A DNA stretch of 63,959 nucleotides, the filler included, from Basidiobolus ranarum (Eukaryota), in NCBI GenBank assembly GCA_040143965.1. It is 55 parts of 55 records of this genome, joined end to end, with 100 filler letters (N's around TTAATTAATTAA, not from the genome) between each part and the next. Parts side by side here need not be neighbours in the genome. Positions count along the whole stretch, not along the records: positions 4,678 to 5,746 come from JASJQH010013458.1; 54 more parts are not named here. One strand, given 5' to 3'. The notes under the pieces are model-generated. The model saw only the letters and a list, made by a program, of their open reading frames with translations, searched no databases and was not told the origin of the DNA. The translations under genes and the position numbers were made by a program. Position 1 is the first letter of the stretch; each line of letters starts with the position of its first letter. Shown piece after piece: positions 1 through 63,959 of the stretch.

Positions 1-323
1 TAGCTTTGTGAGATAATTGTTTATTGTCCAGAAATAAAGCATTTATACTTTTTGGTGGAATACAGAAAACTAACACTGGGTTTGTGTTCAGAACATCTGT
101 GGGAGTAAAATGAGCTATTTTGGGGCAATTTAGACAAGTTCAAAATTTCCATTATGGAATTGCTAATTCTCACATTGTTCACATATATATATAATATATG
201 TTCTGATTTTCAGCTAAGTGATATTTGACTAAGTATTGTTAACTAACTTATATGTGATATATGAAATAGTTGGGTGTATAAAGATAGAGATAATAAATAT
301 GATAAAGACAATAAACTTTAATA
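1..323 (-). mobile_element. Copia family A 3' LTR (partial), preceded by PPT GAGTGGGAG at 324-332
   Basis: Follows the pol stop and a purine tract. Same sequence as the LTRs at 15261-15637 and 24959-25334. Confidence 0.9.
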
Positions 324-334
324 CTCCCACTCAA

Positions 335-1070
335 TTAAATATTCATATATCTTAATCCAAACTTAAATCTTAAATCTTCAAATTTAGGCTTGGGTAATGG
401 TTTGGTAAGGATATCAGCAATCATGTCCTCAGTTGGACAGTACTCCAGTTGGACGTGCTTGTTCTCAATAGCTTCCCTAACAAAGTGATGTTGAATATTA
501 ATGTGCTTACTTCTAGGATGAAATATGGGATTTTTAGCTAAAGAAATACAACTTTGATTATCCTTGAAAATTATGGTGGGTGAACTTTGAATAATGCCCA
601 AGTCTTTGAACAGTTTCCTTAACCACATAGCTTCCTTTGTTGTATGTGATGCTGCCACGTATTCTGCTTCAGTTGTTGAAAGTGCTATGGTGGGTTGTTT
701 CTTGCTATTCCAAGATATGGCTGCTTCACTATAGAGAAATGTATATCCAGTGATAGATCTTCTGTCCTCAATATCATGTCCCCAATCTGCATCACTAAAC
801 CCAAATAGATCCTTATTCTCATAAGAATATGTGTATCTTAATCCCAGATCAATTGTCCTCTTCAAATATCTGAAAATCCGCTTAACTGCTGCATAATGCT
901 CAGATCCTGGGTTTTGCACATGTTGGCTGACTAATCCCACTGCAAAAGAAATATCTGGTTGGGTTCCAGTCATAGCATAGATCAAACTACCGACCATAGA
1001 TTGATAAAGGAACTCAGAGTTTTCAAATGACATATTTTGAGCCATATTTGGCCGATTTTCATCATTTTGG
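335..1070 (-). mobile_element. Ty1/copia pol: RT C-terminus and RNase H
   Basis: Motifs YQSMVGSLIY, GFSDADWG, ALSTTEAEY, SKHINIQHHFVRE and MIADILTKPL. Confidence 0.97.
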
Positions 1071-1170
1071 NNNNNNNNNNNNNNNNNNNNNNNNNNNNNN
1101 NNNNNNNNNNNNNNTTAATTAATTAANNNNNNNNNNNNNNNNNNNNNNNNNNNNNNNNNNNNNNNNNNNN
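1071..1170. other. Artificial contig linker N44-TTAATTAATTAA-N44 (first of 54; the window is 55 concatenated ~1.06 kb contigs)
   Basis: An identical 100-nt spacer recurs every ~1.16 kb. The 12-mer gives stops in all six frames. Contig lengths fall steadily from 1070 to 1059. Confidence 0.98.
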
Positions 1171-2239
1171 CATAGGAGTTTGGTGCATCTCGGAGCTGAA
1201 AATATGAGAAATTTAGTCAACAACAAGATGATTTTGGGACTTAATTTCATTATTCCACCGGATCTGAAGCAATGTGAAGGTTGCTTATATGGTAGGGAGC
1301 ACAGACAGCCATTTGTGGGCTCTGGAATGAGCAAAATTGATCAAAAATTGGGCCTCATACACTCAGATCTGTGTGGCCCAACATAGACAAAATCCTTAGG
1401 CAGAAAAAGGTATTTTATGTTCTTTATTGATTATGAGACAAAGTATACTGGGGTGTACTTTCTGGCCAGTAAGGATGAAGTCCTTGATACCTTCAAGAAG
1501 TTCAAAGCAATGGTGGAGATTGAAACAGGTCTAAAGATTAAGATTATCCATACTGAAAATGGAGTGGAATATACCTCAAAATTCTTCTCTAACTTCTGCT
1601 CAGCACATGGGATAAAACAGCAGACTACAGTGCCATATTTTCCGCAGCAGAATGGAGTAGCAGAATGCGCAAACAGATCAATAATGAAAAAGGCAAGATC
1701 AATGCTTGATGACCAAGATTTACCAAAACAGTTCTGGGCTAAATCAGTTGCAACTGCAGTATATATTAGGAATAAATGTCCTTTTAGGTCTCTATTGGCT
1801 ATGACACCTTATCAAGCTTGGTTTGAAAGAAAACCTGATGTAGCTAATCTCAAAGTTTTTGGAAGTACCATATATGCAATGATTCCAGACCAGAAGAGAT
1901 CAAAATTAGACCAAAAAAGCCAGAAATGTTTTTTTTGGGATATTGCAATGGAACAAAAGGGTACAGACTATATGACACTGAAAATAAGAGGCTAATCAAG
2001 TCAAGGGATGTGGAATTTGCTGAAGAAAAAAAATATTCAATCAAAACAATCCAGGATCAAGAAAAACAACCAAAAATTGATGAAAATACTTCTTTTTTCA
2101 CCAAATCCTGATCAGTGAGAAAAACATTGAAAATTCCTCACCTGCAGTCTCCTCAACCAAGCCTGAGGTGGTTTCATTGCCTAAATTGGTACCAGAAGTT
2201 GTAGTGCCAATTTCCCATCATAGAAGATCCAATTAGATG
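1171..2239 (+). mobile_element. Copia family A GAG-pre-integrase and integrase (degenerate)
   Basis: HLG...CEGC, IHSDLCGP, PQQNGVAE and RSKLD motifs; in-frame stop at 1384 and a poly-T frameshift near 1930. Confidence 0.95.
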
Positions 2240-3508
2240 NNNNNNNNNNNNNNNNNNNNNNNNNNNNNNNNNNNNNNNNNNNNTTAATTAATTAANNNNN
2301 NNNNNNNNNNNNNNNNNNNNNNNNNNNNNNNNNNNNNNNCTAAAAGCACTCCTTGTGAAATAACATTGAATTTTTCCCCTAGCATATATCTTTTGGCACA
2401 GGAACTGGAGTCATCAGTATCTTTATTGTGCAGAGCTTGCTTACAATTTCTTATTGTCCCACTAATTCTGTTTTTGTTGCCATACTGAGATATAAAGGGC
2501 ATTAGCTTTGGTCCTGTTTATGCTTAATTTCTCAGATATCTGTACCACACTAATGATTAGTCAAAGTTTGTATTGTCTCTCCTCCAGGCTTGCATCTTTA
2601 TGGCAGTATATCACTTAGTAGATCACTTCTTTGAGCACTGCAAAATGGTGAAAATTAATTACTCTAATATCACTCGTGTGCAGATTTAATACACCATTAA
2701 TAGTATGATTAGTCATCACTATATATGTACTGTGCTTTGGGTCATTTTGAGCCTCTAATGTCTGGCCAATATGTGTTTTGTTATACAATGCTCAAATGGC
2801 TGCCTCATACTCCTTGTATACTGTTTTACCTAGACAAATGGGTTTTGTGTTTGATGTTGGCATTTCAATAACTAAATGTTTGCTTTTTCCAACATTACTT
2901 ATTGCAAGTTAATTTATTTGTTGCCAGCCATTGCTAAGCTCAAGTATTAATTGCTTCAACTTTGAAAACATCTGCAATTTTATTTTCAAATGTTACAGTC
3001 TTTGTTTAATTTCACCAGTATTTAGACCATGCATATGGACTTGTGTTTTCATTCAAGCCTTTCCTAAATTGGTTTGCTTTTTCATTTTAGTTGCAAAATT
3101 AGTTTCATTTTGTTGACACAACATTGAGAACATTCTTGTATGTCATATTGGGCTACCTAGCTGACTTTAAAGTGTTAGAACAGGATGCAGCAACCACAAT
3201 TTCACTTTACATACATAGCCGTAATGTAAAACTCATCTTCAAAGGCTTTCTGCAAATTCTATTCTCCACTTCAGCTGCTGCAGAAATTTCTTCACTGCAT
3301 TAATTTTTTTCATCAGCTTATACATAGAAAGCTCTCTTACTAATTGCTTTAAGCTCCTGGGAAAAAGAGGAATAAAGAAAGAGGCTTGGCAATGAATTTA
3401 AATACAGCNNNNNNNNNNNNNNNNNNNNNNNNNNNNNNNNNNNNNNNNNNNNTTAATTAATTAANNNNNNNNNNNNNNNNNNNNNNNNNNNNNNNNNNNN
3501 NNNNNNNN

Positions 3509-3980
3509 CTCCTATAAAGTCAAAGGTAAAAAATAATGATGTAGTATCAGTTATATGCATGGCAAAAGTAAATATGTTTTTAAAAAGAGACTTCTGTTTG
3601 TAGTGCACATCAAGGGATGAGCAGTCTTTGTAACTCCTATAAAATCATAGAGGAAAAATCATGACATGGTATTAGTTACATGCAAGCCAAAAGTAAATAT
3701 GTTTGTAAAAAGAGGCTTACATTTGTAGTGCATGTCAAGAGATGAGTGGTCTTTGTAACTCCTTTAAAGTCAGAGATATAATATAATGATATGGTAACAG
3801 TTATATGCACTATGGAAGTAAACAGGCTTTTAAAAAGAGGCTCATGTTTGTAGTGCATGTTGACAGTCTACCACCAATGTAGCCCCTATAAAATCAGGGG
3901 CAATGCATAAAGGCATGTTTCCAGTACTATGCAGCTTGAAAGTTAGTAGGTTTTTGAAATTATAGAGGGTTCTGTTGTGC
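3509..3980 (+). repeat. Degenerate 125-bp tandem repeat (~3.5 copies) inside the probable Helitron
   Basis: The unit CTCCTATAAAGTC...TTTGTAGTGCA...CTTTGTAA starts at 3509, 3634, 3759 and ~3884. Confidence 0.85.
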
Positions 3981-4577
3981 ACATTGCTTTTATTTATATT
4001 ATTTGCAATACCTTAGTTACAAATACATTGCATTTTATATAGCTTTTTAAATTTGTAGCACCATTGTGCTGAGCAGGTTACATAGCCCAAAAGTTTATTT
4101 TAATGACTATTTTGTTGTTTTGTATATAAATACACATATATGGAGCTTCATGCTAGTGATATGTCAATATTTGTAAAACATGAGTAGAAAGCTTTTTATC
4201 AACACTTTCAATATTTCTAGATTTGTAATACAATTATGATATATCCAATATTCACTTTCTTCTTTATTTAATTTTGTAATCCTTGCAAAGTTCTTACAAA
4301 TATTATAAATTAAAAATGTTAATCAAGTTTCCTTATTACTCTCAATAGTATATAATGGATATTCTCATTAAGTAATTTGTGAATTATTAAGCTAAAAAGT
4401 AGCCAGTCTACTTATGGTAAAATTAAAATACTTAAGAGCTTTCAGAGTCTGAAGGGAAACATCTGCACTTTGGTTTCTCAGAGACTTGGAAATTAATAAA
4501 TATTAAAAAATTATCAATATATGAGAAATTTCTGTAAATTCATAAAAATTATGAAAGCTAAAATAGGCTATGTTATA
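3509..4577 (+). mobile_element. Probable Helitron 3' region, copy 1
   Basis: Aligns over ~740 nt with 37341-38080, which continues to a hairpin plus CTAG|T end. Confidence 0.55.
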
Positions 4578-4677
4578 NNNNNNNNNNNNNNNNNNNNNNN
4601 NNNNNNNNNNNNNNNNNNNNNTTAATTAATTAANNNNNNNNNNNNNNNNNNNNNNNNNNNNNNNNNNNNNNNNNNNN

Positions 4678-4958
4678 AGTGTTCCCACTAAGCCTACTTT
4701 TGTTTGGTCTGAGGGGTAGCAATGGGGATGTAACTGGATGATGAGCTTTACTTGGTTAATAAAACCACAATAGTTTTGGTGAGTGCCATCAAACTTATTT
4801 GGTAAGGAGATTTTGGGTTCAGGAGTTGGAATTGCAGTATAGTTGGGTGGAGCTGGATTCTGTACTTGAGCAATAGAAGTACAAAGTTCTTGATTTTCTT
4901 GCTGAAGCTGAGTAAGAGCTTGCATAATATCTTCCATTGTGGGGGCTGGCATAGACAT
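4678..4958 (-). mobile_element. Ty3/gypsy (sushi/chromovirus-type) gag N-terminus, with 5' leader to ~5258
   Basis: Coiled coil followed by PEPKISLPNKFDG...FINQVKLIIQLHP..YPSDQTKVG, typical of sushi/PEG10-like gag. Further copies at 40832-41238 and 60668-61462. Confidence 0.9.
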
Positions 4959-5258
4959 AATACTTACTATTTTGGGAGGGGGAAGTTTTAAAAACCACAA
5001 GTTTCTCTAGGAATGATAATCACAATGCAATGTCCAACTTTCTGTTGAAGAAATGATTGGTGCCTTGACAAAAGAATATGCTGGTATCAACGTCCTTTGA
5101 TCTTGATCAAGTACTAAAGCTTCTTTGATCAAAAACAACTGTAAACTCAACCAGTAGTGTCTTGACAAGGATGCACTTAGAGCAATTATCCAAAGGTGGA
5201 AGGTACCTTTGCCTTAGCAGGGAAGCTTGGGAAAGATGGGGAATAAGAGGGAAGCCAA

Positions 5259-5746
5259 TGTAGTGGGGTAGCATTGCTACCCACTGGCAGGTTGACTTAT
5301 TTCCACTCCGAGCTCATATCATTACTATTGCACAATTTCTACTTTATTATCCTTATTTGACTTACCCATATTTTGTAGCCAATCATATCACACTGTTAGT
5401 ATTATCCCCTATTACCTCAGATTTATCAGCATTAACACACATTAGCCCTATTATTTTCTGGAAATTCTACAATCTTCCGGAACATTCCGCAAGATTCTTG
5501 GAAAATTTGATGATTGATTAAGTTTTGACCAATCAAAACTTGATTTTGCCGGAACATTCCATGACTTTCTGGATTATTCTAAAACCTTCTGGAACATTCA
5601 ATGGATTACTAATCTCATGATTTATGATGATATCATAACCCCTGATCCCCACCAATAGAATTCTCTGGAACTTTCCGGAAAATCTCATTAGTAATCATAT
5701 CTATATTCAGAAAAGTATAAATAGGAGCCATATCTTTTCAAATAAA
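5259..5746 (+). mobile_element. Probable LTR (starts TGTAGTG) with CCAAT boxes, three heat-shock-element arrays and TATAAATA at 5716
   Basis: Interrupts the gypsy leader exactly where it diverges from the copy near 41538. Second copy at ~61855-62230. Confidence 0.65.
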
Positions 5747-5846
5747 NNNNNNNNNNNNNNNNNNNNNNNNNNNNNNNNNNNNNNNNNNNNTTAATTAATT
5801 AANNNNNNNNNNNNNNNNNNNNNNNNNNNNNNNNNNNNNNNNNNNN

Positions 5847-6196
5847 GTTATCTCTATCTTTATTCACCTAACAACATCATATATCACATATAAGTTAGTT
5901 AAAATTACTTAGTCAAATATCACCTAAACCGCAAATTGGAACATATATTACATATATATGTGAATAATGTGAGAATTAGCAATTCCATATTGGATATGTC
6001 AAACTTGTCCAAATTGCACTAAATATAGCCTATTTTGCTCACACAGAAGTTCTGAACACAACCCCAGTGTTAGTTTTTGGTATTTCCACCAAAATGTATA
6101 AATGCTTTATTTCTGGACAATAAATAATTACCTCACAAAGCTATTCACAACTCCATTTTTCTCAAGTTCCTCCAAACAGCCCTTATTTTCCCAATA
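5847..6196 (+). mobile_element. Copia A LTR (partial, ends CCCAATA) inserted in CACTA ORF2
   Basis: Matches LTR A; the flank 6197-6314 translates to ORF2 on the minus strand. Confidence 0.88.
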
Positions 6197-6314
6197 AGGT
6201 TATCATGGTGACATTTACATGTAAGGTGTGGGATTGATTGAAATCCCATATGCAAATGGCTGCAGAAGGCAGCATGATGCTGTAGCTCAAGTACAGCATT
6301 TGGAAGGTCTTTTA

Positions 6315-6915
6315 CCCTAATAGAAATTTGAGGATTGTAATCATAGGAAACCATCACAATTTTAATCCATTTGGGATTGACCATTTACTTTCCATCATAG
6401 AATCAGCAAGTTGGATTTGATATAAATGAATTTTTTTGGTTTCAGGAATGAAATTGCAAGATCTTGCAAAATAGCTGCACATGATGGGCTACAATCTTGG
6501 TGTACTATGGATCAACACATGTGCAAAAAACATAACTCAAATTTACACAATTACCACTTGAATGCTAATTTGTCACCTTTGAAATCCCTAGTCTCTTTGA
6601 TATATTCTCCGGAATATTTTTATAGAGTTCTTCATACCCAATGTTTAGCTCATACCCAACACAAGTTTGTATCAATATCTCCATCAAAGCCCCCCATTGT
6701 ATTAATGTTGCTGAATCAACATTCTTCCAGCTATCTGGCAGATACCCTGCAGTATTGTGCCACTCTGTATTAAGTTCTTCCCAGATATCTGCATGGTCAA
6801 CACAAGACTGAATGTCAAGTTGAATGTTCTTCTTCTGAAGCCACTTTCTGCATACTTGCACTGCATTTTTCCCTTTATACTTTTGAAAATACTCCTCAAG
6901 CACTTTGACTATTTT
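6315..6915 (-). mobile_element. CACTA/CMC terminus B (CCCTAATAGAAAT) plus the putative ORF2 C-terminus (6565-6915)
   Basis: Same terminus at 47630, 45080, 58813, 56567 and 30408. The ORF VLEEYFQKY...RLGISKVTN recurs at ~33100, 55971 and 58265. Confidence 0.85.
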
Positions 6916-7015
6916 NNNNNNNNNNNNNNNNNNNNNNNNNNNNNNNNNNNNNNNNNNNNTTAATTAATTAANNNNNNNNNNNNNNNNNNNNNNNNNNNNN
7001 NNNNNNNNNNNNNNN

Positions 7016-8084
7016 GCTGGCGCGCAGCTCTACGCGTTGACCCGGAATGTCTCACTTGAGGTTTGTGCTTGACAGTTATTGCTTCTTCAACCACGGTAGA
7101 AGCTTCATCTCTTTTGACTGGCCGCCATGACCTCTGTTGCATGGCAGAACGTGTTGGAGCAAGTTGTCTACCTTGAGGTTTGTGCTTGACAGTTATTGCT
7201 TCTTCAACCACGGTAGAAGCTTCATCTCTTTTGACTGGCCGTGACTGTGGTTGCATGGCAGTACGTGTTGGAGCAAATTGTCTACCTTGTGGTTTGTGTT
7301 TGGCAGTTCTGCCTTTTCAATCATTGTTGAAGCTTCATCTCTTTCAACTGACCATGGCCGTGGTTGCATGGCAGTACGTGTTGGAGCAAGTTGTCTACCT
7401 TGTGGTTTGTGTTATGTGGTTATTGCTTCTTCAACCATACTGGAATCTTCATCTCTTTTGGCTGGCCGTTGCCATGGTTGCATTCCAGTACATGTTGGAG
7501 CAAGTCATATACCTTGAGGTTTGTGTTTGGCAGCTCTTGCCTCTTCAACCATGGTAGAAGCTTCATCTCTTTTGACTGGCCACCATGACCTCTGTTACAT
7601 GACAGAACACATTGGAGCATATTGTCTACCTTGAGGTTTGTGTTCAAATATTGTGGCTTCTTCAAGCTCAGTAAGAGCTTAACTATCTCCCTCAAACACC
7701 TGTTGTCTTGGTCTCATGTGGGTACGCATAGTAGCGGATCGCTGTCTTAGAAGATTGCTCTCAGGTGTCAGATCTTTATCTGACAAAGTGGAAGGTTCAA
7801 TAATTCTTGCGGTTGGCCTTTGTTGCTATTGCGCGGTTGTACGTGTTAATCTGCTCCTTGGAGCTGACTCTTCTCCAGATGTAAAAAGCTCACTGGTTGG
7901 TTTGGTTGAATCAGGTAAATCACGTGCTATGATGCGTGAATATGCAGGCCATCCTCTTTCTGGTTCTTCATCAACTGCTTGCTCTTCATCAAAAACGGGA
8001 GAAACATCACGGACTCTTCCAAGCTGGCATTGCTGTCAATGTGTACTACTAGCTGATGAACCAACTTGTTGGGCTCTTGCCCTT
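7016..8084 (-). pseudogene. Disrupted ORF with six 38/39-aa tandem repeats (114/117 bp)
   Basis: Unit RPVKRDEASTVVEEAITVKHKPQGRQLAPTRSAMQQRSW; register points at 7081, 7198, 7311, 7425, 7539 and 7656; stops and one frameshift. Confidence 0.7.
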
Positions 8085-8184
8085 NNNNNNNNNNNNNNNN
8101 NNNNNNNNNNNNNNNNNNNNNNNNNNNNTTAATTAATTAANNNNNNNNNNNNNNNNNNNNNNNNNNNNNNNNNNNNNNNNNNNN

Positions 8185-8695
8185 AAGATTGGATTGAACT
8201 CTCCACTCCTCAATAATCAAAGCTGCTTCCTTTATTGTAAGTGTTATGAGTGGACTAATGTTTGCCAATAACAAAGAGTCCATAAGAAAACCATTGTCTT
8301 CTTCTTCAACTTCTGATATACTTCCATTGGTACTGTGATAACCAAGGTCAACATCTAGCAGCAAGTCCTCAAAGTTGTCTGGACTTACTGGTTTGGCCAA
8401 AGTTGCATTTTGACCTACATCATTCTGGTCATATAGCTTTGGTAACTCCATGGTATCTTGACTTTTGGCAGTGTTGATAAACTTTGAGGCAAATTATGGC
8501 CAGTGGACTCAATAGGCAAAACTAAAGTTGATTTAGTACACTTATTACTGTTGCTATACACCAGGCTTTGTGCAGCTGGTGGCTTTGTACAGTGACCATG
8601 CTTGTGATTATTTTTTCTATGAAGCCTCCAGCTTTCATAGCACAAGAGTTTGTGACAATAATAGCAGGGCTTCTTTAAATGTTTGTGTTGTGAAA
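8185..8695 (-). mobile_element. CACTA transposase N-terminus (degenerate)
   Basis: CxxC...H...H segment and ELPKLYDQND...KEAALIIEEWRVQSNL overlap 38974-39568, which runs into the Transposase_21-type core. Confidence 0.85.
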
Positions 8696-8908
8696 TGAGA
8701 AAGATATTTTAGAAAAAAGAACACCTCCTATATATGGGTGGTATTTTAGGTATCGCCCATCAATATCATCAGCTGATTCTGAGACGGTGTCACAGATGAG
8801 TCATCAGGGGATTTACAAGATATTTCTGGTAATGGATGGCAATTTTGGTTTATTATAAGCTGTTTCTAAGCAATTTCATTACACCAAGTTTACCATCTGA
8901 AAATTTCA

Positions 8909-9253
8909 ATGCCATTCAAAAAGCGTTCAAAATCTAAGTCAAAATTGGCTTCCAAGCCAAAGCCTGCTGGCACAAAAGGAAAAAAACCAGCAAGAACAGC
9001 AGACTTAATTGATGAACAGTCTAGCGATCCACTATCCACTTTGGAAGGCATTAACATGCTGGAAACTAACTCAAGTAATGATGAAGCATTAATCAATTTA
9101 CCAGATGTGTTCCTTTCCAGCAATAGTGCAAGTGAAGAGATTGTAATCCCCCAATTATGTAGTAAATCAATAGTTGAGCAAAGTTCAACCAAAACACCGT
9201 CAAGACCATCAACTTCCAAAATGGCTACTTTGCCCACTATTGAACAACCCTCC
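8909..9253 (+). CDS. CACTA accessory ORF2 N-terminus (basic NLS-like head, S/T-rich), divergent from the transposase
   Basis: MPFKKRSKSKSKLASKPKP...; copies at 46647-47006, 45623-45947, 58814-59323 and 35013-35905. Confidence 0.75.
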
Positions 9254-9353
9254 NNNNNNNNNNNNNNNNNNNNNNNNNNNNNNNNNNNNNNNNNNNNTTA
9301 ATTAATTAANNNNNNNNNNNNNNNNNNNNNNNNNNNNNNNNNNNNNNNNNNNN

Positions 9354-9456
9354 CTTGTCTGGTCTTGTCTTGTCTTGTGGTCTACACCCAAGTACTCTCC
9401 TGCCTTCTAGCCCCTTGTCATTGTTTCCAGTCTTTGTCCAGTTCCTTATTGTGGCA
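9354..9456 (+). mobile_element. Chromovirus LTR 3' end (U5), followed by a CACTA terminus A fragment (~9465-9525, reverse)
   Basis: Reverse complement of 41612-41720. Confidence 0.8.
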
Positions 9457-9529
9457 CTCTGCCAGTTTCGCTATTTTGGAGGGTGGATCCAATCAGGATC
9501 AAATCAATTTTATTTTTATTTGGGTACAG

Positions 9530-10421
9530 AGTGTTCCAATATTGGAATTTTGATATATCTGCATACCAAGACAATATGCTAGAGATCCAAGATCTTGTGT
9601 TTCAAACTTGGTAGATAACCAGGTCTTAATTTGTTTCATCAGATTTGAGCATTACTAACTATTGAGTTATCATCAACATAGAGAGCAATTATCACTTTAG
9701 TAGCTTTGATAGTCTTGAAGTATATGCAGTGATCAGCTTTGCTATGATGGAAAAGATGTTTCATGAAGATCTGTTTGTGGTATTCCATATGCAAAGAGCC
9801 TGTTTTAGACAATATAGATTTCTCTGTAGTTTGCATACTTGATGTTCTTTTCCTTTGGTAATATATCCCTCTGGCTGATCCATGTATATATCTTCATCAA
9901 TTTCTCTATCAAGAAATGGAATCTTCATATCCATTTGTTCAATCAGCATTCCTTAGTGGGTAGCAAAGGCTAGGATTACTCTGATTGAGGTAACTTTAAC
10001 AACAAGAGAAAATGTTCCACCATACCCAATGCCATGTTTCTGAGCATAGCCTTCAACTACTAATCTTGCTTTGTACCAGTTGATAGATCCATCTGAGTTA
10101 AGTTTCATCTCCAGCACCCATTGATTACCAATAGTTTTTCTTCCAGTAGATAAGTCCACAAGGATCCATATGTTATTCTTGATTAGGGAGTGAATTTCAT
10201 TGTCAGTGGCTTTTCTCCATTCTGTCACTTCATCAGATTTCAGAGCTTGTGTCATATTTTCTGGTTAAGCAAATGCTCTATGTGCAGATATATTCCACCC
10301 TTTTTCTGAATTGAAACTGTTGATTTTATACTCTGATTAGAGACATCCAAAGTCCTCAGTAGAATGGTCAGATGTTTCACTTACAGGACGGTTCTGATTT
10401 CTACTTCATAGGATTTCTGAG
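9530..10421 (-). mobile_element. Copia reverse transcriptase (degenerate)
   Basis: WRKATDNEIHSL, YKARLVVEGYAQ, QMDMK, IYMDQPEGY and ALYVDD motifs. Confidence 0.93.
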
Positions 10422-10521
10422 NNNNNNNNNNNNNNNNNNNNNNNNNNNNNNNNNNNNNNNNNNNNTTAATTAATTAANNNNNNNNNNNNNNNNNNNNNNN
10501 NNNNNNNNNNNNNNNNNNNNN

Positions 10522-11088
10522 AGGTTCAGTTTGTCTTTGTTAAACCTGTAATAAAGTTTTTCATATCCAAATACAAAATCTTCACACAGTTGCTCTTTCT
10601 GCCTGAGATCTGCCAATGTCAGTTAATGCTGTAAGAATGTATTAACAATATCCACCAACAACTCCCAATGTTGCCAATACCTATCAGGCAGAAATCTTTT
10701 CAAGATTCCACTTGAATATAAACAAATCCATACTACCAGTCTTTGCATTCAAATAAATGCCTAGATAAGTGGATATTGATGGGAGTCCTGGTAAAATATG
10801 ATGGTATCTTGATGTTTTCAAGTATTTTCCCAATCAATTCAAACTTTGATCCTATCTCAAATGGCTCATTCATATTGAATTTTCCACTATATAGCTGAGT
10901 AAGTAGTATTGGAATGTTGTTGAATAGTAAGTCCATGGTGCCTAATGGGAAGCTTTGGCTCCAGCTGATCCCCCTTATCAATATAATCTTAGGCTTACAG
11001 CTAATACCAAGTTTGATGTAAGACTGACTATTTGGTGAATTGATATCGGTGATCATGTTGAAATCTGACCGGGTCTTGATGGTAAATC
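10522..11088 (-). mobile_element. CACTA transposase, C-terminal half
   Basis: SFPLGTMDLLFNNI, IKIPSYFTRTP, FECKDW and RYWQHWELL motifs. Confidence 0.88.
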
Positions 11089-11286
11089 TGTTGAAGTTTA
11101 TTGTCTTTATCATATTTGTTATCTCTATCTTTATACACCTAACTATTTCATATATCACATATAAGTTAGTTAACATTACTTAGTCAAATCTTGCAAAGCT
11201 ATTCACCACTCCACTTCTCTCAAGTTCTTCCAAACAGCCCATATTTTCCCAATAGGTTATGAGCCCTGTGTTTTAACCTTTACAGC
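11089..11286 (+). mobile_element. Internally deleted copia A 5' LTR (11089-11254) plus PBS GGTTATGAGCCCTG
   Basis: TGTTGAAG start, CCCAATA end, PBS immediately after. Confidence 0.88.
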
Positions 11287-11589
11287 CCCTAACTAAAATA
11301 AAATTGATTTGATCCAGATTGGATCCACCCTCCAACATAGCAAAACCATCAGAGAACCATCACAATATTGCTGGCTTGCATTCTGCCAGGGATTTTGATG
11401 GTGTGATGGCGGTTTCTTGATGGTATCTTGATGGTATTCATACATGTTAAAATATTGATCCTCAAATTTAGCATGCGGTATTCAATATCCAGCAATTTTT
11501 GCAAAAATATAATTTTTGAATGGCAAATTACTGGGTTTACTGCTGTAGGAATTTGAATTAATATGCATGCCTCTATTTAGATATTTTAG
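11287..11589 (+). mobile_element. CACTA terminus A (CCCTAAC...) with subterminal ACCRTCA repeats
   Basis: Same terminus at 21940, 39891, 62636 and 60667 (reverse). Confidence 0.88.
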
Positions 11590-12600
11590 NNNNNNNNNNN
11601 NNNNNNNNNNNNNNNNNNNNNNNNNNNNNNNNNTTAATTAATTAANNNNNNNNNNNNNNNNNNNNNNNNNNNNNNNNNNNNNNNNNNNNATTCACCCATA
11701 TCAGTCATCTCAAACTGGCTTGACAGGCTTCTTTTCATTTTTTTCAGTGTTTCCAGATTGTATATGGCTACAATTATGTTGTCCACTTATAGAGCCAAGA
11801 TAAGGATCCTATTTCCAGTTGTTTTGATGTAAATTCTGTGATCTGCTGTGCATTTATGGATAAGCCAATGCATACCGCAGCAAATCAATCTCAAGCCCCA
11901 ACTCATGCTGGCCAAGGTAGAGGAACTTCAGCAGCATCAAACCAACCAATTCTGTGCAGAGGTTCAAGCAAAGTTCCTTCCATGGAAATATAAAGGAGAT
12001 AATAACAGTAACAGAAGCAAATCAGCATGTACTGCTTCAAACCTAGGCAATTGCTAAATACTCTTGCTAATACTTACATTATCCTATCTTTATTGTTTAG
12101 TGCATCATGCACAATAGATATGGATCACAGTTGAATATAGTGTAAATTGCTTTGGTTAGATCACAATTGCTTATGTGTTTATGAAACATTGATAGTATGC
12201 AATTGTCATATATCAAAAATCAATGATAGCCTATTAATACAAGCAATTTCACTACAATCAAATGAAAAATGTCCGCCAATAAAAAGCTTGCACAGCCATA
12301 TTGGCTTGATATGGCTCAATCCATTCACATTTTCACCAAATTAGAAGCTTACATGATTGAATGAATTATTTGCCAATCTAAAAATGATGAATCAAGCGAT
12401 CCTGATCACTACTATCATACTGCCTATCAATCCATCATTGAGTGCTATGATTTGTCACTAGTGTGTCAAACTACTGGTGTTTTGTAATGCAAGAGCTATT
12501 ATGCCCAGTTGAAAATTAGGATACTATGTTAGTGAGGGACAAATGATTGCCATAAAAACATGTGAATGTCTCGGTTGTATATTTAATTGAGTAAGTTTTT

Positions 12601-12757
12601 TGTAGTGGAGCAGTATGCCAAGATCAGAACATGACAGTATCCCCTTCTTTAGTGATGGCTTCAAGCCATCATAGGGCCAGGTTTTTCTGGGTAGGCTTCA
12701 TGAAACTCCTGGCAAAGTTCCTTGGAATTGGAAAGATTTGTTGCTGCCTCCCATGAT
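12601..12757 (-). mobile_element. Chromovirus integrase chromodomain end, PPT (AAAGAAGGGG) and 3' LTR start (TGTCATG at 12636)
   Basis: Minus strand reads SWEAATNLSNSKELCQEFHEAYPEKPGPMMA*; the same LTR start occurs at ~38380. Confidence 0.88.
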
Positions 12758-13065
12758 NNNNNNNNNNNNNNNNNNNNNNNNNNNNNNNNNNNNNNNNNNN
12801 NTTAATTAATTAANNNNNNNNNNNNNNNNNNNNNNNNNNNNNNNNNNNNNNNNNNNNCTTGGATAATGTTTCGTATGGATCTTGTTGATTAGCATCGGAT
12901 TGCGTATAATTACTCATGTTTTAGAACGATTACTATGTTATGTGTTGATTTGTATGTACAGGAAATTTTGTTAGTTCGATGATGGGACAATCCATTTCTT
13001 TTATATGTTAAGCATGTTCCCCATCGACGCTTATAGAGTATTCTCAATTGGTCGAGCGTGATCGT

Positions 13066-13098
13066 GAATGTTCTTGAAAATTGTTGAATATTCTCGAC
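13066..13098. promoter_or_regulatory. Distal heat-shock element of HSP104 (7 phased nGAAn units, 2 imperfect)
   Basis: GAA tg TTC tt GAA aa TTG tt GAA ta TTC tc GAC. Confidence 0.85.
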
Positions 13099-13306
13099 AT
13101 ATTATCAATGGATTTGAACCTATTGACTTTTATGGACTGTGATTGGTCAGATGAGTGTACGTACCTTGCCTGGTGGTGACGTCAATGCATTAGCTAGGTA
13201 TATTGAATGGTCACCTTCATCACTTAATCAGTATATATGTTCAGCACGTGGTAACGGGATAGCACACATGCAAGATAAATGAAGAACATTCAATCATTAT
13301 ACCAGA

Positions 13307-13387
13307 TTCTGGAATCTTCGAAACGTATCCAGTAGGCAGTAGAACTTATTAAATACAAGAAAAGGATACCTCGATCTCATATAAATA
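13307..13387 (+). promoter_or_regulatory. Proximal HSE (TTCtgGAAtcTTC) and TATA box (TATAAATA at 13380) of HSP104
   Basis: Perfect 3-unit HSE ~60 nt upstream of the TATA. CRE TGACGTCA (~13177) and CACGTG (~13245) lie further upstream. Confidence 0.8.
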
Positions 13388-13442
13388 GACCAATACTTCT
13401 CTCCAGCATAACAAACAATTACATCTATATACATATTAAACA

Positions 13443-13925
13443 ATGAATGCCGATAAATTTACCGAAAAAACTCTCAAACTAATTTCCGCCTCTGTAGACC
13501 TAGCTCGTGAACATGGTCACATACAGCTATCACCAATACACATAGCCTGTGCTCTGTTTAGCGACTCGGACAACTTTCTGAAGATGATTATTCAAAAAGC
13601 TGGAGGTGACCCAACCGTCCCTGAACGTACATTTAAGCGTTTACTATCTAAACTCCCGTCTCAAAGTCCTCCTCCTGAGCCGACTCTCTCACCACAAGCG
13701 TTACAAGTTATCCAAGAAGCTCAAAAAATCCAGAAAGAGAACGGTGACAGTCACGTCTCCATAGATGTACTAATTCGCGCACTAGCAAAACAAAAGGCGA
13801 TTTCAGATGCTCTTTTAGATGCTGGTGTAAGCAAACAAACTCTCGAATCTACGCTTGCTAAAGTCCGTGGAAATCGTAAAGTAGATAGTGCTACTACTGA
13901 AAATTCCTACGAAGCATTATCCAAA
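13443..13925 (+). CDS. HSP104: Hsp104/ClpB disaggregase N-terminal domain (truncated by contig end)
   Basis: MNADKFTEKT...AREHGHIQLSPIHIA...GDSHVSIDVL...VRGNRKVDSATTENSYEALSK; intact, CpG-retaining, HSE-containing promoter. Confidence 0.95.
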
Positions 13926-14025
13926 NNNNNNNNNNNNNNNNNNNNNNNNNNNNNNNNNNNNNNNNNNNNTTAATTAATTAANNNNNNNNNNNNNNNNNNN
14001 NNNNNNNNNNNNNNNNNNNNNNNNN

Positions 14026-15093
14026 CTATCAACTTGATACTTAACTTTAAATACCAATTTGTGTCCAATTGATTTTTGGTCATCAGGTAACTTAACCATA
14101 GTCCAAGTTTGGTTATCTATGAGTGAGTGATACTCCTCCACCATTGCAGCACTCCAAAACTTTGTGTTGGGACTCTCCATAGCCTCCTGTACTGATTTGA
14201 GCTCACCAGAAAAGTCTTAATTAGCACTAGGCTCCTTTTTGCTAGTGTGAGAGTAGTAAGCAGGTGGAGATCTCCTCATATTGGATATCCTAAGATGGGA
14301 AATTGGCACTACATCTCCTGGTACCAATTGGGACAATGAAACTACCTCAGGCTTGGTTGAGGGGACTGCAGTTGAAGAGTTTTCAATGTTTTTCTCACTG
14401 ATCAGCATCTGGTGGGAGAAAGAAGAATTTTCATCAATTTTTGGTTGTTTTTCTTTATCCTAGATTCTTTTGATTGAAAATTTTTGTTCTTCCACAAATT
14501 CCATGCCCCTTGACTTGATTAGCCTCACATTTTCAGTGTCATAAAGTCCATACTCTTTTGTTCCATCACAATATTCCAAAAAAGACATTTCTGGCTTTTT
14601 TGGTTAAATTTTGATCTCTTCTGGTCTGGAAGCAATACATATGTGGTACTTCCAAAATCTCTGAGATTAGCCACAGCAGGTTTACTTCCAAACCAAGCTT
14701 GATAAGGTGTCATAGCCAATAGAGACCCAGAAGGAAATATATTCCTTATATGTACTGCAGTTGCAACCAATTCAGCCCAGAACTGTTTTGGTAAATCCTG
14801 ATCATGCAGCATTGATCTTCCGATTTCCATCATTGATCTGCTTGCATGTTTTGCTATTCCATTCTGCTGTGGAGAATATGGAACTGTTGTCTGCTGTTTC
14901 ATCCCTTGTGTTGAGCATAAGTTAGAGAAGTGTTTTGAGGTATATTCCCCTCCATTATCAGAACAGATAATCTTAATCTGAAGACCAGTTTCAATCTCCA
15001 CCATTGCTTTGAATATCTTGAAGATATTAAAGACTTAATCCATAATGGCCAGAAAGTACACCCAACTATACTTTGTCTCATCATCAATAAAGT
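14026..15093 (-). mobile_element. Copia A integrase, linker and RT start (degenerate)
   Basis: SDNGGEY, PQQNG and WSAAMVEEYHSL motifs. Confidence 0.93.
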
Positions 15094-15193
15094 NNNNNNN
15101 NNNNNNNNNNNNNNNNNNNNNNNNNNNNNNNNNNNNNTTAATTAATTAANNNNNNNNNNNNNNNNNNNNNNNNNNNNNNNNNNNNNNNNNNNN

Positions 15194-15637
15194 CAAGTTG
15201 ATAAAAGTAGTGGTAGCGGTTTCTGTCATGCTGTAAAGGTTAGAACACAGGCTCATAACCTATTGGGAAATTATGGCTGATTAGTGAAACTTTAGAAAAG
15301 TGGAGTTGTGAATAGCTTTGTGAGAAAATTGTTTATTGTCCAGAAATAAAGCATTTATACTTTTTGGTGGAAATACAGAAAACTAACACTGGCGTTGTGT
15401 TCAGAACATCTGTGGGGAGAAAATGAACTATCTTTGGGGCAATTTGGTTGAGTTTGAAACTTCCAATATGGATTTGTTAATTCTCACATTATTCATATAT
15501 GTAAATAATATATGTTCCAATTTTCAGCTGAGTGATATTTGACCTAGTAATGTTAACTTACTTATATGTAATATAGGAAATTGTTAGGTGTATCAAGATA
15601 GAGATAACAAATATGATAAAGACAATAAACTTCAATA
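15194..15637 (-). mobile_element. Copia A 5' LTR (15261-15637), PBS and gag start (ATG at 15229)
   Basis: TATTG...CAATA LTR, then GGTTATGAGCC, then MTET. Confidence 0.9.
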
Positions 15638-16260
15638 GTATTATTGTTTTAGCCATGGGATAATCTATTCAAGCATTGACATATCGACTGGTGGCAAGAT
15701 ATTTGTTGACTGCAAGTCAGGGATATATTGGCAGAATTCTTTATGGAAATTTGCCAAAATCCAAGAGCTTATTCTCGTTGTGAACAGTAACATGAGTCAG
15801 CTATTTGCCAAGTGTCAGTGCTATTCAAAATTTCAGATGTTTAGCAATTTTTCCACCCTTAGTTTGCTGGTAAAGCATATTGATGTTGTGGAGTTATGTC
15901 TGATCAGTCAAATATGTGCATATGTAGAGACAAAACACAACAAGATTCTTGTATTTTTTGATTCTTATTTTGGCTGGAATATAAAGCCTCAAATATCTAA
16001 ATAAAGGCATGCATATTAATTAGAATTCCTACAGCAGTAAACCTAGTAATTTGCCATTCAAAAATTAGGTTTTTGCAAAAATTGCTGCATATTGAGTAAT
16101 GCATGCCAAATTTGTGGATTAATATATTAATGTGTATGAATACTGTCAAAATACCATCAAGAAACCACCATCACACCATCAAAATTCCTGGCAGAATGCA
16201 AGCCACCACTATTGGAATGGTTCTCTGATGGTTTGCTATTCAGGAAGGTGGATCCAATCC
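15638..16260 (+). mobile_element. CACTA region running toward terminus A
   Basis: Largely the reverse complement of 39900-40545. Confidence 0.8.
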
Positions 16261-16360
16261 NNNNNNNNNNNNNNNNNNNNNNNNNNNNNNNNNNNNNNNN
16301 NNNNTTAATTAATTAANNNNNNNNNNNNNNNNNNNNNNNNNNNNNNNNNNNNNNNNNNNN

Positions 16361-17427
16361 ACGTGCTTTCTCTATTAAAGTCCTATTCATCCTTTCTGCA
16401 ACTCCATTTTGTTCTGCACTATATGGAATAGTAAATTGCTGCTGAATTCCCTTTTCTTGACAAAAGCTAGTCATAGCTTCATTGCTAAATTCAGTCCATT
16501 TTCACTGCATAGGTATTTGATTTTTCTTCCTGTTATGGTTGTGACCATTGCTTCATATATTTTGAAATATTGAAATGCTTCTCCTTTGCTCAACAGAAGA
16601 TATGAAACTGTGAAGTGCAATTTATCATCAATAACGATGAGTAAATATCATTGCTTACTTGGTGTAAGAGTTTGCATTGGGCGCCATAAGTCTGTATGAA
16701 TAAGATCCAAAAAATCTTTGGCTTTGCTAGCTCCTTCTTTTGGAAATGGTTTTCTGGTAATTTTCCCTTGAATACAGCTTTCACATTTAGTAATATCTGA
16801 GGGCTTAAGATCTAATCCAGTACAGAGGCTATTTTTATATAATAGTTTAACACTATCATAGTTTAGATGACCCAAGCACTGATGCCAAGACATCAAGTTT
16901 TCCAGAAGTAATTGTTGCAAAGTTAGAAACAGCCTCAGTTATTGGTGGAATATCCAGGTGATATAGATTCCCAAATCTTGTTCCAGTTGCTACTATCAAG
17001 TCCTTTGATTTGTATATGGTTGCTTTTCCTTTGCTTAATTTGACATCATAATGTTTTTTTTCAATTGCTCCAATTGAAAACACATTTGTTGTCAATGATG
17101 GAATATATAAGACATCTTCCAAGGTTACCGTTACACTTTTGGTTTTACTTATTTGTAAGTCAAGTGTGACCTTTCCCATTCCATATGCACCCAGCTTGTT
17201 TCTTGCAGCTACCATGATGTCCAGAGGTTCTATTTCCTTTTAGTCATGTATTATGTTTCTATTGTGACACATATGATCACTTGCACCAGTATCCAGAATC
17301 CATACATCAGCAGAGTCATTTCCTGATTTAGAAGTTGCCATAAGTACATAGTGTTCATTTCCTCTTTTAGTGATGTTATATACTTCCTTTTTCTTTGAAA
17401 CCCATTTCTTCTTTGGTCTGCAGTAAG
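16361..17427 (-). mobile_element. Copia family B protease, GAG-pre-integrase and integrase (degenerate)
   Basis: WILDTGASDHM, WHQCLGHL, CESCIQGK and IHTDLW motifs. Confidence 0.93.
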
Positions 17428-17527
17428 NNNNNNNNNNNNNNNNNNNNNNNNNNNNNNNNNNNNNNNNNNNNTTAATTAATTAANNNNNNNNNNNNNNNNN
17501 NNNNNNNNNNNNNNNNNNNNNNNNNNN

Positions 17528-18594
17528 ATCTATTCCTACTATATACTGCAGTTGCAACCACTTCAGCCCAGAACTATTTTGGTAAATCTTGATCATGAAG
17601 TATTGATCTTGCCTTTTCCATTATTGATCTGTTTGCATGATCTGCTACTCCATGCTGTTGTGGAGAATAGGGCACTGTAGTCTGCTGTTCTATCCCATAT
17701 GTTGAGCAGAAGGTAGAGAAGAGTTTTGAGGTATATTCCCCTCGATTATCAGTATAGATGATCTTAATCTTTAGACCTTTTTAATTCTCCACCATTGCTT
17801 TGAATTTCTTGAAAGTATCAAAGGCTTCATTCTTGCTGGCCAGAAAGTACACCCAAGTATACTTTGTCTTATCATCAATAAAGGTCATAAAATACCTTTT
17901 TCCACCTTAGGATTTTGTCGGCATTGGGCCACACAGCTCTGAGTGTATCAGGCCCAATTTATGATCAATTTTGCTCATTCAAGGGCTCACAAATGGCTGT
18001 CTGTGTTGCCTACCATATAGGCAACATTCAAATAGCTTGAGATCTGGTGAAATTATGAAATTTAGTCCCAAAACCATGTTGTTTTTGGTTAAATTTCTTA
18101 TATTTTCAGCTCCTAGATGACCCAATCTCCTATGTCAGATTTTCCACTCTATCTCTTCAGCTGTGGCAGTATTAACTTGTTCATATATTGGCATAATAGA
18201 ATGAAGTTTATACAAGTTATTTTGCCTAGCTCAAAAAGCTACATAATTCCCTTTTACATCCCTGATTGTACAGCCATTTTGATCAAAACTAAAGCTATAT
18301 TCCTCAGATGTAGGTTTACTTACTGATAACAAATTTTTTGCTATCCCAGGCACATATGGCATGTTTTCCAGTGTGAAATACATGTCCCCAGAGATGGCCC
18401 CACGATCCACTTCAATATCTCCTACTCCAAGAGCTTCTAGTGGCCAGTCATCTCCCATGTACACCCTCCTGTTTAAGTTAGTTTTGAGTGTCTGAAACCA
18501 GTTTTTTTGATTAGAGAAAGGTGAGAGGCTCCAGAATCAATATACCACAACCTACAGTCATGTTCAGAGGTCACTGATAGGGCAGAAATGAATA
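17528..18594 (-). mobile_element. Copia A protease to integrase (degenerate)
   Basis: YVPGIAKNLLSV motif; aligns with 1171-1780. Confidence 0.9.
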
Positions 18595-19324
18595 NNNNNN
18601 NNNNNNNNNNNNNNNNNNNNNNNNNNNNNNNNNNNNNNTTAATTAATTAANNNNNNNNNNNNNNNNNNNNNNNNNNNNNNNNNNNNNNNNNNNNGCTCCA
18701 ATAAGCTGCTAGTACAGCCCTATTATTCATCTAATAGTCTTACCTAGGCTTGGATTCCTGTCTTGGCACTCTGTTTCTATTGACATTGTTTGTTTATCTT
18801 TGTGCCCTATTCCCGTCACTTTCTTGATACCAAGTCAAGATCTTTGATTGATTCTTCTTTTGCTGTATGAGTGAGATAATCATTCCAAGAGTTTACCTGA
18901 TTATTGTCACAGAATCTGAAATAATCTTAATAAATAATCGAAGCTAAGGTCACATCGAAATCAATCCCAAAATCACGTCTACTCATAAATCAAACAATAT
19001 GTTTTGGACAATGGTGAACCTGAGCCAATAGTTGTAGAACATTATTAATTTCTTTTCATTGAAATGATTGCATAGAAGCTTTTCAACCTTTACACTTTGT
19101 ACAACCTTATAACTACGGTTTTTATCAAGTTACTTATATTGACTTGAAACCGGCCAGGTGACAAAATACTTATGGTCATTAAGGATCAGCTCGTTGCAGG
19201 TGTACTAGTTGGAGGCGTCGCAAGACGTTTTCATTCTTAGCACCAATACGTAACGTTCAGATCTGACGACTGTCACCGACGAACGCAGGAACTTGGATGC
19301 GGGCGCAAGCCCAACTCTTAATTC

Positions 19325-19358
19325 TTGATCTCAAATCAGGTAGGATTACCCGCTGAAC

Positions 19359-19391
<33 letters not shown>

Positions 19392-19659
19392 AACAAGGAT
19401 TCCCCTAGTAACGGCGAGTGAAGCGGGAAGAGCTCAAATTTAAAATCTGTAAGGTTCAACCTTGCCGAGTTGTAGTTTGAAGAAGTGTTTTCCGCGGCGG
19501 CTGCAGTACAAATCCTTTGGAACAGGGTATCAGAGAGGGTGAGAATCCCGTCTTTGACTGCAGACTAGTTGCACTGTGATACACTTTCTAAGAGTCGAGT
19601 TGTTTGGGAATGCAGCTCAAAATGGGTGGTAAATTTCATCTAAAGCTAAATATTGGCAA

Positions 19660-19693
<34 letters not shown>

Positions 19694-19761
19694 ATGAAAA
19701 GAACTTTGAAAAGAGAGTTAAATAGTACGTGAAATTGTTAAAAGGGAAACGCTTGAAGGCA
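19325..19761 (+). rRNA. 28S (LSU) rRNA 5' end including D1, preceded by the ITS2 3' part (~19180-19324)
   Basis: ACCCGCTGAACTTAAGCATATCAATAAGCGGAGGAAAAG (LR0R/ITS4 sites) and GAGTCGAGTTGTTTGGGAATGCAGC. Confidence 0.98.
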
Positions 19762-20024
19762 NNNNNNNNNNNNNNNNNNNNNNNNNNNNNNNNNNNNNNN
19801 NNNNNTTAATTAATTAANNNNNNNNNNNNNNNNNNNNNNNNNNNNNNNNNNNNNNNNNNNNATAGTTAGTCAGGTGATAGGTCACATGATAAAGTCACTG
19901 GATAAGGTCAGGTGACTAGTTAGTAATAATGATAAACTAAACAGATATTCATGCAAGTTGTATAGATATGGCATAAGTTAAACAACTTTGTATGTTGGTG
20001 CACAATAATTACTATGTTAACAAG

Positions 20025-20927
20025 TCTCAAAACTGCGCCTGTGCCTGCACAGCTCAAATACATGAACCCCAGACTGTAACAGAGGGTGTGAATGGCCCTC
20101 ACACAAAGTTTTGGAGATCTGCAATAGCTATTGAGTATCAGGCTTGGATTGATGATCAAACTTAGATTTTAACCAACTAACCTGATGATAGACAATCAAT
20201 TGGCGGCCAATGGATGTTTGAAGTTAGCTACAACTTTGATGGTAATACAGAAAGATACAAGGCTAGACTAGTAACCTAAGGCTACTCCTAAGCACCAGGA
20301 ATAGATTATACAGAAACTTTTGCTCCTGTAGCAAAGTTTAATTCAATTAGACTGATTTTAGTAATTTCAGCTAAATATGAGTTTATTATACAACAAGTGG
20401 ATGTTGAAGCTGTTTTTGGAGAGGGGAGCTTGCTGAGAGGATTTTTATGGACCAGCCAGACAGATTTGTGGACCTAGAAAAAAGAAAATGTTTGCAGACT
20501 CTGGAATACACACTATGGCTTAAAACAATCTCCAAGAGCTTGGAATAGCAAGATAGATGCTTTTTTGGAAACACTCAAATTTCAAAAGAGCAATGCTGAC
20601 TTAAACATCTATTTTGTGCCAGACAAGACAAACCCAGCTCTATTAGCCTTGTATGAAGATGACCTTATTGTAGCAACCAATGACTTGAAGACATTGGAGA
20701 AAACCAAATCCAGCTTATCTGCTGAATTCAAAATGACAAATCTTGGCAAACTGAGATACTATCTTGGAGTTCAAATTAAGATAGATAGAACTACCAAAAC
20801 AATAACTTTAAGCCAGTCTAAGTATATTGTAGATGTACTAAATTAGTTTAAAATGGAAGAATGTAATCCAGTATCTATCCGAATGTAGACAAATCTTAAC
20901 TTGACCAAAAATGACTCATAGCTGCGA
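20025..20927 (+). mobile_element. Copia reverse transcriptase (degenerate)
   Basis: RYKARLV, YTETFAPVAK, YGLKQSPRAW, ALYEDDL and MTNLG motifs. Confidence 0.93.
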
Positions 20928-21027
20928 NNNNNNNNNNNNNNNNNNNNNNNNNNNNNNNNNNNNNNNNNNNNTTAATTAATTAANNNNNNNNNNNNNNNNN
21001 NNNNNNNNNNNNNNNNNNNNNNNNNNN

Positions 21028-21939
21028 AAAATCAACTCCTGAAGTCTGGGAATAGCCTTTTGCAACTAATCTTGCTTTGGGCCTTTCAATGGATCCATCA
21101 GCTTGTTTTTGACTTTGTAGACCCATTTAAAACCTATTGGCTTTATCACTGATGGAAGCGGACTTAAAACCCACGTTTTATTGTCCTGAAGTGAAGAAAG
21201 CTCATCTGACACTGCTTTTTCCCATAATTTTGATTCTGGACCCTCCAAAGCTTGATCTAGAGTCTGTGGCTTATCACAGAATGCATCATAAGCATATACA
21301 GCATCATTGGAAGTGTTCTATCAGATTGCTGGCTTGTTTCTCCTTCTTGATGATCTTCTGGGTCCTGAATCATTCTTTGATGTAATTGGAACCAATATTT
21401 CTGTTGAAAAGGGCTCAGATACAGCTGGAGTTTTGTGAGACACTTAGTGTTGATTGTGTTTTTTGGATCAAGAACTGTTATTTGAGGTGAAAAGGTTGCT
21501 TTTTCATCAAAAATCACATCTCTGCACTTAATTGACTTCTGGTTTTTGTTATCTAACAGTCTGTAGGCCACAGATCCATCAAAATAACCAAGAAATTTGC
21601 ATTTTCTGCTTTTAGGCTCCAATTTTGAGCATTTTTGAGCTGGAATTAGGCAATATGCTGCGCAACCAAAGATCCTGTGATGATCCACACTTAGTTTCAA
21701 TCCATATAGGGCTTCAAATGGAGTTGAATGTTGTAGCAATCTTGCTAGGCATTTCTTTTTGATATAGACTACAGTGGAGACAGATTCAGCCCAATATTGA
21801 TAATCAAACTTTTGATCATGTAATATTGATCTTGCCATCTCCACTATAGTCCTATCAGCATGTTCTGCAACTCCATTTTGCTGTGAAATATAAGGTACAG
21901 TAGTTTGTTGCTTAATTCCATGTTTAGAGCAAAAACTAG
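21028..21939 (-). mobile_element. Copia integrase to RT start (degenerate)
   Basis: MEMARSIL, SKLEPKSRKCKFLGY and WEKAVSDELSSL motifs. Confidence 0.93.
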
Positions 21940-22093
21940 CCCTAACAAAAATAAAATCAATTTGATCCGGATCGAATCCACCCTCCGAAATATCAAAACC
22001 GTCAGAGAACCGTCACAATATTGTTGGCTTGCATTCTGCCAGGGATTTTGATGGTGTGACGGCGGTTTCTTGACGGTATCTTGGCGGTATTCA
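21940..22093 (+). mobile_element. CACTA terminus A, young CpG-retaining copy
   Basis: CCCTAACAAAAAT followed by direct ACCGTCA and inverted TGACGG repeats. Confidence 0.9.
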
Positions 22094-23968
22094 NNNNNNN
22101 NNNNNNNNNNNNNNNNNNNNNNNNNNNNNNNNNNNNNTTAATTAATTAANNNNNNNNNNNNNNNNNNNNNNNNNNNNNNNNNNNNNNNNNNNNTGCTTCT
22201 GTTACTTTTGTTGGCTCCTTGATATTTCCACGGAAGGAACTTTGCTTAAACCTCTGTGCTGAGTTGGTCAGTTTGATCCTGCTGAAGTTCCTCTGTCTTG
22301 GCCAGCATGAGTTGTGGCTTGAGGTCAATGTGCTGTGGTCTGCATTGGCCCATCTGGTCTAGTTTGCGGTTTGTTTGTATCTGTTCATGCTTTCAATCCT
22401 CATGAGTCTTATTGTATATTTTCTTGCCAACTTCTCAAGGCATGAAGATATAGTATTCACTCCAAAGCAGAGTCAAAAGTTACTTCCACTTTTGTCTAAT
22501 GCTCCCTTCCCCAGCTTCTGTCACATTTGTCAATAACTCCCATATATCCAAGCAAGAATTCATATTGGATACCTGGGCATCTGTAAAATCATTAGGCACA
22601 TGCTGCTTTGCACCACCAACACCTTCATTTGACTGCATGCGCAAAATTTTGGAAGTGGTGGTTTCCTGAACAAAAGTAGGTTGTGAATCAGTAACAATCT
22701 GTTTTGACATGATATGTAATTACCATATATATCCATGATGTCAGACTTTATTGGTTTCAATCAGAATTAGGGATCTTTCAATATTATTGGTTAAAATGTC
22801 AAAGTTAATTTCCTATAGTGTGATCAAGCATAATGCATTCGGCTTTAAGCCGTTTTAATATATATGCTGAATAAATTGATTTGGATTGAGCTACGATTAA
22901 CTGAGCTGATGCAGTTCATTTCATAATTTCCATGCAATTACACATAATTGAAATAATTAGGATAATAAATGCAAACAGAAAATTTGTTTTACAGAATGTA
23001 GGGAGTTATACCATCTTAATTGAGATTGTTAGATAAATAACTTGCACGCACCAGATCAACCAGTATTGTGCCAACTCAATACAAGATTAATATCATGCTC
23101 TCCATCTACTCTAAATAGTCATACCTCATTAATCCAAAAGCAACTACTGGCTTTCCTATCACTACCCTAGAAGATATATTTGAGAAATACTGTGGCTCAT
23201 TTACTCCAATACCTACCAGAAAGCAGCTAGTCAATTTGTTTTGTTACAACAAAAACTATNNNNNNNNNNNNNNNNNNNNNNNNNNNNNNNNNNNNNNNNN
23301 NNNTTAATTAATTAANNNNNNNNNNNNNNNNNNNNNNNNNNNNNNNNNNNNNNNNNNNNGAACTTAAATCGGAAACACTCAAACTATTTCCATCAGTTTA
23401 AATCAGATAATATCTAAGCACCCCACAAATAGCAAAATACATGAAATCTGTATCCTATAAATCTGTATCCAATATTTGTAACTTCAGTGTCTTCTTTATC
23501 TCTTTACCAACCCAAAAACCATGATATCATTCAGTTGAAGTATGTTCATACACATTATTCCAATCTTGTTACATCCAAGTATATCACACATCTTATTCAA
23601 GTTACACTCTCGTAGTCCCTTATTGTTAATTGAAAAATAAAAATTTCATTCAGTACAAATGTGACGACCCCAAAAAAGTTAAACTCAAAATTTCAAATTT
23701 GTCTAAATCAATCCCAGTATTGCTTCTTTTACTCCTGCACATGTTTGAATTTCAATTGTCTAAGCAATAGTACTTCTTCATGCTCTAGATAACCCCAATG
23801 CCCAAAAGTCCCTTGTGAAATCCTGGGTTCCTTTATAGGTAGAGGGCCACTATTTTAACCTTTATGCTATGACAGAAATTGCTATTTTACTAAGTAGAAG
23901 TGCTACAGATCCTGTTTGCAGGGTGGGTTCTTGGATTATTCTATTAAATATATATTGGAAGTGAATAA

Positions 23969-24297
23969 TGTTGAAATTAGCATTGCCTAAACACCTATAT
24001 TGTCATATATAGCTTAGTACTTAGTTTTCTTATAATTCACTAAGATATTGTCCATTATTCTCATGAGGAATTTACTTAGAAGTTCTCAGATATATAGATT
24101 TTGATAACTTGTGCTAGAAGCACCAAACTTTGCACACATGTTTCAGGGACCTTTCATAACATATTTTACATGTTAGTTTGTTTACTTCTTGACAAAACTA
24201 TGAATGTCAACTGAATACTCAATAAATCAATAAGTGAAAGCCACCAATTTTTCTAATTCTCCAAACCACTTCTAACAGGCTCCCAAATACTTTAACA
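23969..24297 (+). mobile_element. Solo LTR, copia family C, with 5-bp TSD AATAA
   Basis: TGTTGAAA...TTTAACA flanked by AATAA on both sides; the same LTR follows a PPT at 49217. Confidence 0.9.
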
Positions 24298-24525
24298 AAT
24301 AAAGGTTGATCACCATGAAAACATATAGAATAGTGAAGTTGCCCTTTCTATACTCAGGTTAGCAAATATATAGACTATACCACCAAGCTACCAGACCCAC
24401 ATATTATTCCAATCTTAGAGCTTTANNNNNNNNNNNNNNNNNNNNNNNNNNNNNNNNNNNNNNNNNNNNTTAATTAATTAANNNNNNNNNNNNNNNNNNN
24501 NNNNNNNNNNNNNNNNNNNNNNNNN

Positions 24526-24958
24526 ATGCCTGATTGAGTAAACTCCATTGATTTGACAAAATCTACAGCAAGATTGTGCATTGTGCCCGCAAAAACCTCC
24601 AAGTTTGCTGATGGCAGGAGTGTCACCAATGCACACAATGATATTAGCTTTAAGAAAATATGCACCCATTTGAACCCCATTAGATAACCATTCAAATTCC
24701 ATAATCAAAGGCTCCAAGAAGCTAACTATAAGCACTGGTGATTTAGGTCCACATATGATGGATAGTATCAAAATATTATGACTCTTATACCATTCAGAAG
24801 GAGGAAGATTTAAGTTGCGTAAAATTATTGGCCAGCAAGCCTTTCCAACGGTATATTTGTTTAGTGAGAAACCATCAAGAGCCAATGCAAATGCATGATC
24901 ATATGTGTTCTAAAAGAAACCTTGACTTTTCAGATTCTGGTAGTGATATTCATCAAGT
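24526..24958 (-). mobile_element. CACTA transposase catalytic core (Transposase_21/Tnp2-like)
   Basis: ALDGF...WPIILRNLNLPPSEWY...GPKSP...FLEPL...GDTPAISK.GGFCGH..CCRFC. Confidence 0.93.
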
Positions 24959-25591
24959 TGTTGAAGTTTATTGTCTTTATCATATTTGTTATCTCTTTCT
25001 TTATACACCTAAGTATTTCATATATCACACATAAGTTAGTTAACATCACTTAGTCAAATATCACTTAGCTGAAAATTGGAACATACATTATATATATGTG
25101 AATAATGGGAGAATTAGCAATTCCATATTGGAAATGTCAAACTCATGCAAATTGCCCCAAAGATAGCTCATTTTACTCCCACAGATGTTCTGAACACAAC
25201 CCCAGTGTTAGTTTTTTGTATTTCCACCAAAAAGTGTAATTGCTTTATTTCTGGACAATAAACAATTATCTCACACAGCTATTCACAACTCCACTTTTCT
25301 AAAGTTCCTCCAAGCAGCCCATATTTTCCCAATAGGTTATGAGCCCTGTGTTCTAACCTTGACAGCATGACAGAAACCACTACTACCACTTTTATTAACT
25401 CAAGTGCTGAAAAGCTTGATGCAGACAATTACAATTTCTGGAAGTTCAAGATGCAAATCATGCTGGAAGACAGGGAGCTTTGGGATGTAGTCTCTGGAGA
25501 TGAAAAGGAGCCTTTTGACCCTTCTTTATTGGAAGCTTACAAGAAAAGAGACAAGAAGGCCTTTAATGTCATTTGTCAGAGTTTGAAGGAT
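24959..25591 (+). mobile_element. Copia A complete 5' LTR (24959-25334), PBS (25335-25350) and gag (from 25367)
   Basis: KLDADNYNFWKFKMQIMLEDRELWDVV is a copia gag N-terminus; the element is inserted in CACTA transposase. Confidence 0.95.
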
Positions 25592-25691
25592 NNNNNNNNN
25601 NNNNNNNNNNNNNNNNNNNNNNNNNNNNNNNNNNNTTAATTAATTAANNNNNNNNNNNNNNNNNNNNNNNNNNNNNNNNNNNNNNNNNNNN

Positions 25692-26757
25692 ATCAATTTG
25701 ATCTGGATTGGATCCACCGTCCAAAATAGCAAAACTTTCAGAGAACCATCACAATATCACTGGCTTGCATTCTGCACAGGATTTTGATGGTGGGATGCTG
25801 GTTTCTTGATGGTATATTAATGGTATTCATACATGTCAAAATATTGATCCTCAAATTCGGGATGCATTTTTGAATATCCCGCAATTGTTGCAAAAATATA
25901 ATTTTCAAATGGCAAATTACTGGGTTTACTGCTGTAGGAATTTGAATTAATATGCATACCTTTATTTAGATATTTTAGGCCTTGTATTCCAGCCATAATG
26001 AGAATCAAAAAAAACAAGAATCTCAATGTGTTTAGTCTCTACATATGCACATCTTGCAGTCAACAAATGTCATGCCACAAATAGATGTGTCATTGCTTGA
26101 ATAGATTACCCCATAGCTAAAATGTTAATACTGTGTATCTCCATCTATCTCACCAAGAAGTCTGTCTTGCAGCTTTCTTAAAAATACCGTCAGATTATCA
26201 CACAAGCAAATTAGTCCAATCATAAAGGGACTTATTCTGTGTCCATGGATTGGGCTTTGATGCTGTTATTGTGCTCCAACAATGCAAAAACCCATGAGCA
26301 CATTGAAAAGAGCCCTTTGTTGGCAGGTTAATATACTCTGGAGTCTCCTTAATCAATCACATTACATCCCTCACTGATTTTGCCAATACATTGTTAATCT
26401 GATTAGCATATGGTAATACTGACAATTTCACACGGAGCATCATTTCACCACAGGTGTGCTCCATAGGGAACTCCCAGAATGTATAGCAAGGGCTTATGAT
26501 CCCAAAGCATTGTAAAAGATGCAGCATGAAATGTATTGAATACTGGCATAGATTCAGTCTATCTTCTTGAAACCTGTAATAAAGTTATTCATATCCAATT
26601 GCCAAATCCTCACACATTTGCTGTATCTGCATTCTGGTAATATAACTGTGGTAACTCCACAGTATCTTGACTTTTGGCAGTGTTACCTAAACTTTGAGGC
26701 AAACTACAGTCAGTGGACTCAATAGGCAAAACTAAAGTTGATATAGTGCACTTATTA
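25692..26757 (-). mobile_element. Internally deleted CACTA: terminus A region plus transposase C- and N-terminal pieces
   Basis: FWEFPMEHTCGE on the minus strand pointing to terminus A; a deletion junction near 26630 joins to N-terminal sequence. Confidence 0.85.
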
Positions 26758-26857
26758 NNNNNNNNNNNNNNNNNNNNNNNNNNNNNNNNNNNNNNNNNNN
26801 NTTAATTAATTAANNNNNNNNNNNNNNNNNNNNNNNNNNNNNNNNNNNNNNNNNNNN

Positions 26858-27321
26858 AAACCATGGAGTTACCTCAGTTATATGACCAGAATGATGTAGG
26901 TCAAAATGCAACTTTAGTTGAACCAGTAAGTCCAGACAACTTTGAGGACTTGCTGCTGGATGTTGATGTTGGTTATTCCAGTACCAATGGTAGTATATGA
27001 GAGGCCAACAAAGAAGACAACAGTTTTATTAAGGCTCTTTGTTATCAGCAAACATTAGTGCACTCATAACACTTACTGTAAAGGAAGCAGCTTTGATTAC
27101 TGAAGAGTGGAGAGTTCAATCCAATCTTAGCAACCAGTTGTTTATTGGTTTTCTTACACTTTTACCACAGTTGATTGGCAACTGCTGCTTACCACAGGCC
27201 TGATACAAGTGGAAAACACTTGTCAATTGTATGACTTATAATCCTTTGTTAAATAAACTACCTTCATGTCCAAATGGTTGTTTGGCTCTCACCATTAATC
27301 TGAAAAACCTGAAGTCAAGTA
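26858..27321 (+). mobile_element. CACTA transposase N-terminal part
   Basis: Aligns with 8185-8450 and 39240-39568. Confidence 0.85.
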
Positions 27322-27663
27322 TGTGGAAATTAGGTAAATAGCAACTCATTGTTTAGTAGTAGGTTTATTCATATTTTGATTATTTAGTACTTAATTCTGT
27401 CATTCGAAATGTGTGTTTATTGCTCTAATTGATAGAAATATCAATTAGATCACTTTTACCAATTTTCACTATTTTCTCAAAACTTCTCCAAATCATCTCA
27501 AATTTTCACCCATGCTTAATGGGCATGTCTGTTATGATCTAAGCACGTCCAATAGTACTATTTTATAGTAAACTATAAATAGGACATATTCAATTCAATA
27601 AAACTTAAGTGTCTAATTCACAAATCGAAATCTTGTCTAAAGCACTTCCAAATCCCCTAAACA
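27322..27663 (+). mobile_element. Possible LTR (family D), followed by a copia A RT fragment to 27923
   Basis: TG...CA limits with TATAAATA and AATAAA; then FKMTNVGELMYFLG. Confidence 0.55.
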
Positions 27664-28035
27664 CTTTTATCAAATTCAAGATGACCAATGTAGGTGAACT
27701 TATGTATTTTTTAGGTCTGCAGATCCATACAGATATATTGAGTAAATCTATCACTCTGAATCAATCTAAATACATCTCAGACATTCTCGGATGTTACAGG
27801 ATGCAGAATTGTAAGCCAGTAGCAACTCCCATGGATCCAGGTGTGAAACTAGTCAAAAATCCCATCCAAAATGATGAAAATCAGCCAAATATGGCTCAAA
27901 ATATGTCATTTGAAAGCCCTGAGNNNNNNNNNNNNNNNNNNNNNNNNNNNNNNNNNNNNNNNNNNNNTTAATTAATTAANNNNNNNNNNNNNNNNNNNNN
28001 NNNNNNNNNNNNNNNNNNNNNNNATTAAGGGAAGG

Positions 28036-28352
28036 TGTTGGATAATTAATCTTTATTCAACATCATCGTTAACTTTAGTTATGATACATATATCAGAAAC
28101 AGAAAGCAACATATCTATAGCCCCTGTATTCTAAATAGGAATATCTCTATATCTATATAACAAGTGTGTCTTATAATCCCCATTTATCTATAATATCTTA
28201 TTACACAAACTCCTGAATATCTCAAACAATCAATTTACTTTTCTACTATATAAGTCACCATATACTCTAGAGAGTAAACTAACTAAAACAAGCTATCATA
28301 AGTTGCTTCTAATACTCAAAGTCTACCCCCATTATGCCAAGATCCTCCAACA
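28036..28352 (+). mobile_element. Copia B 3' LTR (TGTTGGA...TCCAACA) after PPT AAGGGAAGG
   Basis: The PPT/LTR junction is also at 39669-39690; the LTR end precedes gag at 29216. Confidence 0.9.
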
Positions 28353-28844
28353 GTTTCACTACTCAAATAGCTGCTTGATTCCAGAATATGATATAATAGT
28401 TTGTTCTTCTTGGTTTCAATACTTGTAGTGAGGTCTGAGACAGGATTATTGCTTATTGGTTTTCTGCTAGCAATATTCACTACAGAGATTGGTAATGATT
28501 TGAGCATTGTCATATATTCATCAATGGTTGATGTTTTAGACCTTGTCCCAGATGTAATATTTTCTAAATTTGGATAATGTTGATAGATATTTTCAAATTT
28601 CAAATTTGGCCTAATTCCAGTCTTTATTTCCAATGTATCATTTTTCAAGTTAGTTTCAGTGCTTGTTGGCTCAAGATTGGTTTCAGAACTTGTTAACTCA
28701 GAGTTTGAGTTATTGGGAAATTGATTTTCAGCCAAATCCAATTACCTTGATTAGAAGATTTGAGATTTTCTTAAATGAATATAATATCTCTGGAGTTGAT
28801 GATTTAATTTGTGCCAGCAATTAGGAGACAATAATCTTTGTTCT

Positions 28845-29088
28845 TGGTGGAAGATCTTGACATATTGGGGTTGACTTTATGTATTAGAAGCAACTTATGT
28901 TAGTGTGTTTTAGTTAATTTATTCTCAAGAGTATATGGTGACTTAAATAGTAGAAAAGTAAATCAATTGTTTGAGATATGAAGGAGTTTGTGTAATAAGA
29001 TATAATAGATAAGTGGGGGTAATAAGACATACTTGTTATATAGATATAGATATATTCCTATTTAGAATATAGGGGTTATAGATACCTT
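28845..29088 (-). mobile_element. Second copia B LTR, inverted
   Basis: Reverse complement of 28110-28352. Confidence 0.88.
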
Positions 29089-29188
29089 NNNNNNNNNNNN
29101 NNNNNNNNNNNNNNNNNNNNNNNNNNNNNNNNTTAATTAATTAANNNNNNNNNNNNNNNNNNNNNNNNNNNNNNNNNNNNNNNNNNNN

Positions 29189-30253
29189 ACCCCCATTATG
29201 TCAAGATCCTCCAACATGATAGCAGCAAGTAATTAGAGTCTTCTTCCCAAAAGGAGATTACTACTATTCCAACATTCAATGGGGAAGATTTCCATAAAAC
29301 AAAATTCACAATGCAACTTGTGCTTGAAGGAAAACATGTCTGGGAAGTAGTTCAACCAGATGAAGAAGAAGAAACTTCTGATGAAGAAAGTACCGATTCT
29401 GACACTGAAACAAAGAAACCAACATGTAAAGAAGCCAGGGCAGCCTTGAAAGAAAAAGACAGATTGGCTTTTAGGGAAATATGTCTAAGACTGGGATCAC
29501 AACAACTTATGCTAGTCAGTGATGCTGACTCTGTCAAGAATGCATGGGAAATCCTAGTGGAACATTATGAGCAAAAAGGGCTTGCTCACTTGATGATGCT
29601 ACAAAGAAAATTCTTAAACCCTTGTATGTCTGAGTACTCAGATATCATGACATATGTAAATGGTGTCAAGAAACTTGCCCAACAACTGGAATCAGTGAAT
29701 TATGAAGTACCTGAAATGGATATAATTCTTACCATAATCAATGGTCTCCCTGAATCATATTCAGCCCTTGTACTCACTTTGGAAGCAATTGGGGATAAGC
29801 TTACTCAGCATTATCTGATCTCTTGTCTATGTCAAGAAGAATTTAAAAGGAAAGACAAAAGTCAGCTTGCAGATGAAACAAAAACTACACCAGCATTTTA
29901 TTCCCAAAATAGTCAACCAGAATGGAGCACTGTGAAATATTACAAATGTGGAAAACTGGGAAATATAGCACATTACTGCAGATCAAAGAAGAAATGGGCT
30001 TGACAGAAAACGGAAGCATATAACACCACTAAAAGAGGAAATGAACACTATGTATTCATGGCAACCTCTAAATCAGGAAATGACTCTGCTGAGATATGGA
30101 TTCTAGATTCTGGTGCAAGTGATCATATGTGTCACAATAGAAACATAATGCATGACTATAAGCAAATAGAACCTCTGGACATCATGGTAGCTGGAAGAAA
30201 CAAACTGGTTGCATATGGAATGGTAAAGGTCACACTTGACTTACAAATAAGTA
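29189..30253 (+). mobile_element. Copia B LTR end, PBS (29217-29227), gag with zinc-knuckle remnant and protease
   Basis: FNGEDF, INGLPESY, KCGKLGNIAHYC and WILDSGASDHM motifs. Confidence 0.95.
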
Positions 30254-30779
30254 NNNNNNNNNNNNNNNNNNNNNNNNNNNNNNNNNNNNNNNNNNNNTTA
30301 ATTAATTAANNNNNNNNNNNNNNNNNNNNNNNNNNNNNNNNNNNNNNNNNNNNGATTAAAATTGTGATGGTTTTTACAACAGTAACTATCCTCAAAACTC
30401 TGCTAGGGTGTTACCAAACTTGCATACCATTCCTTAGCTTCATTATGATAAAAGCTAGCAAGAAGATGTTTATATATTATGTAACTGAATAGTAAAGTTC
30501 TATGTAGCTATCATAAAGTTGAAAACCAGCTATATCAGTAAAGAAATTATACAAACTTACTCAGCACTTTGGTACCATTTCAAAATTTTGCTACATTGAC
30601 TGTGTCTCATGATATTGCTTAAGAGATGGAATGCAAAGCTGTTTCATATCCACTAAGCAGTATTCTTTGTGCTACAAAGGAATCTATTCTTGTGAACAGC
30701 ACAACTGAATCTCTGATCCAGCTGGACACAGCCTAGTAAGCTTACATGGAATACTTGAGTACTATTTGCCTGAAAGAAA

Positions 30780-31305
30780 AATGAAAATCTTAAATTATGT
30801 GTGGTGTACAGAGCTCTGAATACCTTATGGTGAAAATTTTGTATCCACTACCTACAATTAATTGTTTATTTACTCAACTTGGTAATGTTGGAATTTTCTC
30901 CAAAACTGACTTGATCAGGATCAAATTGGTGAATACCCCACAGTTTTTGTTAAATACCAGATTATGACATTAAGAGTTTGTGGCAATGAGCTTTGGCCTT
31001 ACTAATGCACCTGCCACATTGTGACACTGATGAAATCTATTCTTGACTCCTATCTGTACAAGCCTCTTCTGATATACTTATATAGTATGCTTATGTACCA
31101 ACTCTTGAAGAATATCTACACCATTTAGAGATCATATCAGGTATATTGCAAGAACACAAGCTATCTGCTTATTACTAAAATGTGAACTTTTATCCAGGTC
31201 AGTAGAGTTCCTAGGTCATCTAATTACAGACAAGGAACATTGCATGGATCATGCCAAGATTGAAGCTATTAAAGATTGGAAGCCTCAAAATCTCTTACTG
31301 AAATG
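30780..31305 (+). mobile_element. Highly decayed Ty3/gypsy RT, followed by copia A LTR (31308-31418, reverse)
   Basis: Remnants of MSFGLTNAPAT, KCE and VEFLGHLI. Confidence 0.7.
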
Positions 31306-32166
31306 AGTATTGGGAAAATATGGGCTGTTTGGAGGAACTTTAGAAAAGTGGAGTTGTGAATAGCTTTGTGAGATAATTATTTATTGACCAGAAATTAAGC
31401 ATTTATAAATTTTGGTGGNNNNNNNNNNNNNNNNNNNNNNNNNNNNNNNNNNNNNNNNNNNNTTAATTAATTAANNNNNNNNNNNNNNNNNNNNNNNNNN
31501 NNNNNNNNNNNNNNNNNNATGCTGACTATAGTATCTACTTCAGGCCAGATAAGACAAACCCAGTTTTATTAGCCTTATATGTAGATGACCTTATAATAGC
31601 AACCAATGACTTATACAATAAATGCAAAGAGAACCCGACACTAGGTGTAGCGAAAGGTAGCTTATCAATAGATAAAATCCATATCTGACGTGATACATTT
31701 TACAATGATGGGAAATGAATCATCACAAAAAGTCATATTTGTATACACAATATACTTAATTGTCTGATCTATTAAGGAAGTGGGTGACAAATTGAGTAAT
31801 CGCTTTTACTTAGTCGAGACAGAAGTTAACTCTTATTGGTATGGACCTATGTAATGGCTGCTGTGAATTGCCAATTATAGCACTGTACGTAATGTGGACT
31901 AGCAACGATGTTGGAGTACAGTTTAAGAGATAAATGAATCAGCGATATCTTCGCTCATGGCTTGGATGTCCAGATGAGAATTGTGTAATGTCATCAGCAG
32001 AGCAGACTGTGCCATAAGGAGATCCTAAGGGTTGGTTTATTTTGGTAATTTCCTTCAAATAATGAGCTTTATTGGTATTAAAGAAGATGGGAATTCAAAC
32101 AATCTACAAGTTAACTTAAAAATTACTACGGAAATGTCTATAAACAATCAAATACTATCAAGGTTG

Positions 32167-32583
32167 CTATTCTTTTTTGGATTTCTCAGCCTCATGATGT
32201 GGTGGTGCTACCCAATAGATAGCTCCTTGAATCATGCACGCTAGAAGAGGGGCAATCCACGGGATCCAATGCTGTTGATAATTCTCTGATGCAACTGCTA
32301 ACCCAAGGAATTTCGCAGGGTTAGCGCCAACACCACCAAAGCCTGGAGTTAAACCACCACTTACAAAAATACACAAACCGAGAGCTAAGCCAACGCAGAT
32401 AGGCCCAGTGACAGGCCCAAATACCTTCTGTTGCTTGGGGTCAATGGCGGTGCCCCAAGTAATCCATATGTAAGCCCAACTAAAAATAAATTCCAAACAA
32501 AATGCTTGACCTACTGTAACGGTCGCAGGGTCAAAGCCCCAGGAGCCAAGTTTAGTGGAGACAGTAACATCATGGCCACAGCA
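32167..32583 (-). CDS. Aquaporin (MIP), XIP-like, C-terminal half
   Basis: Frame open from the contig edge: QAFCLEFIFS...AIDPKQQKVFGP...GFGGVGANPAKFLG...HWIPWIAP. Confidence 0.92.
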   Translation of the reverse strand, partial: CCGHDVTVSTKLGSWGFDPATVTVGQAFCLEFIFSWAYIWITWGTAIDPKQQKVFGPVTGPICVGLALGLCIFVSGGLTPGFGGVGANPAKFLGLAVASENYQQHWIPWIAPLLACMIQGAIYWVAPPHHEAEKSKKE

Positions 32584-33099
32584 NNNNNNNNNNNNNNNNN
32601 NNNNNNNNNNNNNNNNNNNNNNNNNNNTTAATTAATTAANNNNNNNNNNNNNNNNNNNNNNNNNNNNNNNNNNNNNNNNNNNNTAATGCAGGAGCTGTTG
32701 TGCCCAATTGAAAATCAGGATACTGTGTTAGTGAGGGACAAATGATTGGCCTAAAAACATGTGAATGTCTTGGTTATACATTTGATTGGATAAGTTACAG
32801 TATAAATTGTTTATTGTTACACATTCAGTAATTTGTAAGTTACAAACTAGGGGATGAATTTACTTTGTAGTTACCCAAAATCATAATTCGGCAATACTAA
32901 ATCAGGTAACTTGGTACGGGCTGGCACTATATCTCTAAAAAAATCATCGTGTCTGATTGTGGTGGGATAGTGCCATATTGTACCATATAGTGTCCAATCG
33001 AGTGTTATAGGACCCAGCCATGGTAATCAACAGATTGCCCCAGATGGTGTACTAGCAGGCTGGATCAAGTGGCACAATCTGACCTGGTCCAATGGAACA

Positions 33100-33748
33100 A
33101 GTCTATTCTCCTGAATATTCTTATAGAGTTCCTCATACCCAGGGTTTAGCTCATATTCAACATAAGTTTGTACCAATTTCTCCATCAAAGCTTGCCATTG
33201 TATTAAAGTTGCTGAATCAACATTTCTCCAGCTATTTGGCAGATACCCTACAATATTGTGCCACTCTGTATTACGTTCTTCCTAGATATATGCATGGTCA
33301 ATACCAGACTGAATGTCAAGTTGAATATTCTTCTTCTGAAGCAACTTTCTGCATACTTGTACTGCTTTCTTTACTCCATACTTTTGAGAATACTCCTCAA
33401 GCACTATTACTATTTTTTACACCCTTAAAGTGTGACACTACTGAGGGTGCTTTGCAGTGTTTGTGTAGCTTTTTGCTTGCCTTTAAGTTTGGGGTTAATT
33501 CAACACTTTGAAAGTACCAGTTGAGGTTGAAGAGCTGTGAGTTTTATTTGCTGGTGTTTCAGCTTGTTGAGAGGTGCCAGGTGTGGGATAAACTTTCAAA
33601 TTTAGCACTCTTCCAACTGGTGTACCCATTTCCATGTTGAAATTAAGCTTTTTTGCCAGTATATCTGACTCTGGGAATGCAGATCTTTGTAATGGTGTGA
33701 AGAATTTGGTAAGTGGGACAGTAGAGCCTAAACTCACTGGCTCCTTTG
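33100..33748 (-). mobile_element. Putative CACTA ORF2 C-terminal region (degenerate)
   Basis: Overlaps 6600-6915 and extends it upstream. Confidence 0.75.
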
Positions 33749-33848
33749 NNNNNNNNNNNNNNNNNNNNNNNNNNNNNNNNNNNNNNNNNNNNTTAATTAA
33801 TTAANNNNNNNNNNNNNNNNNNNNNNNNNNNNNNNNNNNNNNNNNNNN

Positions 33849-34912
33849 GTGTAAAATTTGAGTTACATTTTTTGCACATGTGATGATCCATAGTTCTCTG
33901 AGATTTTAGCCAATCATTTGCAACTATTTTGCAAGATCTTGAAATTTCACTCCTGAAACAGAAAAAATTGATTAAAATCAACTATAACTTGATAATTTTA
34001 TGATGGTGAGTAAACAGTCAATCCCAAATGGATTAAAATTGTGATGGTTTTCATATGATAACAATTCTTAAATTTCTTTTATGGTAACTTAAAGTTTACA
34101 CTATGAGGCATATACTTTACTACTATCCAAATATAAACTAAACTCCATAGTTTTACCATCAAGAGCCCTGTATGATTTCAACAGAAATACTGATATGAAT
34201 TTGCTAAATAATTGGTCTGACATCACACTAGGTTTTAGCCATAAGCCAAAGATTAGATTGCTAAAGGAGATCACCTGGAGCCAGAGCTTCCCATTAGGCA
34301 CTTTGCACTTACTATTTGGCAGCATTCTGATACTACTTACTTGGCCATTTAATGGAAAATATCATACACATGAGTCATTTGTTATAGGATCAATGTTTTA
34401 ATTGATTGAGTAAATGCCTGAAAATGTGAAGATAGCATCAAATTTTACCAGGACTCCCATCATTATCCACTCATCTAGGCATTTATTCAAATGCAAAGAC
34501 TGGAAGTATTGGATTTTTATATATTCAGGTGTAGTCTTAAAAAGATTTCTGCCTGATAGATATTGGCAACATTGGGAGTTGCTTCTAAATATTGTTAATA
34601 TACTTTTACAGCATCTACTCACATTGGTGGATCTCAGGCAGATACAGTAACTGTATCATATATTTTGTAATTGGATATGAAAAACTATTATTACAGGTTT
34701 AAGGATGATAGTTTAAATCTATGCTGGTATTCAATACCTTCCCCGCAGCTTCTTTCACAGTGCTCAGAGATAGTAGGCCCTGGTTATCAATTATGAGAGT
34801 TCCCAATGGAGGGCACCTGTGGTGAAATGAAGCTCCATGTGAAATTGTCAGTATTACCAAATGCTAATCTGATTAACAACATATCAGCTGTGATGGATGT
34901 AATGTAATGTGA
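33849..34912. mobile_element. CACTA terminus B remnant (to ~34085) and a diverged transposase fragment (+, 34190-34912)
   Basis: FKCKDWKYWIFIYSG and RYWQHWELL motifs. Confidence 0.82.
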
Positions 34913-35012
34913 NNNNNNNNNNNNNNNNNNNNNNNNNNNNNNNNNNNNNNNNNNNNTTAATTAATTAANNNNNNNNNNNNNNNNNNNNNNNNNNNNNNNN
35001 NNNNNNNNNNNN

Positions 35013-36076
35013 TTTGGTTTGCAGGTTTTCCTATGAGATTTCTACTTTCATGTGCCCAAGCAATTTTGGGTCATTGTGTAGGTTTAATGGTCTGACACAT
35101 ATTCTGCTCTGCTAGATTATCATGGTGATGCTTATATGTGTGGTGCGTGATTGATTGAAATCACATATGAGAATGGATGGAGTGAGCAGCATGTTGGTGT
35201 GGCTCCAGTACAGCATGCTGAAGGTCTTGTAGCATTGTTGAGTGACTCTCTAACTGTGGACTAGTTGCTTCCAAACACTGCATTAGTTGTGATATTGTGG
35301 CATTATTGGTTGGCATGGCCTGTATAGCAACTTCATAGTTTTTACATACAATTGCATACGTATCATTACGGTGTTGTGCCTGTAATTCCCTTGTTGTAAA
35401 AATTCTATCCAAATTTTCTATGGAGGGTTGTTAAATAGTGGGCAAAGAAGGCATTTTGGTAGTTGATGGTCTTGAAGGTGTTTAGGTTGAGCTCACGAGG
35501 CAAGAGGCAGACCCATATTAGAGTACATCCCAGAGTTATTCTACTGTGGTTATTGCACCATTTGAACATCTCACAAATCCCTTAGGATATTGCAGTCATA
35601 GTTGCTGCTTACACCCTAAAACAGCTACAACTGTGGTTTGGTTGAACTTTGCTCAACTATCCATTTACTACATAATTGGGGGATTACAATCTCTTCACTT
35701 GCACTATTGCTGGAAAGGAACACTTCTGGTAAGTTGATTAATGCTTCATCATGACTTGAGTTAGTTTCTGGCTTGTTAATGACTTCCAAAGTGGACAGTG
35801 AATTGCTAGACTGCTCATCGATTAAGTCCTCTGTTCTTGCTGGTTTTTTTCCGTTTCTGCCAGCAAGCTTTTGCTTTCAGGCCAGTTAGAATTTAGACTT
35901 TGAATGCTTTTAAAGAAGATAGACTGAATCTATGCTGGTATTCAATACATTTCCTGCTGCATCTTTCACAATGCTTAGTGATTATAGGCCCTTGCAATAC
36001 TTTCCGGGAGTTCCCAATGGAGCGCACCTGTGGTGAAGTGATGCTCCATGTGAAATTGTCAGTATTACCAGATGCT
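35013..36076. mobile_element. CACTA ORF2 (minus, to ~35905) with a ~150-nt insertion, abutting a transposase fragment (+)
   Basis: NYEVAIQAM...LQHAVLE; REFPMERTCGE. Confidence 0.82.
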
Positions 36077-36176
36077 NNNNNNNNNNNNNNNNNNNNNNNN
36101 NNNNNNNNNNNNNNNNNNNNTTAATTAATTAANNNNNNNNNNNNNNNNNNNNNNNNNNNNNNNNNNNNNNNNNNNN

Positions 36177-37240
36177 AAAGCATGGTTACTCATATTGCAA
36201 ATGTGAGATCTTTCGCAAAACAACTGGAAAATATTGATGCAACTTTACAGGAAGAAGACGGCATTTTGACTCTTCTAAGTAGTCTACCAGAACAGTATTC
36301 AAACTTGGTCATAGCTTTGGAAGCAAGATCTGACAAGTTGTCTTTGGTGTTTGAAGTAGCAAGGCTAATGGATCAACATCTCAGAAGTAAGAATTTGGAG
36401 AAAGAATCAGAGGAAATGGCTTTTTTTGGAGCTGGAAAACATAGCTTTGGTAAGCACAAAGGTTACAAAAGAAGGAAACCTGGTTTATGATATGGTTGTA
36501 ATAAACCTGGACACCAGATAAAAGCTTGCATATCAAGAAATTACAATAAAAATCAGAAGTCAGAACAAGCAATTCAGGTTTCAACCAAAGAGGAAGTTTT
36601 ATTCATTTGTGCCCTATCAGGACCTCTGAACATGACCATAGGTCATGGTATATTGATTCTGGAGCCTCTGAACATTTCTCTAATCAAAAAAACTGGTATA
36701 AGACACTCAAAACTGACATAAACAAGAAGGCTTATATGGGAGATGACTGACCACTAGAAGCTCTGGGAGTAGGACAAATTGAAGTGGATCTTTAGGGCAT
36801 CTCTGGGGACATATATTTGACACTGAAAAAGTGCAATATGTGTCTCAGATAGCAAAAAATTTGTTATCAGTGAGTAAAGCTCCATATTGTGATGAACAAA
36901 AGGGTACAGACTATATGACACTAAAAATAAGAGGCTACTCAAGTCAAGGGATGCAGAATTTGCTGAAGACAAATTTTGAATCAAAACAATCTAGAATCAA
37001 GAAAAACAACCAAAAATTGATGAAAAATTTTCTTCCTCTCACAAGATCCTGATCAGTAAGACAAACATTGAAAATATCTCACCAGCAGTCTCCTCAACCA
37101 AGCCTGAGGTGATTTCATTGTCTAAATTAGTACCAGAAGTTGTAGTGCCAATTTTCCTTCTTAGGAGATCCAATTTGATGAGATCTCCACCTGATTACTA
37201 CTCTCACACTAGCCAAAAGGAGCCTAGTGCAAATTTAACC
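36177..37240 (+). mobile_element. Copia A gag-protease fused by deletion to the post-integrase region
   Basis: LLSSLPEQY, CNKPGH and WYIDSGASEH; after ~36880 it aligns with 1940-2239. Confidence 0.88.
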
Positions 37241-37340
37241 NNNNNNNNNNNNNNNNNNNNNNNNNNNNNNNNNNNNNNNNNNNNTTAATTAATTAANNNN
37301 NNNNNNNNNNNNNNNNNNNNNNNNNNNNNNNNNNNNNNNN

Positions 37341-38173
37341 AGGCTCACATTTGTAGTGCACATTGACAGTCTACCACCAATGTAGCCCCAATAAAATCAA
37401 GGGCAATGCATAAAGGCATGTTTCCAGTACTACACAGCTCCAAAGTTAGTATGTTTTTGAAATTATTGATGGTTTGGTAGTGCGTATTGCTTTTATTTAT
37501 ATTATTTGGAATACCTTAATTACAAATACATTGCATTTTATACAACTTTTTAAATTTGTAGCACCTTTGTGCTGCACAGGTTACATAGCACAAAAGTTTA
37601 TTTTAATTACTATTTTGTTTTTTGTCTACAAGTAAACACATATGGAGCTTAGTGCTAGTGATATGTCAATATTTGTAAAACTTGAGTAGAAAGCTTTTAT
37701 CAACACTTTCAATATTTCTAGATTTGTAATATAATTATGATATATCTAATATTTACTTTCTTCTTTATTTAATTTTGTAAATCTCACAAAGTTCTTACAA
37801 ATATTACTAATTCATAATGTTAATCAAGTTTCTTCATGACACTCAATAGTACATAAAGGTTATTCTCAATAAGCAATTTATGAATTATTAAGCTAAAAAG
37901 TAGCCAGCTTACTTATGGTAAAATTATAATACTTAAAAGCTTTCAGAGTCTGAAGGAAATCATCTGCACTTTGGTTTCCCTGAGACTTCCAAATTTACAA
38001 AAATTAAAAAAATATTCAATATCTGAGAAATTTCTCTAAATTCATAAAAATTATAAAAGCTAGAATAGGCTATGTTATAATGTTGGTAACAGTGTCTCTT
38101 CCTCAGAGGTGTCAAAGGTCAGAGATCTGACCTTTAGAAAATTTGGGCAAACCCAATTCTTCCCATATACTAG
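37341..38173 (+). mobile_element. Probable Helitron 3' end, copy 2
   Basis: Hairpins at 38114-38135 and 38140-38158, then 11 nt, then CTAG (38170-38173) followed by T. Confidence 0.65.
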
Positions 38174-38504
38174 TGACTTAATTCTATTGTGAGAAGGGTG
38201 TACATGGGGGATTGCATCCCCCATACCCCAAGCTTTCTTTTTATACAGGGGGGACTGCTTCCCCCAGACCCCCTCTTTTCATCCTTACCCTCTCTTACCA
38301 ATACCAGAACATCTATACCATAACCAAATCCAGCTTATCTGCCAAATTCAAAATGACTGATCTTGGTGAACTGACATACTGTCATGATTCTGATCTCGGC
38401 ATACNNNNNNNNNNNNNNNNNNNNNNNNNNNNNNNNNNNNNNNNNNNNTTAATTAATTAANNNNNNNNNNNNNNNNNNNNNNNNNNNNNNNNNNNNNNNN
38501 NNNN

Positions 38505-39568
38505 TAGGCTTATGGCTAATACCAAGTTTGATGTTAGACTGACTATTTGGTGAATTGATATCAGTGATCATGTTGAAATCTGACCGGGCTCTTGATGGTA
38601 AAATCATGGAGTTTAGTGTTGTATTTGGATAGTAGTAATGCATATGCCTGTTAGAGTAAACTCCATTGATTTGACAAAATCTACAGCAAGATAGTGCATT
38701 GTGCCCACAAAAACCTCCAAGTTTACTGATGGCAGGAGTGTCACCAATACATACAATGATATTAGCTTTAATAAAATATTCACCCATCTGAACCCCATTA
38801 GATAACCATTCAAATTCCACAATCAAAGGCTCCAAGAAGCTATCTATAAGCACTGGTGATTTAGGTCCAGATATGATGGATAGTATCAAAATATTATGAC
38901 TCTTATATTGTTCAGAAGGAGGAAGATTTAAGTTAATTAAAATTATTGGCCAGCAAGCCTTTCCAACGGTATACTAGTTTAGTGAGAAGCCATCCAGAGC
39001 CAATGCAAATGCATGATCATGCATGTTCTCAAAGAAACCTTGACTTTTTAGATTTTGGTAGTGATATCCATTGAGTATCTTGGTAATACCATCAGCTTTA
39101 CAGTGAGTACTTTGGTATTGGATCAATGATCTATATTTGGGTGATTTTCTCAAAACTTTAAGATGGGGAATCAATGGTATGTAACCCAAATATGAACAAT
39201 ATTTACCTGATTCAGTGATTTTCAAATGTGTGCAAACAGTACTTGACTTCAGGTTTTTCAGATCACTGGTGAGAGCCAAACAACCATTTGGACATGAAAG
39301 GAGTTTAATTACCAAAGGATTATAATTCATACAATTGACAAGTGTTTTCCACTTGTACCAGGTCTGTGGCAAGCAACAGTTGCCAATCAACTGTGATAAA
39401 AGTGCAAGAAAACCAATAAACATCTGGTTGCTAAGATTGGATTGAACTCTCCACTCTTCAATAATCAAAGCTGCTTCCTTTACTGTAAGTGTTATGAGTG
39501 GACTAATGTTTGCTGATAACAAAGAGTCCGTAACAAAACCATTGTCTTCTTCTTCAACTTCTGATATA
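38505..39568 (-). mobile_element. CACTA transposase (longest near-intact piece, one stop at 38974)
   Basis: CPNGC, YIPLIPHLK, ALDGF, GDTPA and GHN..CCRFC motifs. Confidence 0.95.
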
Positions 39569-39668
39569 NNNNNNNNNNNNNNNNNNNNNNNNNNNNNNNN
39601 NNNNNNNNNNNNTTAATTAATTAANNNNNNNNNNNNNNNNNNNNNNNNNNNNNNNNNNNNNNNNNNNN

Positions 39669-39890
39669 TTAATTATCCAACACCTTCCCTTAATTCTTAT
39701 TCAGCATTGTGCTTATATTCACTAATGCCTATTCCTGCTCTCAACTTCTCAAAGCTTGAAGTTTTGAGTGGTTTTGTTAATATGTATGCTAGCATGTTTT
39801 CAGTATTACAATAAATAAAGTTCATTTCCTTGTCTTGAACTTTCTCTGATATAAAATGATGTCTTATGTCAATAAATTTCATCCTTGATC
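39669..39890 (-). mobile_element. Copia B RNase H end, PPT and LTR start
   Basis: KFIDIRHHFI and MLAYILTKPL motifs. Confidence 0.9.
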
Positions 39891-40731
39891 CCCTAACAAA
39901 AATAAAATTAATATGATCCTGATTGGATCCACCCTTCAAAATAGCAAAACCATCAGAGAACCATCACAATATTGGTGGCTTGCATTCTGCCAGGGTTTTT
40001 GTTGGTGTGATGGTGGTTTCTTGACGGTATCTTAATGGTAATCATATATATAAAAATATTAATCCTCAAATTTGGCATGTGTTATTCAATATCCGGCAAT
40101 TTTTGCAAAAATATAATTTTTAAATGGCAAATTACTGGGTTTACTGCTGTAGGAATTCAAATTAATATGCATGCCTTTATTTAGATATTTAAGGCTTTGT
40201 ATTCCAGCCATAATGAGAATCAAAAAATACAAGAATTTTGTTGTGTTTAGTGTCAACATGTGCATATACTTGACTGATTAGACATAACTCAACAACATCA
40301 ATATGCTTTACTAGCAAACTAATGGTGGAAAAATTGTTAAACATCTGAAATTTTGAATAGCACTGACACTTGGCAAATAGCTGACTCTTGTTACCATACC
40401 CAATGAGAATAAGCTCTTGGATTTAGGAAAATTTCCATAAAGAATTCAGCTAATATATCCCCAACTTGCAGTCAACAAATGTCCTGCCACAAGTAGAAGT
40501 GTCATTGCTTGAATAGATTACCACATGGCTAAAACAATAATACTGCGTATCTCCATTGATCTCACCAAGAAGTCTGTCTTGCAGCTTTCTTAATAATACT
40601 GTCAGATATCACACAAGTATATTAGTCCAATTATAGAGGTACTTACTCTGTGTCCATGGATTGGGCTTTGTTGCTGTTATTGTGCTCAAACAATGCAAAA
40701 ACCCATGAGCACATTGAAAAGAGCCCTTTGT
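39891..40731 (+). mobile_element. CACTA terminus A and transposase 3' region
   Basis: CCCTAACAAAAAT start; aligns with 25692-26320. Confidence 0.88.
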
Positions 40732-40831
40732 NNNNNNNNNNNNNNNNNNNNNNNNNNNNNNNNNNNNNNNNNNNNTTAATTAATTAANNNNNNNNNNNNN
40801 NNNNNNNNNNNNNNNNNNNNNNNNNNNNNNN

Positions 40832-41894
40832 TTTTCTCCTTCTCTGTAATACCAAATGGGGCTTCCAATTCAGCAAGAATGCCAAGCAAGTTTAGAAGAA
40901 GTCAAGATTGACTTTCCATCAAAGGAGCAAACCAAGATAGAGCTGTTCCTGATAATAGTGTTTCCACTAAGCCTACTTTTGCTTGGTCAGAGGGGTAGTG
41001 ATGGGGATGTAACTGGATGTTGAGCTTTACTTTGTTAATACAACCATAATAGTTTTGGCAAGTACTATCAAACTTATTTGGTATGAAGATCTTGGGTTCA
41101 GGAGTTTGATTTGCAGGATAGTTGGATGAAGATGGATTCTGTACTTGTGCAAGAGAAGCACAAAGCTCTTGATTTTCTTGCTGAAGCTGAGTAAGAGCTT
41201 GCATGATATCTTCCATTGTAGGGGCTGGTGTAAACATAATACTTACTATGTTGGGAGGGGGAAGCTTTAAAAACCACAAGTTTCTCTAGGAATGATAATC
41301 ACAATGCAATGTCCAACTTTCTGATGAAGAAATGATTGGCACCTTGACAAACAAATATGCTGGTATCAACATCCTTTGAACTTGATCAAGTACTAAAGCT
41401 TCTTTGATCAAAAACAACTGTAAACTCAACCAGTAGTGTCTTGACAAGGATGCACTGAAAGCAATTATCCAAAGGTGGAAGATACCTTCGCCTTAGCAGG
41501 GAAGCTTGGGAAAGAAGGGGAATAAGAGGGAAGCCAATCTTGGGGGGTTTCAAGGTTGGAGAACAGGGAAGGAGAGAAGTCTTCAGGCAAGTGTAAGTAG
41601 TCTGATCAAACTGTCACAATAAGGAACTAGACAAGGACTGGAAACAATGACAAGAGGCTAGAAGGAAGGAGAGTACTTGGGTGTAGACCACAACACAAGA
41701 GAAGACAAGACTGGACAAGGAAGAAACTTTGGCAAGAATCTTTATTGATAACTGGTGTTGATCAGACTGAGGTCTGATCAAGCAAGACATGGGGCTTATA
41801 TAGATATTGCAAGGTGAAACATAATATACTGAATAGGGAATATACTGTGGCAAGTTCGAGAGTTGGGGTGTTAAGGACTACAAGGACCAATACA
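40832..41894 (-). mobile_element. Chromovirus 5' LTR (41612-41894, ends TGTGACA), PBS (41599-41609), ~370-nt leader and gag
   Basis: TATATAA at 41802-41796, AATAAA at 41746-41741, gag LLSGTALSWFAPL. Confidence 0.92.
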
Positions 41895-41994
41895 NNNNNN
41901 NNNNNNNNNNNNNNNNNNNNNNNNNNNNNNNNNNNNNNTTAATTAATTAANNNNNNNNNNNNNNNNNNNNNNNNNNNNNNNNNNNNNNNNNNNN

Positions 41995-42105
41995 GAATTG
42001 GTCTTCCAGGAGCTTTTTCTCTTCATAAACATTCTGGTTGTAGCTTCTTAGCCACTCTTCATCCACCTCATCTATGTTGTATGGACATCCCGTGGAATCC
42101 TCGAC
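41995..42105 (-). CDS. Enhancer-of-polycomb (Epl1/EPC)-like exon fragment
   Basis: VEDSTGCPYNIDEVDEEWLRSYN...LLEDQF resembles the EPL1-domain motif YxMDExDExWL...LxEDxFE. Confidence 0.7.
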
Positions 42106-42360
42106 CTGGAAACACCAACAAGAGGCTAGAAGACAGGAGAGTACTTGGGTGTAGATCACAAGACAAGGCAAGCCTGGACCAGGAAGACATTTTGGCAAGA
42201 ATCTTTATTAATAACTGGCATCGATTAGACCGAGGTCTGTCAAGGAATACATGGGGCTTATATAGATATTGCAGGATGCAATATAATGTACTGAATAGGG
42301 AATATAGTGGCATGTTCAAGTATTGGGGTATTTGGGACTACAGGCATCAATACAAAGAGG
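42106..42360 (-). mobile_element. Chromovirus LTR, truncated in U5
   Basis: Aligns with 41638-41894. Confidence 0.88.
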
Positions 42361-42509
42361 GATGATGTAAGGATGATCAGGTGACCTTCTGTGGAAGGTC
42401 TTGGCAGAAATACACTATGTATGTGACAACATGATTGGTTAGGTTTCATGGAATGTTCCAAAGAACATGACTTCCATATAAGGTAACCTGGATTAACTAA
42501 CACAAGATT

Positions 42510-43057
42510 GACTCTTGTATGTCTGAGGATTCAGATATTATGACATAAGTAAATGGTGTCAAGAAACTTGCCCAACAACTGGAATCAGTGAATTATCAAG
42601 TACCTGAAATGGATATAATTCTTAACATAATCAAAGGACTCCCTGAGTCATATTAAGCCCTTGTACTCACTTTGGAAGCAATTGGGCATAAGCTTACTCA
42701 GCATTATCTGATCTCTATGTCAAGAAGAATTTATCAGCAAAGACAAAAGTCAGCTTGCAGATGAAACAAAAACTACACAAGCATTTTATTCTCAAAATAG
42801 GCAAGCAGAAAGGAGCACTGTGAAGTGTTACAAATGTGGAAAATTGGGACACCTAGCACGTTATTGCAGATCAAAGAAAAAATGTGTTTCAAAGAGAAAG
42901 GGAGCATATAACACCACTAAAAGAGGAAATGATCACTATGTACTTAGGGCAACCTCTAAATCAGGAAATGACTCTGCTGATGTATGGATTCTAGATTCTG
43001 GTGCAAGTGATCATATGTGTCACAATAGAAGCATAATGCATGACTATAAGGAAATAG
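42510..43057 (+). mobile_element. Copia B gag and protease (degenerate)
   Basis: CYKCGKLGHLARYC and WILDSGASDHM motifs. Confidence 0.93.
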
Positions 43058-44320
43058 NNNNNNNNNNNNNNNNNNNNNNNNNNNNNNNNNNNNNNNNNNN
43101 NTTAATTAATTAANNNNNNNNNNNNNNNNNNNNNNNNNNNNNNNNNNNNNNNNNNNNCAAGTAGGATTCACTTTAGCCTGCACTCCGTAACTTAATTTTT
43201 GGAATATTTGTTTGTAGTGTTGAGGGAAATGGAATTCTGAATTTTCGTAATAAATAACGGGAAATTGGTAGCTTGCAAAGCTTTTAGATTCACGCTTTAA
43301 TTAGATATCCTGGGCTACTGAAACTAACTTTGACCAATAACAAACAGGTATAGGGAATTCGCTGTGAGCTACACTATTTAAGTAATGTGTATAATAAACT
43401 TGAATGTAACGAACTATATTCAGGATCTCCAAGATATTCAGTTAGTTTGGATCTTGCGAACGATACCATCACCGACCTGAACGGTGTTGGAATCGATGTC
43501 GTATTAGAGAGAGATACAGTGATCACACTTGCTGTTGACCTTAGCTGAGGTCTTGTATTCCCTGATGCCTAATATTGCGTAAATGACCTTAGAACTTCAA
43601 CCAAGTTTGGTACAGGAAGCTTGGGACGATATTTTCTGCAAGGAAGAGGTGCTTTTGCCAATGATGTTGAAAATACTGTGACATTTTTCGCATTTTACGG
43701 CACTTATCTGCACCCTGTTGACTCAGAGGATGTAAAACTGACAGCTTGTAAGCAAGATTGAAATAGTTGAGTTACAGGTCCGTGAACTATAACAGCTTTG
43801 ATATATCGGTTGGTAATTGGCAGTAGATACATTTGTCGATTTGGCCTACCGTTCCCTTGTATTTAAATAGATAAGCGATGTCACAGCGTTTTTCACTAGT
43901 TCTACTGTTATAGAAAGTAACAACTACCCATTGAGCTGGATACATCAAACCAATAGGTAATTCAAGAATTTAATGATTTTGAAAAGGTTAAGTGGGATTT
44001 GTATTTATGCCATTAAAACTACTGGAATTAGGCATATATTATAGTTGATGAGATGGCTAGCACACCAGGTGTGAGTTTTCTACTTGTCTCTCGTCAAATC
44101 AAATTCGGGTCTTTATTTACACTGGCAGCCTCACACTATTGTCCTGGCACTCTATTTTTAGAAACAAATGAAGGGCCCAGACTGTAAAGCCAACTCTAAT
44201 TGAGGCGCAACTTGTATTGCNNNNNNNNNNNNNNNNNNNNNNNNNNNNNNNNNNNNNNNNNNNNTTAATTAATTAANNNNNNNNNNNNNNNNNNNNNNNN
44301 NNNNNNNNNNNNNNNNNNNN

Positions 44321-45383
44321 TACCACAGTTGATTGGCAACTGTTGCTTGCCACAGACCAGGTACAGGTGGAAAATGCTTGTCAATCATATGACTTATAAT
44401 TCTTCAGTAATCAAACTACCTTCATGTTCAAATGGTTGTTTGGCTTTGAACAGTGATCTGAAGTCATGTACTGTTTACACACAATTGGCAATCCCTGAAT
44501 CAGTAGAATAAAATTCATAATTGCCTTACATACCATTGATTCCCCATCTTAATGTTTTGATGAATTCACCCAAATATAGATCATTGATCCACTACCAAAG
44601 TATTCATTGTAAAGCTGATGGTATTACCTATATAGTTGATGGATATCATTACCAAAATCTGAAAAGTCATGGTTTCTTGGCAAACAAGTATGTTCATGCA
44701 TTTGCATTGGCTCTGGATGGTTTCTTGCTAAACAAATATATCTTTAGAGAGGCTTGCTGGCCTATAATCTTAATTAACTTAAATCTTCCTCCATCTGAGT
44801 GGTACAAGAGTCATAATATCTTGATGCTATCCATCAAATATGAAACTAAATCACCAGTGCTTTATAGACACCTTCTTGGAGCTTTTGATTGCAGAGTTTG
44901 AACAGTTATCTAATGGGGTTCAGATGGGTGAATATTTTATTAAAGCTAATATCATTGAATTTATGGTAACACTCCTGCCATCAATAAATGTGGAGGTTTT
45001 CATAGGCACATTGCACTATCTTGCTGTAGACTTTGCCAAATCAATCAAGTCTACTCTATCTGGCATACACATTAGGACTCCCTAATGGAAATTTGAGGAT
45101 TATTATTGTAGAAAAATCTTCACAATTTTAATCCATTTGAGATTGACCATTTAAGGGATCAGCTGGAGCCAGAACTTCCCATTAGACACTATGCACTCAC
45201 TATTTAACTACATTCTAATACTACCTACTCAGCTATATAGAGAAGAAATCAATATAAATGAGCCATTCAAGATAGGATCAAAGTTTGAAATGATTGGGAA
45301 AATGATTGAAAACATTAAGATACCATCATATTTTACCAGGTTTCCCATCAATATCCACTCATCTAGGCAATTATATAAATGCA
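44321..45383 (+). mobile_element. CACTA transposase (degenerate) interrupted by a short terminus B piece at 45080-45150
   Basis: ALDGF and NLNLPPSEWY motifs; CCCTAATGGAAATTTGAGG. Confidence 0.9.
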
Positions 45384-45483
45384 NNNNNNNNNNNNNNNNN
45401 NNNNNNNNNNNNNNNNNNNNNNNNNNNTTAATTAATTAANNNNNNNNNNNNNNNNNNNNNNNNNNNNNNNNNNNNNNNNNNNN

Positions 45484-45947
45484 TATATATATAATATATG
45501 TTCCGATTTTCAGCTAAGTGATATTTGACTAAGTAATGTTAACTAACTTATATGTGATATATGAAATAGTTAGGTGTATAAAGATAGAGATAATGAATAT
45601 GATAAAGACAATAAACTTCAACATTAACATGGCTGAAACTAACTCACATAATGATGAAGCATTAATCAATTTACCAGATGTGGTCCTTTCCAGCAATTGA
45701 GCAAGTGAGAGATTGTAATCTCTCAATTACGTAGTAAATCAATAGTTGAGTAAAGTTCAATCAAAACACTGTCAAGACCATGAACTTCCAAAATGCCTAC
45801 TTTGCCCACTATTGAGCAACCCTCTGTGGAAAATTTGGATAGAATTATTACATCAAGGGAATCACAGGCAGAACACTGTAATGATTTGTATGCAATCATA
45901 AGTAAAAACTATGAAGTTGCTATACAGGCCATGACAAGCAACAATGC
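45484..45947. mobile_element. Copia A LTR start (reverse, to 45622) inserted in CACTA ORF2 (+)
   Basis: Junction CTTCAACA|TTAACATGG; ORF2 is cut again at 45948 by TGTAGTG. Confidence 0.82.
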
Positions 45948-46646
45948 TGTAGTGATGGAAATATTCCAATCATATATTGCTTGTAATAAGTAGGAAGAAA
46001 ATTATCTATTGCTATCTTATAATATTTTGGAGATCAAGAAAAAGAATGAGAATAATTGATTGCTCTTAATCGCTTCAATACTTAAATTATTACAGTAATT
46101 TAATCTGCAATTAATACTCTGGAATTAGAGCTTTGCAACCATGCAAGAAGCATAAGATTTGATCAAATATTGGTGGAGTTATAAACATTTCAAAATTGCC
46201 AACACAAAAATCAACACAAGCATATATTCAGGTCATAGTAATTCAGGACCTCAAGATGCTCACAAAATTAGTGCTAACTTTTAAACCAGCTGATGGATTC
46301 TCTTCAAACTTTGCACAGAGCTGCGACAGTACTTGATGCTGATGAGAGTTTCAAAGCCGCAGCTGCTTTATTGGTGATTGTATTGGTACTTTGATGCTAA
46401 GCCACCCACTTGTAGCATTTATTCTTAGCCACCAATTCATAGCATTTATTCTCAACTGATTCTTTATATAAGTAACCCTTACCCCTATTGAAAAGGCTTC
46501 TAGCCTTATCACCATCCAAAACTGCACCATATTCTTTATCCTTTCCNNNNNNNNNNNNNNNNNNNNNNNNNNNNNNNNNNNNNNNNNNNNTTAATTAATT
46601 AANNNNNNNNNNNNNNNNNNNNNNNNNNNNNNNNNNNNNNNNNNNN

Positions 46647-47006
46647 ATCCAAATTTTCTACGGAGGGTTGTTCAATAGTGGGCAGAGTAGCCATTTTGGA
46701 AGTTGATGGTCTTGACAGTGTTTTGGTTGAACTTTGCTCAACTATTGATTTATTACACAATTGGGGGATTACCATCTCTTCACCTGCACTATTGCTAGAA
46801 AGGAACACATCTGGTAAATTGATCAATGCTTCATCATTACTTGAGTTAGTTTCCAGCATGCTAATACCTTCCAAAGTGGATAGTGGATTGCTAGACTGCT
46901 CATCAATTAAGTCCTCTGTTCTTGCTGGTTTTTTTCTTTTTGTTCCAGCAGGCTTTGGCTTGTGAGCCAATTTTGACTTGGATTTTGAATGCTTTTTGAA
47001 TGGCAT
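46647..47006 (-). CDS. CACTA ORF2 N-terminus
   Basis: Near-identical to 8909-9253 and open throughout. Confidence 0.75.
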
Positions 47007-47218
47007 TGAAATTTGCAGATGGTAAACCTGGTGTATTGAAATTACTTTGAAACAGCTTATAATAAACCTAACTTGCCATCCATTACCAGAAATATCTTGT
47101 AAATCCCCTGATGACCCATCTGTGACACCGTCTCAGAATTGGCTGATGATATTAATGGGCCATACCTAAAATACCACCCTTATGTGGGTGGTGTTCTTTT
47201 TTCTACAATATCCTTCTC

Positions 47219-47629
47219 ATGCTGCAACACAAATGTTTAGAGAAGCCCTGCTATTATTGTTGCAAATTCTTTTGCTATGAAAGCCAAAGGCTTCATAGAA
47301 AAAATAATCACAAGCACAGTCACTGCATGAAGCCACCAGATGCATAAAGCCAGGTGTATAACAACAGTAATAAGTACACTAAATCAACTTTAGTTTTACC
47401 TGTTGAGTCCACTGACTGTAGTATGCCTCAAAGTTTTGGTAACACTGACAAAAGCCAAGATACCATGGAGTTACCACAGTTATATGACCAGAATGATGTA
47501 GAGCAAAATGCAACTTTGGTCAAACCAATAAGTCCAGACAACTTTGAGGACTTGCTACTAGATGTTGCCCTTGGTTATTCCAGTACCAATGGTAGCATAT
47601 CAGAAGTTTAAGAATAAGACAACAGTTTT
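47219..47629 (+). mobile_element. CACTA transposase N-terminus, followed by terminus B of another copy (47630-47709)
   Basis: MLQHKCLEKPCYYC...HRKNNH; CCCTAACAGAAAT at 47630. Confidence 0.85.
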
Positions 47630-47809
47630 CCCTAACAGAAATTTGAGGATTGTTATTGTAGGAAAACCGTCACAGTTTTAATCCATTTGGGATTGACTGT
47701 TTACTTACCNNNNNNNNNNNNNNNNNNNNNNNNNNNNNNNNNNNNNNNNNNNNTTAATTAATTAANNNNNNNNNNNNNNNNNNNNNNNNNNNNNNNNNNN
47801 NNNNNNNNN

Positions 47810-47973
47810 GAAGCGTCAATCTCATGAATACTCAACTGACGAGACTTCTTCCGGTAACTAGAATTTTGAGCCTTCATTTTCTCCTCTTCATTTTTGAACA
47901 TATCTTCTAATGTTTCCTTGATGATTCTATTATCCTTACGTTGGAGGATATGAAAACGAAGTGAAACTGACAT
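47810..47973 (-). CDS. Possible host gene 5' end, unknown product
   Basis: ATG ORF open to the contig edge, CpG-retaining, charged helical sequence. Confidence 0.4.
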
Positions 47974-48972
47974 AACGTAAAAGTAGATTTATGTGTACAG
48001 AATTTTGGGGATGTTGGGATGATTAAGGGCTGTGAAGAGGTTTGGTCCGAATAAATTTAATGTAATTGTGGGTAGAGTGGATGGAAAAGCTCAACTCTGA
48101 AGAATCGAGATGATGCGAATCGGTAGCATGGACTTTTATATTGTTTAAATGTTTTTCAGAAACTTTTACGGCTTACAACAAGTAATGGAGTAAAAATTTA
48201 GACGGTTGGGTAATTTGGAGCCTATGCCGAATCAATTTAATAACGCCCTTTTCATTATCCTTATCCACAGCTCATCATCTCGAGTGAAAGTGACTGAATC
48301 AATCTACATTTACGTTGGGAATTTCGTCGCCTAGAAACAATTCATAGACAAAGAAATAGACCTCATTTATCCAGTAAATGATCGGAGTTGTGCTCAAATC
48401 TGTGTAACCAGTGGTGTAATGGCGATCAATACAGCAATTTTCTAGGAGTTTGTTTGCGAGCAGGCGTCCATGGTAGTCAGGAGAAATGATCGAGCTCTCT
48501 TCTAAATGCCATAGAACAATAACTGACAGATTGAGGAGAAATCGAATGTTAACCCAGAAAAATACACAGATCAAAAGCCTAACAACAATAGCATGATTAT
48601 TCAAGTTACTAAGGCTACGCCAGAAGTGGGCGTAAATCCATGGCGATAAGTTAGATCTAGTGAAATCCATTCTATGCAGGAATTTTAGAGGGGAACATCA
48701 TTAAAGTAGCTTTCCGTTTAGGCCTTCATATCTAACTCCATAGGCAACAGCCATCAATTAATTAAAGGTAGCCAACAAAAATCACAGAAAAGTCAATTTT
48801 GGGCATCATCTAATTTATCGGCGCGTCGCCATTTTGTACAATGGCCACCCCGGATTATGGAAGTGGCGAAGCNNNNNNNNNNNNNNNNNNNNNNNNNNNN
48901 NNNNNNNNNNNNNNNNTTAATTAATTAANNNNNNNNNNNNNNNNNNNNNNNNNNNNNNNNNNNNNNNNNNNN

Positions 48973-49563
48973 TTCAAGATAATCAAAGTTCTATCAAATT
49001 AGCTAAAAATCTCATGTTTCATAATAGAAGCAAACACATAGATATTAAGCATCACTTCATTAGAGAGACTATAGAGAATAAGTGTACTGACTTGACTTAT
49101 TTTTCTACAGAAGACATGATTGCTGATATATTCATCAAATCATTAGCTATACAGAAATTTGAGAAATTTAGACCTTTATTAGGATTAATTTTTATGACTA
49201 TTTAGTTGCGGGAGAGTGTTGAAATTAGCATTGCCTAAGCACCTATATAGTCATATATAGCTTAATACTTAGTTATCTTATAATTCACTAAGATATTACC
49301 CAATATTCTCAATGGAATATACTTAGAACAGTTTTTTTGACTTAGATGTTCTTAGAAATATAGATTTTTCAAACTTTTGCTAGAAGCCCCAAACTTTACA
49401 CAAATGTTACTGGAACCTCTTTTAGCACATTCTACACATTAGTTTGTTTATATAAAGACAAAGCTGTAAGTGGCAACTTTCAACTCAATAATTCAATAAG
49501 TGAACACCACCAATTTCTCTGATTTTCCAAATCACTTCCAACAGGCTTCCAAAAACTTTAACA
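48973..49563 (+). mobile_element. Copia C RNase H end, PPT and 3' LTR (49217-49563)
   Basis: SKHIDIKHHFIRE; GGGAGAG|TGTTGAAA. Confidence 0.93.
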
Positions 49564-51296
49564 TGCACACATGTTCCTAGGACCTTCCTGAGCACCAACA
49601 ATTTCTCTAATTCTCCAAACCACTTCCAACATGCTCCCAACTACTTTAGCATATTGAACTTATTTATAAGTGCTCTACTGGTAATACACTACCCCCATAA
49701 TGGCAAGTCAAGAAAAGCTATTTTTTTCATTGACTTTTATAAATCAACATTGATATTCAGGGTATTATTGCACTCCCATAGATTATGTACTAGGTTTATA
49801 ACTCTATAAGTTTCTATAGCTTCATTTCATATTGACTGTCCTTCAATTGCAAGTAAATCAAATGTTTAAATCTAAATCAAACTCCAAATACCTGCTATGC
49901 AAAAGGCATGTTGGCAATATTCTTGATCTTATATTAGCCATCCAATCAAGCTTATTTGATGGCACAAATCTGATAAAGTCTAATCCTCTGCCAGCAACTC
50001 AATGGACTTTCCCTATTTGTTGAACTGCAGGTTTNNNNNNNNNNNNNNNNNNNNNNNNNNNNNNNNNNNNNNNNNNNNTTAATTAATTAANNNNNNNNNN
50101 NNNNNNNNNNNNNNNNNNNNNNNNNNNNNNNNNNAGTTGACGCAGATATTTTTATATTGCCAAGAAGTAAATTTCCATTTAATACGAGTATTGTAGTTTT
50201 TGCTAGGGGGGTTCACCAAGTCATTACATTCCTTATTATTTGCGAAACACACCTTACGCAGATAATGTAATACAACAAACAGAAGAAATCACCTTTCCAA
50301 TGGTTTAATACTCGGTGCTACTTCTTATGTAATATCCATGATGCAAGTGAGATCTGAGCACATGGTTTTAAAGGTACACAAGTGACACCACACCTAGCAT
50401 ACTATATTCTATTAACGATTCTCTATGTTTCAGCAACCTCCTTGGGTGTGGACTGCTATCCAGCTGCTGGTTTATTTTCGGGGGAGATACTCTACTTTTT
50501 TTCGCACCTGTTGATCAGAGAACAAATGTGCAATACTTCGGTATGGTATGGATAACTCTCGGTTGGCCATAACCCTAACCCTAAAAGATACCCTGATAAG
50601 CTGATCAATATACAATACAGTTGCTCTCTTACCCCCCAGAAAGGCTAAATATCATCTTTTTTTTTGGCCCAGACATCGGGCACACACACACAGGCAGACC
50701 CTCGCTCTCACTCAACCCTGGTTAATTCATACTTTAATTAGAATTGAGTGAGTCCCATGTCTTACTTCCGTAGGATGTGTGGTTTGAAAGAGGAAGGATG
50801 TGGCTACATATATTCCCTCACTTTTTATTTTACTTTGCTTTGATTTGATCCCAAACCCCATCCATCCCATCTCTTTTTAAGGATGTAGCAATCCGATGTG
50901 TATTTACTCCCAATTCATCCAAAAATTCAAACAAATTCAAAACATCAATTGCATTCCACGCCTGCTTTGAGCACATCCTAATCCATCCCTAGTGATACAA
51001 TTTGAATAATATCTATATATATATATATATAATTCATAGCTATTGTGGCTTATCTTTTCATGCAAGCGATATGGAATTTACTTTTATGACGTCGTTCCTC
51101 CATTTTCGTTGGTTTTAGGGTTTAGCAAAGATATGTTGTTTTTGTTTAACCGCGTGGAAAATCTTGATCTACGTTGATAAAAATATTTTGTATAACNNNN
51201 NNNNNNNNNNNNNNNNNNNNNNNNNNNNNNNNNNNNNNNNTTAATTAATTAANNNNNNNNNNNNNNNNNNNNNNNNNNNNNNNNNNNNNNNNNNNN

Positions 51297-52358
51297 TATA
51301 TATCTGAGAACTTCTAAGTTGGTAAAAATATTCTAAGTAAATTCCGATTGAGAATAATTGATAATATCTAAGTGAATTACAAGATAACTAAGTACTAAGC
51401 TATATATAACTATATAGGTGCTTAGGCAATGCTAATTTCAACATCCAGAGCCAATGCAAATGCATGATAATACATGTCTCAAATAAACCTTGACTTTCCA
51501 GAGTCTGGTATTGATCTCCATCAAGTATACTGGTAATACCATCAGCTTTATGGTGAGTTCTTTGGTATTGGATCAATGATCTATATCTGAGTGATTTTAT
51601 CCAAACTTTAAGATGGGTAATGAATGGTATGTAGGCCAAAAATGAGCAATATTTACCTGATTCAGTGATTGCAAATTGCATGCAAACAGTATATGACTTC
51701 AGGTTATTCAGATCACCAATGAAAGCCAAACAACCATTTGGACAGGAAGGTAGTTTAATTACTGAAGGATAAGTCATACTATTGACAAGTGTTTTCCACT
51801 TGTACCAGATCTGTGGCAAGCAACTGTTGCCAATCAACTCTGGTAAAATGGCAAGAAAATCAATTAACACCTGTTTGTTAAGCTTGGTTTGAACTCTCCA
51901 CTCCTCACTAATCAAAGCTGCTTCCTTTACTGTAAGTGTTATGAGTGGACTAATGCTTGCCAATGACAATGAGTCCATAACAAACCATTTTCTTCTTCTT
52001 CAACTACTGATATAGTACCATCAGTACTGGAATAACCAAAGTCAATATCTAGCAGCTAGTCCTCAAAGTTGTCTGGACTTACTGGCTTGACCAAAGTTGC
52101 ATCACTACATACATCATTCTGGTCATATAACCAAGGTAACTCCACAGTATCTTGACTTTTGGCAGTTTTACCAAACCTTTGAGGCAAAGCACAGTCAGTG
52201 GACTCATTGGCCAAAACTAAAGTTGATTTTGAGCACTTATTACTGTTGATATTCAGCAGGTTTGTGCAGCTAGTGGTGTTGTACAGTGGCCATACCTGTA
52301 ATTAGTTTTTCTATGCAGCCTCTGCTTTCATAGCACCAGAATTTGTGACAATAATAGC
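51297..52358 (-). mobile_element. CACTA transposase N-terminal half, with a copia C LTR (51297-51442) inserted
   Basis: KEAALISEEWRVQ and CPNGC motifs; junction TTTCAACA|TCCAGAGCC. Confidence 0.9.
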
Positions 52359-53007
52359 NNNNNNNNNNNNNNNNNNNNNNNNNNNNNNNNNNNNNNNNNN
52401 NNTTAATTAATTAANNNNNNNNNNNNNNNNNNNNNNNNNNNNNNNNNNNNNNNNNNNNACGTATATACAAAGCATTAAAACAAGGCATTGGCAATTTGTT
52501 GTATTGGAGATACGCTAATGGAGGTATGTGTACAACGTTGAACGCTTCAAGCAAGATTGAAGAAGGTAGATACATATTCTCAAGCACCTAGATCGGAATT
52601 GGTATAGAACCGGTTATTATCACTAGGAGCAGCTCCAAATCCACAGATTTAGCCATAAACAACGATTTGGCTACGATTATGAGATCAAGCAGTATCCAAT
52701 CTGGATTGAGCCTAACTTATTTCTTAATTCATTCCCACCTCCCCAATAGTTGAACTTGGGAAAACAACCTATACGGGGATAAATCACGTTTATAAAATCA
52801 GTTTGGGATAGCTAGATCGAATGTCTCACAGTTGACAAACAATCGTACGTTGCACACTAGTTTAATCAATCGGTGGTAAATAATATTGAGCATAAACAAA
52901 TTTATATATGATCGTGCACAACCGCCATAGCACAAGTAGTAATTAAGAATAAAAGCTTTATATAAATTTCAAATATGAAAGTGGGACTATACGTTGCATG
53001 AGGGGTT

Positions 53008-53517
53008 CTAATCTGCAGAACTTCGAGAATCTGAGTAACAAATTGGGTTAATGTCTTGTTCATTTTCATATACAGTAGGCCACTTGTACAACGCAATCTC
53101 GGAGCTGGCTTTGCTATGAGAGGTAATAGCAGTCTTTGATACAATATCCCATGATTCTAACATCTCTTTCAATAATAGTTCTTGTTTAGCTTTAGAGTTG
53201 GAAACTGCTAATATGACTCCCGCCACTAAAACTATTACAACCCAAAATAACCCAGTTATCCAAGAAAATTGTACTTTAGATACTGAGCCTTTAATTTGAA
53301 CTTTCATATCGCCGAAATTCATCAGTATCGCTTCTCTGAGAAACTCGTTAATTGTTTCGCTAAAGATTTGGTGCGCTGGCTGATTGTAGCCAAGGGTACT
53401 GTATATACCATATTTGATGGTTGCTGCCTCCTTGATTATATTGATAGCTTTTTCTTTCCAGTTGTCTGCAGTCTCAAGCCATACATTCAGCTTCTGGTTA
53501 TCAAGCTGTGCCAGAGT
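53008..53517 (-). CDS. C-terminal 169 aa of an unknown membrane protein with one TM helix
   Basis: Frame open from the contig edge (TLAQLDNQKL...); TM WITGLFWVVIVLVAGVILAV; CpG retained. Confidence 0.65.
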   Translation of the reverse strand, partial: TLAQLDNQKLNVWLETADNWKEKAINIIKEAATIKYGIYSTLGYNQPAHQIFSETINEFLREAILMNFGDMKVQIKGSVSKVQFSWITGLFWVVIVLVAGVILAVSNSKAKQELLLKEMLESWDIVSKTAITSHSKASSEIALYKWPTVYENEQDINPICYSDSRSSAD

Positions 53518-53619
53518 TTNNNNNNNNNNNNNNNNNNNNNNNNNNNNNNNNNNNNNNNNNNNNTTAATTAATTAANNNNNNNNNNNNNNNNNNNNNNNNN
53601 NNNNNNNNNNNNNNNNNNN

Positions 53620-54680
53620 GTAATGTTAAAGAGTGCTTTTCCCTCAGCACCAATCCTGGCACATACCAAGCAAAACAAGCCAGTTATTGTTGAAACAGAT
53701 GCATCACACTTTGCTCTAGGAGCAGTATTATCACAGTTTGATGAAGACAACTTACTGCACCCTGTTGCCTTTTACTCAAGAAAGTTCTCTGCCACAGAAA
53801 TCAACCATGACATCTATGACAAGGAACTATCAGCAATCATTGCTGAATTTGAACAATGGCAACAACCCTTGGATGGAGCAAATCACAAAATCACAGTTTA
53901 TTATGATCACAAGAATCTAAAGTATTCAATTACAACCAATGTTATCAACCATTGTCAAGCAATATGATAATTATTTCTTGCCAGTTTTGATTTTGTGATT
54001 ACATATCAACCAGGTAGACAGCAACAAAAACCTAATGCCTTATCACATAGAGCAGAATATTAGCCTAAAGAAGGGGATGAGGCCTTTGGCCAACAAAATA
54101 CTTCCTTACTGAAGCCCCACCAACTTCAAATTAGTGCAACTGCCCTTTCTCTGCATAGTTCAAGCACATTTCATAAAGACATCTGCAAATTTCAATCTAA
54201 AGACCCATTAGTCATATCAATCAAGAAAGCCCAGGATACACCCAAACACCTTTCAAGCTTGAACTTGTACCACCATTTCTCTATCATCTATGATCTCTTG
54301 TTTTATAAGAAGCACCTTTAAATTCCAGACCACACTTGCAGACTCAAAATCATGCAGGAAAGACATGACTCACCACTAGCAGGACACTTTGGTGTTGCCA
54401 AATCATATATGTTGGTATCCAGGGATTATTGGTGGCCCAAAATGTTTGCATTTGTAAAGACTTATGTTCCCACCTGTAATACTTGTGCTCAAGTGAAGAC
54501 TCCAAGACATCTGCCCTATGGCCTCCTACAGCCACTTCCAATTCTTGATCAGTGGTGGAAATCCATATTCCTGGATTTTGTAACTGATCTGCCCTTGTCT
54601 GCCAAATATGATTTAATTCTGATAATTGTTGACTATCTAACAAAAATGGCCCACTTTGTGCCATGCAACAAGTCAATTGA
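53620..54680 (+). mobile_element. Ty3/gypsy RNase H and integrase (degenerate)
   Basis: VETDASHFALGAVL, YDKEL, HDSPLAGHFG, CNTC, LDFVTDLP and VDYLTKMAHF motifs. Confidence 0.96.
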
Positions 54681-54780
54681 NNNNNNNNNNNNNNNNNNNN
54701 NNNNNNNNNNNNNNNNNNNNNNNNTTAATTAATTAANNNNNNNNNNNNNNNNNNNNNNNNNNNNNNNNNNNNNNNNNNNN

Positions 54781-55841
54781 TCTAAGAGGTGCTTACAATC
54801 TTGTAAGAATCAAACCAGGAGACCAATGGGAATCTGTCTTTCAAACTTGCTATGGACACTTTGAATACTATGTCATGCCATTTGGATTTACCAATGCCCC
54901 TGCAGTCTTTCAACACATGATGAATGACTTCTTCAGAGAGTATCTTGAGCAATTTGTGGTAATCTACCTTGACAATATTTTGGTGTGCTCAAGCTCTCAA
55001 GAAGAACATAATATTCATATTTCCAAAGTCCTAGAAAAGCTAAAAACCTCTGAGCTCTATGCTAAACTTGAGAAATGTGAATTTGAACAAGCTCAAGTTG
55101 AATTCCTTGGATATAATATCAGCACATCAGGCATCTCCATGGACCCTAAGAAGGTTGAATCTGTTCTGTCCTGGGATATTCCCAAAAATGTGAAGGATGT
55201 CCAATTGTTCCTTCAATTTGCAAACTATACCCATGGTTTGTCAACAACTACTCCAAAATATCTGCTCCATTAACAAATCTCACAAAGAAAGAACTCCCAT
55301 TTGACTGGAACCCATCTTGCCAACAAGCATTTGTAACTTTAAAGAGTGCTTTTACCTCAGCACCAATCCTGGCGCATCCCAAGCTAGATAAACCATTTAT
55401 TGTTGAAACTGATGCATCCAACTTTGCTCTAGGAGCAGTACTTTCACAGTTTGATGATGACAACTTACTGCACCCTGTTGCCTTTTACTCAAGAAAGTTC
55501 TCTGCTGCAGAAATCAACTATGACATCTATGACAAAGAACTATTAGCAATTATTGCTGCATTTGAACAATGGCAACAATACTTGAATGGAGCAAATCACA
55601 AAATCACACTTTATTGCAATCATAAGAATCCACAGTATTTTAGTACAACAAAAGTTCTCAACTGTTGTCAAGCAAGATGGTCATTATTTCTTGCCAGTTT
55701 TGAATTTGTGATTACATATTGACCAGGTAACCAGCAAGGAAAGCCCAATGCCTTATCATGTAGAGCAGAATATCAGCCTAAAGAAGGGGATGAGGCCTTT
55801 GGCCAACAAAATACTTCCTTACTGAAGCCCCACCAACTTCA
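54781..55841 (+). mobile_element. Ty3/gypsy RT and RNase H (degenerate)
   Basis: MPFGFTNAPAVFQ, YLDN (for YLDD), KCEF and ETDASNFALGAVL motifs. Confidence 0.96.
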
Positions 55842-55941
55842 NNNNNNNNNNNNNNNNNNNNNNNNNNNNNNNNNNNNNNNNNNNNTTAATTAATTAANNN
55901 NNNNNNNNNNNNNNNNNNNNNNNNNNNNNNNNNNNNNNNNN

Positions 55942-57002
55942 CACTACAAGGACGTACAAAAATAGTCAAAGTGCTTGAGGAGTATTTTCAAAAGTATGAA
56001 GGGAAAAACGCAGTGCAAGTATGCAGAAAGTGGCTTCAGAAGAAGAACATTCAACTTGACATTCAGTCTGGTGTTGACCATGCAGATATCTGGGAAGAAC
56101 TTAATACAGAGTGGCACAATATTACAGGGTATCTGCCAGATAGCTGGAAGAATGTTGATTAAGCAACATTAATACAATGGTGGGCTTTGATGGAGATATT
56201 GATACAATCTTGTATTGAGTATGAGCCAAACCTTGGGTATGAAGAACTCTATAAAAATATTCAGGAGAATATATCAAAGAGATTAGGGATTTCAAAGGTG
56301 CCAAATTAGCATTCAAGTGGTAATTGTGTAAAATTTGAGTTACATGTTTTGCACATGTGTTCCCTATATCCATAGTTCTCTGGGATTGTAGCTAATTATG
56401 TGCAATTATTTTGCAAGATCTTGAAATTTCACTCCTGAAACTGCAAAAATTGATGAAAATCAAATCTAACTTGACAATTTTATGACAGTAAGTAAATGGT
56501 CAATCCCAAATGGACTAAAATTGTGATGGCTTTCCTATGAAAACAATCCTCAAATTTCTGTTATGGGTATTGTGACTTATCAAAATGAATTTTAGCCCCT
56601 CAGAGGTGTCCTTGCATACAGATATTAAATTCTTGGCAATATTTGGAACATGTAGTACATCCTTGAAAGTATACACTATCTCTTCAGAAGCTCCATTGAA
56701 ATTGACTTGAATTGTTCCCATTCCAATAGCATCCAGTGTGCAGCCATCTCCTATCAAAACCTTTCTAATTGGGAATTCTTCACAATCCACAACCAATGTT
56801 TTTCATTTGTGAAATGTAGGGAAGCTCTAGAATCAATATACCATACTGGAGAATCCTTGTTGGTAGTCACAGATAGAGCAGATATGAACAAGTGATCTTC
56901 TGTTGTAATCACATTTAGGAATGTTCCCCATAGCCTATTAAAGCATTTTCTTCATACTTTTGGTTGGGTCCCAATTTGCATATATCTTCATCCAGAAGTC
57001 TG
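55942..57002. mobile_element. CACTA ORF2 end and terminus B (to 56567), inserted in a copia protease region (minus)
   Basis: WYIDSRAS and VLHVPNIAKNLISV on the minus strand. Confidence 0.85.
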
Positions 57003-57449
57003 NNNNNNNNNNNNNNNNNNNNNNNNNNNNNNNNNNNNNNNNNNNNTTAATTAATTAANNNNNNNNNNNNNNNNNNNNNNNNNNNNNNNNNNNNNNNNNN
57101 NNCCACACTGAGAATATATTTCTTTTGTCAAAATCCTTCCATATAGTCTCAAAGAAGTGATTCTTTTCTTCTTTAAGTTCAAAGCATTGACTTAAAGACA
57201 GCACAAAGATAGCTAAGATTATCATAAGGATTATTTTCAAAACGCTCTTTTCCCATCCATCCATCAATCTCTTTAGTCTAAAGGCACACTTTAAAGTTGT
57301 CTTTAACACTTTCTTTCAGTGAAAGGTATATCTTCTATTGATATCTTTAAGCTTCCAGTAAATATAAATTCAGCTTAGCCAAAGATTGGTAGTGGAATAT
57401 TAGTCTTTTCATTTTAAAGATTGATAACACACCCCCATTCCACACTACA

Positions 57450-58163
57450 ACAGAGCATCATTTCACCACAGGTGCGCTCCATTGGGAACTCCCAGAATGT
57501 ATAGCAAGGGCCTATAATCTCTAAGCATTGTGAAAGATGCAGCAGGGAATGTATTGAATACCGGCATAGATTCAGTCTATCTTCTTTAAACCTGTAATAA
57601 AGTTTTTCATATCCAATTACAAAATCTTTGCACAGTTGCTGTATCTGCCTGAGATCTGCCAATGCAAGTTGATGTGGTAAGAATATATTAATAATATGTA
57701 CAAACAACTCCCAATGTTGCCAATACTTATCAGGCAGAAATCTTTTCAAAATTCCAATTGAATATATTCAAAACCAATACTTCCAGTCTCTGCATTTGAA
57801 TAAATGCCTAGGTGAGTGGATATTGATGGGAGTCCTGGTAAAATATGATGGTATCTTGATGTTTTCAAGTACTTTCCAATCAATTCAAACTTTGATCCTT
57901 TCTTGAATGGCTCATTCATATTAAATTTTCCACTATATAGCTGAGTAAGTAGTATTGCAATGTTGTTGAATAGTAAGTACATGGTGCCTAATGGGAAGCT
58001 CTGGCTCCAGCTGATCCCCTTTAGCAATATAATCTTAGGCTTACGGCTAATACCAAGTTTTCTATTAGACTGACTATTTGGTGAATTGACATCAGTGAGC
58101 ATGTTGAAATCTGACCAGGCTCTTGACGGTAAAATCATGAAGTTTAGTGTTGTATTTGGATAG
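57450..58163 (-). mobile_element. CACTA transposase C-terminal half, interrupted at 57449 by an LTR-like insertion starting TGTAGTG
   Basis: HSLLHL...FWEFPMERTCGEMM. Confidence 0.9.
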
Positions 58164-58263
58164 NNNNNNNNNNNNNNNNNNNNNNNNNNNNNNNNNNNNN
58201 NNNNNNNTTAATTAATTAANNNNNNNNNNNNNNNNNNNNNNNNNNNNNNNNNNNNNNNNNNNN

Positions 58264-59323
58264 AGTGCAAGTATGCAGAAAGTGGCTTTGGAAGAAGAAC
58301 ATTCAACTTGACATTCAGTCTGGTGTTGACCGTGCAGATATCTGGGAAGAACTTAATACAGAGTGGCACAATATCGCAGGGTATCCACCAGATAGCTGGA
58401 AGAATGTTGATTCAGCAACATTAATACAATGGTGGGCTTTGATGGAGATATTGACACAAACTTTTGTTGGGTATGAGCTAAACCTTAGGTATGAAGAATC
58501 CTATAAAAATATCCAGGAAAATATATCAAAGAGACTAGGGATTTTGATGGTGACAAATTAGCGTTCAAGTGGTAATTGTGTAAAATTTGAGTTACATATT
58601 TCACACATGTGTTGATCCATAGTTCTCTGAGATTTTAGCCAATCATTTACAACTATTTTGCAAGATCTTGAAATTTCACTCCTGAAACTGAAGAAATTGA
58701 TTAAAATCAAATCTAACTTGACAATTTCATGACGGTAAGTAAACGGTCAACCCCAAATGGATTAAAATTGTGACAGTTTTCCTACAATAACAATCCTCAA
58801 ATTTCTGTTAGGGAATTACATAGTAAATCAATAGTTGAGAAAAGTTCAACTAAAACACCATCAGGACCATCAACTTCCAAAATGGCCACCTTGCCCACTA
58901 GTGAACAACCCTCCATAGAAAATTTGGATAGTATTATTGCAACAAGGGAATCAAAGGCAGAACACCATAATGAATTGTATGCATTCATAAGTAAAAACTA
59001 TGAAGATGCTATACAGGCCATGACAAGCAATAATGTTGCAATATTGCAATTAATGCAGCATTCAGAAGCAACTAGTCAACAGTTCAAGAGTCACTCAACA
59101 ATTATACAAGACCTTCAGAATGCTGTACTTGAGCTACAGCAATATGCTGCTCCCTCCATCTATTCTCATATGGGATTTCAAACAATTCCACACCATACAT
59201 ATGAGCATCACTGTGACAATCTAGCAGAGCAGAATATGTGTTGGACCATTAAGCCTACATAACAACCCAAAATTGCTTGGGCACATGAAAGTAGAAATCT
59301 CATAGGAAAACCAGCAAACCAAA
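58264..59323 (+). mobile_element. CACTA ORF2 end and terminus B (ends GTTAGGG at 58813), nested in ORF2 of another copy
   Basis: After 58813 the sequence resumes mid-ORF2 (SKSIVEKSSTKT...). Confidence 0.88.
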
Positions 59324-59423
59324 NNNNNNNNNNNNNNNNNNNNNNNNNNNNNNNNNNNNNNNNNNNNTTAATTAATTAANNNNNNNNNNNNNNNNNNNNN
59401 NNNNNNNNNNNNNNNNNNNNNNN

Positions 59424-59500
59424 TTGCTACCATCGGCATAGAATGCACCATTGTAACTGGTGATGGCAAGGAGAGCTTTGCGAGGAAGAGTTGCGGACAT
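59424..59500 (-). CDS. HSP31: Hsp31/glyoxalase III (DJ-1/PfpI family) N-terminus, missed by the ORF track
   Basis: MSATLPRKALLAITSYNGAFYADGS resembles the yeast Hsp31 start (KKVLLALTSYNDVFYSDG); TATAAATA lies ~60 nt upstream. Confidence 0.82.
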
Positions 59501-60582
59501 AGTAAAGATTAATTATTCAGAAGAGTTATGGTTACACACTAACCTTCATTAACCTTATTTATACTATGTTTGATGACAAATGTTTAGGAAGCTTCTACGT
59601 TCATTCTTTGCCTGGTTCAACTGTTCAAACCTTCCTACTTTTCGTATAGAATCTTATGGAATCCAGATTACACCATAGTTGCTGACAAATCCAAACTAAC
59701 CTTAAATATCTCTACGCATTCTAGCCATCATATCTTATCTAATTCTATAATTGGTTAATCATAATATATAATCTGGAATATAAAGAAAATCTATGTGATG
59801 ATTGGCTCAAAGTGGTAATTACTGACATTGATTTTATATGTTTGACCTGAACTTGTTCGTAACAACATGATCTCTATATAGACCAAGTCAAAGCCCGACA
59901 AAAGTACTAACCAAATAAATTATGGTGTCCTAATAAACCAGCTGACTTAGTTATTACATCACTCTTCCAAATATGGTCTGTATATCTATATTGCGTATTG
60001 CATACGGAGGTTGCATTAGCGTTCAAAGGGTAAGTATGCTAGACATGTCTAAATTCTATGTTCTAGAGCTAAGACACTAATAGAATATCACCTCATGCAA
60101 CCGGTAACATCAGCAAGGTGGATGAAATGATATAAATTCTTGTTTTCGATGAAATACTCGACAGTATTTATACTTAAGTTCCTTGCAAGCTTGTTTAAGT
60201 ACTGGCATAGGACAAGTTACTTATTTTGATGATGCGCGTTCAATCTAATCAAGTGTGCCGCCCAAGTGTGCCGCCAATAGAAGAATATAAAATATCTTCG
60301 ATAAACAATTGAGATGGAGCCCAAGTAACTCTACAAGTGATTAACGACATGGCAAATTCAATAGCCTTTGTGCATGGTAGTTTTTAGAACTTCTATACCA
60401 CTTCGAAGACTTTCCTTTAAGTGTTTCCCATACCTGATGTTTGTTATTACCATACCCTTTGTCATTAGTCTTTAGCCTTTCTNNNNNNNNNNNNNNNNNN
60501 NNNNNNNNNNNNNNNNNNNNNNNNNNTTAATTAATTAANNNNNNNNNNNNNNNNNNNNNNNNNNNNNNNNNNNNNNNNNNNN

Positions 60583-60667
60583 ACAATATTGTGACGGTTC
60601 TCTGACGGTTTTGCTATTTCGGAGGGTGGATCCGATCCGGATCAAATCGATTTTATTTTTGTTAGGG
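60583..60667 (-). mobile_element. CACTA terminus A, CpG-intact, inserted in chromovirus gag
   Basis: Ends TTTTTGTTAGGG. Confidence 0.9.
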
Positions 60668-61641
60668 AGTACCAAATAAGTTTGATGGCACTTGCCAAAA
60701 CTATTGTGGTTTTGTTAACTAAGTAAAGCTCATCATCCAGTTACATCCCCATTGCTACCCCTCTAACTAAACAAAAGTAGGCTTAGTGGGAACACTTTAA
60801 TCAGGAACAGCTCTGTCTTGGCTTGCTCCTTTGATGGAAAGTCAATCTCCACTTCTTTCAAACTTCCTTGCCTTTCTTGCTTAAGTGGAAGCCACATTTG
60901 GAAATACATATAAGGAAACAACTTCAGCCACCAAGCTTTGTGCTCTTAAACAAGGGTCAAAGCCTGCATCAACTTATGCTACAGAATTCCATCTTCTTGA
61001 CTGTGAACTCAATTATGGATAATCTGCCCTGATCAACCAATTCCAACATGGACTCCAAGAAAATATTAAGGATCTTTTACCCACTATGGCTGCCCCAGTG
61101 ACCTGACTGATGCTATCCATTGGGCAGTTAAATGTGACAACCTGTTTTTTGAAAGACAAAAACAAAGAAATATGGCTCTTTTCTTCTCTCCTTTCTCATC
61201 TACTTTCAGACCTTCCTTCCATCAAACACAAAATACAACTCAAGCAGAAGACCCAATGCAAATTTATGGAACTTGACTCAGAAAGCTTAGCCCTGAGAAG
61301 AAATATTAACACCAACAAGAGAATCTATGCCTCTATTGTGGAGCTCCTGGACATATAGCAAGAACCTGCCCAAAAAAGAATTATGGATTTAGGATCAACA
61401 GTATGCAAGTAGAAAAGAACTCTTCCCAACCCTTGGAAAACTTCAGCACCCAGCTGAAATAAGTGGCATGCAATTGGGCCATTCATCTCCAAAAATGTTT
61501 CTTCACCATACATTGCATTCTCTGCAGTCATACCAATCATTAAAGCTGCCCATTACACTTATGCTACCAAATTCCAAGTCAATAAAAACAACTGCACTTC
61601 TTGCTTCAGGTGCTTCCTCCTGTTTTATTGACTCTGCCTTT
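60668..61641 (+). mobile_element. Chromovirus gag (CX2CX4HX4C knuckle), -1 frameshift site and protease start
   Basis: CLYCGAPGHIARTC; gag stop at 61460; ALLASGASSCFID in the -1 frame. Confidence 0.92.
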
Positions 61642-61854
61642 NNNNNNNNNNNNNNNNNNNNNNNNNNNNNNNNNNNNNNNNNNNNTTAATTAATTAANNN
61701 NNNNNNNNNNNNNNNNNNNNNNNNNNNNNNNNNNNNNNNNNTCATATTCGGTATGATGCAATTATGGCATTCCTATTTACAATGTTTGAGGACCATCCGA
61801 CTACTCGTCGTTCAGAAATTAATTCTTTTGTGATTCTTGAAATCACTACCCCCC

Positions 61855-62635
61855 TAGATTCTTGGAATATTTGATGATTGATTGAGTTTTGGCCAATCAA
61901 AACTTAATTGTGCTGGAACATTCCATGCCTTTCTGGATTATTTTACAACATTCCTGAACATTTTGTGGATTACAAATCTTATAATTTATGGTGATATCAT
62001 CACCCCAGATCCCCGCCAATAAGATTCTCTGGAACCTTCCAGATATTTCTTATTAGTAATCATTTCTACCATCAGAAAAGTATAAATACGAGCCATATCT
62101 TTTCAAATAAAAATCATCCGGGTTTTCAACTAACATTTACTACTTGTGATTACTCCTTATTCTTGTCACCACTTATGAGACCTCTGAAGAGTAAGCTCAA
62201 GAGAGACTGCTAGAGGTAGTTACAGGCTACTATGTGACTAGAAAGGACTTGACCAGCTCAAAGGAAGTACCGACAGGTAGTTGTTGTATTTCTGATACTT
62301 TATATTTTTTTGTCTGTATAGGCAAGGAACTTTTCATATCCTTGGATAAAATCACTACTAGTGCATTTTTGTTCAAGACCCTGCTGGCTGAGTTTACAGT
62401 TGTTTTTGATTGGATATACCCATCTTATCTGATCATTCTCAAAGGATGTTGAAGCCAGTATATTCTTTTGTCAGGTGCCAGCATATTATTCCACAGAAAG
62501 CTGGACATTGCATTGTGGTGTATTGATCCTTAGACAATTCTAGAGGCTTGATTGCCTTTCACAAAGACCCAAGAGGCAAGAGACAGACCCTTATTACAGT
62601 ATATCCCAGAGTTATTCAACTGTGGTTATTACACC
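61855..62635 (+). mobile_element. Second HSE-LTR copy (to ~62230), followed by gypsy-like 5' leader
   Basis: Aligns with 5495-5746; 62430-62540 is homologous to the leader at 5005-5110. Confidence 0.7.
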
Positions 62636-62800
62636 CCCTAACAAATATAAAATTGATTTGATCAAGAGCAGATCCACCCTCCAAAAGAGCAAAACCATCA
62701 GAGAACCATCACAATATTGGTAGCTTGCATTCTGCCAGGGATTTTGAATATGGGACAACAGTTTCTTGACCGTAGTTTGATGGTATTCATACATGTTAAA
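62636..62800 (+). mobile_element. CACTA terminus A
   Basis: CCCTAACAAATAT and AAAACCATCAGAGAACCATCAC. Confidence 0.88.
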
Positions 62801-63959
62801 NNNNNNNNNNNNNNNNNNNNNNNNNNNNNNNNNNNNNNNNNNNNTTAATTAATTAANNNNNNNNNNNNNNNNNNNNNNNNNNNNNNNNNNNNNNNNNNNN
62901 TACTGGTGATTGAGGAATAGAAATGGGCGATCGATTGGATTTGGTAGGTTTGCTTCTCTAAGATGGCCTATCTCTGTTCCTACTACCGTTTTAGAGTTGG
63001 TCTCAACATCGGAATTACTACAAATATAGTTAGTCCGTTGCACTCTCCGTACTAGATTGATGGATAAGATTCAGTAGCCTCTAAGGAAGCAGTAATATCA
63101 CATATCCGATTGGAATGATTTGACTGAATCTTCCGAGTAAATGAGGCTGAGTTGTCATTTTAATATAAGCTTTTTGCTAGTATGGACAAAAAGGCCTCAG
63201 CTGGATTCACTGACAACATCATGTGAAAGACCTGCGATAGAATACAAGTTTAACGCCCAACCAAAGAAAGAATCAATATATTCCAACTGCCGTGATCTCT
63301 CCATGACCCACGGTGATATCAATAACAGCTTCGGAACTCCTTAGAATCAGGTTAAGAGTCTCCTTGAGGTCCTCTAGCATTGATATGCTACATGCAACCT
63401 CTAGCAGCCATTAAACCCTCACCGATCATTTACTACGTATGTGTGTGATTCAAGTATTAGGTGATCTGAAAAACCTACTCTTGGACAACTTCTCCGTGAA
63501 ACCATTGACGAGGGATAAGGTTTCGTTGATCCGGGTGATCTCACATGATGGATTGACACGGTGTAAGTGCTCCACTCGTGTAAATCATTCTCATTAGTCA
63601 GCAGCCATTTTTAATCTATTTGTTGCCTTAATGATGGATAGAACCGCTTCTCTAGCTTGAAATGGCATTAATGCTGCGATAGCACAAATCCGTCATACTT
63701 CAGAGATGTTGGCAATATTCCCCGTACTCTATTCACCACTCGGCTTGTAAGCCACACTGCACGCCAAATATAGTGAACAATTATTTGCTTATCATCCCAA
63801 CGATCTAGCAGGATAGAAGCTATTCAGAGCCTTTTATCCCAAACATTATGAAACCTACTCAAGAAATTATGGGAAGCTGATCATCCAACAAAACGATTGT
63901 ACGAAGCCCATTTCGTTTCTCATCTATAATGGCAGGACAAAGTGGACAGTATAGGTTCA

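Follow-up and report, generated by a model that had tools for sequence, protein, structure and literature searches.

Does the fungus Basidiobolus ranarum carry a retrotransposon whose promoter answers to the heat-shock factor (HSF) of its host? The question is raised by a 488-bp block that begins at position 5259 of the window, the whole 63,959-nucleotide stretch of DNA analysed here, filler included. A preliminary description had seen in this block a long terminal repeat (LTR) with three phased arrays of heat-shock elements (HSEs), possibly from an element like ONSEN of Arabidopsis. The window is composed of 55 unrelated contigs of ~1.06 kb, separated by N/TTAATTAATTAA/N linkers, with no linkage across the N runs. 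The reading favored here, at a probability of roughly 0.6, is that the U3 region of the LTR would act as an HSF-driven stress promoter, in an element that targets CpG within repeat islands.

The LTR and its family

The element starts with TGTAGT at 5259 and, as had been claimed, the insertion point is clean, with an uninterrupted homologue of the flank in the contig at 40832-41894. The interrupted sequence (4678-5258) matches 40957-41548 at 92% identity over 592 bp, and the empty homologous site at 41531-41546 carries the same word, CCAA, as 5255-5258. The block is part of an LTR with an HSE-type U3, although it is not the whole LTR that the preliminary description took it for. The full LTR is ~1090 bp and has 6-bp inverted ends (TGTAGT...ACTACA). 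Family copies extend ~600 bp beyond the end of the window contig and stop at ACTACA; therefore, 5259-5746 is U3 plus the start of R. The window copy has no polypurine tract (PPT) before 5259 and is read as a 5′ or solo LTR. A purine tract at that place was considered as the PPT and rejected, because it is part of the interrupted element and is unlike the true PPT. The features of the LTR and of related sites are collected in Table 1.

Table 1. Positions of the LTR features and related sites along the window
Feature	Position	Strand	Remarks
U3 and start of R, Ty3/gypsy LTR	5259-5746	+	cut by contig end
Left 4-bp target-site copy CCAA, read as decayed C-CG-A	5255-5258	+	family-wide NCGN target
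Short palindrome, LTR 5′ end	5262-5285	+	-7.5 kcal/mol, z -2.5, 3/200 shuffles as good
CCAAT box 1	5379-5383	+	intact in 47/61 copies
HSE array 1	5456-5497	.	in phase 5465-5497; TTC every 10 bp
12-bp inverted repeat around CCAAT box 2	5517-5544	.	z -5.0, 0/200 shuffles
CCAAT box 2	5529-5533		intact in 48/61 copies
HSE array 2	5547-5599	.	ten units from 5552, TGC-CG before; score 6
CCAAT box 3	5652-5656	+	intact in 45/61 copies
HSE array 3, TATA-proximal	5658-5680	.	score 4; common to older sister family
TATA box TATAAATA	5716-5723	+	exact in 36/61 copies
Leader and gag start of another LTR family, interrupted by window copy	4678-5258	-	
Second, independent LTR fragment, other contig	61856-62636	+	86% over 256 bp
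Host Clp_N (HSP104-type) promoter arrays	13066-13093, 13307-13319	.	scores 5 and 3, 0/3000 shuffles

The second LTR fragment carries arrays 2 and 3, the TATA box, R, and most of U5, lacks array 1, and is broken off near 62636 by another repeat. It had been described as a decayed second copy of the block. Because the window consists of unrelated joined contigs, the two copies are not one element's pair, and paired LTRs within the window are ruled out. Nor is the fragment followed by a gypsy-type leader, as had been proposed; the sequence past 62111 is R/U5 of the LTR. At about 62276-62320, and in family copies, R/U5 holds an intron-like GT...AG stretch (ACAG/GTAG...CCCTAG in most). About 175 bp of U5 are common, at 78%, to the leader of another LTR family (62342-62517 versus 5021-5193). 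In that other family, the 5′ LTR is followed by sequence like its own LTR, possibly reflecting self-priming.

The family is large. At least 40 other matches to 5259-5746 have 87-96% identity (40 scored among 297 candidates), and at least 179 LTR 5′ ends are found in the genome with a 27-base 5′-end pattern (up to 3 mismatches; control 0). A PPT is present at 10 of 111 5′ junctions and a primer-binding site (PBS) at 5 of 44 3′ junctions; solo LTRs or outer ends therefore form the majority of copies. Among the contigs examined, none holds a full-length copy with both LTRs. The PBS is complementary to the 3′ end of host tRNA-Lys(CTT). Elsewhere in the genome, tRNA genes form mixed, dense clusters, with up to 8 in 3 kb (L230-L244).

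Coding sequence places the element. An open frame of 708 aa (L116) comprises DUF4100, an aspartyl protease, and RVT_1, and one of 485 aa (L180) comprises the end of RH and the integrase, ending just before the PPT; open frames of these lengths suggest recent copies. The pol order is PR-RT-RH-IN, with the integrase last, as pieced together from separate copies and ordered against the relative P0006. No Pfam match past rve, such as a chromodomain, is found in the 485-aa frame. The family is a non-chromoviral Ty3/gypsy element, and its nearest named RT relatives are in Rozella, Riccia, and Chara, at about 45-47%. P0006, the best relative, ends in a PHD finger, which the family lacks. The 5′ hairpin might suggest a Helitron or DNA transposon, a reading ruled out by the PBS, PPT, and pol.

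Other contigs of the window hold abundant Transposase_21 (Tnp2) fragments (38506-39567, 24526-24909, and 44521-44898; one scanned in Pfam), tandem repeats, each unit about 115-125 bp long (7048-7680 and 3509-3860), and an aquaporin (MIP) gene fragment (32170-32583, minus strand).

The heat-shock-element arrays

The three arrays lie where the preliminary description had placed them, at 5465-5497 (TTC CAA TTC GAA TTC CAA TTC), 5552-5599 (ten phased units: GAA, TTC, tga, TTC, GAt, TTC, aAA, TTC, GAA, TTC), and 5658-5680 (GAA, cTC, GAA, TTC, GAA). The CCAAT boxes said to separate them (5379, 5529, and 5652) and the TATA box downstream at 5716 are likewise present. Their architecture is a TTC every 10 bp with GAA, CAA, GAT, or TGA between, such that perfect cores are set within step-type arrays. 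In array 1, CAA occupies two of the GAA slots. Most copies have an extra in-phase TTC-GAA pair upstream of array 1, which a 1-bp deletion in the window copy puts out of phase (5456-5463).

Arrays were scored with +1 for a perfect triplet, 0 for one mismatch, and -1 otherwise, a metric specific to this analysis and not a measured HSF matrix. The block scores 15, versus a mean of 0.04 for dinucleotide shuffles, and 0 of 3000 shuffles reach 15. It has three perfect three-unit HSEs (contiguous inverted nGAAn, at 5475, 5587, and 5668) versus 0.01 expected, and six step-type HSEs, which the available text of one source defines as TTC-n7-TTC-n7-TTC (PMC4894976), versus 0.01 expected. In total, the window copy has 15 perfect units across the three arrays. 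Any array at all is found in 3 of the 55 contigs, namely the two with LTR copies and the one with the Clp_N gene promoter. In 339,765 bases of other genome DNA there are seven arrays of score 3 and none of 4 or more (overlaps counted; HSP loci and the HSE-selected L088-L103 and L129-L167 left out).

Host heat-shock genes are built in the same manner. The gene at 13443 has a Pfam Clp_N match, and we take it to be HSP104. Its promoter was said to show the pattern of the block with fewer units, and it does (score 8 versus 15). Step-type arrays with scores of 3-6 are found in 8 of 9 cytosolic HSP70 promoters, with imperfect units of kinds found in the LTR (TTG, the reverse of CAA; ATC; TGC). Arrays are also present in 3 of 11 other HSP70-family loci (20 of 30 HSP70-family loci scored in all) and 3 of 9 small-HSP loci. 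The TATA word TATAAATA is identical in HSP104, one small HSP, and some HSP70 promoters. At L131/L132 (C7291), two small HSP genes have a common divergent promoter with two HSE arrays. The heat-shock switches of the U3 are denser than those in the heat-shock genes checked.

The arrays are retained throughout the family. Of 75 distinct U3-complete copies, 56 have all three arrays, 18 have two, and one copy has a single array. Scores are 14-17 in the five young copies with the best dating. The window copy ranks with the youngest (branch 3.0%; minimum 1.2%), and the array score drops as branch length rises (rho -0.37, P = 0.001). A five-unit array-1 pattern has 147 matches in the genome (control 0), and the 100 among the matches listed resemble family sequence. 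A perfect four-unit HSE was rejected as a family marker, with 16 sites versus 8 in the control and the family or its relatives making up 4 of the 16. One or more array-bearing source elements gave rise to a burst whose remains include at least 179 LTR ends. Since the arrays are family-wide, stand above background, and are built like host HSP promoters, wiring to HSF is the best reading, and the element probably turns on under cell stress.

A different account is that the arrays are a neutral minisatellite, in which a 10- or 20-bp unit was duplicated by slippage and passively copied in one burst, its likeness to HSEs being incidental. Arrays 1 and 2 have a 34-bp direct repeat in common at 85%, and TRF detects period 10 (2.3 copies) and, in array 2, period 20 (2.5 copies, 72% matches), all of which fit such an origin. 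The arrays thus overlap short tandem duplications, and duplication alone can yield phased units, a process that the shuffles do not model. The family tree is also star-like, with a terminal length of 4.87, an internal length of 0.18, and a closest pair at 98%, so the presence of arrays in all copies reflects inheritance, not selection. However, three separate arrays are interspersed with CCAAT boxes and have a TATA box downstream, and no other examined repeat carries such arrays. Array 3 has no TRF repeat and persists in a sister LTR family that is older and about 70% identical (L102 and L103, with scores of 5 and 4), in which array 2 is decayed and array 1 is absent.

Conservation is, moreover, uneven within the 10-bp register and follows the HSE pattern. 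TTC and AA carry 1.1-1.25 bits and the free positions 0.19-0.51, the registers not being independent. Two points count against a functional reading. Within the core, conservation is lowest at the G of GAA, at 0.43 bits (CAA, TGA, and GAT units), and the sign of selection on the cores is weak. Internal-branch changes in the 54 core columns number 13 versus 23 expected from base-matched columns (P = 0.065, on a star-like tree); terminal changes are slightly low as well, at 190 versus 223 (P = 0.018), perhaps through ascertainment. The comparison of core with spacer gives P = 0.04 and that of core with other U3 gives P = 0.19, again on a star-like tree. By column frequency, 0 of 48 core columns are polymorphic versus 21 of 392 others, a difference not significant by our estimate. 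The minisatellite account is quite improbable.

The same duplications bear on how a stress promoter may have arisen. A host HSP promoter was considered as the source of the arrays and rejected, the best match across the HSP104 contig and 39 HSP loci having E 0.61. That match, of the distal HSP104 array to array 1, covers 20 of 24 bases with the CAA unit included and is not homology. Because no homology to a host promoter is found, the arrays were probably built in place by duplication within the element. In the favored reading, a TTCYRGAA module duplicated within U3 would have created the stress-inducible promoter.

CpG sites, insertion target, and genomic neighborhood

The U3 has four ancestral CpG columns, all of them spacers of TTC-CG-GAA (in one case TGC-CG-GAA), and the whole 1090-bp LTR has seven, four in HSE spacers. 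The CpGs of the HSE spacers have decayed to TG or CA in about two thirds to three quarters of copies, which suggests that the sites were methylated. This decay leaves the HSE cores whole. Passing from TTC-CG-GAA to TTC-TG-GAA or TTC-CA-GAA, the switch would survive the methylation-driven erosion imposed by the host. Across the contigs of the window, CpG observed/expected (o/e) ratios are about 0-0.3 in repeats and 0.6-1.0 in gene-like contigs, a split that is a mark of strong CpG methylation of repeats.

CpG also defines where the element inserts. Junction bases follow N-Y-R-N, and 131 of 140 junctions have TG, CA, or CG as the middle pair. An undecayed CG holds this place in 14 of 140, versus 0.3% in flanks (P = 1.6e-17), and TA accounts for 3 of 134 YR pairs at junctions versus a background of 32%. 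The 4-bp target-site duplication (TSD) is exact in 3 of 17 solo LTRs; when CG, TG, and CA are pooled, 7 of 17 match (permutation mean 1.5, P = 1e-4), with target pairs such as ATGT/ACAT and GCAC/GTGC. The mismatched CG/TG/CA pairs indicate that the target was a CpG, which later decayed independently in each duplicate. The family inserts at CpG, with a 4-bp NCGN target. A general artefact is rejected, as CG, TG, or CA occurs in 1 of 12 non-PBS flanks of a second LTR family (our own count) versus 35 of 39 here. No CpG-targeted insertion of this kind was found in the literature searched, which was covered in part. In one case (L021, C8246), a copy lies within the CCGG that opens array 2 of a different copy.

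The surroundings of the copies bear on the proposal, made in the preliminary description, that the family could spread heat inducibility to neighboring genes. Repeats make up 104 of 107 5′ flanks, where the CpG o/e is 0.07. At 128 loci, gene-like CpG is found in 2 of 407 flank windows, versus 369 of 432 at host-gene loci, and the one of the two that was inspected (L174) is another repeat. No gene neighbors were found at the loci examined, which are mostly short contigs and represent part of the at least 179 ends. The copies lie in CpG-depleted repeat islands, and gene-spread of heat control is not what they show. It follows from these flanks that a host co-opting the LTRs as portable heat enhancers of neighboring genes is very improbable, even with at least 179 mostly solo LTRs that carry intact arrays, a fragmented assembly, and 100 of the 179 LTR ends among the matches listed. 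Genes are roughly tenfold richer in CpG, so the element may favor CpG that is methylated or heterochromatic, or else insertions into genes have been purged. A CpG-centred target would be a way into silenced DNA without a chromodomain.

Candidate readers of the arrays and known systems

The host has two HSF1 orthologues (L061 and L063), with the segment SFVRQLNMYGF. The HSF domain (PF00447) has 93 matches in the genome, or about 68 loci by hand count, many of them in tandem. Twelve HSF-domain stretches inspected include the two HSF1, about eight of other types (presumably Skn7- or Sfl1-like or other), and, for the rest, members of a short-protein family. These HSF-like proteins are 220-290 aa long, are encoded by one-intron genes (e.g., L064 C286 and L070 C1061), and keep the recognition segment, with CxxC and a short coiled coil after it. 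Residues S, F, R, Q, L, Y, G, and F of that segment are invariant in 17 of 17 aligned sequences. Among 16 matches, 13 are further B. ranarum proteins and one is from B. meristosporus. No published description of this expansion was found in the literature searched. Amid the HSF-like genes, a frame at L064:4662-6326 has motifs that we take to be nitrate-reductase-like.

With recognition residues so constant in a tandem, lineage-specific expansion, the HSF-like proteins could be readers of the LTR arrays. Either they or a constitutive HSF1, serving as a shield against nucleosomes or methylation, would then occupy the arrays, and the trigger would be developmental or host-related and not heat. The confinement of all four U3 CpG columns to HSE spacers is what protection by a bound factor predicts. 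Set against this, the putative binders lack the long coiled coil of HSF1, have a divergent wing, and are interrupted by stops at several loci, and the arrays match promoters presumed to be under HSF1 control. On balance, such a reader or shield is unlikely.

For the stress promoter preferred here, we infer binding, induction, the methylation state, and the trigger from sequence. When the cell meets heat or proteotoxic stress, multiple HSF1 trimers would bind the arrays cooperatively, and bound HSF1 would open the methylated LTR to yield full-length RNA. This RNA would be primed by tRNA-Lys(CTT), and the product integrated at NCGN in other repeats, where insertion would be a safe haven limiting harm. 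B. ranarum lives in soil, in the guts of cold-blooded animals, and occasionally in mammals.

A bolder version is doubtful. HSF occupancy and CpG methylation might compete at the HSE bases as a gate, with the chromodomain-less element homing to CpG, possibly methylated, in repeat islands, and ~60 short HSF-like proteins whose recognition helix is intact acting on the arrays as competitors or activators. If true, it would amount to an arms race between a transposon and HSFs in an early-diverging fungus. Counting against the stress promoter, 4,879 promoters with Hsf1 motifs in Candida are unbound and nucleosome-covered, as given in the available text (PMC4894976), and the copies of the present family appear to lie in methylated DNA.

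HSE-bearing LTRs are already known; what is new here is a fungal non-chromoviral gypsy element, unusually dense arrays, and a CpG target. The likeness to ONSEN that had been proposed stands by analogy, through HSEs in an LTR, and fails in that the element is Ty3/gypsy and has CpG inside its HSEs, whereas ONSEN is Ty1/copia. ONSEN prefers genic insertion sites, in contrast to the CpG sites in repeat islands used here. The B. ranarum element would work like ONSEN but is not a member. Both have hosts with many HSFs, 21 in Arabidopsis according to the portion of the source available (PMC3907296) and about 68 HSF-domain loci in B. ranarum. The same text describes HSEs in the LTR promoter of ONSEN (COPIA78) that are read by host HSF, with binding and induction proven, and an LTR free of CG or CHG sites (PMC3907296). 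In B. ranarum, the reader is a candidate, the element is known from its sequence, and the four CpGs of the U3 all lie in HSE spacers.

Among fungal elements, Ylt1 has a 4-bp TSD and MAGGY of Magnaporthe is a chromovirus. Placement of the present element near Ylt1 is a lead. The Ylt1 and SN_1006 clades are, in the passages available, also fungal Ty3/gypsy without a chromodomain and with a long LTR (PMC2864245, PMC3248453). The likeness is by description, and here the primer is tRNA-Lys(CTT) and the RT relatives are at about 45-47%. MAGGY is alike as a fungal gypsy with stress-induced promoter activity, and the available part of its paper makes no mention of an HSE (PMC3978060). TCN12 and TCN3 of Cryptococcus are fungal LTRs with putative HSEs, step-type in TCN12; in the available text they have one or two imperfect sites and mobility measured at 37 °C, versus three arrays read from sequence here (PMC9942834, PMC12810828). 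According to the available part of a 2026 paper, heat-induced activation of transposable elements via host machinery was undescribed in fungi (PMC12810828). No published description of the present family was found by title or abstract in the literature, covered in part.

Comparable HSE-bearing LTRs are known from an animal. The Mag, CsRN1, and Gmr1/Osvaldo families of Macrostomum lignano are, in the text available, non-chromoviral Ty3/gypsy elements whose LTRs gained HSEs independently, with more than 250-fold induction and an HSE requirement established by experiment (PMC12801592). HSF-driven retrotransposon activation is thus proven in plants and a flatworm, and the U3 of B. ranarum is a much stronger fungal candidate, which would extend convergent HSE capture to an early-diverging fungus.
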